DNA of 64,000 nt from Candidatus Latescibacterota bacterium (GCA_965208105.1 OZ242318.1:2976001-3040000); one strand, 5' to 3'. Shown: positions 1 through 64,000, counted from the first letter of the stretch. The notes: generated from the sequence alone by a model not told the origin. Made by a program: numbers and translations.

Positions 1-910
1 CAATGCGCAATCCTCTCCGGCCAGACTCGTCGCGAATATTGGAAATGCCCTCTATGGTCTTATCGCGCACGAGGTCCGCCATCTTTTCCAGAAGGGAGGA
101 CTTGTCCACCAGGAACGGGATTTCGGTGATAATGAGGCATTCATCGCCGTTTTTAAACGTTTCGACATCTACCCTCGCTCGCAAGTAGATCAAGCCGCGG
201 CCCGTAAGGTAAGCCTGCTGAACCCCGGCCATGCCATATATGACCCCGCCCGTTGGAAAATCCGGAGCCTTGATATACTCCAGCAACTCGCCAATGGAAA
301 TATCCGGATTGTCGATCAGGGCAACGAGGGCATCAGCCACCTCCGCGATATTGTGAGGCGGGATCTTTGTCGCCATACCAACTGCAATCCCGACCGCGCC
401 ATTGCACAAAAGGTTGGGAAATCTGGCTGGCAATATCTCAGGTTCTACGCGCGTTTCGTCATAGTTATTGCGGAAATCGACGGTGTCCTTTTCCATGTCC
501 GCAAGCAGCTCGGTGGCGGGCCAACCCAACCTCGCCTCCGTATACCGCATGGCAGCAGGGGGGTAGCCATCAATCGAACCGAAATTCCCCTGCCCATCCA
601 CCAGGGGATAGCGCATGCGAAAGTTCTGAGCCATGTGCACGAGAGTAGGATAGACGATCGCCTCTCCGTGCGGGTGGTAGTTGCCCGATGTATCACCCGC
701 GATTTTGGCACATTTCCTGTAGCCCCGGTTTGGCGCCAGGTTCAAATCGTTCATGGCTACCAGAATGCGCCGCTGAGATGGCTTGAGCCCATCGCGCACA
801 TCGGGAAGTGCGCGAGCCATGATGGAACTCATGGCGTACTCGAGGTATGAGGTTTTGAGCTCCTCTTCAATTCTGACCGGAAGGACCCGGGATTCTCTGT
901 TTTCCAGCAT
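1..910 (-). CDS. gyrA: DNA gyrase subunit A (5' part; runs off window start)
   Basis: Manual translation from ATG at 910: [44 protein letters not shown], then HPHG and PAAMRYTE motifs; lies downstream of gyrB. Missing from the ORF track because it is truncated. Confidence 0.97.
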
Positions 911-970
911 TCTCTGGCGACTTGTCCTTACTTGCTGCCCGTTCGCCCGGCAGTGAGCCGGAAGAGCAAT

Positions 971-3249
<2,279 letters not shown>

Positions 3250-3259
3250 CGCGGTGGAT

Positions 3260-4342
3260 TCAATTCCGGAATTTGATCTCCTCGAATCCATCGCACATTG
3301 GGCTTCCGAGCTCCTGCGAAGTGGTGACGATGACCTGGTTGAACTCATCCAGGACCTCCAAAAGTTTGGCGATGCGGCGGCCATCCAACTCAGAGAACAC
3401 ATCATCCAGAAGTAAAACCGGTTGGTGCCCGCTTTGTTGCTCCAGAAATTTGACCTCTGCCATCTTCCAGGAAACGAGGATCGTCTTGAGTTGACCCTCG
3501 GAGGCATAGATATCGGCAGGCTGATCGGCCAGCGTAAAAACCAGGTCGTCACGATGCGGGCCGCACAATGTGTAGCCATGCCTTAGTTCCATTGCCCTTT
3601 TTTTCGCCAGCTCGGCGAGCAGCTCTTCTTTCAGCTCTTTCTCTTCACTGGACCGGAACCCACAATACTCAATGCCCACAGCTTCCCTGGATGAGAACCG
3701 TTGATAATACCCGACGAAAGACTCGGCTGAATGCTGCAACGCCCGTAATCGGCTTGCCCTCAGGCGTGCGCCAAAATGTCCCAGTTGCTCATCCCACACA
3801 TCCAGGAGGGAATCATCGGGCGGCCTCGCATCCCTTTTGCCTGCCCGCAGCAGGTGGTTCCTCTGCGTCAATACACGGCGAAATTGCTGCAGGTCGTGCA
3901 AGTAGGTGGCGCTGGACTGGGAAAGGAGGATATCGAGGTTCCGCCGGCGTCGAGCGGGGAAGCGTAAAACCAGCGATACGTCCTCTGGGGAGAAATGGAC
4001 CGTGTGAAAAAGGCCTAGAACATCCGACATCCGGGGCAGAGGTGCGTCATTCAAAAAGCACTTCTTACCAGTTCGGCGGTTATAGAAAATGCGCATTTGC
4101 TGGTCGCGCCGACCATCGTGGCAAAGGCCGAAAATGTCAAAAAATTGACCTTGATGCGGTACGGCTTGGCGATCGGCATTCCCGCGTACGGACTTTCCAA
4201 TTGAAAGATACGAAATTGCCTCCAGTATATTGCTTTTTCCACATCCATTCTCCCCAATGATCAGGGTGCGGTCTGATTCGAAGCTTAGGCGGATGTGGTC
4301 AAAATTTCTAAAGGGATGGAGGGTAATCTCGCGGATTCTCAA
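3260..4342 (-). CDS. recF: DNA replication/repair protein RecF
   Basis: FRN, GENGCGKSNILEAI Walker A, GPHRDD, SEGQ, LLLDDVFSELD. Confidence 0.97.
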   Translation of the reverse strand: MRIREITLHPFRNFDHIRLSFESDRTLIIGENGCGKSNILEAISYLSIGKSVRGNADRQAVPHQGQFFDIFGLCHDGRRDQQMRIFYNRRTGKKCFLNDAPLPRMSDVLGLFHTVHFSPEDVSLVLRFPARRRRNLDILLSQSSATYLHDLQQFRRVLTQRNHLLRAGKRDARPPDDSLLDVWDEQLGHFGARLRASRLRALQHSAESFVGYYQRFSSREAVGIEYCGFRSSEEKELKEELLAELAKKRAMELRHGYTLCGPHRDDLVFTLADQPADIYASEGQLKTILVSWKMAEVKFLEQQSGHQPVLLLDDVFSELDGRRIAKLLEVLDEFNQVIVTTSQELGSPMCDGFEEIKFRN

Positions 4343-4356
4343 TGCGCCCGCTTGCC

Positions 4357-5529
4357 TCAGCCACTTGGTCTCAGCGGCATCAATAAGCAGAAATAATCTT
4401 CGCCCTCTTCTTGATGTTCCGGACGCAGGATGGCGGCTGTAACCGAATTACTCAGGTCGAATATTACCTCCTGGGAACCCATTTTGCGCAGGATTTCCAT
4501 CAAATAGGTGGCATTATAGCCCACCTCAATCTCTTCCTCGTCATAAATTGCAGGGATTACCTCTCTCGCCTCGCCGCCGATCTCCTGGCTGGAGGCTGTT
4601 AGCTCAATGGAGTTGCCCTTCAGGTGCAAGCGAACCTGCCTGGTGTATGAATTGGAAAGAATGGACACACGCCGCACGGCAGGCAACAAATGGTCGTTGG
4701 CTACCTGTAGCTTCTTGCTGTTCTGACCGGGAATGACCTGCCTGTAGTTCACATAAGGTCCTTCGATGAGCCTCGAAAGCAGGTAGGTATCGCCCAAATC
4801 AAATAATACCTGACTGGCGCCAAAGATGCACCGAACCAACCTGGACTGGCCGTGGCCATTAAAAAGTTTGACCAGATGGCCGAGGGACTTGGGGGGTACA
4901 ATAACCTCCGTGGCTTGCCGACCGTCCATTTGGCTCTTCAAGTCCAGATTTCGATGGCAATAGGCCAAACGCGAACCATCTGTGGCCACCATATTCATGC
5001 CATTTTCTTCAATGCACCAGAGCACGCCAGTGCAAACGGGCCGGGTTTCATCCTTGGAGACTGCAAATATGGTCTTGTTGACCATTTCTCCCAAAACCCG
5101 GGAATCCAATTGGGGAAGATTATCCACATCAATGGACAAGCCCTCGAGAGAGGTATCCATTTTTGGAAACTCATCTGGAGGCATGCCGGAGAGGCTGTAG
5201 GAGCCTGTTCCATCATCCGAGGATCCCAGGGTCCCGGAAATTACAAGCCGCTCGGACTCTGACTCGATGCTCAATTGAGCTTCAGGCCATTCTCTGGCTA
5301 TTTCAGCGAAGGTCCGAGCAGGAACGACTGTACTTCCGGACCTCTCCACTTTGGCTGAAACATTTGTGGAGATCGATAGATCGAGGTCGGTGGCCGCAAG
5401 GGTCAATTGATCGCGATCCGCGGTAAGGAGGATGTTGGATAGCACCGGCAAAGCCGGTCTGGAAGGCACAACATCAAAGACGGTGTTGACACCGCGCCAC
5501 AACTCATTCTGGTCTATGGTTATTTTCAT
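4357..5529 (-). CDS. dnaN: DNA polymerase III beta clamp
   Basis: ATDLD, VATDGSRLA, SRLIEGPYVNY, LLMPLR; located between dnaA and recF. Confidence 0.97.
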   Translation of the reverse strand: MKITIDQNELWRGVNTVFDVVPSRPALPVLSNILLTADRDQLTLAATDLDLSISTNVSAKVERSGSTVVPARTFAEIAREWPEAQLSIESESERLVISGTLGSSDDGTGSYSLSGMPPDEFPKMDTSLEGLSIDVDNLPQLDSRVLGEMVNKTIFAVSKDETRPVCTGVLWCIEENGMNMVATDGSRLAYCHRNLDLKSQMDGRQATEVIVPPKSLGHLVKLFNGHGQSRLVRCIFGASQVLFDLGDTYLLSRLIEGPYVNYRQVIPGQNSKKLQVANDHLLPAVRRVSILSNSYTRQVRLHLKGNSIELTASSQEIGGEAREVIPAIYDEEEIEVGYNATYLMEILRKMGSQEVIFDLSNSVTAAILRPEHQEEGEDYFCLLMPLRPSG

Positions 5530-5779
5530 AAATTTGAGTATTCGACGAGAAAAAAATGAGGTAAGGAAGCAGGGAGAATAGGCATAATATTCAGATATAA
5601 AATATCTGGTAATTGGGATGTATGGTCAAGTATCGAAGAGGCCTTCGAACCTGTTCAGCTATAACTTTCTCCAGGTCCCGGCGTTGGGTCACCCATTAAT
5701 CTCCCTGGCCATATGAACCAGCAGAGGTTCCAAGGTGCTCAGGAATGGTCATTGATCGGACTTGTATCATTGTGGCCAC

Positions 5780-6130
5780 AGTCAGTACAGCCCACCCTGT
5801 CTCTTTGTCCACATCGATTTTTAGATTTTTCTATTCTAGGTTTTTCCTTTAAGGAATTAGCCGTCCTAGTACAGATGTTCATATGTGGATAATGTGTTCA
5901 TCGAGACATAGAGATCACAAAATATTAAATAAAAACAAATAGTTGGGTAAATTCACCTTATTTGTGGAATTGGATTTGAAATGTGGATAAAGTGGAGGAA
6001 GGGGGTGGATTGTGTGGCGGGGACGAGGACGAGACAGTGTTACAACTTCTCCACAATTTATCCACAGGGATGAAAAACCGAGATGTGGATTAATTTGTGG
6101 AAAACTTGGCGCTGCCAGAATGGCAGGTTT
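5780..6130. other. oriC: Probable replication origin oriC (dnaA-dnaN intergenic)
   Basis: Perfect DnaA boxes TGTGGATAA at 5884-5892 and 5982-5990 and TTATCCACA at 6058-6066. Near matches at 5805-5813, 6047-6055, 6084-6092 and 6096-6104. AT-rich tracts ~5815-5860 and ~5918-5945; IHF-like AAACAAATAGTTG at 5933-5945. Confidence 0.85.
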
Positions 6131-6136
6131 AGGTGC

Positions 6137-7564
6137 TCAAGACCGGGAAAATTCCTGCCGGATTGAGTGGGAGAGGGACTCCACGGCAGAGGCGATGCTA
6201 GGATCTTTTCGGCATTTCTCTTCAATGGTTTGAATTGCGTGTATGACAGTTGTATGGTCCCGGTTGCCAAAATGCCGGCCGATCATCTTGAGGGGGTTCT
6301 GGGTGAGGCGCTTGGCCAGGAACATGGCAATTTGACGGGCTAAGGCAACCTTTTGTTTCCTGGTTCTACTGATGAGTTGTTCCGAACTCATGTCAAAGTG
6401 CTCGGCGACCTGCTGCTGGATCGTCTCGATATTTAAAGGAGACTTTACTATTTGAATCCGTTCTTGGACAATTTGTTGGGCGGTTTGTACCGTCGGCTCG
6501 CACTGGTTCACTGAGCAATAGGCCATCAAATGTATCAAAGCTCCCTCCAGTTCCCGTATGTTGGAGCTGATATAATTTCCTAAGAAGATGGCCACGTCTT
6601 CCGGTAGATGAATATTGTTGATTTCTGCTTTTTGCTTCAGGATGGCGATTCGAGTCTCCAGGTCGGGCGGGTCGATATTTGTCACCAACCCCCATTGAAA
6701 CCTCGAAATCAATCGTTCTTCCAGTCCTTCAAGTTTCCTCGGCGGGCTATCGCAGGTCATTGCGATTTGCTTGCCGTTTTGGTGTAAGGCATTGAATGTA
6801 TGGAAGAACTCCTTCCTGGTCTGCTCACCTCTAAGGAGAAATTGAATATCGTCCACCAACAGGAGATCGGCACTTCGGTAAAGGCGCTGGAATTCGGCAG
6901 TCGTGCGATTTTTGATGGCCTCGATAAAATCGCTCATGAATTTTTCAGAGGGAACATAGGTGACTTGACGCGTAGTACTTTCTTGCAGGACATGGTGGCC
7001 GATTGCCTGTAGAAGGTGGGTTTTTCCCAGCCCTACTCCTCCGTAGATGACCAATGGATTGAACTGGGTTTTTCCGGGTGACTTGGCAACCGCCCAGGCC
7101 GCAGCATGAGCAAAGCGATTGAACTCCCCGACGACAAAAGTTTCAAAGGTGTAGCGGTTGTTCAAGGGCATATGAGCTTGCTGCGAATGGATCGCTTCGG
7201 TGCGGGGATGCTCGAAGTGGGCCTGCCCTTCGGTGTCCAGGCGAGAAGACTGTGAAAACGGTTCCGAAGGGTTTCTTGTCGGAGGAAGGTAGGCTGGTGA
7301 TTGGGGGTGATTTTCCTCCGCTACCGCGAAGGAAATCTTCGGTTTGAAATGGGTTTCTTCCTGGACCACTTCCTTGATCAGGGTCAGGTAGTTACTCTCG
7401 ACCCACTCTGCAGAGTATGAGGTGGGGCACTCAATAACCAGGTTCTCTTCGCTAAAGCTCCAAGCTTTAGTTGGACGGAACCAGGAATTGAAGCTCTGAG
7501 GTCGGACACGTCGCTCAATGCTCAAGAGACACTGAGCCCACAGTTCTTGGTGATCCTGGGACAT
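6137..7564 (-). CDS. dnaA: Chromosomal replication initiator DnaA
   Basis: NPLVIYGGVGLGKTHL, LLVDDIQF, NIRELEGAL, RDHTTVIHA. Confidence 0.98.
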   Translation of the reverse strand: MSQDHQELWAQCLLSIERRVRPQSFNSWFRPTKAWSFSEENLVIECPTSYSAEWVESNYLTLIKEVVQEETHFKPKISFAVAEENHPQSPAYLPPTRNPSEPFSQSSRLDTEGQAHFEHPRTEAIHSQQAHMPLNNRYTFETFVVGEFNRFAHAAAWAVAKSPGKTQFNPLVIYGGVGLGKTHLLQAIGHHVLQESTTRQVTYVPSEKFMSDFIEAIKNRTTAEFQRLYRSADLLLVDDIQFLLRGEQTRKEFFHTFNALHQNGKQIAMTCDSPPRKLEGLEERLISRFQWGLVTNIDPPDLETRIAILKQKAEINNIHLPEDVAIFLGNYISSNIRELEGALIHLMAYCSVNQCEPTVQTAQQIVQERIQIVKSPLNIETIQQQVAEHFDMSSEQLISRTRKQKVALARQIAMFLAKRLTQNPLKMIGRHFGNRDHTTVIHAIQTIEEKCRKDPSIASAVESLSHSIRQEFSRS

Positions 7565-7593
7565 TCCTGAGGGGGTTGGGTTAAGGTCAAGTT

Positions 7594-7622
7594 AACCTAT
7601 CAAATGACAGCACGAGGGTCAA
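7594..7622 (-). promoter_or_regulatory. Putative sigma70 promoter of dnaA
   Basis: Minus strand TTGACC-N17-TAGGTT with a TGn extended -10, about 30 nt upstream of the dnaA start. Confidence 0.5.
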
Positions 7623-7660
7623 GAAATATTTGCCTGCAAACCGGTTGGGCCTTATACAGA

Positions 7661-7688
7661 TTGACAGTAAGGATTTTCCACTTATATT
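7661..7688 (+). promoter_or_regulatory. Putative sigma70 promoter of the rpmH operon
   Basis: TTGACA-N16-TATATT; the spacer contains a DnaA-box-like TTTTCCACT. Confidence 0.55.
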
Positions 7689-7771
7689 CTGTGGTTCCTG
7701 TTTCAATTCCTGAATACATTGGAAACGAGAAACGAAGTTCGAGGAACCATTCGCCAATCGAAAGTGTAATT

Positions 7772-7906
7772 GTGAAGCGAACTTTTCAGCCAAGCAACAA
7801 AAAGCGGCGCAACAAGCATGGGTTCCGCAGCCGTATGCGCACACCCAGTGGCCGTCCAATTATCAACCGACGTCGACGCCGCGGACGCAGGCGGTTGGCT
7901 GTGTGA
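7772..7906 (+). CDS. rpmH: 50S ribosomal protein L34
   Basis: GTG start, [22 protein letters not shown]...GRRRLAV. Confidence 0.97.
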
Positions 7907-7909
7907 GTT

Positions 7910-8176
7910 ATGGGTTGGGTTAAGGGAGTGCGTCTATGGCTGCGCTCCGGAGGTAAAGCGTCAGGGGTGGTCTTTATCGTGCGGAGAAAATTGGGAACGG
8001 CTGTGATGCGGAACCGCTTGAAACGGCGGCTGAGAAGTATCTGTCGCGAACTCGAGTTCCGCCAGGGCAGCGTGGTCATTGCCGCCCAACCTGCGGCCAT
8101 CGAAGCTTCTTATCGGGAATTGCGCGAAGAATTGAATGTATTGATTTCCAGGTATGTCAAGGGACTTTCCCGTTGA
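7910..8176 (+). CDS. rnpA: Ribonuclease P protein component (short form)
   Basis: RNR motif KLGTAVMRNRLKRRLR; rpmH-rnpA-yidD synteny; only 88 aa. Confidence 0.85.
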   Translation: MGWVKGVRLWLRSGGKASGVVFIVRRKLGTAVMRNRLKRRLRSICRELEFRQGSVVIAAQPAAIEASYRELREELNVLISRYVKGLSR

Positions 8177-8385
8177 TGAAAACCCTTCTGATTTTTCTTG
8201 TCAAATTCTATCGCCTTTGTTTCTCTCCCTTTCTTCCTCCATCCTGCCGGTTTCTGCCGACTTGCTCCCAATATACCATCGATGTGCTGAATAAATATGG
8301 TTGGCTCAAGGGAAGTCTCCGCGCGTTTCAACGACTTCTGCGCTGTCATCCCTGGGGAGGTAGAGGGGGGTACGACCCCGCCTAA
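8176..8385 (+). CDS. yidD: Membrane protein insertion efficiency factor
   Basis: CRFLPTCSQY and RCHPWG.GGYDP motifs. Confidence 0.95.
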   Translation: MKTLLIFLVKFYRLCFSPFLPPSCRFLPTCSQYTIDVLNKYGWLKGSLRAFQRLLRCHPWGGRGGYDPA

Positions 8386-8495
8386 ACTCGGTCAGGTCCT
8401 TCCGCGTTCAACCTTTTCAAATCCCCATGATTTCTGGATTTACCGCCGGAAGAACGGACTGGATTTACAGCTATTGAGAAGATCTTCGAGGACTT

Positions 8496-10160
8496 ATGGA
8501 GGACAAGCGAACGCTCCTGGCCTTTTTGCTCATCGGCCTGATTCTACTGTTAATCCCTTACTATTACGAGTGGATGGGAATGGGCCCAAAACCCACTCCT
8601 TTGGAAGAAACCTCCTCCGAACCCAGGCAAGCCGTTGATTCCGCTCCGACAACTCTCCCGGATTCACAGGTCCAGCCCTCCGACAAATTTCAAAAAGATC
8701 CATTTTTGAGTCCCTCTGAAAGGGGGTCGTTTACTCCACGGCGCGTCACCGTACAAACCCCTCACCAGGAGCTGACCTTTTCGACTCTGGGGGGAAACAT
8801 CGTTTCTGCCCGATTGTTGAAATATTTTAAAACCGAAGGTCAGAGTGTGGAGCTCGTTCCTCCAGGAGGGCAAGGGTTTTCTCTTTCTCTGGGTTACAAA
8901 GAATCTTCCTGGGACCTTTCTGATTTCGAGTTCGTCCCCAGCCAGGAGCAAGTATGGGTGGATTCGGGAGAAACGGCGGCCTTGAATTTCAGTTGCTTTT
9001 TGGAAGGAGGACGAAAAGTTGAGAAGAAATTCAGCTTTTCAGGGGATAGTTACGGGATTGAGCTCGAGGTATACCTGCATGGTTTTCACGAAGACACAGA
9101 CCTCTGGTTGAGTTGGGACAAAGGCATTGCCAGCACCGAAGCCAAAGAGAGGTCCTCCTCATTTCTCTTTGTTCAACCCAATATGTCCAGGAGGTTGATG
9201 GCATATTTGAATGAGGAACGGACGGAATTGGAATCCGGTGACGAAACGAAGACATGGAGTGACAAAGGCCCCCTGAAGTGGGCGGCAATCCGGAACCAAT
9301 ATTTTCTGGTCGCCTTGGCCCCCCGAGACTCCGGCTACTTCCGGGTGGAGCTCGAGGCTCAGGCAGAAGACCAGTTTTCCCCTGAAGAGGGCAATTCATA
9401 CAAGGTGGGAGCTCGGCTCGGCACTTCTGGACGATGGCGCAATCTCTTGTACCTGGGCCCACTTTCCTATGACGAGCTCGCCAGTTACAATGCAGACCTG
9501 GAGCGCGCCCTTGATCTCGGCTTTCCAATCATCCGAGAGATCAGCAAGGGGCTTTTGATCGTTTTTCTCGCCTCCTACAAGCATGTTCCAAATTACGGGG
9601 TCGTGATAATCCTTATAGCCGTGGCGATCAAGATTTTGGTATATCCATTAACACATAAATCCTATGAGTCCATGGCCAAGATGCAGCAGCTACAGCCAAA
9701 AATGGCCGCGCTGCGAGAGAAATACAAAAATGACAACCAGCGTCTCAGCCGGGAGACGATGAAACTCTACAAGGAAGAAGGAGTTAACCCCCTCGGAGGG
9801 TGTCTTCCGATGCTGCTCCAGATGCCCATCTTTTTTGCCCTGTACAATGTTTTCAGCAGTACGATCGAGCTTCGTCAAGCGCCATTTGTTCTATGGATAG
9901 ACGATCTTTCCCAGCCTGATGTGATCGATTTCGGGGGATTTGAATTGCATGTTCTTCCACTTCTCATGGCGGGGTCGATGTTTGTCCAGCAGAAAATGAC
10001 CATGAAAGATCCCAAACAGGCTTTTTTGGTATATTTAATGCCTGTTTTCATGATTTTTATCTTCTGGAGTATCTCATCGGGGCTGGTTCTTTACTGGACG
10101 ATTTTTAACGTGTTGAGCATTGGGCAACAATATTTGATCAACCGCATTAAAGGGTCTTGA
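8496..10160 (+). CDS. yidC: Membrane protein insertase YidC
   Basis: N-terminal TM, periplasmic domain, GVNPLGGCLPMLLQMPIF, WIDDLS.PD, SGLVLYW. Confidence 0.97.
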   Translation: MEDKRTLLAFLLIGLILLLIPYYYEWMGMGPKPTPLEETSSEPRQAVDSAPTTLPDSQVQPSDKFQKDPFLSPSERGSFTPRRVTVQTPHQELTFSTLGGNIVSARLLKYFKTEGQSVELVPPGGQGFSLSLGYKESSWDLSDFEFVPSQEQVWVDSGETAALNFSCFLEGGRKVEKKFSFSGDSYGIELEVYLHGFHEDTDLWLSWDKGIASTEAKERSSSFLFVQPNMSRRLMAYLNEERTELESGDETKTWSDKGPLKWAAIRNQYFLVALAPRDSGYFRVELEAQAEDQFSPEEGNSYKVGARLGTSGRWRNLLYLGPLSYDELASYNADLERALDLGFPIIREISKGLLIVFLASYKHVPNYGVVIILIAVAIKILVYPLTHKSYESMAKMQQLQPKMAALREKYKNDNQRLSRETMKLYKEEGVNPLGGCLPMLLQMPIFFALYNVFSSTIELRQAPFVLWIDDLSQPDVIDFGGFELHVLPLLMAGSMFVQQKMTMKDPKQAFLVYLMPVFMIFIFWSISSGLVLYWTIFNVLSIGQQYLINRIKGS

Positions 10161-10233
10161 AGGTCCGCTTTAAATCGATTCCGCTTACTTATAGGCCCTT
10201 ACCCGAACTCTTTCCTTCCGAAAGCAACCTTCC

Positions 10234-11595
10234 TTGAGTTTGTCAGAAACCATCGTGGCTATTTCCACCTCCCGCGGGGAGGGTGGCCTGGGAATCGTGC
10301 GATTGAGCGGGCCTGGGGCCATCCAAATCGGGAGAAGGGTTTTCCGCTCCACCCCACCTCTTGGTGAGCGTATCCGCCATATTGAGTATGGCAGAGTTGT
10401 TGATGGGAACAGGGAAATCGACACTGGGCTTGCCTGGGCCTTGAAGGCTCCAAACTCGTATACCGGCGAGGATACCATTGAAATCAGCTGCCATGGCAGT
10501 TCCCTGGTTCTGGAGACCCTGGTCCAGGTTTCTGTTGCCAATGGAGCGGTGCCGGCCTCTCCGGGGGAGTTTACGCGAAGGGCATTTCTCAATGGCCGCC
10601 TTGACCTGCTGCAAGCCGAGGCTGTCGTAGACCTGATCCAGGCGGGAAACAAATTTGATCTTGAAAATGCCTATGGACATACCCGGGGACGGCTTTCAAA
10701 TCTTGTCAGGCAGCTGAAATCCCGCCTGATAAGATCCTTGTCCCTTCTCGAGGTCGGGCTGGATTTCAGCGATGAAGATGTAGATGAAGTTTGCAGGCAG
10801 CAGATCCTGGATGAAATCCACAAGGCGATTGAATCAGGCAGGCAGCTATCTGATACATTTGAGGGGAGCCGTCGCCGGCAAGACGGGCTGTTGGTTGTTT
10901 TGGCGGGGCGGCCAAACGTGGGAAAATCTACCCTGCTCAATTCCCTGCTGGGGGAAGAGAAGGCTATCGTCACCCCGATTCCGGGGACGACCAGAGATCT
11001 GGTCGAAGGCCGCACTACTTGGGCAGGGGAGACAGTGAGGGTCTTGGATACGGCCGGCTTGAGAGTGGGAGGAGGTCTGGTAGAAAAGGAAGGGATTCGG
11101 CGGACTCGGGAAAGCATTGCAAATGCAGACCTGGTTCTGGCCATCCTGGACGCATCGCGTGATTGGCAGGAAGAGGATGGGCAGGTCATGGAGCTTGCCC
11201 TGAGCAGACCATGCCTGACGGTTTTAAATAAATTTGACCTTCCACGAAGGTTGGAGGTCCCAGGTCCATGGCGCAAAAAGTGTTCCTTTCTCAATGTTTC
11301 GGCCCTTCGGGGGACGGGGTTGAATCTATTGAGAAAACGAGCCATGGAGAAAATTCCCCGGCCACACCTTGTCGAAGGAGTTGGCATTACCCGGCAGAGA
11401 CATCGCGACTGTCTCCTGCGTGCCGTAGAGCGGGCAGAAATGGCCGGGGAAATGCTGGCAGGGCGGCATCTGGATGAATGCGTCGCGGCTGAGATTCGAG
11501 AAGCGGTAAATTTCCTGGGGGAGATGTTGGGGGAAAGAGATCCTGGGGAGGATCTTCTGGATAAGATTTTCTCCGAATTTTGCATAGGCAAATGA
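10234..11595 (+). CDS. mnmE: tRNA modification GTPase MnmE
   Basis: TIVAIST, SYTGED, GRPNVGKS, PGTTRD, DTAG, C-terminal FCIGK. Confidence 0.97.
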   Translation: MSLSETIVAISTSRGEGGLGIVRLSGPGAIQIGRRVFRSTPPLGERIRHIEYGRVVDGNREIDTGLAWALKAPNSYTGEDTIEISCHGSSLVLETLVQVSVANGAVPASPGEFTRRAFLNGRLDLLQAEAVVDLIQAGNKFDLENAYGHTRGRLSNLVRQLKSRLIRSLSLLEVGLDFSDEDVDEVCRQQILDEIHKAIESGRQLSDTFEGSRRRQDGLLVVLAGRPNVGKSTLLNSLLGEEKAIVTPIPGTTRDLVEGRTTWAGETVRVLDTAGLRVGGGLVEKEGIRRTRESIANADLVLAILDASRDWQEEDGQVMELALSRPCLTVLNKFDLPRRLEVPGPWRKKCSFLNVSALRGTGLNLLRKRAMEKIPRPHLVEGVGITRQRHRDCLLRAVERAEMAGEMLAGRHLDECVAAEIREAVNFLGEMLGERDPGEDLLDKIFSEFCIGK

Positions 11596-11597
11596 TA

Positions 11598-11613
11598 TGT
11601 TCCACGTGAAACA
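11598..11613. promoter_or_regulatory. parS: parS site 1 (ParB loading site)
   Basis: TGTTCCACGTGAAACA, one mismatch to consensus TGTTTCACGTGAAACA; origin-proximal. Confidence 0.9.
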
Positions 11614-11637
11614 CAACTGGGATGCCGTAATTCCTGG

Positions 11638-11653
11638 CGTTCCACGTGAAACG
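11638..11653. promoter_or_regulatory. parS: parS site 2
   Basis: CGTTCCACGTGAAACG, 40 bp after site 1. Confidence 0.85.
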
Positions 11654-11711
11654 AATTGGGTTTGGCTTATTTACTCGGTCTTCAACGCCCTGGTGGTTCG
11701 AGGGCCATTAA

Positions 11712-11890
11712 TTGTCCACACCAATGTTGGAAAGGCTGTTGATAAGTTTATGGTGTTGCCATGTCCTCGGATATCGCGCGCATCCACATTAATTTATTGA
11801 TTTAAAATAAGATACGGGGTTTTTTGAAGGCAATTTCGGATCCGAGTTCTCCGCTTTTGTGGGTATTTGTGGTGTCCCATTTGTGGATAA
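11712..11890. promoter_or_regulatory. Second DnaA-box cluster with an IHF consensus site
   Basis: TTGTCCACA 11712-11720, TGTTGATAA 11737-11745, TGTGGATAA 11882-11890; minus-strand AATCAATAAATTA (WATCAANNNNTTR) at 11790-11802. Confidence 0.6.
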
Positions 11891-11999
11891 ATTTGAAAAA
11901 ATATCCCTTGCAGGGAGGTGGAGTTTTGGTCTATATTCTACTCTTATAAGTTGATTTGGGGCCTTCCGCGCCCGGTGGACCTAAGAGTGGGGAAATTTT

Positions 12000-12611
12000 G
12001 TGCTCGACAGGCTATTAAAATCGTGGCTGACATCTGCCCTGCGGCCACTGGCTAAACTCTTCATTCGCCTTGGCATCCGGCCTGACTGGCTCACCCTTGC
12101 AGGTCTGCTTTTCAGCCTAGTGGCCACGGCCGCGTTCGCCAAAGGTCATCTTCAGTTGGGGGCAGCGATTATGCTACTGGCCGGCCTCTGTGATTTGTTG
12201 GATGGCCAGGTCGCCAGGGAAGGCCGCAAGGAGACCAAATTCGGGGCCTTGCTTGATTCAACGACGGACCGCTATTCGGAGATTTTCGTATATTTTGGTA
12301 TCGGGACCTATTTGATCACCAGGGAGGAATGGCTTGTAAGTGGGGTTTTGTTCTTTGCCTTGTCGGGATCATTGATGGTCAGCTACGTCAGGGCTCGCGC
12401 CGAGGGTTTGGGGGAAAATTGCAAGGTAGGATTCATGCAGCGCCCCGAGCGAATTTCAGCCCTTGGCATCGGTGGTTTATGCGGCCACGAAGGACTTGTT
12501 CTGGTATTGGTGTTCCTGGCAGTAACAACAAATTTCACGGTTGTCGCACGTCTCGCCCATATTCGCAACAAACTGAAATCCAGCGCCAGTCCCTCTGCTC
12601 AAAGTTCCTAG
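12000..12611 (+). CDS. CDP-alcohol phosphatidyltransferase (PI/PIP-synthase-like subgroup)
   Basis: DLLDGQVAR...FGALLDSTTDR signature; SYVRARAE and RPER motifs. Confidence 0.9.
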   Translation: MLDRLLKSWLTSALRPLAKLFIRLGIRPDWLTLAGLLFSLVATAAFAKGHLQLGAAIMLLAGLCDLLDGQVAREGRKETKFGALLDSTTDRYSEIFVYFGIGTYLITREEWLVSGVLFFALSGSLMVSYVRARAEGLGENCKVGFMQRPERISALGIGGLCGHEGLVLVLVFLAVTTNFTVVARLAHIRNKLKSSASPSAQSS

Positions 12612-12649
12612 CTCCACTTTTCTCTCTCAAAAGTTTGGCAATCCCCCCT

Positions 12650-13297
12650 TTGCGTCAGGCCTTGTTCATCGTATTCGAGGGTATTGACGGAAGCGGTACA
12701 ACGACCCAGTGCCGGCTTCTAAGCAATTACACCGAAGGTGAAATGGGCTATTCTGTCGTACAGACCAGGGAGCCGGGGGGCACTTTCCTCGCCGAACGCA
12801 TTCGTCGCCTGGTTCTGGACCCCGAGGTCGGTGGAATCAATCCCAAAGCCGAGTTGTTCCTGTATGCAGCCAGCAGGGCGCAGCATATACAGGAGTTGAT
12901 CGGGCCTGCACTTCGTTCTGGAACTCCGGTCATTTGCGACCGATTTGCAGCCTCCAGTCTGGCATACCAGGGTTATGGTCGTGGTTTGGAGCTGAAGTTG
13001 GTCGAGCAGGTGAATAGACTCGCCACAGACGATTTATCCCCGGATGTCACCATCTACCTCGACCTGCCCGTAGAAATCGCCCAGCTGAGAATGAAAAACC
13101 GCGGCGGGGATTTGGACCGTTTGGAGCAGGTCGGCGCGGAGTTCCATGAGCGGGTCCGGCAGGGCTATCGGGAATTAGCCGCTGAAAGGCCGGAGAATTC
13201 CATCCTCCTAGATGCTACCCGGAAGCCGGAGGAGCTGGAAAAAAAGATCCGAGCAGAACTTTTTTCTCGATGGCCCAGGTTCCCTCTGAGAAAGTAA
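12650..13297 (+). CDS. tmk: Thymidylate kinase
   Basis: FIVFEGIDGSG, TREPGG, CDRF..SSLAYQG; TTG start inferred. Confidence 0.93.
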   Translation: MRQALFIVFEGIDGSGTTTQCRLLSNYTEGEMGYSVVQTREPGGTFLAERIRRLVLDPEVGGINPKAELFLYAASRAQHIQELIGPALRSGTPVICDRFAASSLAYQGYGRGLELKLVEQVNRLATDDLSPDVTIYLDLPVEIAQLRMKNRGGDLDRLEQVGAEFHERVRQGYRELAAERPENSILLDATRKPEELEKKIRAELFSRWPRFPLRK

Positions 13298-13304
13298 AGG
13301 GTCT

Positions 13305-15248
13305 TTGATGGAGACCACCTCTTTCAGAAGTAAGATTCCAAATACCGTTCTTCGGCCAAACACGGCAGATCCAGGTGTCCGGCGCTTCCTCAGGCCGTGG
13401 CGGTTCGTGGCAGGGGTGTTCCTGATTCCGGTATGCGCATGGTCCAGTGCAACGGACCCATATGAGGAAATCAACCTTGGTTGGGAGCGCTTCGGAGCAG
13501 TTTATTCACGTATCCTGGAAAGCTACTACTCTGACCTCAGCCATGATGAAATCATGCGTGCGGCGATCCATGGAGTCCTCGACCAGCTCGATTCATATAG
13601 TCAACTCTACAATGAGGAGGAGCTGCTTCGGCTTCAACAGGAATCCGCGGGCAGATTTGCAGGCCTCGGAATCACTGTAACCATAAAAGACAATTACCCA
13701 ATCATTACTTCCCCGATGGACGGAAGTCCAGCCCAGCGTGCCGGCCTATTGCCGGGAGACCTGATTGTTGCCATAGAGGGAAGGGATACCTACGGCTTTT
13801 CTCTGGATGAGGTAGTAGATGCTCTTCGCGGTGAGGCGGGCAGTGAAGTGAGTATCAGTGTGGCTCACAAAGTCGGGTCTGCCCCGCGCACGGTGGTTAT
13901 CAAGCGGGAGATAATCAAGATCCGCAGCGTAATCCTCGCGGAGGAGGTTCGGCCAGGTATTGGATATGTCAGCATGCGCCATACCCGGTTTTCAGATGAA
14001 ACGGCGAGGGAAGTCGAAGCAGGGCTGGTCAGCCTCAGAGAGAAGGGGATAAAAGGAGTAATCCTGGACTTGCGGGGAAACCCGGGGGGATTGTTGACCC
14101 AGGCCACGAAGGTGGTGGACCTGTTTCTGCCCAAAGGGCTCCCAATTGTCTCAATTCGGGAGCAGGAAGGTCGGCACCAGGAAACCAGATACTCGCTGCG
14201 AAAGCCGATCGTCAGGGATTTGCCCCTCGTGGTGTTGATCGACGGTGGAAGCGCAAGCGCTTCGGAAATAGTAGCCGGCGCTGTACAGGACAATGACCGA
14301 GGTGTAATTTTGGGCACGACTTCCTTCGGCAAAGGATCGGTGCAGACCATCTTCGAGCTTCAGGAGCCCCTGGGCAGTGCGCTGAAATTGACCACCGCAT
14401 TTTACCATACTCCGAGTGGCCGCAGTATCCACAGAAAAAATGCTTCCGGAACTCGTAAGTCTCTGATCAAATTGCCCGTTGGTGGACTGGAGGTGCCCTC
14501 CCATGTCCTGATTGACATTCTTCTGGGAGCGCCTGATCATTCACGGGCAACGGAACAGATCCGGGTCAGGTTCGATGTAGGGAAAGAGTTGGCAGAGCAA
14601 ATCCTCGGCACTCCATTGGGGGAATTGGTTGGCGGGTCAAAGAAAGGGCAGACCTGGTCCGATTCTCCTGCAGATATTCGTTCCCGTACGGATGGGATTT
14701 TTTATACACTCAAGGGGAGGAAAGTCCTCGGGGGTGGGGGGATTGTGCCCGATGTCGAGATCAGACCGGATAATCCGCCTTCCTACGCCCTGAATTTGGA
14801 GCAAAGGCGATTGCTCTTCGACTTTGTGGTCGACTACTTGCCTGTAGATTCTGTCCTGGTTTCTTCCGGGGTTGTGCCAGAGGTTGACGAAACAATGATG
14901 GAGTCATTCCGGGTTTTCCTGGGTGAGGCCGTGCCGCGCTCGGTATTCAGCGACCCGGGGCGCAGAGAAATAGATACATTGCGCAAGGTAGCAGATGAGA
15001 TGGGCTGGGGGGCCTTGGTCCTGGACTCCATTGACCGCCTGGAACAGGCCATTGAACAGGAGTTCGCTCGCGGATTCTCGCCCAAACTCGAAGGGTATAT
15101 CCGTGCAGCGCTAGAGCGAGAAATTTCTCTCAGGGTGGAAGGACCTGAAGCTCATCTTCGCACCGGCCTTGACCGGGATCCCCAGCTCGAAGAAGCAATT
15201 GATCTGTTGCAGAACCTGAAGCGCTACAGGCAAGTGCTGAAGGGTTGA
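13305..15248 (+). CDS. ctpA: S41A C-terminal processing protease with PDZ domain
   Basis: GLGI PDZ loop, DLRGNPGG, SASASEIV, FGKGSVQ, GGIVPD; the true start may lie further downstream. Confidence 0.92.
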   Translation: MMETTSFRSKIPNTVLRPNTADPGVRRFLRPWRFVAGVFLIPVCAWSSATDPYEEINLGWERFGAVYSRILESYYSDLSHDEIMRAAIHGVLDQLDSYSQLYNEEELLRLQQESAGRFAGLGITVTIKDNYPIITSPMDGSPAQRAGLLPGDLIVAIEGRDTYGFSLDEVVDALRGEAGSEVSISVAHKVGSAPRTVVIKREIIKIRSVILAEEVRPGIGYVSMRHTRFSDETAREVEAGLVSLREKGIKGVILDLRGNPGGLLTQATKVVDLFLPKGLPIVSIREQEGRHQETRYSLRKPIVRDLPLVVLIDGGSASASEIVAGAVQDNDRGVILGTTSFGKGSVQTIFELQEPLGSALKLTTAFYHTPSGRSIHRKNASGTRKSLIKLPVGGLEVPSHVLIDILLGAPDHSRATEQIRVRFDVGKELAEQILGTPLGELVGGSKKGQTWSDSPADIRSRTDGIFYTLKGRKVLGGGGIVPDVEIRPDNPPSYALNLEQRRLLFDFVVDYLPVDSVLVSSGVVPEVDETMMESFRVFLGEAVPRSVFSDPGRREIDTLRKVADEMGWGALVLDSIDRLEQAIEQEFARGFSPKLEGYIRAALEREISLRVEGPEAHLRTGLDRDPQLEEAIDLLQNLKRYRQVLKG

Positions 15249-15374
15249 ACTGGCCGGAGTCGAAATGGCTTCTCCCAGTTGCAGCAGAAAATCGATTGAA
15301 ACACTGTCATAGCGGAACCAGCAAGGCTCTAAGAAGAGCCAGGCTGGGATCGCATTCATTCAACGAAACCAGAT

Positions 15375-16907
15375 ATGAAAACAGAAATATTTATAAACGA
15401 AGGTATTCATGAGTCCCGCATTGCCATAATGGAAGACGGCTCGCTTGCGGAGATATGGATAGAACGGCCCGATAGCGAACGCATGGTAGGAAATGTCTAC
15501 AAAGGGCAAGTAGCCTCGGTTCTGCCCGGGTTGCAGGCAGCATTTGTGGAGATCGGCCATGATCGAACCACCTTCCTCCAGGCCCGCGACATGATTGGGA
15601 CCGAGATCGGAGAATTTGAAGTCGGAGGCAGGTCGCGTAGCGGCCGGCGCTCCCACTATGCCCAGTGCCCCCCCATACAAAAGATGATCAGAAGGGGAGA
15701 AAATGTCCTCGTGCAAATAACCAAGGAGCCGATCGGCACGAAAGGTGCGAGAGTCAGCACCCAGATTTCACTGGCCGGGCGTTTCCTGGTACTGGTCCCA
15801 GGAGGGGATTGGGTGCGAGTATCGCGCAAAATTTCCAGCCAGCAGGAGCGACGTCACCTGCGGGAGTTGGTTAACGGAATCCGGGCGAAGGGTTATTCCG
15901 TAATCGTTCGCACAGAAGGCCGGGGCAAGTCTGAAAAGGAATTCAAGCGGGATTTGAAGAACCTGGTGAAGGCCCATGAGGGGATTGTAAAGCTTTCAAA
16001 GAAGGTGGATGCCCCAGCCTTGCTTCACAAGGAACTGGGTATGACGTCAAGTGTAATCCGTGATTTGTTCAACGATGACATAGACCGGGTGGTGGTGGAC
16101 AAAAGGGACCTGTTTAATGAGATCGTAACCTACCTGCGCAAAGTTTCCCCCAAATTGCGAAAAAGGGTGCAGTTCTATCGCGAACGGCGTCCGGTATTCG
16201 ATGCCTTTGGAATTGAGGCGGAACTCGAGAAGGCAAACTGTCGCATATTGTGGATGCGCAAGGGAGGAAGTCTGGTCTTTGACCATGCTGAGGCCGGTAC
16301 TTTTATAGATGTCAACTCAGCGCGTTACGTGGGATCCGACAACCAGGAGACAACCAACTTAAATACCAACCTGGAAGCTGCCCGTGAAATAGCAAGACAG
16401 ATTCGACTGCGGGACATTGGGGGAATTATCGTTGTGGATTTTATCGACATGAATGAGGATAAGAACCGCAGGAGGGTAGTGGATTTCCTGACCGAGGAGG
16501 TCAAAAAGGACCGCGCCAAAATCTCGATCAGCCCCCAAATCAGCGAATTTGGCCTGGTGGAGATGACGCGTCAGCGGGTTCGTCCCAATCTCCTGCACAC
16601 GCATAGCGAGCCGTGTCCAACATGCCAGGGCACCGGCAGGGTGACAGGTCCGGACACTACCGTAACCGAAATCGAGCGTTGGCTGCAGCGCTCCCATGCT
16701 ATTTGCCGCGAACGCCGCTTTGTGCTTGAGGTCCATCCAGAGGTGGCCAATTATTTGATGGAAAACAGGGAAGGAAGGCTGAAATCGATTCGCAAGGCTA
16801 CCAAGGCGCGTCTGCAGGTAGAAGCCGATCCCAGCCTTTCTCCCCAGGAGTACCGGTTTTTTTCCAACAAGCGCAAGCAGGATGTAACAGCAGAGTTCAA
16901 GGTTTGA
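15375..16907 (+). CDS. Ribonuclease Rne/Rng family (RNase G-size)
   Basis: S1 domain, KEPIGTKGAR, IDVNS, LRDIGGIIVVDFIDM, CPTCQG. Confidence 0.95.
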   Translation: MKTEIFINEGIHESRIAIMEDGSLAEIWIERPDSERMVGNVYKGQVASVLPGLQAAFVEIGHDRTTFLQARDMIGTEIGEFEVGGRSRSGRRSHYAQCPPIQKMIRRGENVLVQITKEPIGTKGARVSTQISLAGRFLVLVPGGDWVRVSRKISSQQERRHLRELVNGIRAKGYSVIVRTEGRGKSEKEFKRDLKNLVKAHEGIVKLSKKVDAPALLHKELGMTSSVIRDLFNDDIDRVVVDKRDLFNEIVTYLRKVSPKLRKRVQFYRERRPVFDAFGIEAELEKANCRILWMRKGGSLVFDHAEAGTFIDVNSARYVGSDNQETTNLNTNLEAAREIARQIRLRDIGGIIVVDFIDMNEDKNRRRVVDFLTEEVKKDRAKISISPQISEFGLVEMTRQRVRPNLLHTHSEPCPTCQGTGRVTGPDTTVTEIERWLQRSHAICRERRFVLEVHPEVANYLMENREGRLKSIRKATKARLQVEADPSLSPQEYRFFSNKRKQDVTAEFKV

Positions 16908-16943
16908 CAGAAGGAAGGGTGAAACTTATTTTTACCGTTCTAT

Positions 16944-16981
16944 GTGAAAATTTGAATGAGGAGTGAAAATTTGAATGAGGA
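16944..16981 (+). repeat. Perfect 19-bp tandem duplication containing the rplU Shine-Dalgarno
   Basis: GTGAAAATTTGAATGAGGA at 16944-16962 and 16963-16981. Confidence 0.9.
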
Positions 16982-16990
16982 GACCCTATC

Positions 16991-17344
16991 GTGTACGCCG
17001 TGGTTAAAATTTCCAGTGAACAAATCCAGGTCGTCAAGGGCAAGCGTGTCCGGGTGCCTAAATTGGAATTGGACCAGGGGAGCAGGCACCAATTCAAGGA
17101 AGTGATGCTGGTTTCGCAGGACGACGAGGTCAGAATTGGGAATCCCCTGATTGATGGCGCTTCGGTTGAAGCCACCGTGGTCGAACACGGCCGCGCTCAA
17201 AAAATCGTAGTCTACAAGATGCGGCGCCGAAAAAAGTATCGCCGCCGCAATGGTCACCGCCAAAACTACACCGAGTTGATGGTAGAAGATATTATCCTTC
17301 CCGACTCGAGTACTCCAAAGCAGGAGGAAAATCATGGCTCATAA
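16991..17344 (+). CDS. rplU: 50S ribosomal protein L21
   Basis: MYAVVK...[14 protein letters not shown]. Confidence 0.96.
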
Positions 17345-17594
17345 GAAAGGTGTTGGTAGCTCGAGAAACGGTCGCGACAGCCATTCAAAGCGGTTGGGTG
17401 TAAAGCGGTTCGGTGGAGAAAGGGTCACTGCGGGAACCATCTTGGTGAGACAGCGCGGGACCAAAATCCGTCCTGGCCTAAATGTCAGGAAAGGTGGAGA
17501 TGACACCCTTTTTTCAATTATTGACGGAGCTGTGAAGTACGAGACCTGGGGAAGGCACCGGAAACGGGTCAGTGTTTACCGCACCACGGATTGA
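17334..17594 (+). CDS. rpmA: 50S ribosomal protein L27
   Basis: [16 protein letters not shown]. Confidence 0.98.
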
Positions 17595-17638
17595 CCTCGT
17601 ACCCCGACCTCGTCCATATGGTTTTGCCGGATTAATTC

Positions 17639-19348
17639 ATGGACGGACCTGTACATGACATCCTGATTCTGGGCGGTGGAGGTGCAGGGCTACGTGCTGC
17701 CATTGCAGCAGCGCAGGCTCACAAGGACCTTAGCATCGGCGTCGTTTCAAAGGTTTACCCGATGCGAAGTCACACTGTTTCTGCAGAGGGAGGCGCTGCA
17801 GCGGTCATGCGCGGCGAGGATAACTTTGATTCTCACGCATATGATACGATCAAAGGCAGCGACTTTCTGGCTGATCAAGACACTGTAGAGGCATTTGTAA
17901 TTGAAGCGCGCGACGAATTGGTCCAGATGGAGCACTGGGGCTGCCCCTGGAGCCGGGATGCCGATGGGCGGGTGAGCGTTCGGGCATTTGGAGGGATGTC
18001 CGTCAAGCGCACTCTCTATGCTGCAGACAAAACCGGCTTCCACATGCTGCATACCCTTTTTCAAACATCTTTGCAGCATGAACAGATCAAGCGCTACGAT
18101 GAATGGTACGTCACTTCTCTGCTCGTAGACGAGGACAAGGTCTGCGGTGCGGCAGGCCTGAACCTGCGCTCTGGCGAAATTCATGCACTTGCTGCCAAAT
18201 CCGTGATCCTTTGCACCGGCGGCGGCGGACGCATTTTTCCCTTCACTACCAATGCTGCGATCAAGACCGGAGATGGCATGTCCATGGCTTACCGGGCTGG
18301 TTGCCCTTTGAAAGACATGGAATTCGTACAGTACCACCCCACTGGCTTGCCGGGGACAGGCATTCTGATGACCGAAGCATCCCGTGGGGAGGGAGGGTAT
18401 TTGATTAACAGCGCCGGGGACCGCTATTTGAGTGAATACTTGCCTACCAAAATGGAACTGGGTCCTCGGGACATGGTTTCTCGTGCCTTTGTCTACGAAG
18501 AGCGTGCCGGACGTGTCTTTTCCGGTCCCTATGGGAGCTATGTTCATCTGGACCTTCGCCATTTGGGGGAAAAGATCATAAACGACAGAATTCCCTTCGT
18601 CCGCGAACTAACCAGGAACTACGTCGGGATCGATCCTGTTCACCATCCCATACCAGTCCGACCCGTAGTCCATTACATGATGGGAGGGGTGCATACTGAC
18701 ATCAGCGGTAAAACCCCTGTCGAAGGACTGTATGCTGCCGGAGAGACCGCTTGTGTCAGTATCAACGGAGCGAACCGCCTGGGCTCAAACTCTCTTTCAG
18801 AGTGCCTGGTATTCGGCGCTCGTGCAGGCAAAGCCGCTGCCCTTCACGCTTTGGAGCAGAAGGCGGGGAGAAGTTCCATCCCGGAGCAGCTTGCCCGGAA
18901 TGAAATGAAGGAGGTGAGGGGAAGGTTCAACTCGCATGGCAAAGGGAAGGAGCGCATTTCTTCCATTCGCACTGACCTGCAAAATACCATGGAGAGGGAT
19001 GCAGGCATTTACCGGACAGAGGAAGGGCTTGAAGAAGCCTGTGCAGAACTGGTCACGTTGCGCGAGCGCTATGGGCGTGTAATGCTCGAGGACGGGTCAG
19101 AAGTATACAACACGGAGCTTACTTCAGCCCTGGAGCTTGGCTGTATGCTGGACGTGGCAGAAGCAGTCGCTCACTCAGCACTCAGACGGCAGGAGTCGAG
19201 AGGGTCTCACGCACGATCGGACTTCGAGGCCCGCGACGACCAACGGTTTTTGCAGCATTCTTTGGCCTACCGCTCCGAAGGTGAACCGCGGATTGAGTAT
19301 CTTCCCGCCACTATTACCCGCTGGCAACCTGAAGAGCGCAAATACTAA
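17639..19348 (+). CDS. frdA: Fumarate reductase/succinate dehydrogenase flavoprotein
   Basis: [10 protein letters not shown] (covalent-FAD His), [22 protein letters not shown]. Confidence 0.93.
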
Positions 19349-19366
19349 CCTGATGGTTGGCATCTC

Positions 19367-20113
19367 GTGAGTGAAAAAAACGTTACTTTGAAGGTGTTCC
19401 GCTACTCCCCGGAGCAAGGAGGGGAGCCCACAGAGCAAGAATACGAGGTTCCTTTCCGCGACGACTGGGTTGTTCTCGATGCCCTTAACTACATCAAGGA
19501 CCAAATAGATGGTACGCTGTCTTACCGCTGGTCCTGCCGGATGGGAGTTTGTGGCAGTTGCGGAATGATGGTCAATGGTGAACCGAAGTTGACGTGCGCG
19601 ACCTTCCTGCGTGATTATTTCCCCGATGAAATTCGGGTGGCTCCGCTTTCCAATTTTTCTGTCGTCCGCGACCTGGTGGTCGAACTGGACGACTTTTTAG
19701 GAAAAATTCAAGCTGTAAAACCGTGGATTATCCGCAAGGAGGAGAGGCCGGTAGAAGAAGGCGAGTATCTCCAGACGCCGGACCAGCTTGCCGAGTTCAA
19801 GCAATTCAGCATGTGCATCAACTGCGCCTTGTGTTATTCGGCTTGCCCGGTTTATGGCCCTGACTCTGACTTTCTCGGTCCGGCCGCTCTGGCACTGGCC
19901 TACCGCTACAACCTCGATTCCAGGGATGAAGGCCGGGAGGAACGGGAGGATGTCATTGCCAGCGAAGAGGGGATATGGAACTGCACTTTTGTGGGTGAGT
20001 GTTCCGCAGTCTGTCCCAAGGAGGTGGACCCTGCAGTGGCCATCCAGCGCTCCAAGGTGGATGTCACTTCCAACTGGTTCAAATCATTCATCATGCCGTG
20101 GAAAAACAGATGA
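19367..20113 (+). CDS. frdB: Fumarate reductase iron-sulfur subunit
   Basis: [38 protein letters not shown]. Confidence 0.93.
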
Positions 20114-20550
20114 ACAGTCACCCTGAAAGGCGCCCGTACGAACCGGGTTACTACAAGTACAAGCTCCATGTTCCTTCGAGACCTCCGACCTGGTGGCTGC
20201 GAAATCTCAAGTACTTCCTTTTCATGATGAGGGAAATTAGCAGTGCCATCATCGGCCTTTTTCTCCTTTTCTATCTCTTTGAAATTTTCCTTCTCAGCAG
20301 AGGTCCCGAGGCACACGGCGGCTTTCAAGAATTGCTGCGCAGCCCGGGGTTTGTTCTTTTCTATGCGGTTGCATTTATTTTCGCGCTCTATCACTCCATT
20401 ACCTGGTTTGGCGCCGTGGGTAGAATTCAGGTTGTGCGGGTGGGAGGTTGGAAGGTTCCCCCGGCGCTGGTGACGGCCAGCGCCTTCGTGGGTTGGATTG
20501 CTGTTTCGGCGATTATCGGGTTTTACCTCCTTGGTGGCGACCATGTATGA
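20110..20550 (+). CDS. frdC: Fumarate reductase membrane anchor subunit C
   Basis: TWW....Y..FMMRE and HSITWF motifs; 3 TM. Confidence 0.88.
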
Positions 20551-20902
20551 AATGGATAGGAGGGAGCCTTTCTGGTGGGGCTTGTTTTCCCTGGGTGGGG
20601 TAATTGCCGCGCTGCTTGTGCCCGTTCACATATTCGTCCATGGACTGGCGGTTCCGCTCGGCCTGGTTGAAGGACAAGTGCTGACATACGAGCCTATGCG
20701 GGTTCTGGTCGGTTCCGCATTTGTCAAAGTCTATATCCTGGGACTGGTGGCCCTTCCCCTATGCCACGCTGCCCACCGGGTGCGCTTTACTCTTTATGAA
20801 TTGGGGCTCAGAAACACTGGTCTGCCTTTGGGGTTTCTCTGCTATGGCCTCGCTCTGACGGTTGCCTGTGTTGCTGCCTATATCCTGTTCCAGCTGGTGT
20901 GA
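20543..20902 (+). CDS. frdD: Fumarate reductase membrane anchor subunit D
   Basis: EPFWWGLFSLGG and HAAHR motifs; 3 TM. Confidence 0.88.
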   Translation: MYEMDRREPFWWGLFSLGGVIAALLVPVHIFVHGLAVPLGLVEGQVLTYEPMRVLVGSAFVKVYILGLVALPLCHAAHRVRFTLYELGLRNTGLPLGFLCYGLALTVACVAAYILFQLV

Positions 20903-21336
20903 GATGGGCAGGCTTTTTTGTTTGAGCCAGAGTCCCTGCAGCCGAGGCTTTCTCAAGTTGGGGTCGGGCGGTTGACGCTTCCGAATTTCGCTCATGACGG
21001 GTATCGAATTGCCGGCTGAAGCCTTGATTTGATCTGAATTCCTCTTCCCGGCCGGGCAGAGTTGCCATTCCCCCAATCCATATTTTCGCACGCGCTGGCA
21101 CTTCGTCGCAAGCCAGGACGCAAAGGCTGGTTGCAGCTGCGGCAGTGAGGCTCGGATTTCATGAGGCAGGGACCTCTATTGGCCCTGGCTTCATCCCATG
21201 GATATGTGGTTTCATGGCAGTGCGGAATCCGGACTATCAAGCACTGCCCTGTGTCCGCGAAATTTTTCAGCCATTTGCCTGCTGAACACAGCAGCAAAAC
21301 CGGAGGATATACTCCTGTGAAGGGAATGCATGGTGC

Positions 21337-22497
21337 ATGAAGATTCATGAATTTCAGGCCAAAGATCTTCTTCGGACATACCAGGTTCCCGTGCCTCCGG
21401 GAGGCGTTGCCGGCAGTGCCGATGAGGCCGAAAAAATCGCCGAGGAGATAGGCGGTCCAGTTGTTGTCAAAGCCCAGATTCATGCTGGCGGCCGTGGCAA
21501 AGGTGGCGGAATCAGGTTGGCTGATGGTCCAAGGGCCGCCGGGCGAGTGGCAAGCGAAATCATCGGAATGAGATTGGTCACTGCCCAGACTGGAGGCGAG
21601 GGGCAAAAGGTCAATCGCGTACTGGTCGAGGCTGCCAGCGAAATTGAGCGCGAGTTCTACATCGGGATTACACTGGACAGATCTCTGAGCAAGCTGGTGG
21701 TTATGGCCAGCCGTGAAGGCGGAGTGGAGGTCGAGAAGGTGGCGGCCGAAAGATCCGCAGACATCATCAGGGAGACCGTGGATCCGGGGTCGGGGCTATT
21801 GCCCTTCCAGGCTGCCAGGCTGGCTTTTGGTTTGGGCCTGGAAAGCCATCTGGTTCGCCAGGCAGCCAAAGTTATTCTCGGGTTGTACAAAGTTTACCAG
21901 GAATCGGATTGTTCTCTGGTAGAGGTGAATCCCCTGATACTTTCCAAAGATGGCAGGATTGTGGCCCTGGATGCCAAGATCAGCATTGACGACAATGCCC
22001 TTTTCCGCCATAAGGACCTGGCCGGGTTGCGGGATCTGGACGAGGAAGAAAAGATTGAGGTAGAAGCTGCCAGGTTCGGTCTGAATTACGTCAAGCTCGA
22101 TGGCAATATCGGGTGCATGGTCAACGGAGCAGGCCTGGCCATGGCCACTATGGACCTCATCAAGCTGGCGGGCGGCAGGCCTGCAAACTTTTTGGACGTT
22201 GGAGGGGGAGCTAGCGCTGAAATGGTGGAAAATGGTATCCGGATTCTGCTTTCCGACCCCAGCGTAAGAGGGATATTCGTCAATATCTTTGGGGGTATAG
22301 TTCGCTGTGACCGCGTGGCTGAAGGAGTAATCCTGGCATGTGAGAAATTAGATGCCAAAGTGCCAATCATGGTGCGTCTGGCGGGTACCAACGCAGACAT
22401 AGCGCACGAAATGTTGAAGGGTTCCGGCTTGAATTTTTTGGTCGCCACTGACCTTGAAGGGGCCGCGGAAAAAATTATATCTTCCATCAACTGCTAG
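21337..22497 (+). CDS. sucC: Succinyl-CoA synthetase beta subunit
   Basis: [44 protein letters not shown]. Confidence 0.97.
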
Positions 22498-22573
22498 TAT
22501 TTCCGGGCTGCCTGCCGGAGAAAGAACGCTATCTGCCAATAGAAAGCCCACCTGGTTTGGCAAGGGAAAACCA

Positions 22574-23443
22574 ATGAGCATTCTCGTCGATTCAAATACA
22601 AAGGTCGTCGTGCAGGGAATTACAGGCAGGGAGGGCACTTTTCATTCCCGGCAGATGATCGAGTACGGGACGAAAGTAGTCGGGGGCGTAACACCGGGCA
22701 AAGGCGGCCAGGCATTCGATGGGGTTCCGATATTCAATACTGTTTCAGCTGCCGTTGCTTCGACTGGAGCCGATGCCTCTGTAATTTTTGTGCCGGAGGC
22801 ATTTGCTGCCGATGCCATTATGGAGGCCGCTGATGCGGGGCTTGATCTGGTTGTATGCATTACCGAGGGAATACCTGCGGCGGATATGGTAGGAGCTTAC
22901 AGCTATGTGCGGGCTCGATCTGCCCGACTCATCGGGCCAAATTGCCCGGGTATCATTTCTCCGGGCAAATGCAAGATCGGAATAATGCCGGGATTTATTC
23001 ACAAGCCTGGTAGGGTAGGGGTGATTTCCCGAAGCGGAACTCTCACGTACGAAGTAGTGGACCAGTTGAGCGCGCGAGATATCGGGCAGTCTACCTGCAT
23101 CGGAATCGGCGGCGATCCAATTATCGGCACTCGATTCGTGGACGCCCTCAAGTTGTTTAAAGAGGATATCGACACCGAGGCGGTGGTCATTATAGGCGAG
23201 ATCGGCGGCTCGGCAGAAGAGGAAGCATCTGAATATATCAAGAGCAACTTCAACAAACCGGTCGTCGGGTTTATAGCCGGCCGCACCGCGCCTCCAGGCC
23301 GGCGCATGGGGCATGCAGGTGCCATCGTTGCCGGACATGGGGATACGGCGGCAAAAAAGATGGAGAATATGGCCGATGCGGGGATCTGTGTTTGCGAAAA
23401 TTTGGCCGGAGTCGGGGCTGCTGTGGAAATGGCATTGCGCTGA
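22574..23443 (+). CDS. sucD: Succinyl-CoA synthetase alpha subunit
   Basis: [29 protein letters not shown]. Confidence 0.97.
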
Positions 23444-23509
23444 TCAGGTTGGCGATGGAAAACCCGAAGCCTGATGGAGAATGGCAAGCGGGAAATAACG
23501 CGGATTGGG

Positions 23510-24442
23510 TTATTGGCTCACCCCGATAAAGCCCCGGGTGCGGTTGTACCACCAGAGGTAGTCGAAAAAAAGATCGGGGACGTAATGATCCATGCCCCGT
23601 CGAGTGAGATAAAGCACCGGGTGGCAAACTGCGGGAGAGAGAATCGTCGAGAGAAAGAGACGGCCAGGTGAAAATCGAGGTTTTTGAAGGAAGTCAAGCC
23701 TCAGCAGTTTGGCCAGTTCTGGATGTTTCTTTAGCAATAATGGCAGAGACTTCTCTCCATAGGTGTACATCAGCTGGCAGGTCTGTTCAAAGGCCCTCAG
23801 GTGGTTGTGAAACGACAGGGCACTGGGGACAAATTGGAACGAAGCTCCCTGCAAATGAAGGCGGTACCCCAGCTCCAGGTCTTCTCCGCCGTAGGCAGTG
23901 AAATCCTCGTCGAAGAGGCCCGCCTGCAACAGTTGGCGGCGCCGCAAGGAGGCATTGCCGGTTACAAAGCACTTGAAGGGCACTGGCTGCCCTTTTTTGA
24001 TCCGGTGAACCCCGCGGTTTTCCATGTAGCGGGTCAACGCGTTGGATGGAACTCGAGTGCCGAAGCGGATATTGCCGATACAGACGGTGTTGGGTTGGAT
24101 TCGGTGCATGGCGGCGTGGGTGCTTAAAAAGTCCCTCCTTACGGTCATGTCACTATCGAGGAATACCACTACCTCGCCGGTGGCTGTTCGCAGGCCCGTA
24201 TTTCGCGCCCTGGCGCGGCCCTGATTTACCCGGTGCCGAATTATGTTTGTAGGAAAGGGAGATTTGATACGGGCAAGGCGGTCTGCTTCCAGATCAGGGG
24301 ACGCATCGTCCACTACGATAATCTCCACGGCCTCGTGGGGGTAGTCCTGATCTGCCAGACTCTTGAGCGTATCGCTCAATCTTTCAGGTTCGTCGTAAGT
24401 GGGGATGATCACGCTGAGCGAAATAGGGGGATCAGGTACCAT
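23510..24442 (-). CDS. Glycosyltransferase family 2
   Basis: SVIIPTY, VVDDAS, FLDSD, GGEDLELGYRL. Confidence 0.9.
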   Translation of the reverse strand: MVPDPPISLSVIIPTYDEPERLSDTLKSLADQDYPHEAVEIIVVDDASPDLEADRLARIKSPFPTNIIRHRVNQGRARARNTGLRTATGEVVVFLDSDMTVRRDFLSTHAAMHRIQPNTVCIGNIRFGTRVPSNALTRYMENRGVHRIKKGQPVPFKCFVTGNASLRRRQLLQAGLFDEDFTAYGGEDLELGYRLHLQGASFQFVPSALSFHNHLRAFEQTCQLMYTYGEKSLPLLLKKHPELAKLLRLDFLQKPRFSPGRLFLSTILSPAVCHPVLYLTRRGMDHYVPDLFFDYLWWYNRTRGFIGVSQ

Positions 24443-24455
24443 GAACCAACCCTTG

Positions 24456-25583
24456 TCACAGCGTTGCGTAGAGTTGAATTAGTTTTCCCGATTCTCGTTC
24501 CCAGTTGTATCTCCGCGCCGCCCGCAGAGCTGCTTCGGAATACGCCCTCAGTTTGGACTCATCTCCCAGGATGCGGCTAATGCTTCGCCTGATTGCAGCT
24601 ACATCCATGGGATCTACCACATCACCAGCTCCAGCCTTGCCGACTATGGCCTGCATTTCAGGGAAGTTGCTGGCCAGGACCGGCAGGCCGGCCATCAGAT
24701 ATTCAAAAAGTTTGTTGGGTATGGAATAGAAAAAACTTTTGCCTGTCTTCTTGATCACACACAGTCCCAGGTCAGCCGAGCAGGTATAGGAATGCAGTTC
24801 CTGAAAGGGGACTCTGGGGATGAAGTATACCCTGTCTTGGAGCCCTGCCTGGACGACCTGCTTTTTCAGTGCGGCCTCGCAGGGACCGCCGCCGATCAGC
24901 ACGAACGTCACTCCAGTGAGCCCTGCCGCTGCATCTATCTGCTCCCTCAAGCCGTTTTCTGTCAGGAACCCTCCCTGGTACAGTACGATTGGTGTTTCCG
25001 GGGGCAAGTTCAGTTCCGATCGGATTCGATCGCTTTTTTCCGGAGGTCTATAAGGAGGAAAATTCCGCAGTACGGTAACGCAGTCGAGATTATATCGTTC
25101 TTGAAGGGAATGGGCAATGGAGGGGCTGACTGTGATGGTGTGATCGACCTTCCTGATCAGAATTCTCTCCATACAAGCCCAAAAAGCTCGAATGCCGGGC
25201 CGGTGTACCAGTGAGGATTGCTCAGTCCATAATTCGTGTGAGTCGTAGATCAATGGCGCATCGAAATGTTTCGCCGCGCGCGCGGCCGGCCATAGCGTAT
25301 CCAGGTCATGGGCATGGTAGGCATCGGCCCCAAGGGTGGCGAGGAGTTGGTTTGCGCGTCGCCAGAAATCGGGGTAGGAGAATTTCAGGGAGGTTGAGAG
25401 ATTCACCGGGATCGAGTGAATTTCGAAATTTTCCCACCCCCGCAGCGGTGCCTGGTCGAAGGCTGCGGCGACAATTGAAATACGGTGACCGGCGGCATTC
25501 AATGCCGTCGCTTCTCGAAAAATTCTGAAGTCGAAGTGCAAGTTGCTGAACGCTATCATGCATATGTGCATAGATTTATACAA
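24456..25583 (-). CDS. Glycosyltransferase family 4
   Basis: YHAHDL, IYDSHE, PNKLFEYLMAGLPV. Confidence 0.9.
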   Translation of the reverse strand: MYKSMHICMIAFSNLHFDFRIFREATALNAAGHRISIVAAAFDQAPLRGWENFEIHSIPVNLSTSLKFSYPDFWRRANQLLATLGADAYHAHDLDTLWPAARAAKHFDAPLIYDSHELWTEQSSLVHRPGIRAFWACMERILIRKVDHTITVSPSIAHSLQERYNLDCVTVLRNFPPYRPPEKSDRIRSELNLPPETPIVLYQGGFLTENGLREQIDAAAGLTGVTFVLIGGGPCEAALKKQVVQAGLQDRVYFIPRVPFQELHSYTCSADLGLCVIKKTGKSFFYSIPNKLFEYLMAGLPVLASNFPEMQAIVGKAGAGDVVDPMDVAAIRRSISRILGDESKLRAYSEAALRAARRYNWERESGKLIQLYATL

Positions 25584-25803
25584 TGAAGGGGAATGGAGAG
25601 GAGAAGCTTTAAAATAGTGACGGGTTGTGGTTCAGACTTGGGGAAGTAGCTGCCGAGCCAGGTCGAATTTCCCCTGGTGAAGGGAGGGAGGCTGGCTTAA
25701 GGCCGGCGGAGCGAGACCCCGAATTTACATTGAGTCCTGGTTGGCAGCTCCTGGAGCTGCCACTGCTCCTCCAAATGCTGGGAAATAATTTCCGCATCTT
25801 AAA

Positions 25804-25843
25804 CTGAAAAGCAGCCCGTCTTTGGCGACGGGCTGCTTTTCAG
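25804..25843. terminator. Bidirectional intrinsic terminator
   Basis: CTGAAAAGCAGCCCGTC-tttggc-GACGGGCTGCTTTTCAG, a perfect 17-bp inverted repeat with A/T tracts. Confidence 0.8.
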
Positions 25844-25847
25844 GGTA

Positions 25848-26012
25848 GAGTGTGGCGATCATCTATGGCGTGATCTCAAAGACCGCAAGCAAGATTCTCA
25901 AACGAGACGGTGTGGGAAGGATTGCTTTGAAAACCTTAGAGCCCGAAAAGGGGAATTCGGATTCTGCGGTGTATTGAAAACAATCTATCACCCCCAGCGA
26001 ACCGCCACACTC
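25848..26012 (-). ncRNA. Candidate structured ncRNA (~165 nt, rod-like; possibly 6S-like)
   Basis: Ends pair (GAGTGTGGCGGT/ATCGCCACACTC). Inner helices TGGGGGTGAT/ATCACGCCA and ACCGCAG/TTGCGGT; G-U pairs favour the - strand. CATAAT sits 7 nt upstream and the terminator directly downstream. Confidence 0.5.
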
Positions 26013-26096
26013 AAGGCCATTATGTGCAAATCCGCATACTCTCCAGTGGGTGTAGTGAAGTATCTCCAGCCCATAGTAATCTATTCACGCGTGGAT

Positions 26097-26125
26097 AATT
26101 TACACACCAGGTCGTGTATTGTCAA
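26097..26125 (-). promoter_or_regulatory. sigma70 promoter with a palindromic operator in its spacer
   Basis: Minus strand TTGACA-N17-TAAATT; TACAC-N8-GTGTA at 26101-26118. Confidence 0.6.
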
Positions 26126-26260
26126 GTGGAATAGCTAGGTCCGGGCAAGGTTGAATGCCGGAAGAAATACACAAGCCAGTGTCCGAAGCGATTACACTTG
26201 CGCCTGGCTGTTTTTGGGCTAAATTACACATCCCATATGGGCAGAGCAGGCGGAAAAATA

Positions 26261-26779
26261 ATGCAATTGCAGTTTGCTGAGATGGTCAAAGAGGCAAGAA
26301 AAAAAGTGGGTTTAAGTCAGGCAAAGTTGGGGGAAAAGATCGGCGTTTGGAATACTTACGTGGGTCAGATCGAAAAGGGAGAGAAAGTACCTTCGGATGA
26401 AAAGGTGGTGAAGCTGGCAGAGGTTTTGGAGCTTAACACCGATAAAGTTCTCCTTGTGGCCTACCAGTCCAGGGCAGACTCAATCAAAGCCAAAGACCTG
26501 TTTTTCAAGATGGAAACTGCTCTCAGCGATCCAGTGCTTCAACGATTGCTCTCGACGGGAAAGCCACTTGATCCAGGTGTTTTGGAGGCCCTCGGCGATG
26601 CTGATATTTGTGAGGCATTGAGGAAAGAAGAATGGCGCCGAATGTTCGCCTTATGCTACAAAGTAGGAAAGAATCGCGATATCCCCGGCCTGGTGGCTCT
26701 GGTTTCCGCAATGAACGACCAACAATGGTCGGCGATGATGAACATTATTCAAGCCATGGGACTCGAGCTGCCAGATTGA
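26261..26779 (+). CDS. XRE-family HTH transcriptional regulator with unknown C-terminal domain
   Basis: VKEARKKVGLSQAKLGEKIGVWNTYVGQIEKGEKVPS Cro/C1 HTH. Confidence 0.88.
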   Translation: MQLQFAEMVKEARKKVGLSQAKLGEKIGVWNTYVGQIEKGEKVPSDEKVVKLAEVLELNTDKVLLVAYQSRADSIKAKDLFFKMETALSDPVLQRLLSTGKPLDPGVLEALGDADICEALRKEEWRRMFALCYKVGKNRDIPGLVALVSAMNDQQWSAMMNIIQAMGLELPD

Positions 26780-26852
26780 GTGCGGTGGAAATGATTGTCC
26801 TGCGGCCGATATTCAATTAGGTCTGCCATATTCCGGCAGGGAGATATTGAGT

Positions 26853-27113
26853 GTGAATTGTAATTGTTTTGAAATGAATGTGTCCGCATATATGGATGAT
26901 GATTTAGGGCCGCAGATGGTTCAGTGCATGGAGCAACACTCGCTGCATTGCATGGCCTGCAGCGACATTCTAAAAGGTATGTGGCAGGTTCGGATGACAT
27001 TGCAAGGCCTCCGCAAGCAAAGTCCTCCTGCCAGTTTCAAACTCAGGCTGTCAAACTGTTTGCAGGAAGCGTCATTCCCACCAGGCCGGCCTCGGCCTCA
27101 TTTGCTGGCATGA
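26853..27113 (+). CDS. zf-HC2 (ZAS) anti-sigma-like protein, no TM segment
   Basis: C...SAYMDDDL......HSLHCMAC (HxxxCxxC); SD AGGGAG upstream. Confidence 0.7.
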   Translation: MNCNCFEMNVSAYMDDDLGPQMVQCMEQHSLHCMACSDILKGMWQVRMTLQGLRKQSPPASFKLRLSNCLQEASFPPGRPRPHLLA

Positions 27114-27403
27114 GGTCCGCCTTCGTCTGATCCCGGTTGGGCTCATCGAGGTTCACCTCACAGGCAGTTTCCCGGGGGCTGACTCCTTGGCCACGGGTCC
27201 AGGCAGGCGGCTGTCGACGGCCACAGGCGCTCCCCCCGGGCCCGATTCCTCCCCAACAAGTAACCGGCAGCCCCCGGCCTCGGTTAAACAACCAACGACT
27301 TGCCCGCCTCCAGGGGCCACCGTGCCTCCATACCGGCCCTCCTTCCGACAACTCCCGAACCAGGGCAGCAAATTGAGGGCAGCCATAGCTTTCACCCGGC
27401 TGT

Positions 27404-27562
27404 TCAGGATTCGGTGTTTGGGGGGTCATTTTCCAGCAATTGTTCCAATTCTTCTATTTTCTTCCGCAGGCTTTTTTCTCTGAATTGCAAGCGGAAAATA
27501 TAGGCGAATAGTACAATCCACGTCGCAGTGTAGGCAGCGAAGAGATAAGAAAGATTATCCAC
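27404..27562 (-). CDS. ccmD: Heme exporter protein D (CcmD family)
   Basis: Manual translation MDNLSYLFAAYTATWIVLFAYIFRLQFREKSLRKKIEELEQLLENDPPNTES, right after ccmC; below the ORF-track size cutoff. Confidence 0.85.
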   Translation of the reverse strand: MDNLSYLFAAYTATWIVLFAYIFRLQFREKSLRKKIEELEQLLENDPPNTES

Positions 27563-27566
27563 CCTA

Positions 27567-28268
27567 TTACCTCGGCGAAATATCTGGATGGCCGTCCAGA
27601 TTGCGTTTTATCTGAGCAAGTCTTTCTGCTGCCTTCTCAATTGCGTACCTACGCTGAACCAGGTAAAGAAAAAGCAGGGAAAAAGTCAGGTAGCCCAGAT
27701 AGCGGGCGAGCCGCATTTCAAATGAAAGGCTTACGTCCCTGGGGTGTAGCTGCTGGTCGGGAGACCAGAGGTAGACCGAGTAGTAAACCAGGGGTATGTT
27801 GACGAATGCCAATATGCCCAGGACCGCGGCAAATCGTTGCGCACGGTCGGTGGGTGCAAGTTCACGAACCATCAGGTAGGCCACGTAAACCGCAAATAGT
27901 ATCAGCATGGAGGTAAGACGTGGTTCCCATCGCCAGTAGGTACCCCAGATTGGGCGAGCCCAGATGGGACCTGTAATCAAGACGACAAGCGCGAATATCA
28001 CCCCCAACTCGGCACCACTCACGGCTAGATGGTCCCACTTGGCCTTCCTGGTCCGCAGGTACTGAATACTGCCGACAAAGACCAAAAGAAATCCCAGGAA
28101 GGCGGAAAAGGCCGCAGACACGTGGAAATAGAAGATGCGTTGGACAAGGCCCATTTCCCGCTCGGTGGGAACGTAGATGAACACGGCATAGAGGAGGCTT
28201 GCCATACAGATGAAAACCAATATGGCATGCAAGTTGGGAAGCCATGTGGATATGGAGCTCATTGCCAT
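27567..28268 (-). CDS. ccmC: Cytochrome c maturation protein CcmC
   Basis: RIFYFHV, WARPIWGTYWRWEPRLT (WWD-like), LHP. Confidence 0.92.
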   Translation of the reverse strand: MAMSSISTWLPNLHAILVFICMASLLYAVFIYVPTEREMGLVQRIFYFHVSAAFSAFLGFLLVFVGSIQYLRTRKAKWDHLAVSGAELGVIFALVVLITGPIWARPIWGTYWRWEPRLTSMLILFAVYVAYLMVRELAPTDRAQRFAAVLGILAFVNIPLVYYSVYLWSPDQQLHPRDVSLSFEMRLARYLGYLTFSLLFLYLVQRRYAIEKAAERLAQIKRNLDGHPDISPR

Positions 28269-28289
28269 TTCCCAGGATTTTAGTGCGGT

Positions 28290-28967
28290 CTATTCTTCAA
28301 GAATATACTCGAACAAAATTAGCGACAAAACGGAAAATACCACCACGTATACCCCGAGAATTTGAAGGTAGGGCAAGTACTCTTGGGGTGGACTGTTTTC
28401 AAAAATCAGGCCAGTAGCTCTTACGCAGGAAATCAGTGCCGGCAATGCTATGGGCAATAGTAGCAGTGGCAGCAGTTGTTCCCTGAGTCGCATGTTCTCT
28501 GCCATTGCCGCGAACAGGGTTCCTACCGAAGCAAGGCTGGCCGCTCCAAGGAAGAGAACACCCAATAGAGGAATCAGGTAGAGTCCGACACGGAGGTTAA
28601 ATAACAGAGCAAAGACAGGCAAACTGAGGAGTTCGACGATTAACAGGAAGAGAAGGTTGCCCAGCATTTTGCCCAAATAGATAGCACCGTAGTCTCCCGG
28701 TGACAGCAATAGCGCATCGACGCAGTTGTCTTCCCGTTCGGCAGCAAAGGTATGAATCAGGCCGAGCAAGCCCGCAAATACGAAGGACGACCACAGTACT
28801 CCTGGACCGATTTCCTTGACCGGGGTTCCGTCCGAATTGAACGAGAAGCTGAAAACCAGCAAGGTCAGGAACAAGAAAAACACCATTGGAAAGAGGCGTT
28901 CTTTGGTGCGCCATTCAGTCAATATGTCTTTCCACAAGATCCCCAGAATTTGGTTGGTGAAGTTCAC
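28290..28967 (-). CDS. ccmB: Heme exporter permease CcmB
   Basis: ILWKDILTEWR, PGVLW, ERED, LLPLLLLP; GTG start overlaps the ccmA stop. Confidence 0.92.
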   Translation of the reverse strand: MNFTNQILGILWKDILTEWRTKERLFPMVFFLFLTLLVFSFSFNSDGTPVKEIGPGVLWSSFVFAGLLGLIHTFAAEREDNCVDALLLSPGDYGAIYLGKMLGNLLFLLIVELLSLPVFALLFNLRVGLYLIPLLGVLFLGAASLASVGTLFAAMAENMRLREQLLPLLLLPIALPALISCVRATGLIFENSPPQEYLPYLQILGVYVVVFSVLSLILFEYILEE

Positions 28968-29677
28968 GGATAGTCTTCTAGGTGTTCCTGGAAGTGGGAG
29001 TGGAGATCCTCCGCTGTTTTGCCGGTCCAAGGGCCCTGCTGGCAAAGTTTTCCACGGTGGAGAATTACAAGATGATCCATCAAGTGGACCGCCGCATCTG
29101 CCCTGTGGGTTACCAGTACGCAGGTGTGACCCTGTTTTTTGAAGGTGCTGAGTTGGTTCTCAAGAACCGCCGCGGCGCCAGAGTCGAGGCCGGTGTAGGG
29201 TTCGTCCAGGAGGAGGATGGAGGGCTGGTGTATGGTTGCCCTTGCCAGAGCCAGACGCTGTTTCATGCCCCGGGAAAAGGTATTTACCTTTTGATCCTGG
29301 CGTTCCAGAAGACCCGTCTCGGAAAGAGCGGCGTCAACGCGGTGGGGACGATTTGGCAGATCATAGAGCCGGGCGAAAAAAAGAAGGTTCTCTCGGGCAC
29401 TCAGGTTATTGTAAAGAAGGAAATTATGCGCTAGCAGGCCAATATTCGCACGCGTTGCAGGCGTGCTCGCCGGATCGGCGCCATCGATGAGGACTTGCCC
29501 GGCGGTTGGTTTGCAGATGCCGGCCAGGAGGCGCAGCAATGTGCTCTTGCCGGCACCATTCGATCCCGCGAGCAAGAGGAACTTCCCCCGGCACAGCCTG
29601 AGGTCTATTCCGTTCAAGGCCATGACCGGGCCATAGTGTTTACTGACCCGCTTCAGCCTGATGGCTTCAGTTCTCAT
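28964..29677 (-). CDS. ccmA: Heme ABC exporter ATP-binding protein CcmA
   Basis: GSNGAGKSTLL, FSRGMKQR, LLLDEPYTGLD; ccm context. Confidence 0.9.
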   Translation of the reverse strand: MRTEAIRLKRVSKHYGPVMALNGIDLRLCRGKFLLLAGSNGAGKSTLLRLLAGICKPTAGQVLIDGADPASTPATRANIGLLAHNFLLYNNLSARENLLFFARLYDLPNRPHRVDAALSETGLLERQDQKVNTFSRGMKQRLALARATIHQPSILLLDEPYTGLDSGAAAVLENQLSTFKKQGHTCVLVTHRADAAVHLMDHLVILHRGKLCQQGPWTGKTAEDLHSHFQEHLEDYP

Positions 29678-30776
29678 CCCGTTCGTCCAGAAGGGCATAG
29701 ACATTCAGAGCCTGGTCAACGAGCTGGTCTCGCTGTGCCTGGTGGCGGGCTGCATCGCCGATCCCTGCTGTATCGTCGAGCTGAGCCAGTTCCTCGATGA
29801 TCCTCCTGCGCCGGTTTTGCAAGGCTGAACGGTCCAGGGAGGCAGCTGATGAAGCTGTGGCGGCCGGAAGCCGACCGAGGAAAAGGGCAAGAGTTCCTAC
29901 CAGGACGCAGGCGCCAAGGGAAGCCCATTTGAGGGCCCATCGCCAGGAGGTGAGTAAGGGAAATGGAATTAGGATGTTTTGATTTGGCTGGAGATCGCGC
30001 AATTGCAGGTGGCGGTACTGAATGTCGTGGAGGGTAGCCTCCCCCAGATCCTCAAATGGGCCTGCTGGATGGAGATTGCTTGGTTTCAAAAAAATGTTGA
30101 TAACATCTGTGGGATAGAGAACGGTGTGCAGGTATCCCTCGTCGAGCTGCTGTCGATCCAGTTGATAGGAAAAAGCGATCTGTGAGATTCCCGGTGTAAG
30201 AGGCCGGCCGTCAAAAAAGCGGTTGGTGCCGGCCTGGATGATACCTTCAGACAGGTTGAGGGCATCCGCGGGCAGCGATAATTCAGTCACGCGTCCATCT
30301 CCAACCTGGCCGTGGCCCACATATGTACGCTCTCCCCGGTTTTCTAGTTCAAGGAACTGGGCGACATTGATCACTGCTGATTCGATGTCAATGAAGAAAT
30401 TGTGGGTCAGAATGCGGATGTCGTTGTCCGAATCCGTGGTCTCGTACACCTCTATTATGATCTCCTTTTGTCCACCCACTTCGAGTGCGGAAGTAGGGTG
30501 GGGAACATCCTTGTAAAAAGCCACCAGGGCAAAGCGAAGCCCTGGAGAAATAAATGGACCTGTAAACTCGAAGCGTCCGCTATCGTCCGTTGGTCTTCGC
30601 AGAATTTCGCTCCATTGGCCATCCTGGATGGCGACGAAGGCTACTTCGGTTGCACCAGCAGGAGTTTCGGTGATCGGATTGACGACATAGCCTCGGACCG
30701 TGTCGGCGCCTGCTGCAGCTGTGCTCAAAAGGAAGCCGCAAAGGACTTCAGCGAGTTGTGGTCGACAAGCTTTCAT
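29667..30776 (-). CDS. Hypothetical exported protein with C-terminal TM and helical tail (in ccm operon)
   Basis: Signal peptide, TDDSGRFEF beta-sandwich-like start, late TM, tail LQNRRRRIIEELAQLD; overlaps both neighbours. Confidence 0.8.
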   Translation of the reverse strand: MKACRPQLAEVLCGFLLSTAAAGADTVRGYVVNPITETPAGATEVAFVAIQDGQWSEILRRPTDDSGRFEFTGPFISPGLRFALVAFYKDVPHPTSALEVGGQKEIIIEVYETTDSDNDIRILTHNFFIDIESAVINVAQFLELENRGERTYVGHGQVGDGRVTELSLPADALNLSEGIIQAGTNRFFDGRPLTPGISQIAFSYQLDRQQLDEGYLHTVLYPTDVINIFLKPSNLHPAGPFEDLGEATLHDIQYRHLQLRDLQPNQNILIPFPLLTSWRWALKWASLGACVLVGTLALFLGRLPAATASSAASLDRSALQNRRRRIIEELAQLDDTAGIGDAARHQAQRDQLVDQALNVYALLDERDEN

Positions 30777-31228
30777 GGACTGGCCTGCTGTCCAAGGCGA
30801 GTTCCACAACTAGCACAGAAACGGTCCTTCTCCCGGCTCGGGGCAGCGCAGTTGGGGCAACGTTCCGGCGGCGTTAACCGGTTCTGTCTCAGGGCCAGGA
30901 TATCAGCTTCGATCGACTCCCTCAAGGTCCTCGTGCCGGAAGAATCCCGGGCTTGATCCAATCGCCTGATAACCGAGAGGGCTTCTTTTTCAAGGTCGCG
31001 GCGCAGGTCTTCGAAGTCCCCGGTGGATAACTTTCCCAGAGCCTTGTCGAATTCAAGCTCTTTGATTGCGGCGTAAAGTTGACCTTGACGCTCAACCAGC
31101 TCTTGGACATGGACGGATGAACTGGATTGCTCAGTGGTCTGCCGGCCAGCGGCGATGAATGGATGGACTACAAATATTCCAAAGGCGAGCATCAGGCCAA
31201 TGCTGAATAAAAGAACGAGGTACTCCAT
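30773..31228 (-). CDS. Membrane protein with CcmI-N-like helices and a C-terminal zinc ribbon
   Basis: N-terminal TM, AIKELEFDKALGKLSTGDFEDLRRDL, CPNC...FCASCG. Confidence 0.8.
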   Translation of the reverse strand: MEYLVLLFSIGLMLAFGIFVVHPFIAAGRQTTEQSSSSVHVQELVERQGQLYAAIKELEFDKALGKLSTGDFEDLRRDLEKEALSVIRRLDQARDSSGTRTLRESIEADILALRQNRLTPPERCPNCAAPSREKDRFCASCGTRLGQQASP

Positions 31229-31230
31229 AA

Positions 31231-31710
31231 CTAGCTGGGGTCGAAGTTGTCCAGGTCGCGGCGCAAGCGATCCTTGTAAGCGTCGGTTCCAGCATCCGCC
31301 TGAACCGGAGGATCGGCTTTGTCCGGGGCAGAAGATCGTTGGCCGCGCCGCCATCCAAGCAGCACCGAGCGCAGGATCAGCCCACCGATGACCATGATAG
31401 CAATGGGAACGATCCATGCCAGGAGGTTGTATCCCTTCCGAGGTGGAATTGCCAATACCACCGAGCCGTAGGTGCCGACGAATTCAGCGATGATCTCCTC
31501 GGGCTTCGTGCCTGCATCCAGGGCTGTGCTGATGCCTTCGCGTTGGGAGGCGGCATAACCGCACACGCAGGTCGCCAGGGATTCGCGGTTGCAGTCGCCA
31601 CAGAGGCAGACGAGGTTCCGGGCGACCTCCTTCGTTTTTTCGGATGTCGCTGCCCCTGCAGGCACGAAAAGCAGGGCTGAAAGAATGGACAGCAAAGAAA
31701 GGCGTTGCAT
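31231..31710 (-). CDS. ccmH: CcmH-like cytochrome c biogenesis protein
   Basis: Signal peptide, CLCGDC..SLATCVC, FVGTYGSVVLAIPP..GYNLLAWIVP. Confidence 0.8.
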   Translation of the reverse strand: MQRLSLLSILSALLFVPAGAATSEKTKEVARNLVCLCGDCNRESLATCVCGYAASQREGISTALDAGTKPEEIIAEFVGTYGSVVLAIPPRKGYNLLAWIVPIAIMVIGGLILRSVLLGWRRGQRSSAPDKADPPVQADAGTDAYKDRLRRDLDNFDPS

Positions 31711-31737
31711 GGCCTTCCAACCCCTTCCCCGGGCGGA

Positions 31738-33720
31738 TTAAGGTGATAGACTTTGGACCGAGACCCGGTCCACGGCTGCAAGCCGGCGTTCTCGTGCTGT
31801 GGGCCACGCTGACCAAAGAGAGCCCAACACAAAGACAATGCCGCCTGCCCAGACCCAGTTTACCAGTGGATTGATGTAGACCTGGAACTTGGCGCTTCCA
31901 TCTTCAGACCAACCCACCATGATCAGGTAGAAATCTTCCCGGAGACTGGAATGGATTGAGACCTCTGTTGTACCCTGATCCACATTTTTGTAAAAGTGTC
32001 TCTCCGGAAGAAGAGTACTCAGAAATTCCCCGTCCCCGAAAAGGGCCAGAGAGGCGGTATGGACCATCTTGTTGGCATCCTCGCTGTGAACCAGGTGTTC
32101 GTAGGTCAGGGTATAGTCTTCGACCTGGATGGATTCACCCGATTCCAGCACAAATTCCTTTTCTTTAGTGAAGGCTTTACCGGTGAAGCCGACAAAAAGC
32201 ATTACAATGGCGAGGTGGACCAGGTAGCCGCCGTAGCGCCGCCGGCTTTTTACGGTCAGGCGATACAGGGCAAGAACATAGATTTCCCCCGTACTATTTG
32301 AGCGGGCCCGAGCGCCGCGGTGGAACTCGAGGCCTAGTGAGATAACCACAAATGTGCAGAGGGCAAGGGAGCCCAACGCGTAGAAATCTCTTACTCCCAA
32401 CCACCACAACAGTACGGCGGCGAAGAGAGTTGAAGCGGCCGGAATGGAGAAGTTGGTCCTCAGGTTCCTGGTGGAAGTGTGGCGCCAGGCGAAGAGAGGT
32501 CCGGCTCCTGTAAGGAAGAGAAGGATGAGACCGATAGGCACATTTACTTGATTGAAGAAGGGCGGCCCCACGGTGATCTGCTCACTGGTGATTGCCTCGG
32601 AGATCAGAGGGAAAAGGGTCCCCCAGAAGACTGCAAAGCACATCCCCAGAAGGACCCAGTTGTTGAGCAAAAACGCCGTTTCGCGCGATGCGAATGACTC
32701 GAGGCGGTTCTCGGCGCGGAGATCCTTGAGCCGGGTGTAGAGCAAGCAAAGAGAAAAAACCAGGAGGATGCAGAGAAAGGTGGCAAAAAAGGGCCCAATA
32801 TTGGAGCGAGCAAAGGCATGTACCGACGAAACCATGCCACTGCGGGTCAGAAAGGTGCCGAAGATGCAAAGGCTGTAGACCAGGATAACCAGCACCATGT
32901 TCCAAACCTTGAGCATGCCCTTGCGTTCCTGGACAAGGATGGAATGGAGAAAGGCCGTGCTCACCAACCAGGGCATCAACGAGGAATTTTCCACCGGGTC
33001 CCATCCCCAGTATCCACCCCAGCCCAATTCCACATATGCCCATTTCCCGCCCAGCAGCAAACCCGCGCCCAGGAAGGTCCACGAAACCAGCATCCATCGC
33101 CGGGCAGCCCGGACCCAGGTGTTGTCCAACTGGCGGGAAATAAGGGCCGCCATGGCAAAGGCAAAGGGCACCGACATTCCCACCATTCCCAGGTAGAGCA
33201 TGGGGGGGTGGATGGCCATGATGGGATGTTGCAGCAGAGGATTCAAGCCGCGCCCGTCTTCAGGAGTCAATGGCAGTCGCTTGAAGGGGTCTGCCGCAAA
33301 GAGATTCAGCAGGATGAAGAAAAAGCTGGTCGCAGCCAGAGTGGCCACGGCATAGGGCATCAGGACGCGATATCGACCGCGGTTGATCAAGACCAGGGCG
33401 GCGATGTAAATGGACAGCAACCATCCCCAAAACAACAAAGACCCATTCTGCCCTCCCCAAAGTGCTGCCACGACGTAGGGCAGTGGCATGGCGCGATTGC
33501 TGTTTTCGGCTACGTATTGGACCTGGAAGTCGTGTCCGAGGAGGGCGTGCCACAAGGCCAGGACGGAGACGGTCAGGAGCCCGCAAACTGCCAGGGATGA
33601 ATTTTCGCCGCTGCGGATGAGTGCCAGGTGCTTACGCCGGGCTCCGACCGCGGACGCCACGATGGAGTAGGCGGCGGCGACAAGGGCGAGGCAAAGAGAG
33701 AAATAGCCGATATCTACCAT
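31738..33720 (-). CDS. ccmF: Heme lyase CcmF
   Basis: GLNPLLQ, HPPMLY, WAYVELGWGGYWGWDPVEN, SVHAF. Confidence 0.96.
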   Translation of the reverse strand: MVDIGYFSLCLALVAAAYSIVASAVGARRKHLALIRSGENSSLAVCGLLTVSVLALWHALLGHDFQVQYVAENSNRAMPLPYVVAALWGGQNGSLLFWGWLLSIYIAALVLINRGRYRVLMPYAVATLAATSFFFILLNLFAADPFKRLPLTPEDGRGLNPLLQHPIMAIHPPMLYLGMVGMSVPFAFAMAALISRQLDNTWVRAARRWMLVSWTFLGAGLLLGGKWAYVELGWGGYWGWDPVENSSLMPWLVSTAFLHSILVQERKGMLKVWNMVLVILVYSLCIFGTFLTRSGMVSSVHAFARSNIGPFFATFLCILLVFSLCLLYTRLKDLRAENRLESFASRETAFLLNNWVLLGMCFAVFWGTLFPLISEAITSEQITVGPPFFNQVNVPIGLILLFLTGAGPLFAWRHTSTRNLRTNFSIPAASTLFAAVLLWWLGVRDFYALGSLALCTFVVISLGLEFHRGARARSNSTGEIYVLALYRLTVKSRRRYGGYLVHLAIVMLFVGFTGKAFTKEKEFVLESGESIQVEDYTLTYEHLVHSEDANKMVHTASLALFGDGEFLSTLLPERHFYKNVDQGTTEVSIHSSLREDFYLIMVGWSEDGSAKFQVYINPLVNWVWAGGIVFVLGSLWSAWPTARERRLAAVDRVSVQSLSP

Positions 33721-33729
33721 GCTGAGGGG

Positions 33730-34185
33730 TCAGATATCCGCATTCATGGCCTGGACGTGGCCTTCGTAGCTCTGCCCTTCATATTTGGAAGGGCATTTGG
33801 CAAAAACAATCTGGGCTTCAAAGCAGTTTCTGCCCGAATCATAATAGCCTTCGAGAACTACCTGAGCTTCGTCTTTGAATGTGTCCGGCAGAACGGCGTT
33901 GCCGACGTAGCGTATTTCAAGGGAGTAAGTGCTGTCTTCAACAGTGAAAGTGGGACGATGGCGGTACTCATCCCAGCGAATCGAGCCAGGCACTACCTTG
34001 CAACCGCCCAGCTGGATCCGCTTGCCCTCCAGGTCGGTTGCAACCACTCGCTTTGCAAGGTCCCTCAAGGTCATGTGGGTCGATGTGGATTGGCTTAGCC
34101 CCGAGGCAAAAAGATAAGCCAAACCAAGTGCGATCACCGTGGACCCTATGATGAACTTAAAGCGTTTCACGGAAGTGTCTTTCAC
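33730..34185 (-). CDS. ccmE: Heme chaperone CcmE (CxxxY variant)
   Basis: N-terminal TM, LPDTFK...VVLEG, AKCPSKY. Confidence 0.9.
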   Translation of the reverse strand: MKDTSVKRFKFIIGSTVIALGLAYLFASGLSQSTSTHMTLRDLAKRVVATDLEGKRIQLGGCKVVPGSIRWDEYRHRPTFTVEDSTYSLEIRYVGNAVLPDTFKDEAQVVLEGYYDSGRNCFEAQIVFAKCPSKYEGQSYEGHVQAMNADI

Positions 34186-34537
34186 CGTGTAAAATTATGG
34201 TTTTCACCATTTGGAGGGGTCGGATCTTCCCAGTTAACTAATCGGCCTGGTTCTGCAACTATGCATGTAAAAAATTCAGCAGGGGCCCGGCTTGCAAATT
34301 GACGATGGTTGGTCCGTGGCCCTGGAGAGCATAATCTGCTCAAATTGCCAGTCTTTGGCAAATCAACGACGGCGGACCTGTGGTGAGGAGAATGGGTGGA
34401 AGAGAGCGAGTCCCAAGCAGGCAGGGACCGAGTCCCGGATCCATGGCAGAGGCGGTAAATATCGGATCAGATTCCGTCAGGGGATGACGGGGGCGGCAAA
34501 ACCGGGGACACCAGATTTTGAATTGGAAGAAACGTTG

Positions 34538-34566
34538 AAAAATGCCCGTCCTCGGCAGGAGGGCAT
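34538..34566 (-). terminator. Intrinsic terminator after the M24 peptidase gene
   Basis: Minus strand ATGCCCTCCT-GCCG-AGGAcGGGCAT-TTTT. Confidence 0.6.
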
Positions 34567-35711
34567 CAAACCACCAAAAAGTGAGGAAAGGTCGTCAGGT
34601 TTTCACAACCATTGTCGCGCACTACAACGACATCTTCGATTCGGACTCCACCCAGGCCAGGATAGTAGAGCCCAGGCTCGACGGTTACTACTTGCCCGCT
34701 TGCAAGCTTGTCTCCCCTGGAGCTGATGCGGGGTGGCTCGTGGATCTCCAGTCCAAGACCATGCCCTGTGCCGTGGAAGAAGCCCTGCATGCGTCCCTCC
34801 CGGGAGCCGGTTTTGTACCCTGCTTCCTCGAACATTTTGAGAATGCCCTGGTGGATCTGGCGGCCGTCGACGCCTGCACCGATTTGCCCCAGGGCCCACT
34901 GTTGGCCGCGATGGACAGCGTTGTACAGATCTACAACGGAGGTCGGGGCTTCTCCTTTGACCACTGTCCGGGTAAGGTCCCCGAAATAGCCGTTGGTACT
35001 ATTCCGGGGGAAAATGTCGATGACAATCGGTTCGTCGGGACGCAGGGGGCCGCTGCCCTCCTGGTGTGGATCGCAGCCATTTTCCCCGCCGGCGACAATG
35101 GTGTGCAGGCCGAGGCAGTCCTCTTCGAGAAGGACCTGGTGGATCAAACGCCGGACGCGCTCCGAAGTGAGTACTTCACCTCCCAGACGAAGCACGCGAT
35201 CTTCGACGGTAGCCTGGCGGAGCGCCGCGATTGCCGCCTCCATGCTCTTTTCGGCCGCCTGAATGGATTGGCGAATGTATTCGATTTCTGCCGGGGTCTT
35301 CACCAGGCGCTGGGGAAAGACAGGGGCAGGGACTACCTTCAGCTCGATGCTGAGCCGGCGCAGGAAATCTGCAAATTCGATGGGAAAATCAGGAGGAACC
35401 AGAAGGCGTTGCAGGCCGAAATCCCGCAGGAGTTCAAGAAGGATCGGATCCTTTGCGCTCCGATCTTCTTCATTTGCGTTCAGGCGCTTCTCGTATTGCG
35501 ATCTGGAAATGACATGGTCTACCTTTGCCTGGGCCCTCGCACGGTCGAGTTCGAGATCGCTGGTCATCACGATCTTGGCTTGATTCGTCCACAAAAAAAC
35601 GAACGGATCCGGGGCCCGGAAGCTGGTTGCGTAGTAGAGATCCACATTGCGTTCGCTATCGCCGATTATGAGCAGCGCATCGGCATTTCCAAGCTCAAAT
35701 TCAAAATCCAT
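34566..35711 (-). CDS. Xaa-Pro peptidase, M24 family
   Basis: DPH, GYFGDLTRT, HGTGHGLGLEIHE, TVEPGLY, GVRIED. Confidence 0.93.
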   Translation of the reverse strand: MDFEFELGNADALLIIGDSERNVDLYYATSFRAPDPFVFLWTNQAKIVMTSDLELDRARAQAKVDHVISRSQYEKRLNANEEDRSAKDPILLELLRDFGLQRLLVPPDFPIEFADFLRRLSIELKVVPAPVFPQRLVKTPAEIEYIRQSIQAAEKSMEAAIAALRQATVEDRVLRLGGEVLTSERVRRLIHQVLLEEDCLGLHTIVAGGENGCDPHQEGSGPLRPDEPIVIDIFPRNSTNGYFGDLTRTVVKGEAPTSVVDLYNAVHRGQQWALGQIGAGVDGRQIHQGILKMFEEAGYKTGSREGRMQGFFHGTGHGLGLEIHEPPRISSRGDKLASGQVVTVEPGLYYPGLGGVRIEDVVVVRDNGCENLTTFPHFLVV

Positions 35712-35740
35712 GGGTCTTCCGTTTTTTTGGCTCAGCCTGA

Positions 35741-37228
35741 TTACTCTGTGACTCTAAAAACCCTGACCTCGATACCCTCACGCGGCCGCCACAGCCAGAA
35801 CAGGGCTGCCCGGCCCCTTTCGAGAGTGGATATGGAGTGGACCAGGTGCTCGATGGACTTGATTCGCTGGTGGTCAATTCCCGCAATCACGTCGTTGACC
35901 TGGATTCCCTCCCGGTCAGCGGGGCTGTCGGCCTTGACTTCGACGACGGCAACGGGATTTACATACTCCCCAAGGTTGAGTTCAGCAGCCACTTCTTTGG
36001 TGAATCCCAGCTCCCGAGCTCGCTCCATGCCAAGATCTTCCACCTTGATCCCCAGTTGAGAGATGCGCTCCCGTCCCAGAGCCAGAAGCCGGTCTTCCTC
36101 ACGCTCGCCCAAAGTCAGTTCGAGGTGCTGCTCTGCACCGTCGCGGAGGACTGTCAGTGCAATAATATCGCCGGGGTCTTTGTGGTAAATCAGAGTTTGG
36201 ACGTGATTGGCGTGGTTCACGGTCTGGCCGTCCACACTTAAAAGGACATCGCCGCTGAGCAGGCCTCCCCGCTCGGCGGGAGTATGGGGCTGGACATTCA
36301 GATAGACGCCGAGGGGATGATTCAATTTGAGGTTGTGTCTTCCGATAAGTTCCGGCGTGACTTCTTCCATTCCAACGCCCATATAGCCGTGCACTACCCG
36401 GCCATAGGCCAGGATATCGTTCATGGCTTCACGGGCCAGGTTGATTGGAACGGAATGGCCATAGCCGATAAAGTATCCAGTCCCCGTGGAAATCGCGGTG
36501 TTGATTCCGACCACCTCACCGCGCAGATTGAGCAGGGGGCCGCCCGAATTGCCGGGATTGATTACCGCGTTGGTCTGAATAAAGCTCTCTATGCCGAATT
36601 CACTGTCGATGACCTGAACCTGCCGTCCAAGGGCGCTGACGATTCCATGGGTCAGGGTGGAGCCCAGTCCCAGGGGATGTCCGATGGCCAGAACCCAGTC
36701 GCCGACCTCCAACAGGTCCGAGTTGCCGAGAGTTACCCTGGGTAGATTTTTTGCCTCAATCTTCAGCAGGGCAATGTCGATCAGAGAGTCGTAGCCTGCC
36801 ACCTTGGCAGAGAAGGAGCGGCGGTCAGACATGGTAACAAGGACAGAGTCGGCTCCCGCGATGGCGTGGTAGTTGCAGAGGATATAACCGTCGGAACGGA
36901 CGATTGTTCCTGAACTCAGGCCACGGCCCCTTTCCAACTCCGGCGGTATTGGAGGATGAAAGGAAGGAACCCACCGCCGAATTGAACGTCCATTTTTGGT
37001 TGTGATCATAGCTACCGCCGGGCTGGCCTTCTGGTAGGCGGCGTAAAAGGCACGGTTGAGTGTTTGGAGATGGTCCAGTTCTTCCGATTCGGGCTTCTCG
37101 GCAGCAGCTGCGCTTAACCACGCTGCCAGAGCAAGCCCTGTGAAGAGGGGACCGCCCACCGGAAGAAGACCTGGAACAAAGCAACTCCGGCGGCCATGGC
37201 CCGAAATTTTTCTCAAGGAGCCCATCAC
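35741..37228 (-). CDS. HtrA/DegP-like serine protease with two PDZ domains
   Basis: CNYHAI, DIALLKI, INPGNSGGPL, two PDZ domains, signal peptide. Confidence 0.93.
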   Translation of the reverse strand: MMGSLRKISGHGRRSCFVPGLLPVGGPLFTGLALAAWLSAAAAEKPESEELDHLQTLNRAFYAAYQKASPAVAMITTKNGRSIRRWVPSFHPPIPPELERGRGLSSGTIVRSDGYILCNYHAIAGADSVLVTMSDRRSFSAKVAGYDSLIDIALLKIEAKNLPRVTLGNSDLLEVGDWVLAIGHPLGLGSTLTHGIVSALGRQVQVIDSEFGIESFIQTNAVINPGNSGGPLLNLRGEVVGINTAISTGTGYFIGYGHSVPINLAREAMNDILAYGRVVHGYMGVGMEEVTPELIGRHNLKLNHPLGVYLNVQPHTPAERGGLLSGDVLLSVDGQTVNHANHVQTLIYHKDPGDIIALTVLRDGAEQHLELTLGEREEDRLLALGRERISQLGIKVEDLGMERARELGFTKEVAAELNLGEYVNPVAVVEVKADSPADREGIQVNDVIAGIDHQRIKSIEHLVHSISTLERGRAALFWLWRPREGIEVRVFRVTE

Positions 37229-38748
37229 TTCAGCCCATACTCATCCAGCTTGCGGTAAAGGGTGCGAACCCCGATTCCCAGTGCCTGCGCGGCGCGCTTG
37301 CGGTTTCCGCCAACCTGGTCCAGCGCATGTTCAATGGCTTCTTTCTCCAGGTCCTTGAGGGTGCGTCCTGATAGCGCAGAGGAAGGAGTTGGGGGCGCTT
37401 TTTCCGGTTCAGCAGCAGCGAAGGCGGCGTCCTCCAGGGGATAGATCGGTTCCGCCGCGGGAGGCGGGGCTGCTGCCAGGGACCGCTCTTCCACAATGCG
37501 CCTCAATTCCGATACCTCGCGTTTCAGGTCGAGGAGGGCGAAATATATGAGCTCGCGCTCCGATTGGTCGACCGTCTTATTGGTTGGCACGGGTAATTGG
37601 CGGTGGACTGCAGAAGGCTTTTCCAGGTGAGAGAGCAGATCGCCCGGCTCCACCTTGCCTCGAGGTCCAAGGAAAATCAGGTGCTCGACGAGATTGCGAA
37701 GTTCGCGTACGTTGCCTGGCCAGTCGTACTCCAGGAGGAGATCCATGGCACTGCTGGAGAACCCCTCGAAGCGCGGTCCTTTTTCGGGACTGAGTTGGGT
37801 GAGGAAATGCTGAATCAATTGGGGAATATCCTGCGGACGCCGGCGCAACGGGGGAATCTCGAGTTCTACGACTTTGAGCCTGTGGTAGAGGTCGAGGCGG
37901 AACTCTCGCTGACTGACGGCTTGTTGCAGGTCCTTGTTGGTTGCGGCAATGACCCGGATGTCCACGGAAACGGGATTATGGCCCCCGATCCGGGTAACTT
38001 CCCTCTGTTCCAGGACCCGGAGGAGGCGCACCTGTGCCATGAGAGACATTTCACCGATCTCGTCCAGGAAGACCGTGCCACCGTCCGCCTGCTCGAAAAT
38101 TCCCCGGTATTGGGCCTTGGCATCGGTGAAAGCTCCCTTCTCATGACCAAAAAGTTCGTTTTCCAGCAGGTTTTCCGGAATGGCGGCGCAATTGATGGGC
38201 TTGAAAGGCCGGTCTCGCCGTTGACTGTATTGGTGCAGGGCATAGGCGACGGCATCTTTTCCAACGCCACTTTCTCCAATGAGAAGTACGGTGATCGGCG
38301 CGCTTGCGATCTGAAGGATGCTCTCGCGAAGTTCCTGAATAAGGGGTGATCGGCCGACGAAATCCTGGCCGCCGAGAAATCGCCCCCTCTCCAGCAATCT
38401 TTCTACCGCGTCTTGAATAAGCTCGGGAGCAAATGGGGTTTCCAATATTTCCTCGAGTGGATTGCCCGGGGAAACCCGGTGCCAATCTTCCGCCGAGGCA
38501 GCATACAGAACCAGCACGGGCAAATTTCGGTGTGCATTCAATTCAACGGCACACGCTTCCAGACTTTTCAGGGGTAAGCTCAGGTCGATGATTACAAGAT
38601 CCGCGCCACGGTCCAGCATCGGCGTTAACATTCCGGTATCGCGTACCTCGACCAGATGCCGGGATTCGTTTTCCAGAGCTGCCTTGGAGTCCTCCAGCAG
38701 GCGCCGGTCCTGGGTGAGCAAGAGCAGACGGCGTTTATCTTTTCTCAT
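37225..38748 (-). CDS. Sigma54-dependent activator (degenerate REC + AAA+ + Fis HTH)
   Basis: GESGVGKD, ELFGHEKGAFTDA, FLDEIGE, WPGNVREL, LGIGVRTLYRKL. Confidence 0.93.
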   Translation of the reverse strand: MRKDKRRLLLLTQDRRLLEDSKAALENESRHLVEVRDTGMLTPMLDRGADLVIIDLSLPLKSLEACAVELNAHRNLPVLVLYAASAEDWHRVSPGNPLEEILETPFAPELIQDAVERLLERGRFLGGQDFVGRSPLIQELRESILQIASAPITVLLIGESGVGKDAVAYALHQYSQRRDRPFKPINCAAIPENLLENELFGHEKGAFTDAKAQYRGIFEQADGGTVFLDEIGEMSLMAQVRLLRVLEQREVTRIGGHNPVSVDIRVIAATNKDLQQAVSQREFRLDLYHRLKVVELEIPPLRRRPQDIPQLIQHFLTQLSPEKGPRFEGFSSSAMDLLLEYDWPGNVRELRNLVEHLIFLGPRGKVEPGDLLSHLEKPSAVHRQLPVPTNKTVDQSERELIYFALLDLKREVSELRRIVEERSLAAAPPPAAEPIYPLEDAAFAAAEPEKAPPTPSSALSGRTLKDLEKEAIEHALDQVGGNRKRAAQALGIGVRTLYRKLDEYGLK

Positions 38749-38855
38749 GGTACAGTGAGGAGAATTCGGGGTTTTCCGGACGGCGGGCAAGACGGCCCTG
38801 GCTGACGAACATCTCCACGGCCTCCAGGAAAATAAAAACTGATTGTGAGGACTAA

Positions 38856-39015
38856 CAGCCCCTTGAAAAAGTCCATCCGGGCTGCGGCTGGCCCTGGCGG
38901 TCGAATACGGCGTTGCGCTCCCTCCCCGAATCCCCTCGATTCGCCTCGGCCGCACGCCTTGCCTTCGACCGACATAACCTGGCCTCGCCTGCAGGGCAAC
39001 TTTATCAACGGGCTG
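38856..39015. mobile_element. MITE-like palindromic element (160 bp)
   Basis: Terminal IRs CAGCCCCTTGAAAAAGT / ACTTTATCAACGGGCTG (15/17 match); nested internal IRs GGTCGAA/TTCGACC, GGCG/CGCC, TGCG/CGCA, CGAATC/GATTCG. Confidence 0.7.
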
Positions 39016-39090
39016 CTTAAGGCCCGGATCGGCATGAGCCGGCCTCCAGCTGATGCATCTGATGCCCGGTTGCGGTCGGGTGATTTCAGC

Positions 39091-42000
39091 TTAAAGGCGC
39101 TGGCGCAGAATTTCGATTCTGTCCGCTGCCATCTGGCCTTGTGGGCTGTCGGTCCCCTCTCGGCGGACGATGCGTTCGAAGACGCTGATTGCAGTTGAAA
39201 GCTCATTCAGGGCTTCATGGCACTGAGCCCGCTTGAAATCGGCGGAGGAAATCCACTGGCTGAAGCCCTCAGCTCCGTGAAAGCTGACGCGGTAATAAGC
39301 CTCTATTGCCTTTCTGTACTCGCCCATGTTCTGATAGGACTCTGCAATGTAGAATCGCGCCTCGGAAGCGTCGTTTCCTCTGGCCCAATCGAGAGTTTTT
39401 TCCAATTGGGCGATGGCCTGGGCGTACTGACCTTTGTCCTTTAAGATAATCCCCAATTGCAACTCCGTCTCCCGCGCCTTGGGGTGGTGGGGGAATTCCC
39501 GCAGAAGGCGAAGAGCGGCCTGGTGAGCCTCTTCGAACTCGAAGACCCTCATGTAGCAATCCAGAAGATTCCAAACAGCTTCTTCCTTGAGGTCTGCCGC
39601 GACATGCTCTTTCAGGACGCGCTTATAGGCTCCGGCAGCTACGAGATAGTTGCGAAGACCGTGGTGGTAGTTGGCCAGGCGCAGATGGACGGCGGCAGAA
39701 TAGGGACTGTGGGGAAAGTTCTTGATAAACAGACTTTGGGCCTGGAGAGCCTGAACACCCCTCTCTTCACTTGGAGAAGCCAGATTCTGCTCCCATAAGG
39801 CCAGGGCAGCGTAGTATGCCCCGTCGTCCGCCCAGTCACCTCCCTTCTTCTCGAGTTGTCGGAAGAATTTAAGGGCCTTTTTGTAGTTCTTTTTCCTCAG
39901 ATGATGTTGGCCCTCTTCGAGCTGAAAGCGCAGAAGCCAGTCCGCATCTTTGGGACTTCGTCGGGAGAAGGCTGCGACTGCTTTGCGGGCTTCTTCGAGG
40001 CGGTCCAGCCTGAAAAGGGCAATAGTGCTCTGGCCGTGAACCTGGGCATCCATGATTTCGGACAAAATCGGCAGATAGGTCTGATATGCCTTGTCCAGGC
40101 GCCCTAGTTCAAAATATAGATTCCCGGCCATTTGAGCCGCATCGGAGGCCAAGGGGCTGTTGGAGAATTCGTCCCTGACTCGCAGCAACTGGGGAATGGC
40201 CTCTTCAGGCCGTCCCACTTTGACCAACAGCTTGGCCTGGTCGAAGAGGATGCTGTCCAATGCCGCCTCTTGGGAGTCCTCTGCCAGAATCTGGTTGTAT
40301 AGTTCCCGGGCTGCTGAATATTCACCCCGGCGATGGTGCGCTTGAGCGAGCCTCCGTTTTATGTATCCACGGGTGTCTTCCCCGGGTCCCTGGAGAGCCA
40401 GCTGGCGGTAGAGCTCTATTGCGCTGGCGTAATTGCCCAATTGGAAGTGAATGTCTGCGATTCGCAATTGAACGGAGGGACGCTGGGGAAAGGCAGGATG
40501 GGACCACAACAGCTCCTGGTATCGGGCAAGGGCGGCACCTGGCCGGTCCTGGCGGATCAGGAGTTTCCCCAGTTCATCGAGGACTTGGTCCGCATGGGAA
40601 AAGGCGGGGTAGTCGCGCAGGACGCGTTCGAGGAAGTCGACCGCAGCCTGGAGCTCGCCCCTGCTGCCATGGCAGAGCCCCAGGCCGAAAAGAGCTTCGG
40701 CATAGAGAGGACTCTCCCGGTCCACCTGGCGGTAGGTTGTAATTGCCCTCTCGAGTTGGGTCGAATCGCTCTTTCCAAGGTGGCGTCGCGCTGAGGCCAG
40801 GTGTAACAGGGCCCTGTCCAGGTGAGGGCTTTCAGCTCCCGCGTGCTTTTCGAGGAGGCCGGAAAAACCACTTTCGAGAAGCTGGTGCCGCAACGAGTCG
40901 GGCGCCCTGGCAGCCTGGGCTTCGACGAGACGGATCTGAGCGCGCAGGGCCCACTCCCCCGAATCAGCCTCTGTAATGAGCCGGTATTTCTGCAATGCCA
41001 CTTGGCGCAGCGAGTCCGTCGCTTCCGGCAGACCTTCGAGTTTGCGCTGACGTGCCAGTCTGAGCAGGCTTTCTCCCAGATAGTACCGGGCTTCAGCGAG
41101 ATAAAGACTGTCGCGGCCGGTGGCAGTGCAAGCTTCGAAAGCACGGGCGGCATTTGCGAAGTCATGGTGGTCGTAGAGAATCTTGGCGAGCTTCATCTGA
41201 GTCTTATGGCGCGGGGCGCCACCGAGCTGGTCGATCCATACCTGGTGCAAGGCACGATTGAGGGCCTTGAGATCCAGGACCGTAAACTCGCGCAGAAATT
41301 CAGTGCGCTCGCGTGCAGCTCGGGACTGAGAATGGGAGGGGAACTGCTCCAGGAATTTCACATACTCGCGCAGAGCCAGGCGAGGCTGGTCATTTTTTTC
41401 GTGGGCTTGAGCTAGATTGAACCGGGCAGTCGCCGCCAGAGCAGATGATCGCTCCGCCAAATCGCGGTAGGCGGATATGGCATCCTGGTAGTACCCGGAT
41501 GCGCCGTAAATTCTGGCCAGGGAAAGAATCACAGGATCTCGGTCCGCGTCGCTGTCAACCTTCTGGAGATAGCGTTGGTACCAGGCAATCGCTGGAGGAT
41601 AGTCCTTGCGGCGCTGGTAGAGGGCGCCCAACTCCCGCAGGGCGGTTATTCCCTCGGGATCCGAAGAATGGGCCCGGATGAGCTCGTGAAAGAGACTGAC
41701 CGCGAGAGGGAACTTTCCCGTCTGCCCACAGGCCACGGCCAGCCCCAGCTGTGCCTGTGCCCGGTGAGCATGTCCCACCGGTAGTTTCTTCAGCAGGGCA
41801 TTGAAGTGGAGGACGGCCTGTTGAGGCTGCCCGTTTCGAAGCCGGGAGTCCGCCAGTCCCAGGTGGGCGCGAATTTTGAGGCCCGCATCCTCAATTTGCC
41901 TGTAGGCGGCCTCGAAAGCATCGCTGGCTTGCTGGAAGTTGTGCCGCTCGTAAAAGAAGGTGGCCTGATCAAGGTAGGCGCTGTCCGACTGGGACGCTGC

Positions 42001-42747
42001 ACCGAAGCGCCGGTGTAGATCTGCGAACTTTCTCAGGGCCTGGTCGTGGCTGCCTAGAAACAGGTCGATGCGGCCGGCGAAGAGCAAGGCGCTGGGAGCG
42101 ATGCGGGGTACTGGTTCAGCTGCACTTATCCGGGCAAGAAATTCCTGGGCTTTTTCCGCTTTTCCCATGGCAAAAAAGAGCTTGGCCAGGCCAAAGCGCG
42201 CCGCGTGGACTTGGCCGTGGGCCTTGTACTCGGAGATGACTTTGTGGTAGGCGCGCACAGCTTGTTCCAGCTCTTCTGCATGGCTATAATTGACCGCCGC
42301 CTCGATCAACATCTGGGGGGCAAATTTGCTGGTGCTGAAGCGGAATTGCACTTCTTCGTAGGCGCGGGCAGCTTCCATGTGCCGCCCCAGTGTGCTCAGG
42401 CACGCCGCCCGTTCCATATAAGCGTCGGCAGAGCTCAGGTGCTGGGGATGTTCCTGGAAGAAATCCTGGTAGGCATTGATGGCCAGATCACAGCGGCCGC
42501 CTTTCCCAAGGGAGCGAGCCAGCATGAGCCGGGCATCGGCAATGTGCTGGCTGTCGGGGTATCTGCGTATGAAATCGGTGAACAACTCGGCGGCGGTGGC
42601 GTAATCGCGGGCATCTCGATATAGGTTGCGGGCAAGCTTGAAGTCATCGTCGGCGCTGTTCTGAGACCAGGCGGCCACGGCAAAATAAGCAACAAGGGCA
42701 AAAAGGATCGCGCAGGCTGGAGACCTGATGAGAGCGTTGATGGCCAA
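39091..42747 (-). CDS. Large exported TPR-repeat protein
   Basis: Signal peptide followed by many TPR units ending in YP.S/FP.H-type turns. Confidence 0.9.
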   Translation of the reverse strand: MAINALIRSPACAILFALVAYFAVAAWSQNSADDDFKLARNLYRDARDYATAAELFTDFIRRYPDSQHIADARLMLARSLGKGGRCDLAINAYQDFFQEHPQHLSSADAYMERAACLSTLGRHMEAARAYEEVQFRFSTSKFAPQMLIEAAVNYSHAEELEQAVRAYHKVISEYKAHGQVHAARFGLAKLFFAMGKAEKAQEFLARISAAEPVPRIAPSALLFAGRIDLFLGSHDQALRKFADLHRRFGAASQSDSAYLDQATFFYERHNFQQASDAFEAAYRQIEDAGLKIRAHLGLADSRLRNGQPQQAVLHFNALLKKLPVGHAHRAQAQLGLAVACGQTGKFPLAVSLFHELIRAHSSDPEGITALRELGALYQRRKDYPPAIAWYQRYLQKVDSDADRDPVILSLARIYGASGYYQDAISAYRDLAERSSALAATARFNLAQAHEKNDQPRLALREYVKFLEQFPSHSQSRAARERTEFLREFTVLDLKALNRALHQVWIDQLGGAPRHKTQMKLAKILYDHHDFANAARAFEACTATGRDSLYLAEARYYLGESLLRLARQRKLEGLPEATDSLRQVALQKYRLITEADSGEWALRAQIRLVEAQAARAPDSLRHQLLESGFSGLLEKHAGAESPHLDRALLHLASARRHLGKSDSTQLERAITTYRQVDRESPLYAEALFGLGLCHGSRGELQAAVDFLERVLRDYPAFSHADQVLDELGKLLIRQDRPGAALARYQELLWSHPAFPQRPSVQLRIADIHFQLGNYASAIELYRQLALQGPGEDTRGYIKRRLAQAHHRRGEYSAARELYNQILAEDSQEAALDSILFDQAKLLVKVGRPEEAIPQLLRVRDEFSNSPLASDAAQMAGNLYFELGRLDKAYQTYLPILSEIMDAQVHGQSTIALFRLDRLEEARKAVAAFSRRSPKDADWLLRFQLEEGQHHLRKKNYKKALKFFRQLEKKGGDWADDGAYYAALALWEQNLASPSEERGVQALQAQSLFIKNFPHSPYSAAVHLRLANYHHGLRNYLVAAGAYKRVLKEHVAADLKEEAVWNLLDCYMRVFEFEEAHQAALRLLREFPHHPKARETELQLGIILKDKGQYAQAIAQLEKTLDWARGNDASEARFYIAESYQNMGEYRKAIEAYYRVSFHGAEGFSQWISSADFKRAQCHEALNELSTAISVFERIVRREGTDSPQGQMAADRIEILRQRL

Positions 42748-42902
42748 AGGATAGAGCCTTGTTCTTCTGTTGTCGGGAGAGACAACCTGAAAATGGTTTG
42801 GCGATTGGGCGGAGTGCCTGTGGCTGCCTTGCAGTGGGTAAGGAATTACAAAAGGCTACTTCGATAAACGGCACCTAAGTTCCTGATATTAACCATTATA
42901 GA

Positions 42903-43799
42903 ATGAATATAGTGAGAGGTCAAGAGCGCGTGGGAGAAGGCCTGATCGTGGAGAAAGCCTACGCTAAAATCAATCTGGGGCTGAAAGTCCTGAAACGGCG
43001 CAAGGATGGATTCCACGAAATTTGCGGTATCGTACAGAGTATTGATCTGGCCGACTCGCTGCACTTCCGCAAGAGTGATGAGAACCGCCTAACTTGCACC
43101 GACCCCAGATTGTCCGTCGCCGCGGACAACCTCGTTGTCCAGGCCATGAAACTGTTCAATGCTCACTTGCAAGTGACACCCAGGCCATTGCACCTCCATC
43201 TGGAAAAGATAATTCCTTCAGGGGCCGGCCTTGGTGGAGGCAGCGCGGATGCCGCGGCGGCCCTGCGAGGATTGAACCGCCTGTACCGGTTGCCTTTCAG
43301 TATGGATGCACTGCGGGAAATGGCAGCCTGCCTGGGGTCGGATGTGCCATTTCTGGTCGATGGTGGTACTGCGTTGATGCGCGGACGAGGCGAAATAGTT
43401 GAGCCTCTCAGGTGGAAGGGCGAGACAACCTACCTGCTCGTCTATCCAGGGGTAGAAGTGAGCACGGCCTGGGCATATCGGCAAGTGAAAGCAGGCTTGA
43501 CACTCGAGTCGCCTTATCTTAAATTTATTGCTTCACTTAGCGGCGGGTGCGTTGACCACGAGTCCCTTGTTCTCCTGCTGGAAAACGATTTCCAACCTGT
43601 GGTCGAACGCGCCTATCCCATCGTCGCGGAACTGAGCTCCCAGCTCAGGGTGGCCGGAGCCTTGGCCTGCTCCATTTCAGGGAGTGGTTCGACAGTATAC
43701 GGCATTTTCGACGATCGGACCGTTGCGTGCCAAGCTCGGCAGGAGATTCAAGGCAAGGGATTTCAAACATTCCTTTGCCGGCCCTTCTGCCCACAATGA
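42903..43799 (+). CDS. ispE: 4-diphosphocytidyl-2-C-methyl-D-erythritol kinase
   Basis: AYAKINLGL, IPSGAGLGGGSADAA, LGSDVPF, SGSGSTV; start may be GTG 42930. Confidence 0.96.
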   Translation: MNIVRGQERVGEGLIVEKAYAKINLGLKVLKRRKDGFHEICGIVQSIDLADSLHFRKSDENRLTCTDPRLSVAADNLVVQAMKLFNAHLQVTPRPLHLHLEKIIPSGAGLGGGSADAAAALRGLNRLYRLPFSMDALREMAACLGSDVPFLVDGGTALMRGRGEIVEPLRWKGETTYLLVYPGVEVSTAWAYRQVKAGLTLESPYLKFIASLSGGCVDHESLVLLLENDFQPVVERAYPIVAELSSQLRVAGALACSISGSGSTVYGIFDDRTVACQARQEIQGKGFQTFLCRPFCPQ

Positions 43800-43828
43800 A
43801 TGCAATTCAACAGAACCGCTATTGAGGT

Positions 43829-43903
43829 TGCCCGGTCGTTCAACTGGCAGGACAACGGATTTTGGTTCCGTCTATCGAGGTTCGAATCCTCGCCGGGCAG
43901 CCA
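43829..43903 (+). tRNA. tRNA-Gln(TTG)
   Basis: Acceptor TGCCCGG/CCGGGCA, anticodon arm ACGGA-TTTTGGT-TCCGT, GGTTCGAATCC, encoded CCA. Confidence 0.96.
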
Positions 43904-43948
43904 TAAGCTGATATTGTCGGACTCTTTTGATCTATAGGGAAGGATTAC

Positions 43949-44629
43949 ATGGCAGAGATTTCAGTCGAGATCAAGATGCGCGAAGAGGTTACCATGCCGG
44001 TTCAGATGCGTGTCGAGCAGGGCAAGGAACAGGTCGGAAGGTTGAGGCGGAAAGATGGCATGCTACCCGGAGTTCTCTATGGCCACAAGCAGAAGCCTCT
44101 TCTCTTCAAGGCCGATACACTTTCCCTGGAACGCGCTTTGAGCAAGGGTGGTTCGAATGCCATTTTCATGGTTCAATTCGCGGATGGGGTTCCCCAGCGC
44201 GCCATTGTTCGGGAGATTCAGTACCACAAGGTTCGGGGAGAAATTCTCCATGTCGATCTTCTTCGCATCGATCCGGAGGAAAGATTGCGGGTAAGCGTGC
44301 CGATTATTCCCCAGGGTACGCCGGAGGGCGTCCGCGCCGGCGGCGGTTTGCAGCAGTCTATCCAGGCCATCGACATGGAGTGCGTGGTGGCCGAGATGCC
44401 TAGCAGTATCGACGTGGACATCACCAACCTCCAGGTGGGGGATAGTGTGCAGGTGAAAGACCTGCTGGAGCGAGAGGACCGCATTGTATCGGATCCAGAC
44501 CACACCATCTTCAACGTGCTGGCTCCCAGAGTGGTTGAAGAGGTCGTCCCCGAGGAGGAGGAAGATGCTGAGGAAGGAGAAGCCGAAGTTGGTGAAGGCG
44601 AAGAGACCGAAGACGGGGAAGCGGAATAG
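43949..44629 (+). CDS. rplY: 50S ribosomal protein L25/Ctc
   Basis: LRR..GMLPGVLYG, REIQYH....ILHVD, acidic tail. Confidence 0.95.
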   Translation: MAEISVEIKMREEVTMPVQMRVEQGKEQVGRLRRKDGMLPGVLYGHKQKPLLFKADTLSLERALSKGGSNAIFMVQFADGVPQRAIVREIQYHKVRGEILHVDLLRIDPEERLRVSVPIIPQGTPEGVRAGGGLQQSIQAIDMECVVAEMPSSIDVDITNLQVGDSVQVKDLLEREDRIVSDPDHTIFNVLAPRVVEEVVPEEEEDAEEGEAEVGEGEETEDGEAE

Positions 44630-44638
44630 CTCATCGAA

Positions 44639-45229
44639 ATGGGAGGCGCTTTGCAGGTTGTCATCGGCCTGGGGAATCCCGGACCGCGATATGAAGCGAC
44701 AAGGCACAACATAGGATTTGTGGTGGTGAACAAGCTGGCCAGGGAAGCTGGCGGCAAGTGGTTCAATGACCCGGGGGCCCGTTGTGAACTGGCCGCGACC
44801 GAGCTTGCGGAGAAGGAAGTGTTGCTCGTTAAGCCCCAGACCTACATGAACAAGAGCGGTGAAGCCGTCGCCGCCTTGTTGGGACGGGCGGATATTGCAC
44901 CGCATGATTTCCTGATAGTGCTGGACGATTTTTACCTGGACTTCGGCCGGTTGCGATTTCGCCGCAATGGCAGCAGCGGGGGCCACAATGGTCTGTATTC
45001 CGTGCTCAGGCATCTGCAAACCGACCAGGTCGAGCGTTTGCGTCTCGGCATTGGTTGTCCCCCGCCTGGTGAAAACATCATTGACTACGTGCTGAGCCCG
45101 TTTGAACCGGGTGAGGAGCGAGAGAAACTGGCAGGGCTTGGTTGCGAGGCCGTTGACGTATATCTGAGGGAAGGCATCGAATCAGCGATGAATCGATTTA
45201 ATGGCCAAAAGGAAGACTCGATAATTTAA
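44639..45229 (+). CDS. pth: Peptidyl-tRNA hydrolase
   Basis: GLGNPG..Y..TRHNIGF, KPQTYMN.SG, GGHNGL. Confidence 0.97.
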   Translation: MGGALQVVIGLGNPGPRYEATRHNIGFVVVNKLAREAGGKWFNDPGARCELAATELAEKEVLLVKPQTYMNKSGEAVAALLGRADIAPHDFLIVLDDFYLDFGRLRFRRNGSSGGHNGLYSVLRHLQTDQVERLRLGIGCPPPGENIIDYVLSPFEPGEEREKLAGLGCEAVDVYLREGIESAMNRFNGQKEDSII

Positions 45230-45256
45230 TGGCCGGGATTTAAAAAGGGAACTCAT

Positions 45257-47296
45257 ATGCAAACTTGGACATCGATGGCGCCGTACATGGGTCTGGCGGG
45301 TTTGTTCTTCGCCTTGTTGATCTATCAATATATCAAGCGCCAGCCTGGCGGGTCAGAAAAAATGATCGAGATCTCCGACGCGGTGCATGAAGGGGCCATG
45401 GCGTTTCTGCGGCGGGAGTACTCGATCCTCCTGGCCTTTGTTGCTGTCGTGTTCGTCTTGTTGTTCTCCATGGTGGACCAGCGTACAGCGTTTGCCTTCC
45501 TGGCTGGTGCCGGCTGTTCGATTCTGGCAGGTTTCGTCGGAATGAAGGCCGCAACGCGGGCAAATGTGCGCACCGCCCATGCAGCTGCTGAGAAGGGCCA
45601 GGGTCCTGCGCTGAGCATGGCTTTTGCAGGCGGTTCGGTCATGGGATTGGCAGTGGCGAGTCTGGGCCTCCTGGGCGTAGCCACCCTCGCCCAGATTTTT
45701 GGAATATGGGACCATGCCGGCAACGCCAAGGCCATAAACGGCTTTGCCATGGGTGCCAGTTCAATCGCACTATTCGCCAGGGTAGGTGGTGGCATCTTCA
45801 CCAAGACTGCGGATGTGGGAGGGGACCTGGTCGGAAAGGTGGAAGCGGGGATTCCAGAGGACGATCCGCGCAATCCGGCCACCATAGCCGACAATGTGGG
45901 CGACAATGTTGGGGATGTCGCCGGCATGGGTGCCGACATATTCGAATCCTACGTGGGCTCGGTAATCGCCAGCATTGCCATAGCGGCAACAGCATCTGCC
46001 GCCCTCCTGAGCAAATTGGCACCCGAGCTCGACACTGGCCAGGCGCGCCTGGCGGCAATGGCATACCCGGTCATGGTGATCATGATCGGCCTGGTCGCTT
46101 CGCTTGTTGGCGTGCTGGCCGTGCGAGTCCTTCAAAATCGCGATCCGGGGGCTGCATTGAGATATGCCACCTTTGTGGCCGCCGCCCTCATGTTGCTAGG
46201 GGCATATCAGGCGGTGAGAATATTGAATCTTTCCAATGGCCCGTTCCTGGCAGTTCTGTGCGGCGCGGTGGCTGGTATAATTATCGGGCTTCTGACCGAA
46301 TATTATACTGGTGGCAGGCCGGTCCGCTCCATTGCCGAAGCCTCCAAAACCGGGTCGGCCACAAATATTATCACCGGTTTCGCCGTGGGAATGGAGAGCA
46401 CGGCGCTCCCGATCCTGGGCATCGTCGGCGCAATCTTTCTGGCGCATCACTTTGCCGGGCTCTACGGGATCGGGGTGGCGGCGGTGGGTATGCTTGCCAC
46501 GGTGGGAATTACGATGTCAGTGGATGCCTATGGACCTATCGCCGACAATGCCGGGGGGATTACCGAGATGTCGGGTCTGGGCGAAGAAGTCCGGAAAATT
46601 ACTGATGGATTGGATTCCCTGGGGAATACAACCGCAGCCATAGGCAAAGGATTCGCCATCGGGTCGGCGGCTCTGACCGCCCTGGCCCTGTTTTCGGCGT
46701 ACACCACCTCTGTAATGGTCGGTCAAGGAGGCGTGCCTATCGTCATCGACATAACTACTCCCAATGTGGTAATCGGGCTATTCATTGGAGCCGGCATTCC
46801 CTACCTGGCGGGGGCCTTGACCATGAAGTCGGTAGGCAGGGCTGCCTTCAAGATGGTCGAGGAAGTTCGGCGTCAGTTCAGGGAAATTTCAGGGATTATG
46901 GATGGGTCAGGCAAGCCCGACACCCGTCGGTGTGTGGAGATATGCACATCGTCTGCATTAAAGGAAATGATTCTGCCTGGTTTGCTGGCTGTAGTTGCTC
47001 CGGTTGCCGTCGGATTTTCATTGGGGCCGGTGGCCTTGGGAGGCATGCTGGCGGGAGCTACGATCAGCGGGGTACTACTCGCGCTGTTGATGGCCAATAG
47101 TGGCGGTGCCTGGGACAATGCCAAGAAGTGGATCGAGCAAGGCAACCTGGGAGGAAAAGGATCCGAACCCCACAAGGCCGCGGTGGTGGGCGATACCGTT
47201 GGAGACCCGTTCAAGGATACCACGGGACCTTCAATGAATATCCTCATCAAATTGATGTCCGTTGTTTCCCTGGTCCTGGTCCCGCTTTTTGTGTGA
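45257..47296 (+). CDS. hppA: Membrane pyrophosphatase, K+-dependent, probably Na+-translocating
   Basis: [51 protein letters not shown]. Confidence 0.95.
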
Positions 47297-47340
47297 AGAT
47301 GGCAATTTCAATTTCAATCGTTTAGGCACTGGAAAATCCC

Positions 47341-47865
47341 ATGAAGAACTACGAGCTTGTCTGCATCCTGGATCCTCAGTTCGGGGACAATCATTTCGCC
47401 ACAATGGTGGAAAAGTACGAGGGCTACCTTGTGGAGAACAAGGCAACGGTGGTCAACATCGATCACTGGGGAATGCGCCGGATGGCTTATTCTTCCGCAA
47501 GTTTAAAGAAACGCCAGCAGGGATATTACGTGCTTTTTCAGTTCACCGCGCAGCCATCCATTCTCAGTGGGCTGGAACACCAACTTGGTCTCGACGAAGG
47601 AGTTCTGCGCCATCTGGTCGTCGGGGTCAAAGGAGAATTCATGCGCGTCCCACAGCTGGTTCCGGAAGGATCGGTCTTTCAAGAGTCGTCCCCCCGGGAT
47701 AGGGATACCGGCAGGTATAGAGGTGCCCCATCTCCAGCCGCCGAGTCCGGTGGCACGGCCCGCGGGGAATCCCGCAAGGATAAACCGGAAGCTGATGATG
47801 GGAAAAAGGCCCGGGAGGCTGAAGGCGAAGATAGCCAGAAGCGGACGGAGGGTACGGCCAGCTAG
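47341..47865 (+). CDS. rpsF: 30S ribosomal protein S6 with long charged C-terminal tail
   Basis: MKNYELVCILDP, WGMRRMAY, GYY, VLRHL. Confidence 0.93.
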   Translation: MKNYELVCILDPQFGDNHFATMVEKYEGYLVENKATVVNIDHWGMRRMAYSSASLKKRQQGYYVLFQFTAQPSILSGLEHQLGLDEGVLRHLVVGVKGEFMRVPQLVPEGSVFQESSPRDRDTGRYRGAPSPAAESGGTARGESRKDKPEADDGKKAREAEGEDSQKRTEGTAS

Positions 47866-47941
47866 GCGGAGCCCGGAATCAGAATCCCGGAGCAAAGCGG
47901 CCCCGATTAACCGAACTGAAGCCGCAGATTCCTGTTGCTGA

Positions 47942-48766
47942 ATGCTTTTACTGACAAGTATCGCCCTGGCTTCAGCCGCGCTTTTGGCCTGCCTCAGGTA
48001 CGGCCCCCAACGCCTGTTGCTCCCGACGGCCTTGTTTTCATTGCTACTTGCTTCCCTGGTCAGTGGGGGAGTGGGCTGCGCACCCATAATGGGGATTATC
48101 GCCGGGATTCAGGTAGAGCGTCGGAGAAGCTTCGGCCAAATCATCGGAGCCGCGGCTGTTCCCGGCGCTGCCCTTGGCCTATGGCTTCTGATTACCGGCC
48201 GCGAGATCACGGCGCGCGAGGCCGCCATCGAGCGGTTGGTGCAGCAGTTGCAGGACACCGGGCTTGGGCAGTTGGAGAACGAAGTTTATTCTCTGCAAGA
48301 ACTGGCGAGCCTGGCACTGCGGCTGCAGCCAGGCATTGAGTTCGTATCAGCATTGTTCACGATCGTCCTGGCCTATCGGGTAAGCCAGTTGGTAGCTGGC
48401 CGCATATCACTCGGTATGCCCGCTGCTCTCCCATTGCGTTTGTGGCGGTTGTGGGAAGAGCTGATCTGGGTGCTTGTGGCGGGACTGGCCCTGGGATTGA
48501 TGAGCAGGGGCCTGGTGGAGGATTTTGCGGTAAACCTCGTGACCGTCATGCTGATTCTCTATGCGGTCCAGGGAGTGGGCCTGGTGCGCTATTACTTCTG
48601 GCGCTTGCGCATTTTCTGGATGGTAGAGATGCTCTTTTTCCTGGTTTTGCTGTTTGCATCGGGCATTGCAGCGCTTTTTCTAGCTGGCCTGGGGCTGCTG
48701 GATACCTGGTTCGACTGGAGGGGATTACGTGCCTCATCTGCATCCGCCGAAGAAAACGGCAGGTAG
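47942..48766 (+). CDS. DUF2232/YybS family membrane protein
   Basis: Multi-TM, YAVQG, GLLDTWFDWR; directly upstream of rplI. Confidence 0.8.
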   Translation: MLLLTSIALASAALLACLRYGPQRLLLPTALFSLLLASLVSGGVGCAPIMGIIAGIQVERRRSFGQIIGAAAVPGAALGLWLLITGREITAREAAIERLVQQLQDTGLGQLENEVYSLQELASLALRLQPGIEFVSALFTIVLAYRVSQLVAGRISLGMPAALPLRLWRLWEELIWVLVAGLALGLMSRGLVEDFAVNLVTVMLILYAVQGVGLVRYYFWRLRIFWMVEMLFFLVLLFASGIAALFLAGLGLLDTWFDWRGLRASSASAEENGR

Positions 48767-48818
48767 ACAGTCCGGACTGAAGGGAGGCTCCTGAGTCATT
48801 CAGTTGGGAGGTACCACT

Positions 48819-49262
48819 ATGAAAATTATTCTGACCGAGGACGTGGATCGGGTAGGCAATGCCGGGGAAATTGTTCAGGTTGCCGATGGTTTTGCGCGAA
48901 ACTTTCTGATTCCCCAGCGCCAGGCACTGATTGCTACAGATTCCAACGTGGCGCGTTTCGAGTCGAGACGCAAACAGCACCAGGCCGCAGCTGAAAAGGC
49001 TCGGCGAAGGAACACGACCCTGGCTCAGGACCTGGAGAAGGACTCCCTCACAGCGGTTGTACATGTGGGGGAAGAAGATCGACTCTTTGGCTCGGTGACG
49101 GCACAACACATTGCTGATCTGCTGGTTGAAAAGGGCTATGAGATCGATCGTCGACAGGTACTTCTCGAGGAGCCAATCCGGTCCCTGGGAGTTTTCAACG
49201 TCAGTATTCGCCTGCATGCTGAAGTAACAGCTACCGTCAAACTTTGGGTGGTCAAAGAGTAG
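48819..49262 (+). CDS. rplI: 50S ribosomal protein L9
   Basis: MKIILTEDV, VADGFARNFLIP, LFGSVT. Confidence 0.97.
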   Translation: MKIILTEDVDRVGNAGEIVQVADGFARNFLIPQRQALIATDSNVARFESRRKQHQAAAEKARRRNTTLAQDLEKDSLTAVVHVGEEDRLFGSVTAQHIADLLVEKGYEIDRRQVLLEEPIRSLGVFNVSIRLHAEVTATVKLWVVKE

Positions 49263-49365
49263 AAAACCGCAGGTGCTTCTTCCATTCGATTTTCCCTGAC
49301 CATAATGCGAATAAGTGGCCGCTTGCCAGTTCAAAGGCACGGCCGCTGCAAACCAGAAAAAATTG

Positions 49366-49464
49366 GGGAGCGGATGCGTGCCTGGTGGTTGCCGCGGACT
49401 TCAAATCCGTTGCGGCGGCGCGAGAGTGCCGCCGGGTGGGTTCGATTCCCACACGTTCCCGCCA
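49366..49464 (+). tRNA. selC: tRNA-Sec(TCA)
   Basis: Anticodon arm GCGGA-CTTCAAA-TCCGT, TGGT D-loop, long variable arm CGGCGGCGC-GAGA-GTGCCGCCG, T arm GTGGG-TTCGATT-CCCAC, GCCA end. Confidence 0.93.
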
Positions 49465-49568
49465 ACTACAGGCTGTGAAGAAATAATTTGGCGATAAAAT
49501 GGAAGCAGACCCACCATGGCTTGGCTTCAATTTTTGATGGTCAAGGAAATCATCCCTGAGGGTAAGGC

Positions 49569-52391
49569 ATGAAACGCCGACCGAGTCGTTTGCGGATACT
49601 GACATCTGTAATTATTGCCGTAGCAGGTGTCGGTTTCCTTGCTTCGTACTACACGGACTGGCTCTGGTTCCAGAGTCTGGATCTTCAGCCGGTGTTCTGG
49701 CGCACGGTGCGAGCGCGATTTTTTGCAGCTCTCCTTTTCGGTATCCCGGCAGCATTGCTGGTTGGTATCAATTTGTGGATAGCCGAGCGTTTCTCCATGC
49801 GCCTCTGGCAGACCGGGAATTCTCCCTGGAAAGAAAGTGAGGTCTCGATGGAGACCTTGCGGCACCTGCGCACGGGTTACCGGGTGGTGGGGGCCGTTAT
49901 TGTGCTGATCCTTGGCACAATTGGATCCTGGAAGTGGCCGCTGCTGCTGCGCTATACACACAGTCAGCCCTTTGGGATCGAGGATCCGATTTTTTCCCGG
50001 GATGTTGGGTTCTATGTTTTTTCTCTTCCCCTGTACCGTTTTGGGGCGAGTTTCCTGTTGGGAGGGCTGATCCTGACCGGGCTGCTTTTATTCCTGAGAT
50101 ACCTGGCAAGTGGTGGCATCAGGTTCCAGGAGCGCATGGAAATGTCCCCCTGGCCGCGGGCCCATCTATCCGCGCTGGGGGGTTTGTTCTTGCTGGTAAT
50201 TGCCTGGATTTACCGACTAAAGATTTACGGATTGTTGTATTCGGAGGGGTCCGTCGCCTTTGGTGCCGGCTTTGTGGATGTCAATGTGCAGGTCTGGGTC
50301 TACTGGCTGCTGGTGCTTCTGTTTTTAGGGGCTGCTGGTTTGTTCTTTGTCAACCTACGGGAAAGGGGCACAAGGCTGCCGCTCATGGGCGGAGCACTGC
50401 TGCTGGGCGGCATGGTTGTGCTGGGATGGGTCCCGGCTGCGCTGGTGCAAAAGCTGTTTGTTCAGCCAAGCGAGCTTGCACGGGAGGCGCCCTATATCCG
50501 GTACAATATCGACGCTACCCGGCGGGCATATGGGCTGGACCGGATCGATGAACAACCCTTCGCAGGCGCGGAGGACCTGAGTTGGAAGGACATCGAGGCC
50601 AATCCCCTGACCATCCGCAACGTCCGGATCTGGGATGAACGTCCACTTATCCAGACCTACCAGCAAGTCCAGGAGATCCGACCGTATTACGTTTTTTCCG
50701 GTGTGGATGTCGACCGCTATACCGTAGACGGAGTATACCGTCAGGTAATGCTTTCGGCGCGTGAGATGGTCACGGAGCGGCTGCCCTCACAAGCGCGCAA
50801 CTGGGTCAACGAGAGGCTTCAGTACACCCACGGTTACGGAATTGCCATGAGCCCGGTTGACCAGGTGACACCGGAAGGGCTGCCGGCTTTGATGGTGAAG
50901 GATATCCCGCCGATATGGGAGCCCGGTTTGGAGATCGACCGTCCGGAAATTTATTACGGGGAGCAAACACATGACTACGTGGTGGTCAAAACCACCACCC
51001 AGGAGTTCGATTATCCAAAAGGAGAGGAGAACAAGTTCGTTACCTATCAGGGAGAGGGCGGGGTGATTTTTGGCGGACTTTTCAAGCGGCTGGCCTTTGC
51101 CGTTCGATTTAAAGACCTGAATCTTATCCTGAGCAACTATATCACTGGTGAGAGCCGGATAATGTTCCGGCGCCAGGTGGGCGACCGCATCAGGGCGATC
51201 GCCCCGTTTCTCCAATACGATTCCGATCCCTACCTGGTGGTTTCAGAAGGAAGGTTATACTGGGTTCTCGATGCCTATACAACCACCGATATGTATCCTT
51301 ATTCTGCCCGGGAAGGAAGAGGCCGAATCAACTACATCCGCAACTCGGTAAAGGCGGTGGTCGACTCCTATAATGGCTCCGTGCATTTCTACCGCGTGGA
51401 CACGAGCGATCCGATCATCGCGGTCTATGCTGATATTTTTCCCGGCCTGTTCCGTCCGTTGGAGGAGATGCCTGAAGACCTGAGATCCCACCTGCGCTAT
51501 CCCAAGGACCTTTTCAAGTTTCAGGCCATGCTCTACCGCAGCTACCACATGCAGGATGTCCAGCTCTTTTACAACCAGGAGGACCTCTGGGAGATTCCCA
51601 ACGAGATATACAGCGGCCAGGCGCAGATGATCGAGCCCTACTACATTATCGTCAAACTGCCGCGGGAAGAACGGGAAGAATTTTTGCTCATGGTTCCATT
51701 TACTCCCGCCCGGAAGGACAATATGATAGGCTGGTTGGCTGCCCGATGCGATGGGGATAACTATGGAGATTTACTGGTCTACAGGTTGCCCAAGGACCGG
51801 TTGATTTTCGGTCCGATGCAGCTCGAAGCCCGCATCGACCAGCAACCCGAGATTTCCAGCCAACTCACCCTGTGGGGCCAAAGAGGGTCGGAGGTGATCA
51901 GAGGGAATCTCCTGGTCATTCCCATAGAGCACTCGTTCCTGTGCGTGGAGCCGATTTACTTGCAGGCCAGGCAGCAACCGGAGGAGCCGGAGTATCAGGG
52001 AATGGAAGTTGAGAGTCCGCTCGAACAGCTGCGGCGTCCTCCCGTGCGCTCCGTGCGCAATACCGCCATTCCCGAACTGAAGCAGGTAATTGTAGCACTG
52101 GGGGGACAGGTAATCATGCGGGGCAGCTTTGAGGAGGCGCTTTCCGCTCTGTTCGCAAGAGATGCCCTGGCACCTGACATTCTGGGCGAAATGGTTACAG
52201 GATCGGCGTCTGCCTCCTACTCGGGGAGTTCCTCCCTGACTGTGGCGGAGATGGCCGCAGCGGTGGAGGACCATTTCCGGCGCGCCAGATCTTCCCTGCA
52301 AAGATGGGATTGGGCAGAGGCGGGAGAAGAGATGGAAGCGCTCGAAACTACCATCGCGGCTCTTCGAGAGAAGCTGGCGGGAGAACAATGA
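49569..52391 (+). CDS. UPF0182 family membrane protein
   Basis: YTDWLWF, DPIFSRDVGFYVF, VDVDRY, YTHGYG, NYIRNSVK, PYY, VIRGNLLVIP. Confidence 0.92.
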   Translation: MKRRPSRLRILTSVIIAVAGVGFLASYYTDWLWFQSLDLQPVFWRTVRARFFAALLFGIPAALLVGINLWIAERFSMRLWQTGNSPWKESEVSMETLRHLRTGYRVVGAVIVLILGTIGSWKWPLLLRYTHSQPFGIEDPIFSRDVGFYVFSLPLYRFGASFLLGGLILTGLLLFLRYLASGGIRFQERMEMSPWPRAHLSALGGLFLLVIAWIYRLKIYGLLYSEGSVAFGAGFVDVNVQVWVYWLLVLLFLGAAGLFFVNLRERGTRLPLMGGALLLGGMVVLGWVPAALVQKLFVQPSELAREAPYIRYNIDATRRAYGLDRIDEQPFAGAEDLSWKDIEANPLTIRNVRIWDERPLIQTYQQVQEIRPYYVFSGVDVDRYTVDGVYRQVMLSAREMVTERLPSQARNWVNERLQYTHGYGIAMSPVDQVTPEGLPALMVKDIPPIWEPGLEIDRPEIYYGEQTHDYVVVKTTTQEFDYPKGEENKFVTYQGEGGVIFGGLFKRLAFAVRFKDLNLILSNYITGESRIMFRRQVGDRIRAIAPFLQYDSDPYLVVSEGRLYWVLDAYTTTDMYPYSAREGRGRINYIRNSVKAVVDSYNGSVHFYRVDTSDPIIAVYADIFPGLFRPLEEMPEDLRSHLRYPKDLFKFQAMLYRSYHMQDVQLFYNQEDLWEIPNEIYSGQAQMIEPYYIIVKLPREEREEFLLMVPFTPARKDNMIGWLAARCDGDNYGDLLVYRLPKDRLIFGPMQLEARIDQQPEISSQLTLWGQRGSEVIRGNLLVIPIEHSFLCVEPIYLQARQQPEEPEYQGMEVESPLEQLRRPPVRSVRNTAIPELKQVIVALGGQVIMRGSFEEALSALFARDALAPDILGEMVTGSASASYSGSSSLTVAEMAAAVEDHFRRARSSLQRWDWAEAGEEMEALETTIAALREKLAGEQ

Positions 52392-52530
52392 AAAAGGTTG
52401 TCAGCTGCTTTGTTCCAAACACCGGTGCTTCCAGGGGGTGCAGGCAGGAAGGATGGGCAGGCTTTCTCGGCAACCATCCCCCGTTGAAAATCATCGACCC
52501 CTCGGTAGACGGCTCGTGAACGGACGGCCC

Positions 52531-53607
52531 TCAAATGGATATGGCCATTTCATTCCACCGATCGGTTTCCAGTCTCAGGTTCGTCTCGGCGGTTGCGCAA
52601 ATATTCGACCAGGTAGTATCGTCAATTTCAATGCCGTCGACCTTGCGCTTGCGAGCGTTGCGGAATTCAAACTCTCCGGGCAGAAGGATTTCTCCGATAT
52701 CCGGGTCTATGCGGCTGGTGCGGATGTGGCGGACGAGGGTCTCTACATCTTCGTAATAAGACTCCAGGTCTGTGAAGTGTGCGATGTCGTATACGGTCAG
52801 CAAAACACCGTTGCTCTTCATGACATGTTCTCCCGATGCACAACCCTGGCCGCTCAGGCCCCCTCCTAACAACTCGACTACGAAGCTCAGGCAGTAGCCC
52901 TTGTGCCCGGCTACGCCCCCCAGGGGAAGGATGGCGCCGGCCGGATCACCCGTGAATTTCCGGGGATCGGTAGTCGGACTGCCGTTGGAATCGATTACCC
53001 AACCTTCTTTCAGGGGCAAACTCCGATTGCTGGTAATCCTTATCTTGCCTTCGGCCGTGGCAGAGGTGGCCATGTCCACCATGATTGGGTCCGAGTTGCG
53101 CCTCGGGGCGGCAAAGGCAATTGGATTGGTGCTCAGCTTGCCATCGATTCCTCCGTATGGTGCGACCTGTCGACCCAGGCGGCCGGCGTTGACGAATGCC
53201 AGACCAATCATACCCTCGCGCGCAGCCATCAGGGGATAGGCGCCGCAGCGTCCCAGGTGGCAGGAATTCCGCAGGGTAACGGTCCCCATGCCTTGTTCGC
53301 GAGCCTTTCTCATGGCCAGGCGAGTGGCAAAGGCACCTCCAACCTGGCCCATGGCACCGCCACCGTCCACCACGGCGGTGCAGGGCCTTTCCTGCACGAT
53401 TCGCGGGGTTCCCCGGGGATTCCAGGTGCCCTTTTCGAAGCACTGGATATACTCATAGAAGCGGAGCACTCCGTGCGAGTCGTGCCCGAAAAGGCTCGAT
53501 TCCACCAGGTGTTCCACCAACTCTCGGGTATGTTCGGGAGTGCAGCCAGCTGCCTCGAAAATTTCACATCCGATCTCGGTGAGCGCTACTGGTTTGAAGG
53601 TGGGCAT
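52531..53607 (-). CDS. Ldh_2 (malate/L-lactate/sulfolactate dehydrogenase) family oxidoreductase
   Basis: GHDSHG, HLGR.G.Y, STNPIAFA, DMATS, GHKGY.L, LPGE. Confidence 0.92.
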   Translation of the reverse strand: MPTFKPVALTEIGCEIFEAAGCTPEHTRELVEHLVESSLFGHDSHGVLRFYEYIQCFEKGTWNPRGTPRIVQERPCTAVVDGGGAMGQVGGAFATRLAMRKAREQGMGTVTLRNSCHLGRCGAYPLMAAREGMIGLAFVNAGRLGRQVAPYGGIDGKLSTNPIAFAAPRRNSDPIMVDMATSATAEGKIRITSNRSLPLKEGWVIDSNGSPTTDPRKFTGDPAGAILPLGGVAGHKGYCLSFVVELLGGGLSGQGCASGEHVMKSNGVLLTVYDIAHFTDLESYYEDVETLVRHIRTSRIDPDIGEILLPGEFEFRNARKRKVDGIEIDDTTWSNICATAETNLRLETDRWNEMAISI

Positions 53608-53705
53608 GAATCTCTCCTTACTGGTGTTTTATATCAATTTTCGAAAATTCCGGGAAGGTTGGAGTGGCGCATACGGCCCCGATTCCCCGGATTCCAGCAG
53701 TAGTT

Positions 53706-56183
<2,478 letters not shown>

Positions 56184-56308
56184 TTTGAGATTTTCCATGT
56201 TTCGGCTTGGGAATGGGTGGAGGGGCCTCTTCGAATCCAAATGGATTACCCTCCTTTAGGTGGCTCAAGCCGGGATGCCGTCAACTACTCACGCTGGTAA
56301 GGTCTCCG

Positions 56309-56770
56309 ATGTTTGAAGACGTCTGGAAAGCTTACGAAGAGAATGAACTGACCCATAGTGCCGCCCATCATTTGATGGCCGTGCACGAGTTGCGCCAGCA
56401 AAACGGTTATGCCCGAGTATCGGACATCGCGCAGCATCTTCAAATCACCAAGGGCAGCGTTTCCTCTGCGATGAAGCACCTAAAAGAGCGCAATTACGTC
56501 CAGGAAGACCACAACAAGTTCCTCGATTTGACAGAGAAAGGAACCAGGGTCGTACAGGAAACCGAAGCCACTCGTTTGGCCGTACAGAAGTTTCTGAGCG
56601 ACGCTTTGGGGATGGACGAGGACGATGCCGAAATCGACGCTTGCAAGGTGGAGCATCTGATCAGTTCCGAGGCTCGCGTGCGCATGGTGCGTTTTCTGAA
56701 CTTTTTGTTTTCCGATGACAAGGTTGCCCGCAATTTCCTCAGCACCCTTGCCAAGGTAGAAGACTATTGA
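56309..56770 (+). CDS. DtxR/MntR family metal-dependent regulator
   Basis: ARVSDIA..L.ITKGSVS..MK.L, LTEKG, DACKVEH. Confidence 0.9.
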   Translation: MFEDVWKAYEENELTHSAAHHLMAVHELRQQNGYARVSDIAQHLQITKGSVSSAMKHLKERNYVQEDHNKFLDLTEKGTRVVQETEATRLAVQKFLSDALGMDEDDAEIDACKVEHLISSEARVRMVRFLNFLFSDDKVARNFLSTLAKVEDY

Positions 56771-56855
56771 GATTCATTTCATCGCCCTGGACGGATAGGT
56801 TCCAGACCAAGCCCTCGACTCCGCCTGGTCTGGATTTTTTTGGTCTTTCCTCCGC

Positions 56856-57827
56856 ATGAGCCGCCTCCTTGGGTTTCTGGCAAAACAATTCCTGCCCGTA
56901 GGTCTCGTCTCTGTCGTCCTGATCGGCCTGACTTTTCCCGGTCCAGGCCGCTATTTCGCTTCCCTCTCAACCCAGTATGTAGCAGTCAGTATCATTTTCA
57001 TTTGCTCCGGGCTGATGCTGCGGACGGAGGAAATTTTTGCCGCCCTTTCTGCCTGGAGAGCGACCTTGTGGGGGAGTCTTTCAATCCTGTTCATCACCCC
57101 GGTCATTGGTGCGCTGCTGGCTTTCCAAACACCCCTTGAACCCAGTTTTCAAATCGGTTTGGCCCTTTTCTTCTGTATGCCCACGACGCTTTCCTCGGGC
57201 ATTGCATTGACACATCAGGCACGGGGCAATGTAGCCCTGGCGGTCCTGCTGACGGCGCTTACCAACCTGGCGGGCATATTCACGGTGCCATTCGTCCTTG
57301 CCCATCTTCTTGGGGCGGTCGGCCACGTGGAACTTTCGGGAGGGGACTTGCTGGTAAAACTCTTTTTTTCAATCCTCCTGCCCCTTGCCGCGGGCAAGTT
57401 CCTGCGCTCTTTGGTGGAGGATTGGGCGAATCGAAATCGATCCCGGCTGACCATGCTCAGCAGCCTGGCACTGCTCTCCATTCCATGGATGAAGATCAGC
57501 GAATCCTCCGAAAGTCTGGGCCAGATAGCCCTTTCCGGCCTGTTGATTCTGGTGGTCTCAGGACTGGTCATCCACGCAATCTATCTGCTGATCAACGATG
57601 GAGCCTGCAGACTGTTTCGATTCGACGCGGGGGTGCGCAAGGCGGTTGTAATTCTTGCAAGCCAAAAAACCCTGCCCGTCGCCATGGCGATCCTGGCCTT
57701 CCTCCCGGAGTCTGCGATATCGCAAGAAACCAAGGGACTGCTCGCCATTCCCTGTATCACCTCTCACCTGGGGCAGATCTTCATGGATGCGGTTATCGCC
57801 ACCCGCTGGGGACGTGGTGCGGATTGA
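56856..57827 (+). CDS. Bile acid:sodium symporter (SBF-like) family transporter
   Basis: CMPTTLSSG..LT..A.GN, SQKTLPVA, HLGQI. Confidence 0.88.
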   Translation: MSRLLGFLAKQFLPVGLVSVVLIGLTFPGPGRYFASLSTQYVAVSIIFICSGLMLRTEEIFAALSAWRATLWGSLSILFITPVIGALLAFQTPLEPSFQIGLALFFCMPTTLSSGIALTHQARGNVALAVLLTALTNLAGIFTVPFVLAHLLGAVGHVELSGGDLLVKLFFSILLPLAAGKFLRSLVEDWANRNRSRLTMLSSLALLSIPWMKISESSESLGQIALSGLLILVVSGLVIHAIYLLINDGACRLFRFDAGVRKAVVILASQKTLPVAMAILAFLPESAISQETKGLLAIPCITSHLGQIFMDAVIATRWGRGAD

Positions 57828-57852
57828 GTGCCGAATGCCGGGCAGGCGGTTT

Positions 57853-58635
57853 TTACCCGAAGAAGGCGGTCAGGAGACTTTCCCCCAGGACCAACTGTAC
57901 TCCGGTCAAAAACAACAGGGCGTATACCGTCCTGTCGAACCACAATTTCGTAAAGCGTCGATTTAAAAAAATTCCAAGCCGAACTCCGACATAGCACAGG
58001 GGGGACAGGACGACCGTGGTCGCCAATATGTCCGTCCTGAGCAGGCCCAACCCACAATAGGGCACCAACTTGATTACGTTGAGGCAGGCAAAAAAAATCA
58101 CGGTGGTACCGACGAATTGGTCCCGGGGCAGCTTCTGTGCAAGCAGGAAGATGTTTACCGGTGGGCCGCCTGCATGAGCCAGGGTGGATGTAAAGCCTGA
58201 GAGGGCGCCCATGAACACTCCTTCGGCTGGAGAAGGAGTGCGTTTTTTCAGGGCCTTGAGAAGAAGGGCGTGCATGGCCTGGACCAGGACGAAGGCCAGT
58301 GCCAGGATTCCCATTCCCACCTGGAGTACTCGCTGGTCGTCGTGGAAATGGTCAAAGAAAAAAGCTCCTGTCCCTACGCCAATAAAGGCGCCAGGAAGAA
58401 GCAGCTTGAAATTGCGGCGGTCGAAGCACTGTCTGTAGAACCGAACGGCGAAGACATCGCAGCCCATCAAAATCGGCAACATCAGCCCGGCGGCGGTCGT
58501 CACAGGAACAGTCAGGGCGAGCAAAGGGGTGGCGACCATTCCTACGCCACCGCCGAAGCCTGCTTTGGCAATGCCCGAAAAGACGACGGCGACAACGGCG
58601 CACACCCAGAAGGCCGGGGTGTACTCAGGTAACAT
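57853..58635 (-). CDS. TauE/SafE family membrane protein
   Basis: [29 protein letters not shown]. Confidence 0.88.
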
Positions 58636-58689
58636 CGCGCCGCTCGCTCAGGGGATTTTGCGCTTGGGGTACGCTCCAGGGGATTGCCC

Positions 58690-59484
58690 TTACTCCCCTT
58701 CTACCTGGGTCACCTCTATATCCAGGTCTTCCCGGTTGGCGATGTGGTCTACCCGCCCGTCTTTCACCCACACTACCCGGTCTGACACACTCAGCATTTT
58801 GTGGTCGTGGGTGGCGGAAATTACGGTAACCCTGGAATTGGTGTTCATCTCCCTGAGCAATTCAATAATCTCGGTGCCGGTGCGCAAATCCAGGTTGCCA
58901 GTTGGCTCGTCGGCTAGAATCACTGCAGGATCATTGGCCAGAGCCCGGGCCACCGCCACGCGCTGCTGCTGTCCGCCGGAAAGCTCGTTCGGCTTGTGGG
59001 AATGGCGGTCGCCCAGGCCCACCTTTTTGAGCAAATCCACTCCTTTGTCGCGCGATTCATCACTGCTCAGGCCGGCGAAGACCATTGGCAAAGTCACGTT
59101 TTCAAGGGCGGTCATCACCGGAATCAGGTTGAAAGACTGGAAAATGTAGCCGATCTTGCGGCAGCGAAGCCAGGCCAGTTCGTAGGCGTCCAGTTGGGCC
59201 ACGTCCACTTCGTCGATGTAGACTTTGCCCTGGGTAGGTTTGTCAAGGCCGCCCACCATGTTGAAGAGGGTGCTTTTGCCCGATCCGGACGGTCCCATGA
59301 TGGACATGTATTCGCCTGAGTAGACCTCCAGGTCCACACCCTGCAATGCGTGGACCTGAATCTGTCCCATCTCGTAGGTTTTTTTAACCTGTTGTGTGCG
59401 CACGACCGTGCGCTTTTCTTCCTTGTCCATCCGGATTTGTTCTTCGCTCATAGTGGCAATATCTCCTGCAACTGGGTTATCCAA
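58690..59484 (-). CDS. ABC transporter ATP-binding protein (LolD/MacB-like)
   Basis: [34 protein letters not shown]; start uncertain. Confidence 0.93.
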
Positions 59485-59486
59485 TC

Positions 59487-60182
59487 TCAGGTATCAGAGC
59501 GCATGGCCTCTACCGGCTCCATCTTGGCGGCGCGGTAGGCCGGCAGCATGGCACCGACCAGAGACAGCAGCGTGCCGGCGACCAGCGCCAGAAGAGCCGC
59601 TTTCAGGATCCCGGTACCTGGAAAGTAGGCAAACACGTAAGAACCATAGTCCAGGAGTGCCAGACCGAGTGTCATCGAAAGACCAATGAGGATCCCGATA
59701 GTGGTGCCGGCGACTCCCTGAAAGGTAGATTCGAGCAGAAAGAGTTTGACGATGAAGGAATCCAGGGCCCCCAGGCACTTCATGGTGCCTATTTCCCGGA
59801 AGCGCTCGGTTACGGCCATCAGCATCGCATTGGCAATGCCCACTACGCATACGAGCAAGGAAAGTGCAATCAACCACGCCTGCTTGGACCTTTCTTCCTT
59901 TACCCGGTCCTTGGCCTCGGAGGTTTCTGCCGTGCCGGTCTCGATGCCGTTTTGTTGGAGAAGCAGGTTGATCTCGCTTCTGCCTGCGGTCTTGAGGCCG
60001 TCGACAATCTGGTTGGTACTCTGCACGGACATGAGAAAGGCAATGGCCAGGATCACGCCGCTGGTGGTGATCATCGAGCGGCCAAAACGAATTTTCAAAC
60101 TTCTCAGGCTTATCTCTACAGCCTTGCTCAGCGGGAGGGATATTGTCCTGCCTCCGGCAACTTGTAAGGCTTGCTCGGTCAT
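59487..60182 (-). CDS. FtsX-like (MacB-type) permease, small
   Basis: GIANAMLMAVTERFREIGTMKCLGA, PAYRAAKMEPVEAMR. Confidence 0.9.
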   Translation of the reverse strand: MTEQALQVAGGRTISLPLSKAVEISLRSLKIRFGRSMITTSGVILAIAFLMSVQSTNQIVDGLKTAGRSEINLLLQQNGIETGTAETSEAKDRVKEERSKQAWLIALSLLVCVVGIANAMLMAVTERFREIGTMKCLGALDSFIVKLFLLESTFQGVAGTTIGILIGLSMTLGLALLDYGSYVFAYFPGTGILKAALLALVAGTLLSLVGAMLPAYRAAKMEPVEAMRSDT

Positions 60183-60422
60183 GGTCTATATCCTCGTGCA
60201 GGTAAGCGGGTAGAAATCAGTCCTAAATTACAACAAAAGGCAGCAGGCGTCTACTTTCGGAATTACCAGCCGCGGCCTCGGGACCTGGCACCAGTTGATT
60301 GGCCTGGCTGGCAGGTCGGCCGACACACCGAATGTGGCCTCCGATTCTGGGTAGAATTGACTCCTCGCTGCTTGTCGATAATATTCCTGACCATGGTTTG
60401 CCTGCCGGGAAAACAGTAACCC

Positions 60423-61331
60423 ATGCCAACTGAATCAGTATCGAATTGCCCTATTTGCAGAGGAGATGAATTCAAGGATGTCGTCTCCTGCAAGGATTAC
60501 ACTTGCAGTCAGCAGTACTTCTTTATACAGAAGTGTGCCAATTGCAATTTACACCTCACCAATCCACGTCCCGACGCAGAATCGATTCAGGAATACTATC
60601 AATCTCCCGACTACATATCCCACACGGGGAACCCGAACAGCATCCTCAATTCGATCTACCTGGGAGTGAGGAGATTTACCCTCCGGTGGAAGCACGGCAT
60701 TATTTCAAGTAGGAAGAAGGAGGGCTCATTGCTTGATTATGGCTGTGGCTCGGGAGAATTCCTGGACTACATGGCCAGGAATGGATGGGAAGTTTTTGGC
60801 GTAGAGCCCTCAAAAGCGGCAAGGGAAAGAGCCGCTCGATTGGCGGGAATGAAAAATTCCGTTGTCCTGGAGGGAATAGAAGACCTTCAGGGTCCAGGAT
60901 TCCCAAAAGTTGATTTAATTACGCTTTGGCACGTCCTGGAACACGTCCCCGACCTGAATAACTTGCTTTCTCAGTTGAAGTTGTGCCTTAATGACAAGGG
61001 GCTGATACTAATTGCCGTTCCCAATTACCAGTCATTCGATTCTAGATATTATAAGGAATACTGGGCTGGTTATGATCTTCCAAGACACTTTTGGCATTTT
61101 TCCCATGCTGCACTAAAGCGCCTATTGTTTAATCACGGGCTTCTGATTCAAGACAAAATACCCATGAAGTTGGACTCGTTTTACGTATCGATACTCAGCG
61201 AGAAATACAGGAGAGAAAAATTCCAGATGCTTGCGCCCATAAAAGCGTTCGCAATAGGCCTGATTTCAAACTACATGGCCAGGAAGAATGCAGCCTATTC
61301 AAGCTGCATATACGTCATATCCACTGCATAG
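60423..61331 (+). CDS. Class I SAM-dependent methyltransferase with N-terminal Cys motifs
   Basis: CPIC..CANC, TNPRP, YISH, LLDYGCGSG, ITLWHVLEH, YDLPRH. Confidence 0.9.
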   Translation: MPTESVSNCPICRGDEFKDVVSCKDYTCSQQYFFIQKCANCNLHLTNPRPDAESIQEYYQSPDYISHTGNPNSILNSIYLGVRRFTLRWKHGIISSRKKEGSLLDYGCGSGEFLDYMARNGWEVFGVEPSKAARERAARLAGMKNSVVLEGIEDLQGPGFPKVDLITLWHVLEHVPDLNNLLSQLKLCLNDKGLILIAVPNYQSFDSRYYKEYWAGYDLPRHFWHFSHAALKRLLFNHGLLIQDKIPMKLDSFYVSILSEKYRREKFQMLAPIKAFAIGLISNYMARKNAAYSSCIYVISTA

Positions 61332-61379
61332 ATTGGATCGTGCGGGAATAACCCTGTATTTCGCAAGGGACTTGAGGAA

Positions 61380-63068
61380 TTATCGACGCGGCAGAACTTC
61401 GATCAAGGGAAGGTGGGCGGTGCCGCCTGGGACCGGTCCGGCCTTTAGATCCGTGTCGTTCCCGGCGAGCATGTAAATCTGCAACTTCTTGTTTCTCCAA
61501 CCCTTCCCCATCTCCTTGAGGGAATGGACGATCGTTCCCGATGTGAAGATCAGGGCATCTATACGGTACTCCTGAACCAGTTGTTGTAATTCGTCCACCA
61601 GCCCGATTATCTGGCTGCCAGCCACCATGCGGCCCCTGTTCTCCGGTTCCTGTCCGACAACTCCGACCACTTCGAAAGCCACCCCCTCCTGGGTTGCCAT
61701 ATATTCCAGGAGATTAGCGACGGCTTTATCCGTGCCCACCACCAGGGTGCGGCGCTGACCGAGTTGATAACCGCGATATGTCAGAAGGACCCAGGGTGTC
61801 AGCAGGCGCCAGCCGGCTACCAGCAAGGTGTTGAAGCCCCAGGCGGCCCCGGCGGCAAGGCGCGAGAAATTGTAGGCCTTGATGAAGAACACCATGGTTA
61901 CAATGCCTCCGAAGCCCAATGCCACGCCCAATGCCGCCCGGGCGGCGGAATACTTGCGGCGGTCGTAGATGCCCACGAGATATAACGCGAGCAACCAGAT
62001 CAATGCAGACACGGCGTAGAAGAGAAACCACTGGAGGTCCGTATATTCAGGCGGTACCAGCCAGAAGGTCGGATGGGCATCCAGGCCAATTTGGTTGGCC
62101 AGGCCTTCAATCTTGCGAATGAATGGCACGAGGCTGGGGTGGTAGCGCACGACCAGTCCCAGCTTGAGGCCGACGAGAATCAGAAGGCCATCTGCAATGG
62201 GAAGGGAGAGCTTTCGCGCCAGGTTGGCGCCCAGGGAGAGCAGCCCGTAGAGGACGATGGCAACGTGCAACAGCCAGAGGGGAAAAAACCTGTAGCGTTG
62301 CTGCATATGCTTGCGCACAAAAATTGCCATGGCTTCGTAGAACCTGTAGCGAAACCGCATCTGCTCGGCTCGACTGCTCTCGCCTTTGAAATGGATTATC
62401 TCGGTCTGGGGAACATAGAAGATCTTCCAGCCAGCCTCGCGCATGCGAAAGCACCAGTCCAGGTCTTCGCCGTAAAAGAAGTAGGCTTCGTCCAGCAGTC
62501 CAACCTGGTCCATGGCCTCCTTGCGCACCATCATGCAGGAGCCGGAGAGTGCGTCCACTTCGTGAGTTCTTTCCGGATCGAGATAGGTGAGGTTATAGCG
62601 TGCGATCCTCGGGCTGTTGGGGAAGAGGCGGCTTAGTCCCGACATTTTGCAGAACGCCGTCATCGGGGTCGGAAGTCCCCGGCGGCACGACAATTGCAAG
62701 GTGCCGTCGGGGTTCAGGATCTTGCATCCAATGGCCCCGGCCTGAGGATGTGCATCCATGAATTCAACCAGGCACCTGAGGGTGTCGGGCCGCACTATGG
62801 TATCTGAATTCAAAAGCAGCACGTTCCGGCCTTTGATTCGCCTTAATGCCTGATTGTTGGCGGCGGCAAACCCCACGTTTTCTTCATTGCGGATCAGTTG
62901 GACCTGGGGAAAGGTCGAGGCAACCATATCTGCACTGCCATCGCGCGAGGCATTGTCCACCACCAGTACCTCCACCTCCAGGCCCGTGGCTGCATCCATC
63001 ACGGTCCGCAGGGATTGTTCCAGAAGGTCCTTCGTGTTGTAGCTGGGGATTACGATGCTCAAATCCAT
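61380..63068 (-). CDS. GT2 glycosyltransferase fused to TM helices and a Rossmann-like (CoA-binding) domain
   Basis: VVDNAS.DGS, NVGFAAANN, LLNSD, YGEDLDWC, HFKGES; C-terminal TMs and TLVVG. Confidence 0.88.
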   Translation of the reverse strand: MDLSIVIPSYNTKDLLEQSLRTVMDAATGLEVEVLVVDNASRDGSADMVASTFPQVQLIRNEENVGFAAANNQALRRIKGRNVLLLNSDTIVRPDTLRCLVEFMDAHPQAGAIGCKILNPDGTLQLSCRRGLPTPMTAFCKMSGLSRLFPNSPRIARYNLTYLDPERTHEVDALSGSCMMVRKEAMDQVGLLDEAYFFYGEDLDWCFRMREAGWKIFYVPQTEIIHFKGESSRAEQMRFRYRFYEAMAIFVRKHMQQRYRFFPLWLLHVAIVLYGLLSLGANLARKLSLPIADGLLILVGLKLGLVVRYHPSLVPFIRKIEGLANQIGLDAHPTFWLVPPEYTDLQWFLFYAVSALIWLLALYLVGIYDRRKYSAARAALGVALGFGGIVTMVFFIKAYNFSRLAAGAAWGFNTLLVAGWRLLTPWVLLTYRGYQLGQRRTLVVGTDKAVANLLEYMATQEGVAFEVVGVVGQEPENRGRMVAGSQIIGLVDELQQLVQEYRIDALIFTSGTIVHSLKEMGKGWRNKKLQIYMLAGNDTDLKAGPVPGGTAHLPLIEVLPRR

Positions 63069-63085
63069 GGCAGATGGCGTCGCCT

Positions 63086-63805
63086 TCAGGGTTTTCCCTT
63101 ACCTGCCTTATCTCCAGGTCGGGACAACTTGATCCAGCTGAAGTAGAGGAGTTGCTTGAGGAAGAGAAGATACTCCTGCCAGTTGAGTTTGCTGCGGCTC
63201 GATTGGCGACTGCGAAAGACAAATGGCACGGAGAGGTGTTTTCTGTAATGCCCCTTGATAAGAATTTCCAGCAGGATCTTGTACCCTGCGGAAGTCAAGC
63301 TCAAACCGTCGATTACCGTGCGATGAAGGAGAAAGTACCCCGACAAAGGGTCTTCCACTCCCGTGAGCAGACGCGCGGCGCCAACCCCGGCCATGGAGAG
63401 CATCTTTCGGTGCAGTGCCCATTCCTCTACGTGGCTTCCGGCTCCGAAGCGGCTGCCGATGGTAATGTCATACTCATTCAGTCCCCTGATGAGCCGCGTC
63501 AAAATGGCAGGGTCATGGCTCAGGTCGGCGTCAATTGCTCCCAGATAGGGACGCTTCGAGAGGGAGAATCCCTCCATTACTGCTGAGCCCAATCCTAGTT
63601 TCCCGGGTCGATGGATGACCTGAACGGGATAATTCTGCACCAGCCCTTCGGCTACATCGCCTGTGCCGTCAGGAGAGTTGTCGTCAACCACGATCAACTC
63701 CAGGTCGATGTCGGATTCTGCGGCCAGGATTTCGAAGATTTCCTCGGCCAGAAACACGATATTTTCGCGTTCGTTGTAGGTTGGCGTGATCAGAGAGACT
63801 TGTAT
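63086..63805 (-). CDS. Polyprenol-phosphate mannose synthase-like GT2 (probable ATA start)
   Basis: SLITPTYNERENI, VVDDNSPDGT, GLGSA, DADLSH, GYKILLE, SKL. Confidence 0.88.
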   Translation of the reverse strand: MQVSLITPTYNERENIVFLAEEIFEILAAESDIDLELIVVDDNSPDGTGDVAEGLVQNYPVQVIHRPGKLGLGSAVMEGFSLSKRPYLGAIDADLSHDPAILTRLIRGLNEYDITIGSRFGAGSHVEEWALHRKMLSMAGVGAARLLTGVEDPLSGYFLLHRTVIDGLSLTSAGYKILLEILIKGHYRKHLSVPFVFRSRQSSRSKLNWQEYLLFLKQLLYFSWIKLSRPGDKAGKGKP

Positions 63806-63841
63806 GGCCGAACCTCCATGGGTTGGATAATCCTGGTTGAA

Positions 63842-64000
63842 TTAGACAAGATCGGCAAAATCGCGCCTGAAGCTTTCGTCTCGAATCATGCGCTCCAGTC
63901 CCTCGGCAAAACCGAGAGGGACGCGGCCCAGGAGGGCAACGAGGGCGTCGTTCCGGAGTCCCGATCGCAGGGGCCGACGAGCTTTTGAAGGTGCAGTTTC
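63842..64000 (-). CDS. 3' end of a probable RmlD/RfbD-like reductase (partial)
   Basis: Manual translation ...KARRPLRSGLRNDALVALLGRVPLGFAEGLERM...* resembles the RmlD C-terminal A.RP..S.L motif. Confidence 0.5.
   Translation of the reverse strand, partial: ETAPSKARRPLRSGLRNDALVALLGRVPLGFAEGLERMIRDESFRRDFADLV

Follow-up and report, generated by a model that had tools for sequence, protein, structure and literature searches.

What does the DNA that separates a glycosyltransferase gene on the minus strand from an XRE gene on the plus strand (25584..26260) encode in a member of Candidatus Latescibacterota? The window analysed here is a stretch of 64,000 nucleotides, and a first-pass annotation of it had read this intergenic DNA as a complete minus-strand transcription unit for a structured RNA, either a 6S-like rod or a new class of small RNA, with a short ORF as an alternative explanation. 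The evidence supports a real, conserved and structured RNA gene on the minus strand, with promoter and terminator, that stands outside every described family. It represents a new RNA family, and our best reading is a small RNA that acts in trans and also stands first in a glycosyltransferase operon; an RNA of this kind is known, while the architecture of its partner is unusual. To our knowledge the Latescibacterota have no cultured members, and a literature search found no description of small RNAs in the phylum. What emerges is a well-supported RNA family whose fold is defined, whose partner transcript can be named, and for which a concrete mechanism can be tested. Positions are collected in Table 1.

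Table 1. Features of the RNA locus, its neighbours and the transcript contigs that cover it, in window coordinates
Feature	Position	Strand	Basis or remark
Small RNA, conserved core, 165 nt (P1, P1b, P2, P3, P4)	25848..26012	-	blastn conservation, consensus fold, covariation, model R1 (137 bits)
Distal promoter TTGACA-N17-TAAATT, spacer with ACAC-N-GTGT (candidate operator)	26097..26125	-	promoter scan; kept in relatives
Proximal -10-like box CATAAT	26019..26024	-	six bases before G1 at 26012
Intrinsic terminator, 17-bp stem, 6-nt loop	25804..25843	-	fold of own sequence
P1, 5' strand GAGUGUGGCGGUU, sequence nearly invariant in all genera	26000..26012	-	alignments
P1, 3' strand GAUCGCCACACUC	25848..25860	-	alignments
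P3 hairpin, conserved C-rich loop UUCCCCUU at 25948..25955	25941..25961	-	consensus fold
P4, 13-bp helix closing a 23-nt apical loop	25890..25938	-	double changes in 11 of 13 pairs
Candidate seed, apical-loop bases CCUUCCCACACCGUCUCG	25903..25920	-	complement of the transaldolase leader 5' end, G000:C1:3475410-3475473 (outside the window)
GT4-family glycosyltransferase gene, directly downstream of the RNA	24456..25571	-	
GT2-family glycosyltransferase gene, second in the operon	23510..24442	-	
XRE-type (HTH_3) regulator gene, divergent	26261..26779	+	
Contig of 166 nt, run X1	25833-25997		
Contig of 192 nt, run X2	25860-26046		
Contig of 311 nt, run X6	25860-26151		run also holds pieces of the flanks
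Contig of 174 nt, run X7	25853-26024		depth 73.8

The signals of a transcription unit are where the first-pass annotation had placed them. The TTGACA-N17-TAAATT promoter is present with 10 of 12 consensus matches in a promoter scan, and this distal promoter is the conserved one. The CATAAT box near position 26012 was found as well, and a -10-like box lies 6-9 nt 5' of the core in most genera. The terminator is a perfect 17-bp hairpin that begins 4 nt after the 165-nt core and brings the RNA to about 210 nt. It is seen in the fold of the sequence; a consensus terminator scan did not return it, most of the U run being inside the stem. Relatives have a hairpin and U run at the same place, and the claim that no minus-strand protein gene ends at this terminator held in an ORF check. 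The gene is single-copy in its own genome, which rules out a repeat or mobile element.

The consensus fold, built from 13 sequences, joins both ends of the RNA through the 13-bp P1, continues through a short P1b (GUG/CAC) and P2 (CCGCAG/UUGCGG), and opens into a three-way junction carrying the P3 hairpin and the 13-bp P4 with its apical loop of 23-27 nt. The closing stem predicted in the first-pass annotation is thus real, with 13 rather than 12 bp. Among the inner helices that it had proposed, ACCGCAG/TTGCGGT (P2) is kept with covariation and TGGGGGTGAT/ATCACGCCA survives only as GUG/CAC, while TCAA/TTGA is unsupported in relatives. The helices covary: pairing holds in 97.2% of 537 cells of the 13-sequence alignment, with double changes at 12 of the 42 pairs, values that 0 of 500 shuffles reach, and partners slid out of register pair in only 37-47%. 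In 54 distinct model-fitted sequences pairing is 94.6% and double changes are seen at 24 of 42 pairs, although this larger alignment was made to the covariance model and therefore leans towards structure. Searches with blastn against 40 relatives gave matches in 12 of the 24 same-family genomes, confined to the 165-nt segment (query 117-284, that is 26014..25847). The apical loop of P4, unpaired in both the MFE and the centroid fold, is the most conserved stretch and is nearly invariant across the core genera.

Although the minus-strand fold is stronger than chance (z-score -4.74), a single sequence cannot name the strand, because the plus strand folds about equally well (-4.90). Many of the pairs are G-U, however, which would read A-C on the opposite strand, and covariance model scores fall from 94-166 bits on the minus strand to 13-30 bits on the plus strand. 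This settles the minus strand as the one that encodes the RNA, and the earlier argument from G-U pairs is borne out by covariation and model scores on that strand.

The RNA belongs to one lineage. By model R1, 57 of 76 genomes of a single Latescibacterota family, from 16 of its 18 genera, have the RNA in exactly one copy, and it is found in none of 56 genomes from three other families of the same class and in none of 87 genomes from 13 other families sampled across the phylum. Within the family it is absent from three closed or near-closed genomes of genus g16 and from G018, G089 and G091; the closed genomes of g16 and of part of g18 are without it. Of 53 loci that a pattern scan picked out in named public genomes, 44 hold the full RNA and come from entries titled Candidatus Latescibacterota MAGs, with a few labelled Gemmatimonadota; the remaining 9 are chance matches in unrelated taxa.

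RNA libraries also contain it. Short whole contigs cover the RNA in one metatranscriptome run from each of four studies, two of them on sponge, one on marine and one on coral samples, and in three of the four runs no contig covers the flanking genes. These contigs hint at, but do not prove, an abundant small transcript, as strand and true ends cannot be read from them and DNA may have been carried over. Two of them extend upstream of 26012 and one extends past the distal promoter; the former would fit some transcription from that promoter.

The conserved loop has a counterpart elsewhere in the genome, on which the first-pass annotation was silent. The P4 loop, used as query in an initial duplex scan of the window's own genome (G000), has a 14-base perfect complement at G000:C1:3475425. 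A TTGACA-17-TAACTT promoter stands just before this site, a hairpin and U run follows right after it, and the transaldolase gene lies 140 nt downstream. The scan mostly gave sites inside ORFs, and the transaldolase leader, tenth by energy, was singled out through its context. Second exact sites at loci L131, L132, L134, L135 and L138 lie inside ORFs and were put down to chance; the best target of the P3 loop (17 of 18 bases at G000:C1:1170516) lies inside a 554-aa ORF and was dropped. A search of the 76 genomes with the 14-base pattern, one mismatch allowed, rose barely above its reversed control and was left out of the evidence.

The site precedes a pentose-phosphate gene throughout much of the family. 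It stands before transaldolase in 12 genomes (G000, G001, G003, G004, G008, G010, G012, G017, G021, G080, G081, G082) and, as judged by translation, before glucose-6-phosphate dehydrogenase in six (G013, G015, G020, G044, G045, G063), with the same coding start after the site in 8 further g13 loci; tblastn found no glucose-6-phosphate dehydrogenase gene in the window's own genome. With a leader model (R2, from alignment A4), 51 of the 76 genomes give one strong match each (E at most 2.6e-11), and the weak second matches are the antisense of the RNA's own loop. RNA and site occur together in 45 genomes (44 by model, plus G017 by eye) and neither occurs in 12. The site alone is seen in 7 genomes, all of them fragmented assemblies that are 58-89% complete, and the RNA alone in 12, which are divergent genera plus G011 and G014. 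Upstream of transaldolase in nine RNA-bearing genomes no complementary leader was found (z -2.0 to +1.1), the 16 one-mismatch sites in G011 and G014 are without promoter or hairpin and count as chance, the loop complement in four genomes was found only at the RNA gene itself, and a degenerate pattern search of genus g18 gave no partner. Since no complementary leader shows up in 12 of the 57 RNA-bearing genomes, pairing with such leaders cannot be the only or the ancestral role of the RNA. In G041 (locus L164) a run of N occupies the expected site upstream of transaldolase, and this genome was left unscored.

Where both parts are present, they fit each other closely. In the 20 genomes from which the script extracted both loop and site, contiguous pairing spans 13-22 bases in every case and at least 17 in 15, and six further g13 genomes set a site GGGAGG against a loop CCUCCC with one bulged base. 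Duplex energies range from -35 to -45 kcal/mol, with z -4.8 to -7.2 (8 genomes). The complementarity also co-varies: the window's own genus has CCGUCUC in the loop and GAGACGG in the site, whereas all others have CCGCCUC and GAGGCGG. The two genomes of that genus share this one double change; in G010 and in G012 a single base differs but a G-U pair is preserved, and genus g8 has one true loop-site mismatch. Related genomes are not independent, and the independent events are few: one double change, two that keep a wobble pair and one mismatch.

The leader unit has a simple build, consisting of a strong promoter, a 5' end complementary to the loop and an immediate intrinsic terminator. The site lies 90-170 nt before the start codon with the terminator adjoining it, and only 20-30 nt before it in genus g13. 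There the gap from the leader terminator to the start codon is just 20-30 nt, so that the gene would be reachable by read-through only. In all five cases folded, the leader alone forms a small 5' hairpin and the terminator, and no internal antiterminator was seen in these five folds. The run of six G that ends the site makes up the bottom 2-3 G-C pairs of the terminator stem. This architecture suggests an intrinsic terminator controlled by a trans-encoded RNA. Rfam has no match in three of the pentose-phosphate leaders. The transaldolase leaders (G000:C1:3475410-3475700, locus L137/L139) have a second conserved hairpin and U run, UUGCUCGG...CCGAGC UUUU, after the first terminator, and so carry two tandem attenuator-like hairpins.

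We consider it rather likely that the RNA is a lineage-specific small RNA that acts in trans by base pairing, with its seed in the P4 loop and its targets in pentose-phosphate leaders. Transcribed from the minus strand, it would have both its ends protected by the long closing stem and would present two C-rich loops from the three-way junction. The seed in the P4 apical loop would bind a pentose-phosphate leader transcript at its initial 15-25 bases; the gene behind that leader is transaldolase here and, in other genera, glucose-6-phosphate dehydrogenase. By default the gene would be off, the leader alone folding into its terminator; pairing with the small RNA would remove the base of the terminator stem, and RNA polymerase would read through into the gene. 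Default termination and pairing-driven read-through are proposed because the leader folds into a terminator, because the G run of the site lies in the base of its stem, and because of the spacing in g13. The roles of regulator and target are assigned in this direction because pairing would have a consequence at the leader terminator. An alternative effect of pairing would be protection of the 5' end of the leader from decay, as for RoxS. RNAcofold of RNA and leader gives a gain of only 0 to -1.9 kcal/mol, by a method that cannot model the pairing of a closed loop with a strand, and a 17-22-bp duplex within a hairpin loop of 23-27 nt is strained. Why P1 is invariant in sequence and the P3 loop conserved is not accounted for by the pairing model.

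The RNA is also tightly linked to the operon behind it, a link that had likewise gone without mention. It stands directly 5' of the GT4-GT2 operon, on the same strand, in 29 of 30 distinct loci, with a gap to GT4 of 60-160 nt in relatives and about 275 nt at the window's own locus, and this order is kept even where GT4 identity is only 48-52%. In nearly all loci a hairpin and U run separates RNA and gene, often with 16-50 nt from the U run to the ATG. Because a terminator stands between the two and the ATG often follows so closely, the operon is probably reached by read-through of the RNA terminator, and the RNA would then be the 5' part of the operon's own transcription unit. As side observations on GT4, no Shine-Dalgarno-like motif was found by eye before the gene (25571-25600, minus strand) at the own locus or in relatives, such motifs are used in the own genome with a peak at -11 (crude gene set), and a TATAAA box stands a few bases before the GT4 ATG in the window.

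This linkage gives its weight to the strongest competing explanation, in which the RNA would serve the GT4-GT2 operon solely in cis, as an attenuator leader to which a protein, a metabolite or another RNA binds, and the short terminated pentose-phosphate transcript would be the small RNA that acts on it. Besides the synteny and the terminator described above, this explanation can point to genus g16, which is without both the RNA and the GT4 ortholog, and to the pentose-phosphate leader unit, which with its promoter, 5' seed and terminator is built like a small RNA gene. We nevertheless regard it as unlikely. A sensor helix would be expected to have an alternative pairing with the terminator, yet in 55 sequences the 3' strand of P1 and the terminator arms are not complementary, P1 is a stable 13 bp, and no such pairing exists for the loop either. 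Binding at the loop would thus be without evident consequence at the RNA's own terminator, while the leader site touches its terminator. The RNA also persists without its gene, and the gene without the RNA. In G010 the RNA, the XRE gene and an anti-sigma-like gene are kept and the RNA has the best model score of all, although the GT4 ortholog is replaced and an unrelated 567-aa gene with another GT1-family gene lies downstream. In G001 the RNA is intact despite an insert of about 1.6 kb with a transposase-like ORF between it and GT4. In contrast, the RNA is missing from G018, G089 and G091, where GT4 is kept and lies behind another gene. The XRE gene of G001, a sister species (locus L112), is split by a frameshift and an insert of about 1.1 kb.

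A regulator of the RNA may be encoded next to it. Among the 30 distinct loci, 17 have the XRE gene as their divergent neighbour, and an inverted repeat, ACAC-N-GTGT, lies in or near the promoter in 15 of these 17 loci versus one of the 13 loci without XRE (one further locus of the 13 shows it by eye). The repeat is usually within the spacer of a TTGACA-N17-TAAATT-type promoter; the distal promoter of the window is this conserved unit of promoter and repeat, which in most of genus g13 stands right at the RNA start. Control of the RNA promoter by the XRE protein is plausible from this co-occurrence, as a hypothesis only. In loci without an XRE neighbour (L100, L101, L104-L107), the upstream motifs GTTACATTGG and CGTAACT-N-ATTG replace the ACAC/GTGT repeat, which suggests a different promoter or regulator in those genera. 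The DNA before the XRE start (26198-26260, plus strand), GTTTTTGRGCTAAATTACAC, is conserved between the own genome, G010 and G004, appears as a conserved 'VF.LNYT' in an upstream reading frame, and is probably the XRE promoter or leader. After the XRE gene an 88-aa ORF (26847-27113, plus strand) shows an H-x3-C-x2-C motif by eye and has no Pfam hit; its counterpart in G010 matches zf-HC2 (anti-sigma zinc finger), and the XRE and anti-sigma-like genes form a conserved pair.

Joined to the read-through of the RNA's terminator, such control gives a fuller version of the favoured mechanism, which we put forward tentatively, as a possibility less probable than the pairing itself. A trans-encoded antiterminator would act at intrinsic terminators and turn the pentose-phosphate pathway on, and the same RNA would be the terminated leader of the glycosyltransferase operon, its promoter probably repressed by the neighbouring XRE protein. 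If this is true, one promoter couples glycan synthesis to pentose-phosphate flux in an uncultured phylum.

The same repeats bear on another explanation, namely that the 16-19-base motif shared by RNA and leader is a DNA operator of one transcription factor, placed in opposite orientation at the two loci. ACAC/GTGT repeats are indeed shared by the RNA promoter, P1 and some leaders, and the change in the window's own genus could equally be the same change in two copies of a motif. Nevertheless, the motif falls exactly in an unpaired loop, some 100 bases into the transcribed part of the RNA gene, and two single changes preserve G-U pairing yet break DNA identity. The spacing of the ACAC/GTGT halves also differs between promoter and leaders (N6, N8, N9), and the g12 leaders are without the first half. 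We therefore hold a shared operator to be improbable.

The proposal of a 6S-like rod did not survive, and a divergent 6S-type RNA that binds the RNA polymerase holoenzyme is now a very remote prospect. The length of about 165-210 nt, the long closing stem of paired ends, the single copy and the apparent abundance in RNA libraries are all shared with 6S RNA (RF00013), and it speaks for this reading that 0 of 132 genomes of the class match RF00013, whereas control genomes do. In contrast to 6S RNA, the present RNA has a branched fold, with a three-way junction and a 23-27-nt apical loop; its conservation lies in the loops and not around a central bubble, its distribution is patchy (it is absent from the closed genomes of g16 and part of g18), and a complementary partner RNA is conserved alongside it. 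Being tied strictly to one operon is no trait of 6S either. The 6S and 6S-Flavo models (RF00013, RF01685) found nothing in 25550-26300, whether at gathering score or with E relaxed to 10, and nothing genome-wide. The class has no recognisable 6S RNA, and the RNA described here is not the missing one. As to a new class, which the first-pass annotation had also considered, no Rfam family matches: at gathering cut-offs over the whole window, and by E-value over 25550-26300, only chance-level matches came up (mir-9223 at 26 bits against a cut-off of 53, and CC0196 matching the terminator alone). The SRP RNA was set aside because it is present elsewhere in the own genome.

That the region instead encodes the 28-aa peptide (26074..25988) previously raised as an alternative has next to no probability: the ATG ORF is present in the window, but the first 62 bases are not conserved in sequence even within the genus, an ATG ORF of at least 20 aa is found in 11 of 55 relatives with none similar to it, and substitutions follow the base pairs.

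Among known systems, RsaE/RoxS of Firmicutes is close to the trans-acting small RNA favoured here, being a trans-acting RNA with conserved C-rich unpaired motifs and targets in central carbon metabolism. RoxS is described as able to pair with the extreme 5' end of a target and to activate it by blocking 5'-3' decay (PMC5419742), and the site described here is also at the extreme 5' end. However, neither sequence nor Rfam model of RsaE/RoxS matches, and the present RNA is far larger, with its 13-bp closing stem and three-way junction. It comes from a different phylum, and its site is the 5' flank and base of an intrinsic terminator rather than a ribosome-binding site. Read-through of a leader can be raised by small RNAs: according to the available part of a review, pairing of DsrA, RprA and ArcZ in the long 5' leader of rpoS, and of SraL in that of rho, has this effect and acts on Rho-dependent termination, and the same part names no trans-encoded RNA that acts on the intrinsic terminator of its target (PMC6582626). 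In contrast to these Rho-dependent cases, the site here adjoins a hairpin-plus-U-run terminator. Plasmid countertranscripts and RnaG of Shigella do act on intrinsic termination, which they induce rather than relieve. The SreA/SreB riboswitch transcripts of Listeria are terminated 5' leaders of an operon that also pair with other transcripts. They resemble the present RNA as terminated leaders acting in trans, although here there is no evident ligand-sensing aptamer and no alternative to the terminator within the leader. Elsewhere in the window, a tRNA-Sec gene lies at 49366-49460 (plus strand, 69.6 bits) and an ordinary tRNA gene at 43829-43900 (plus strand).
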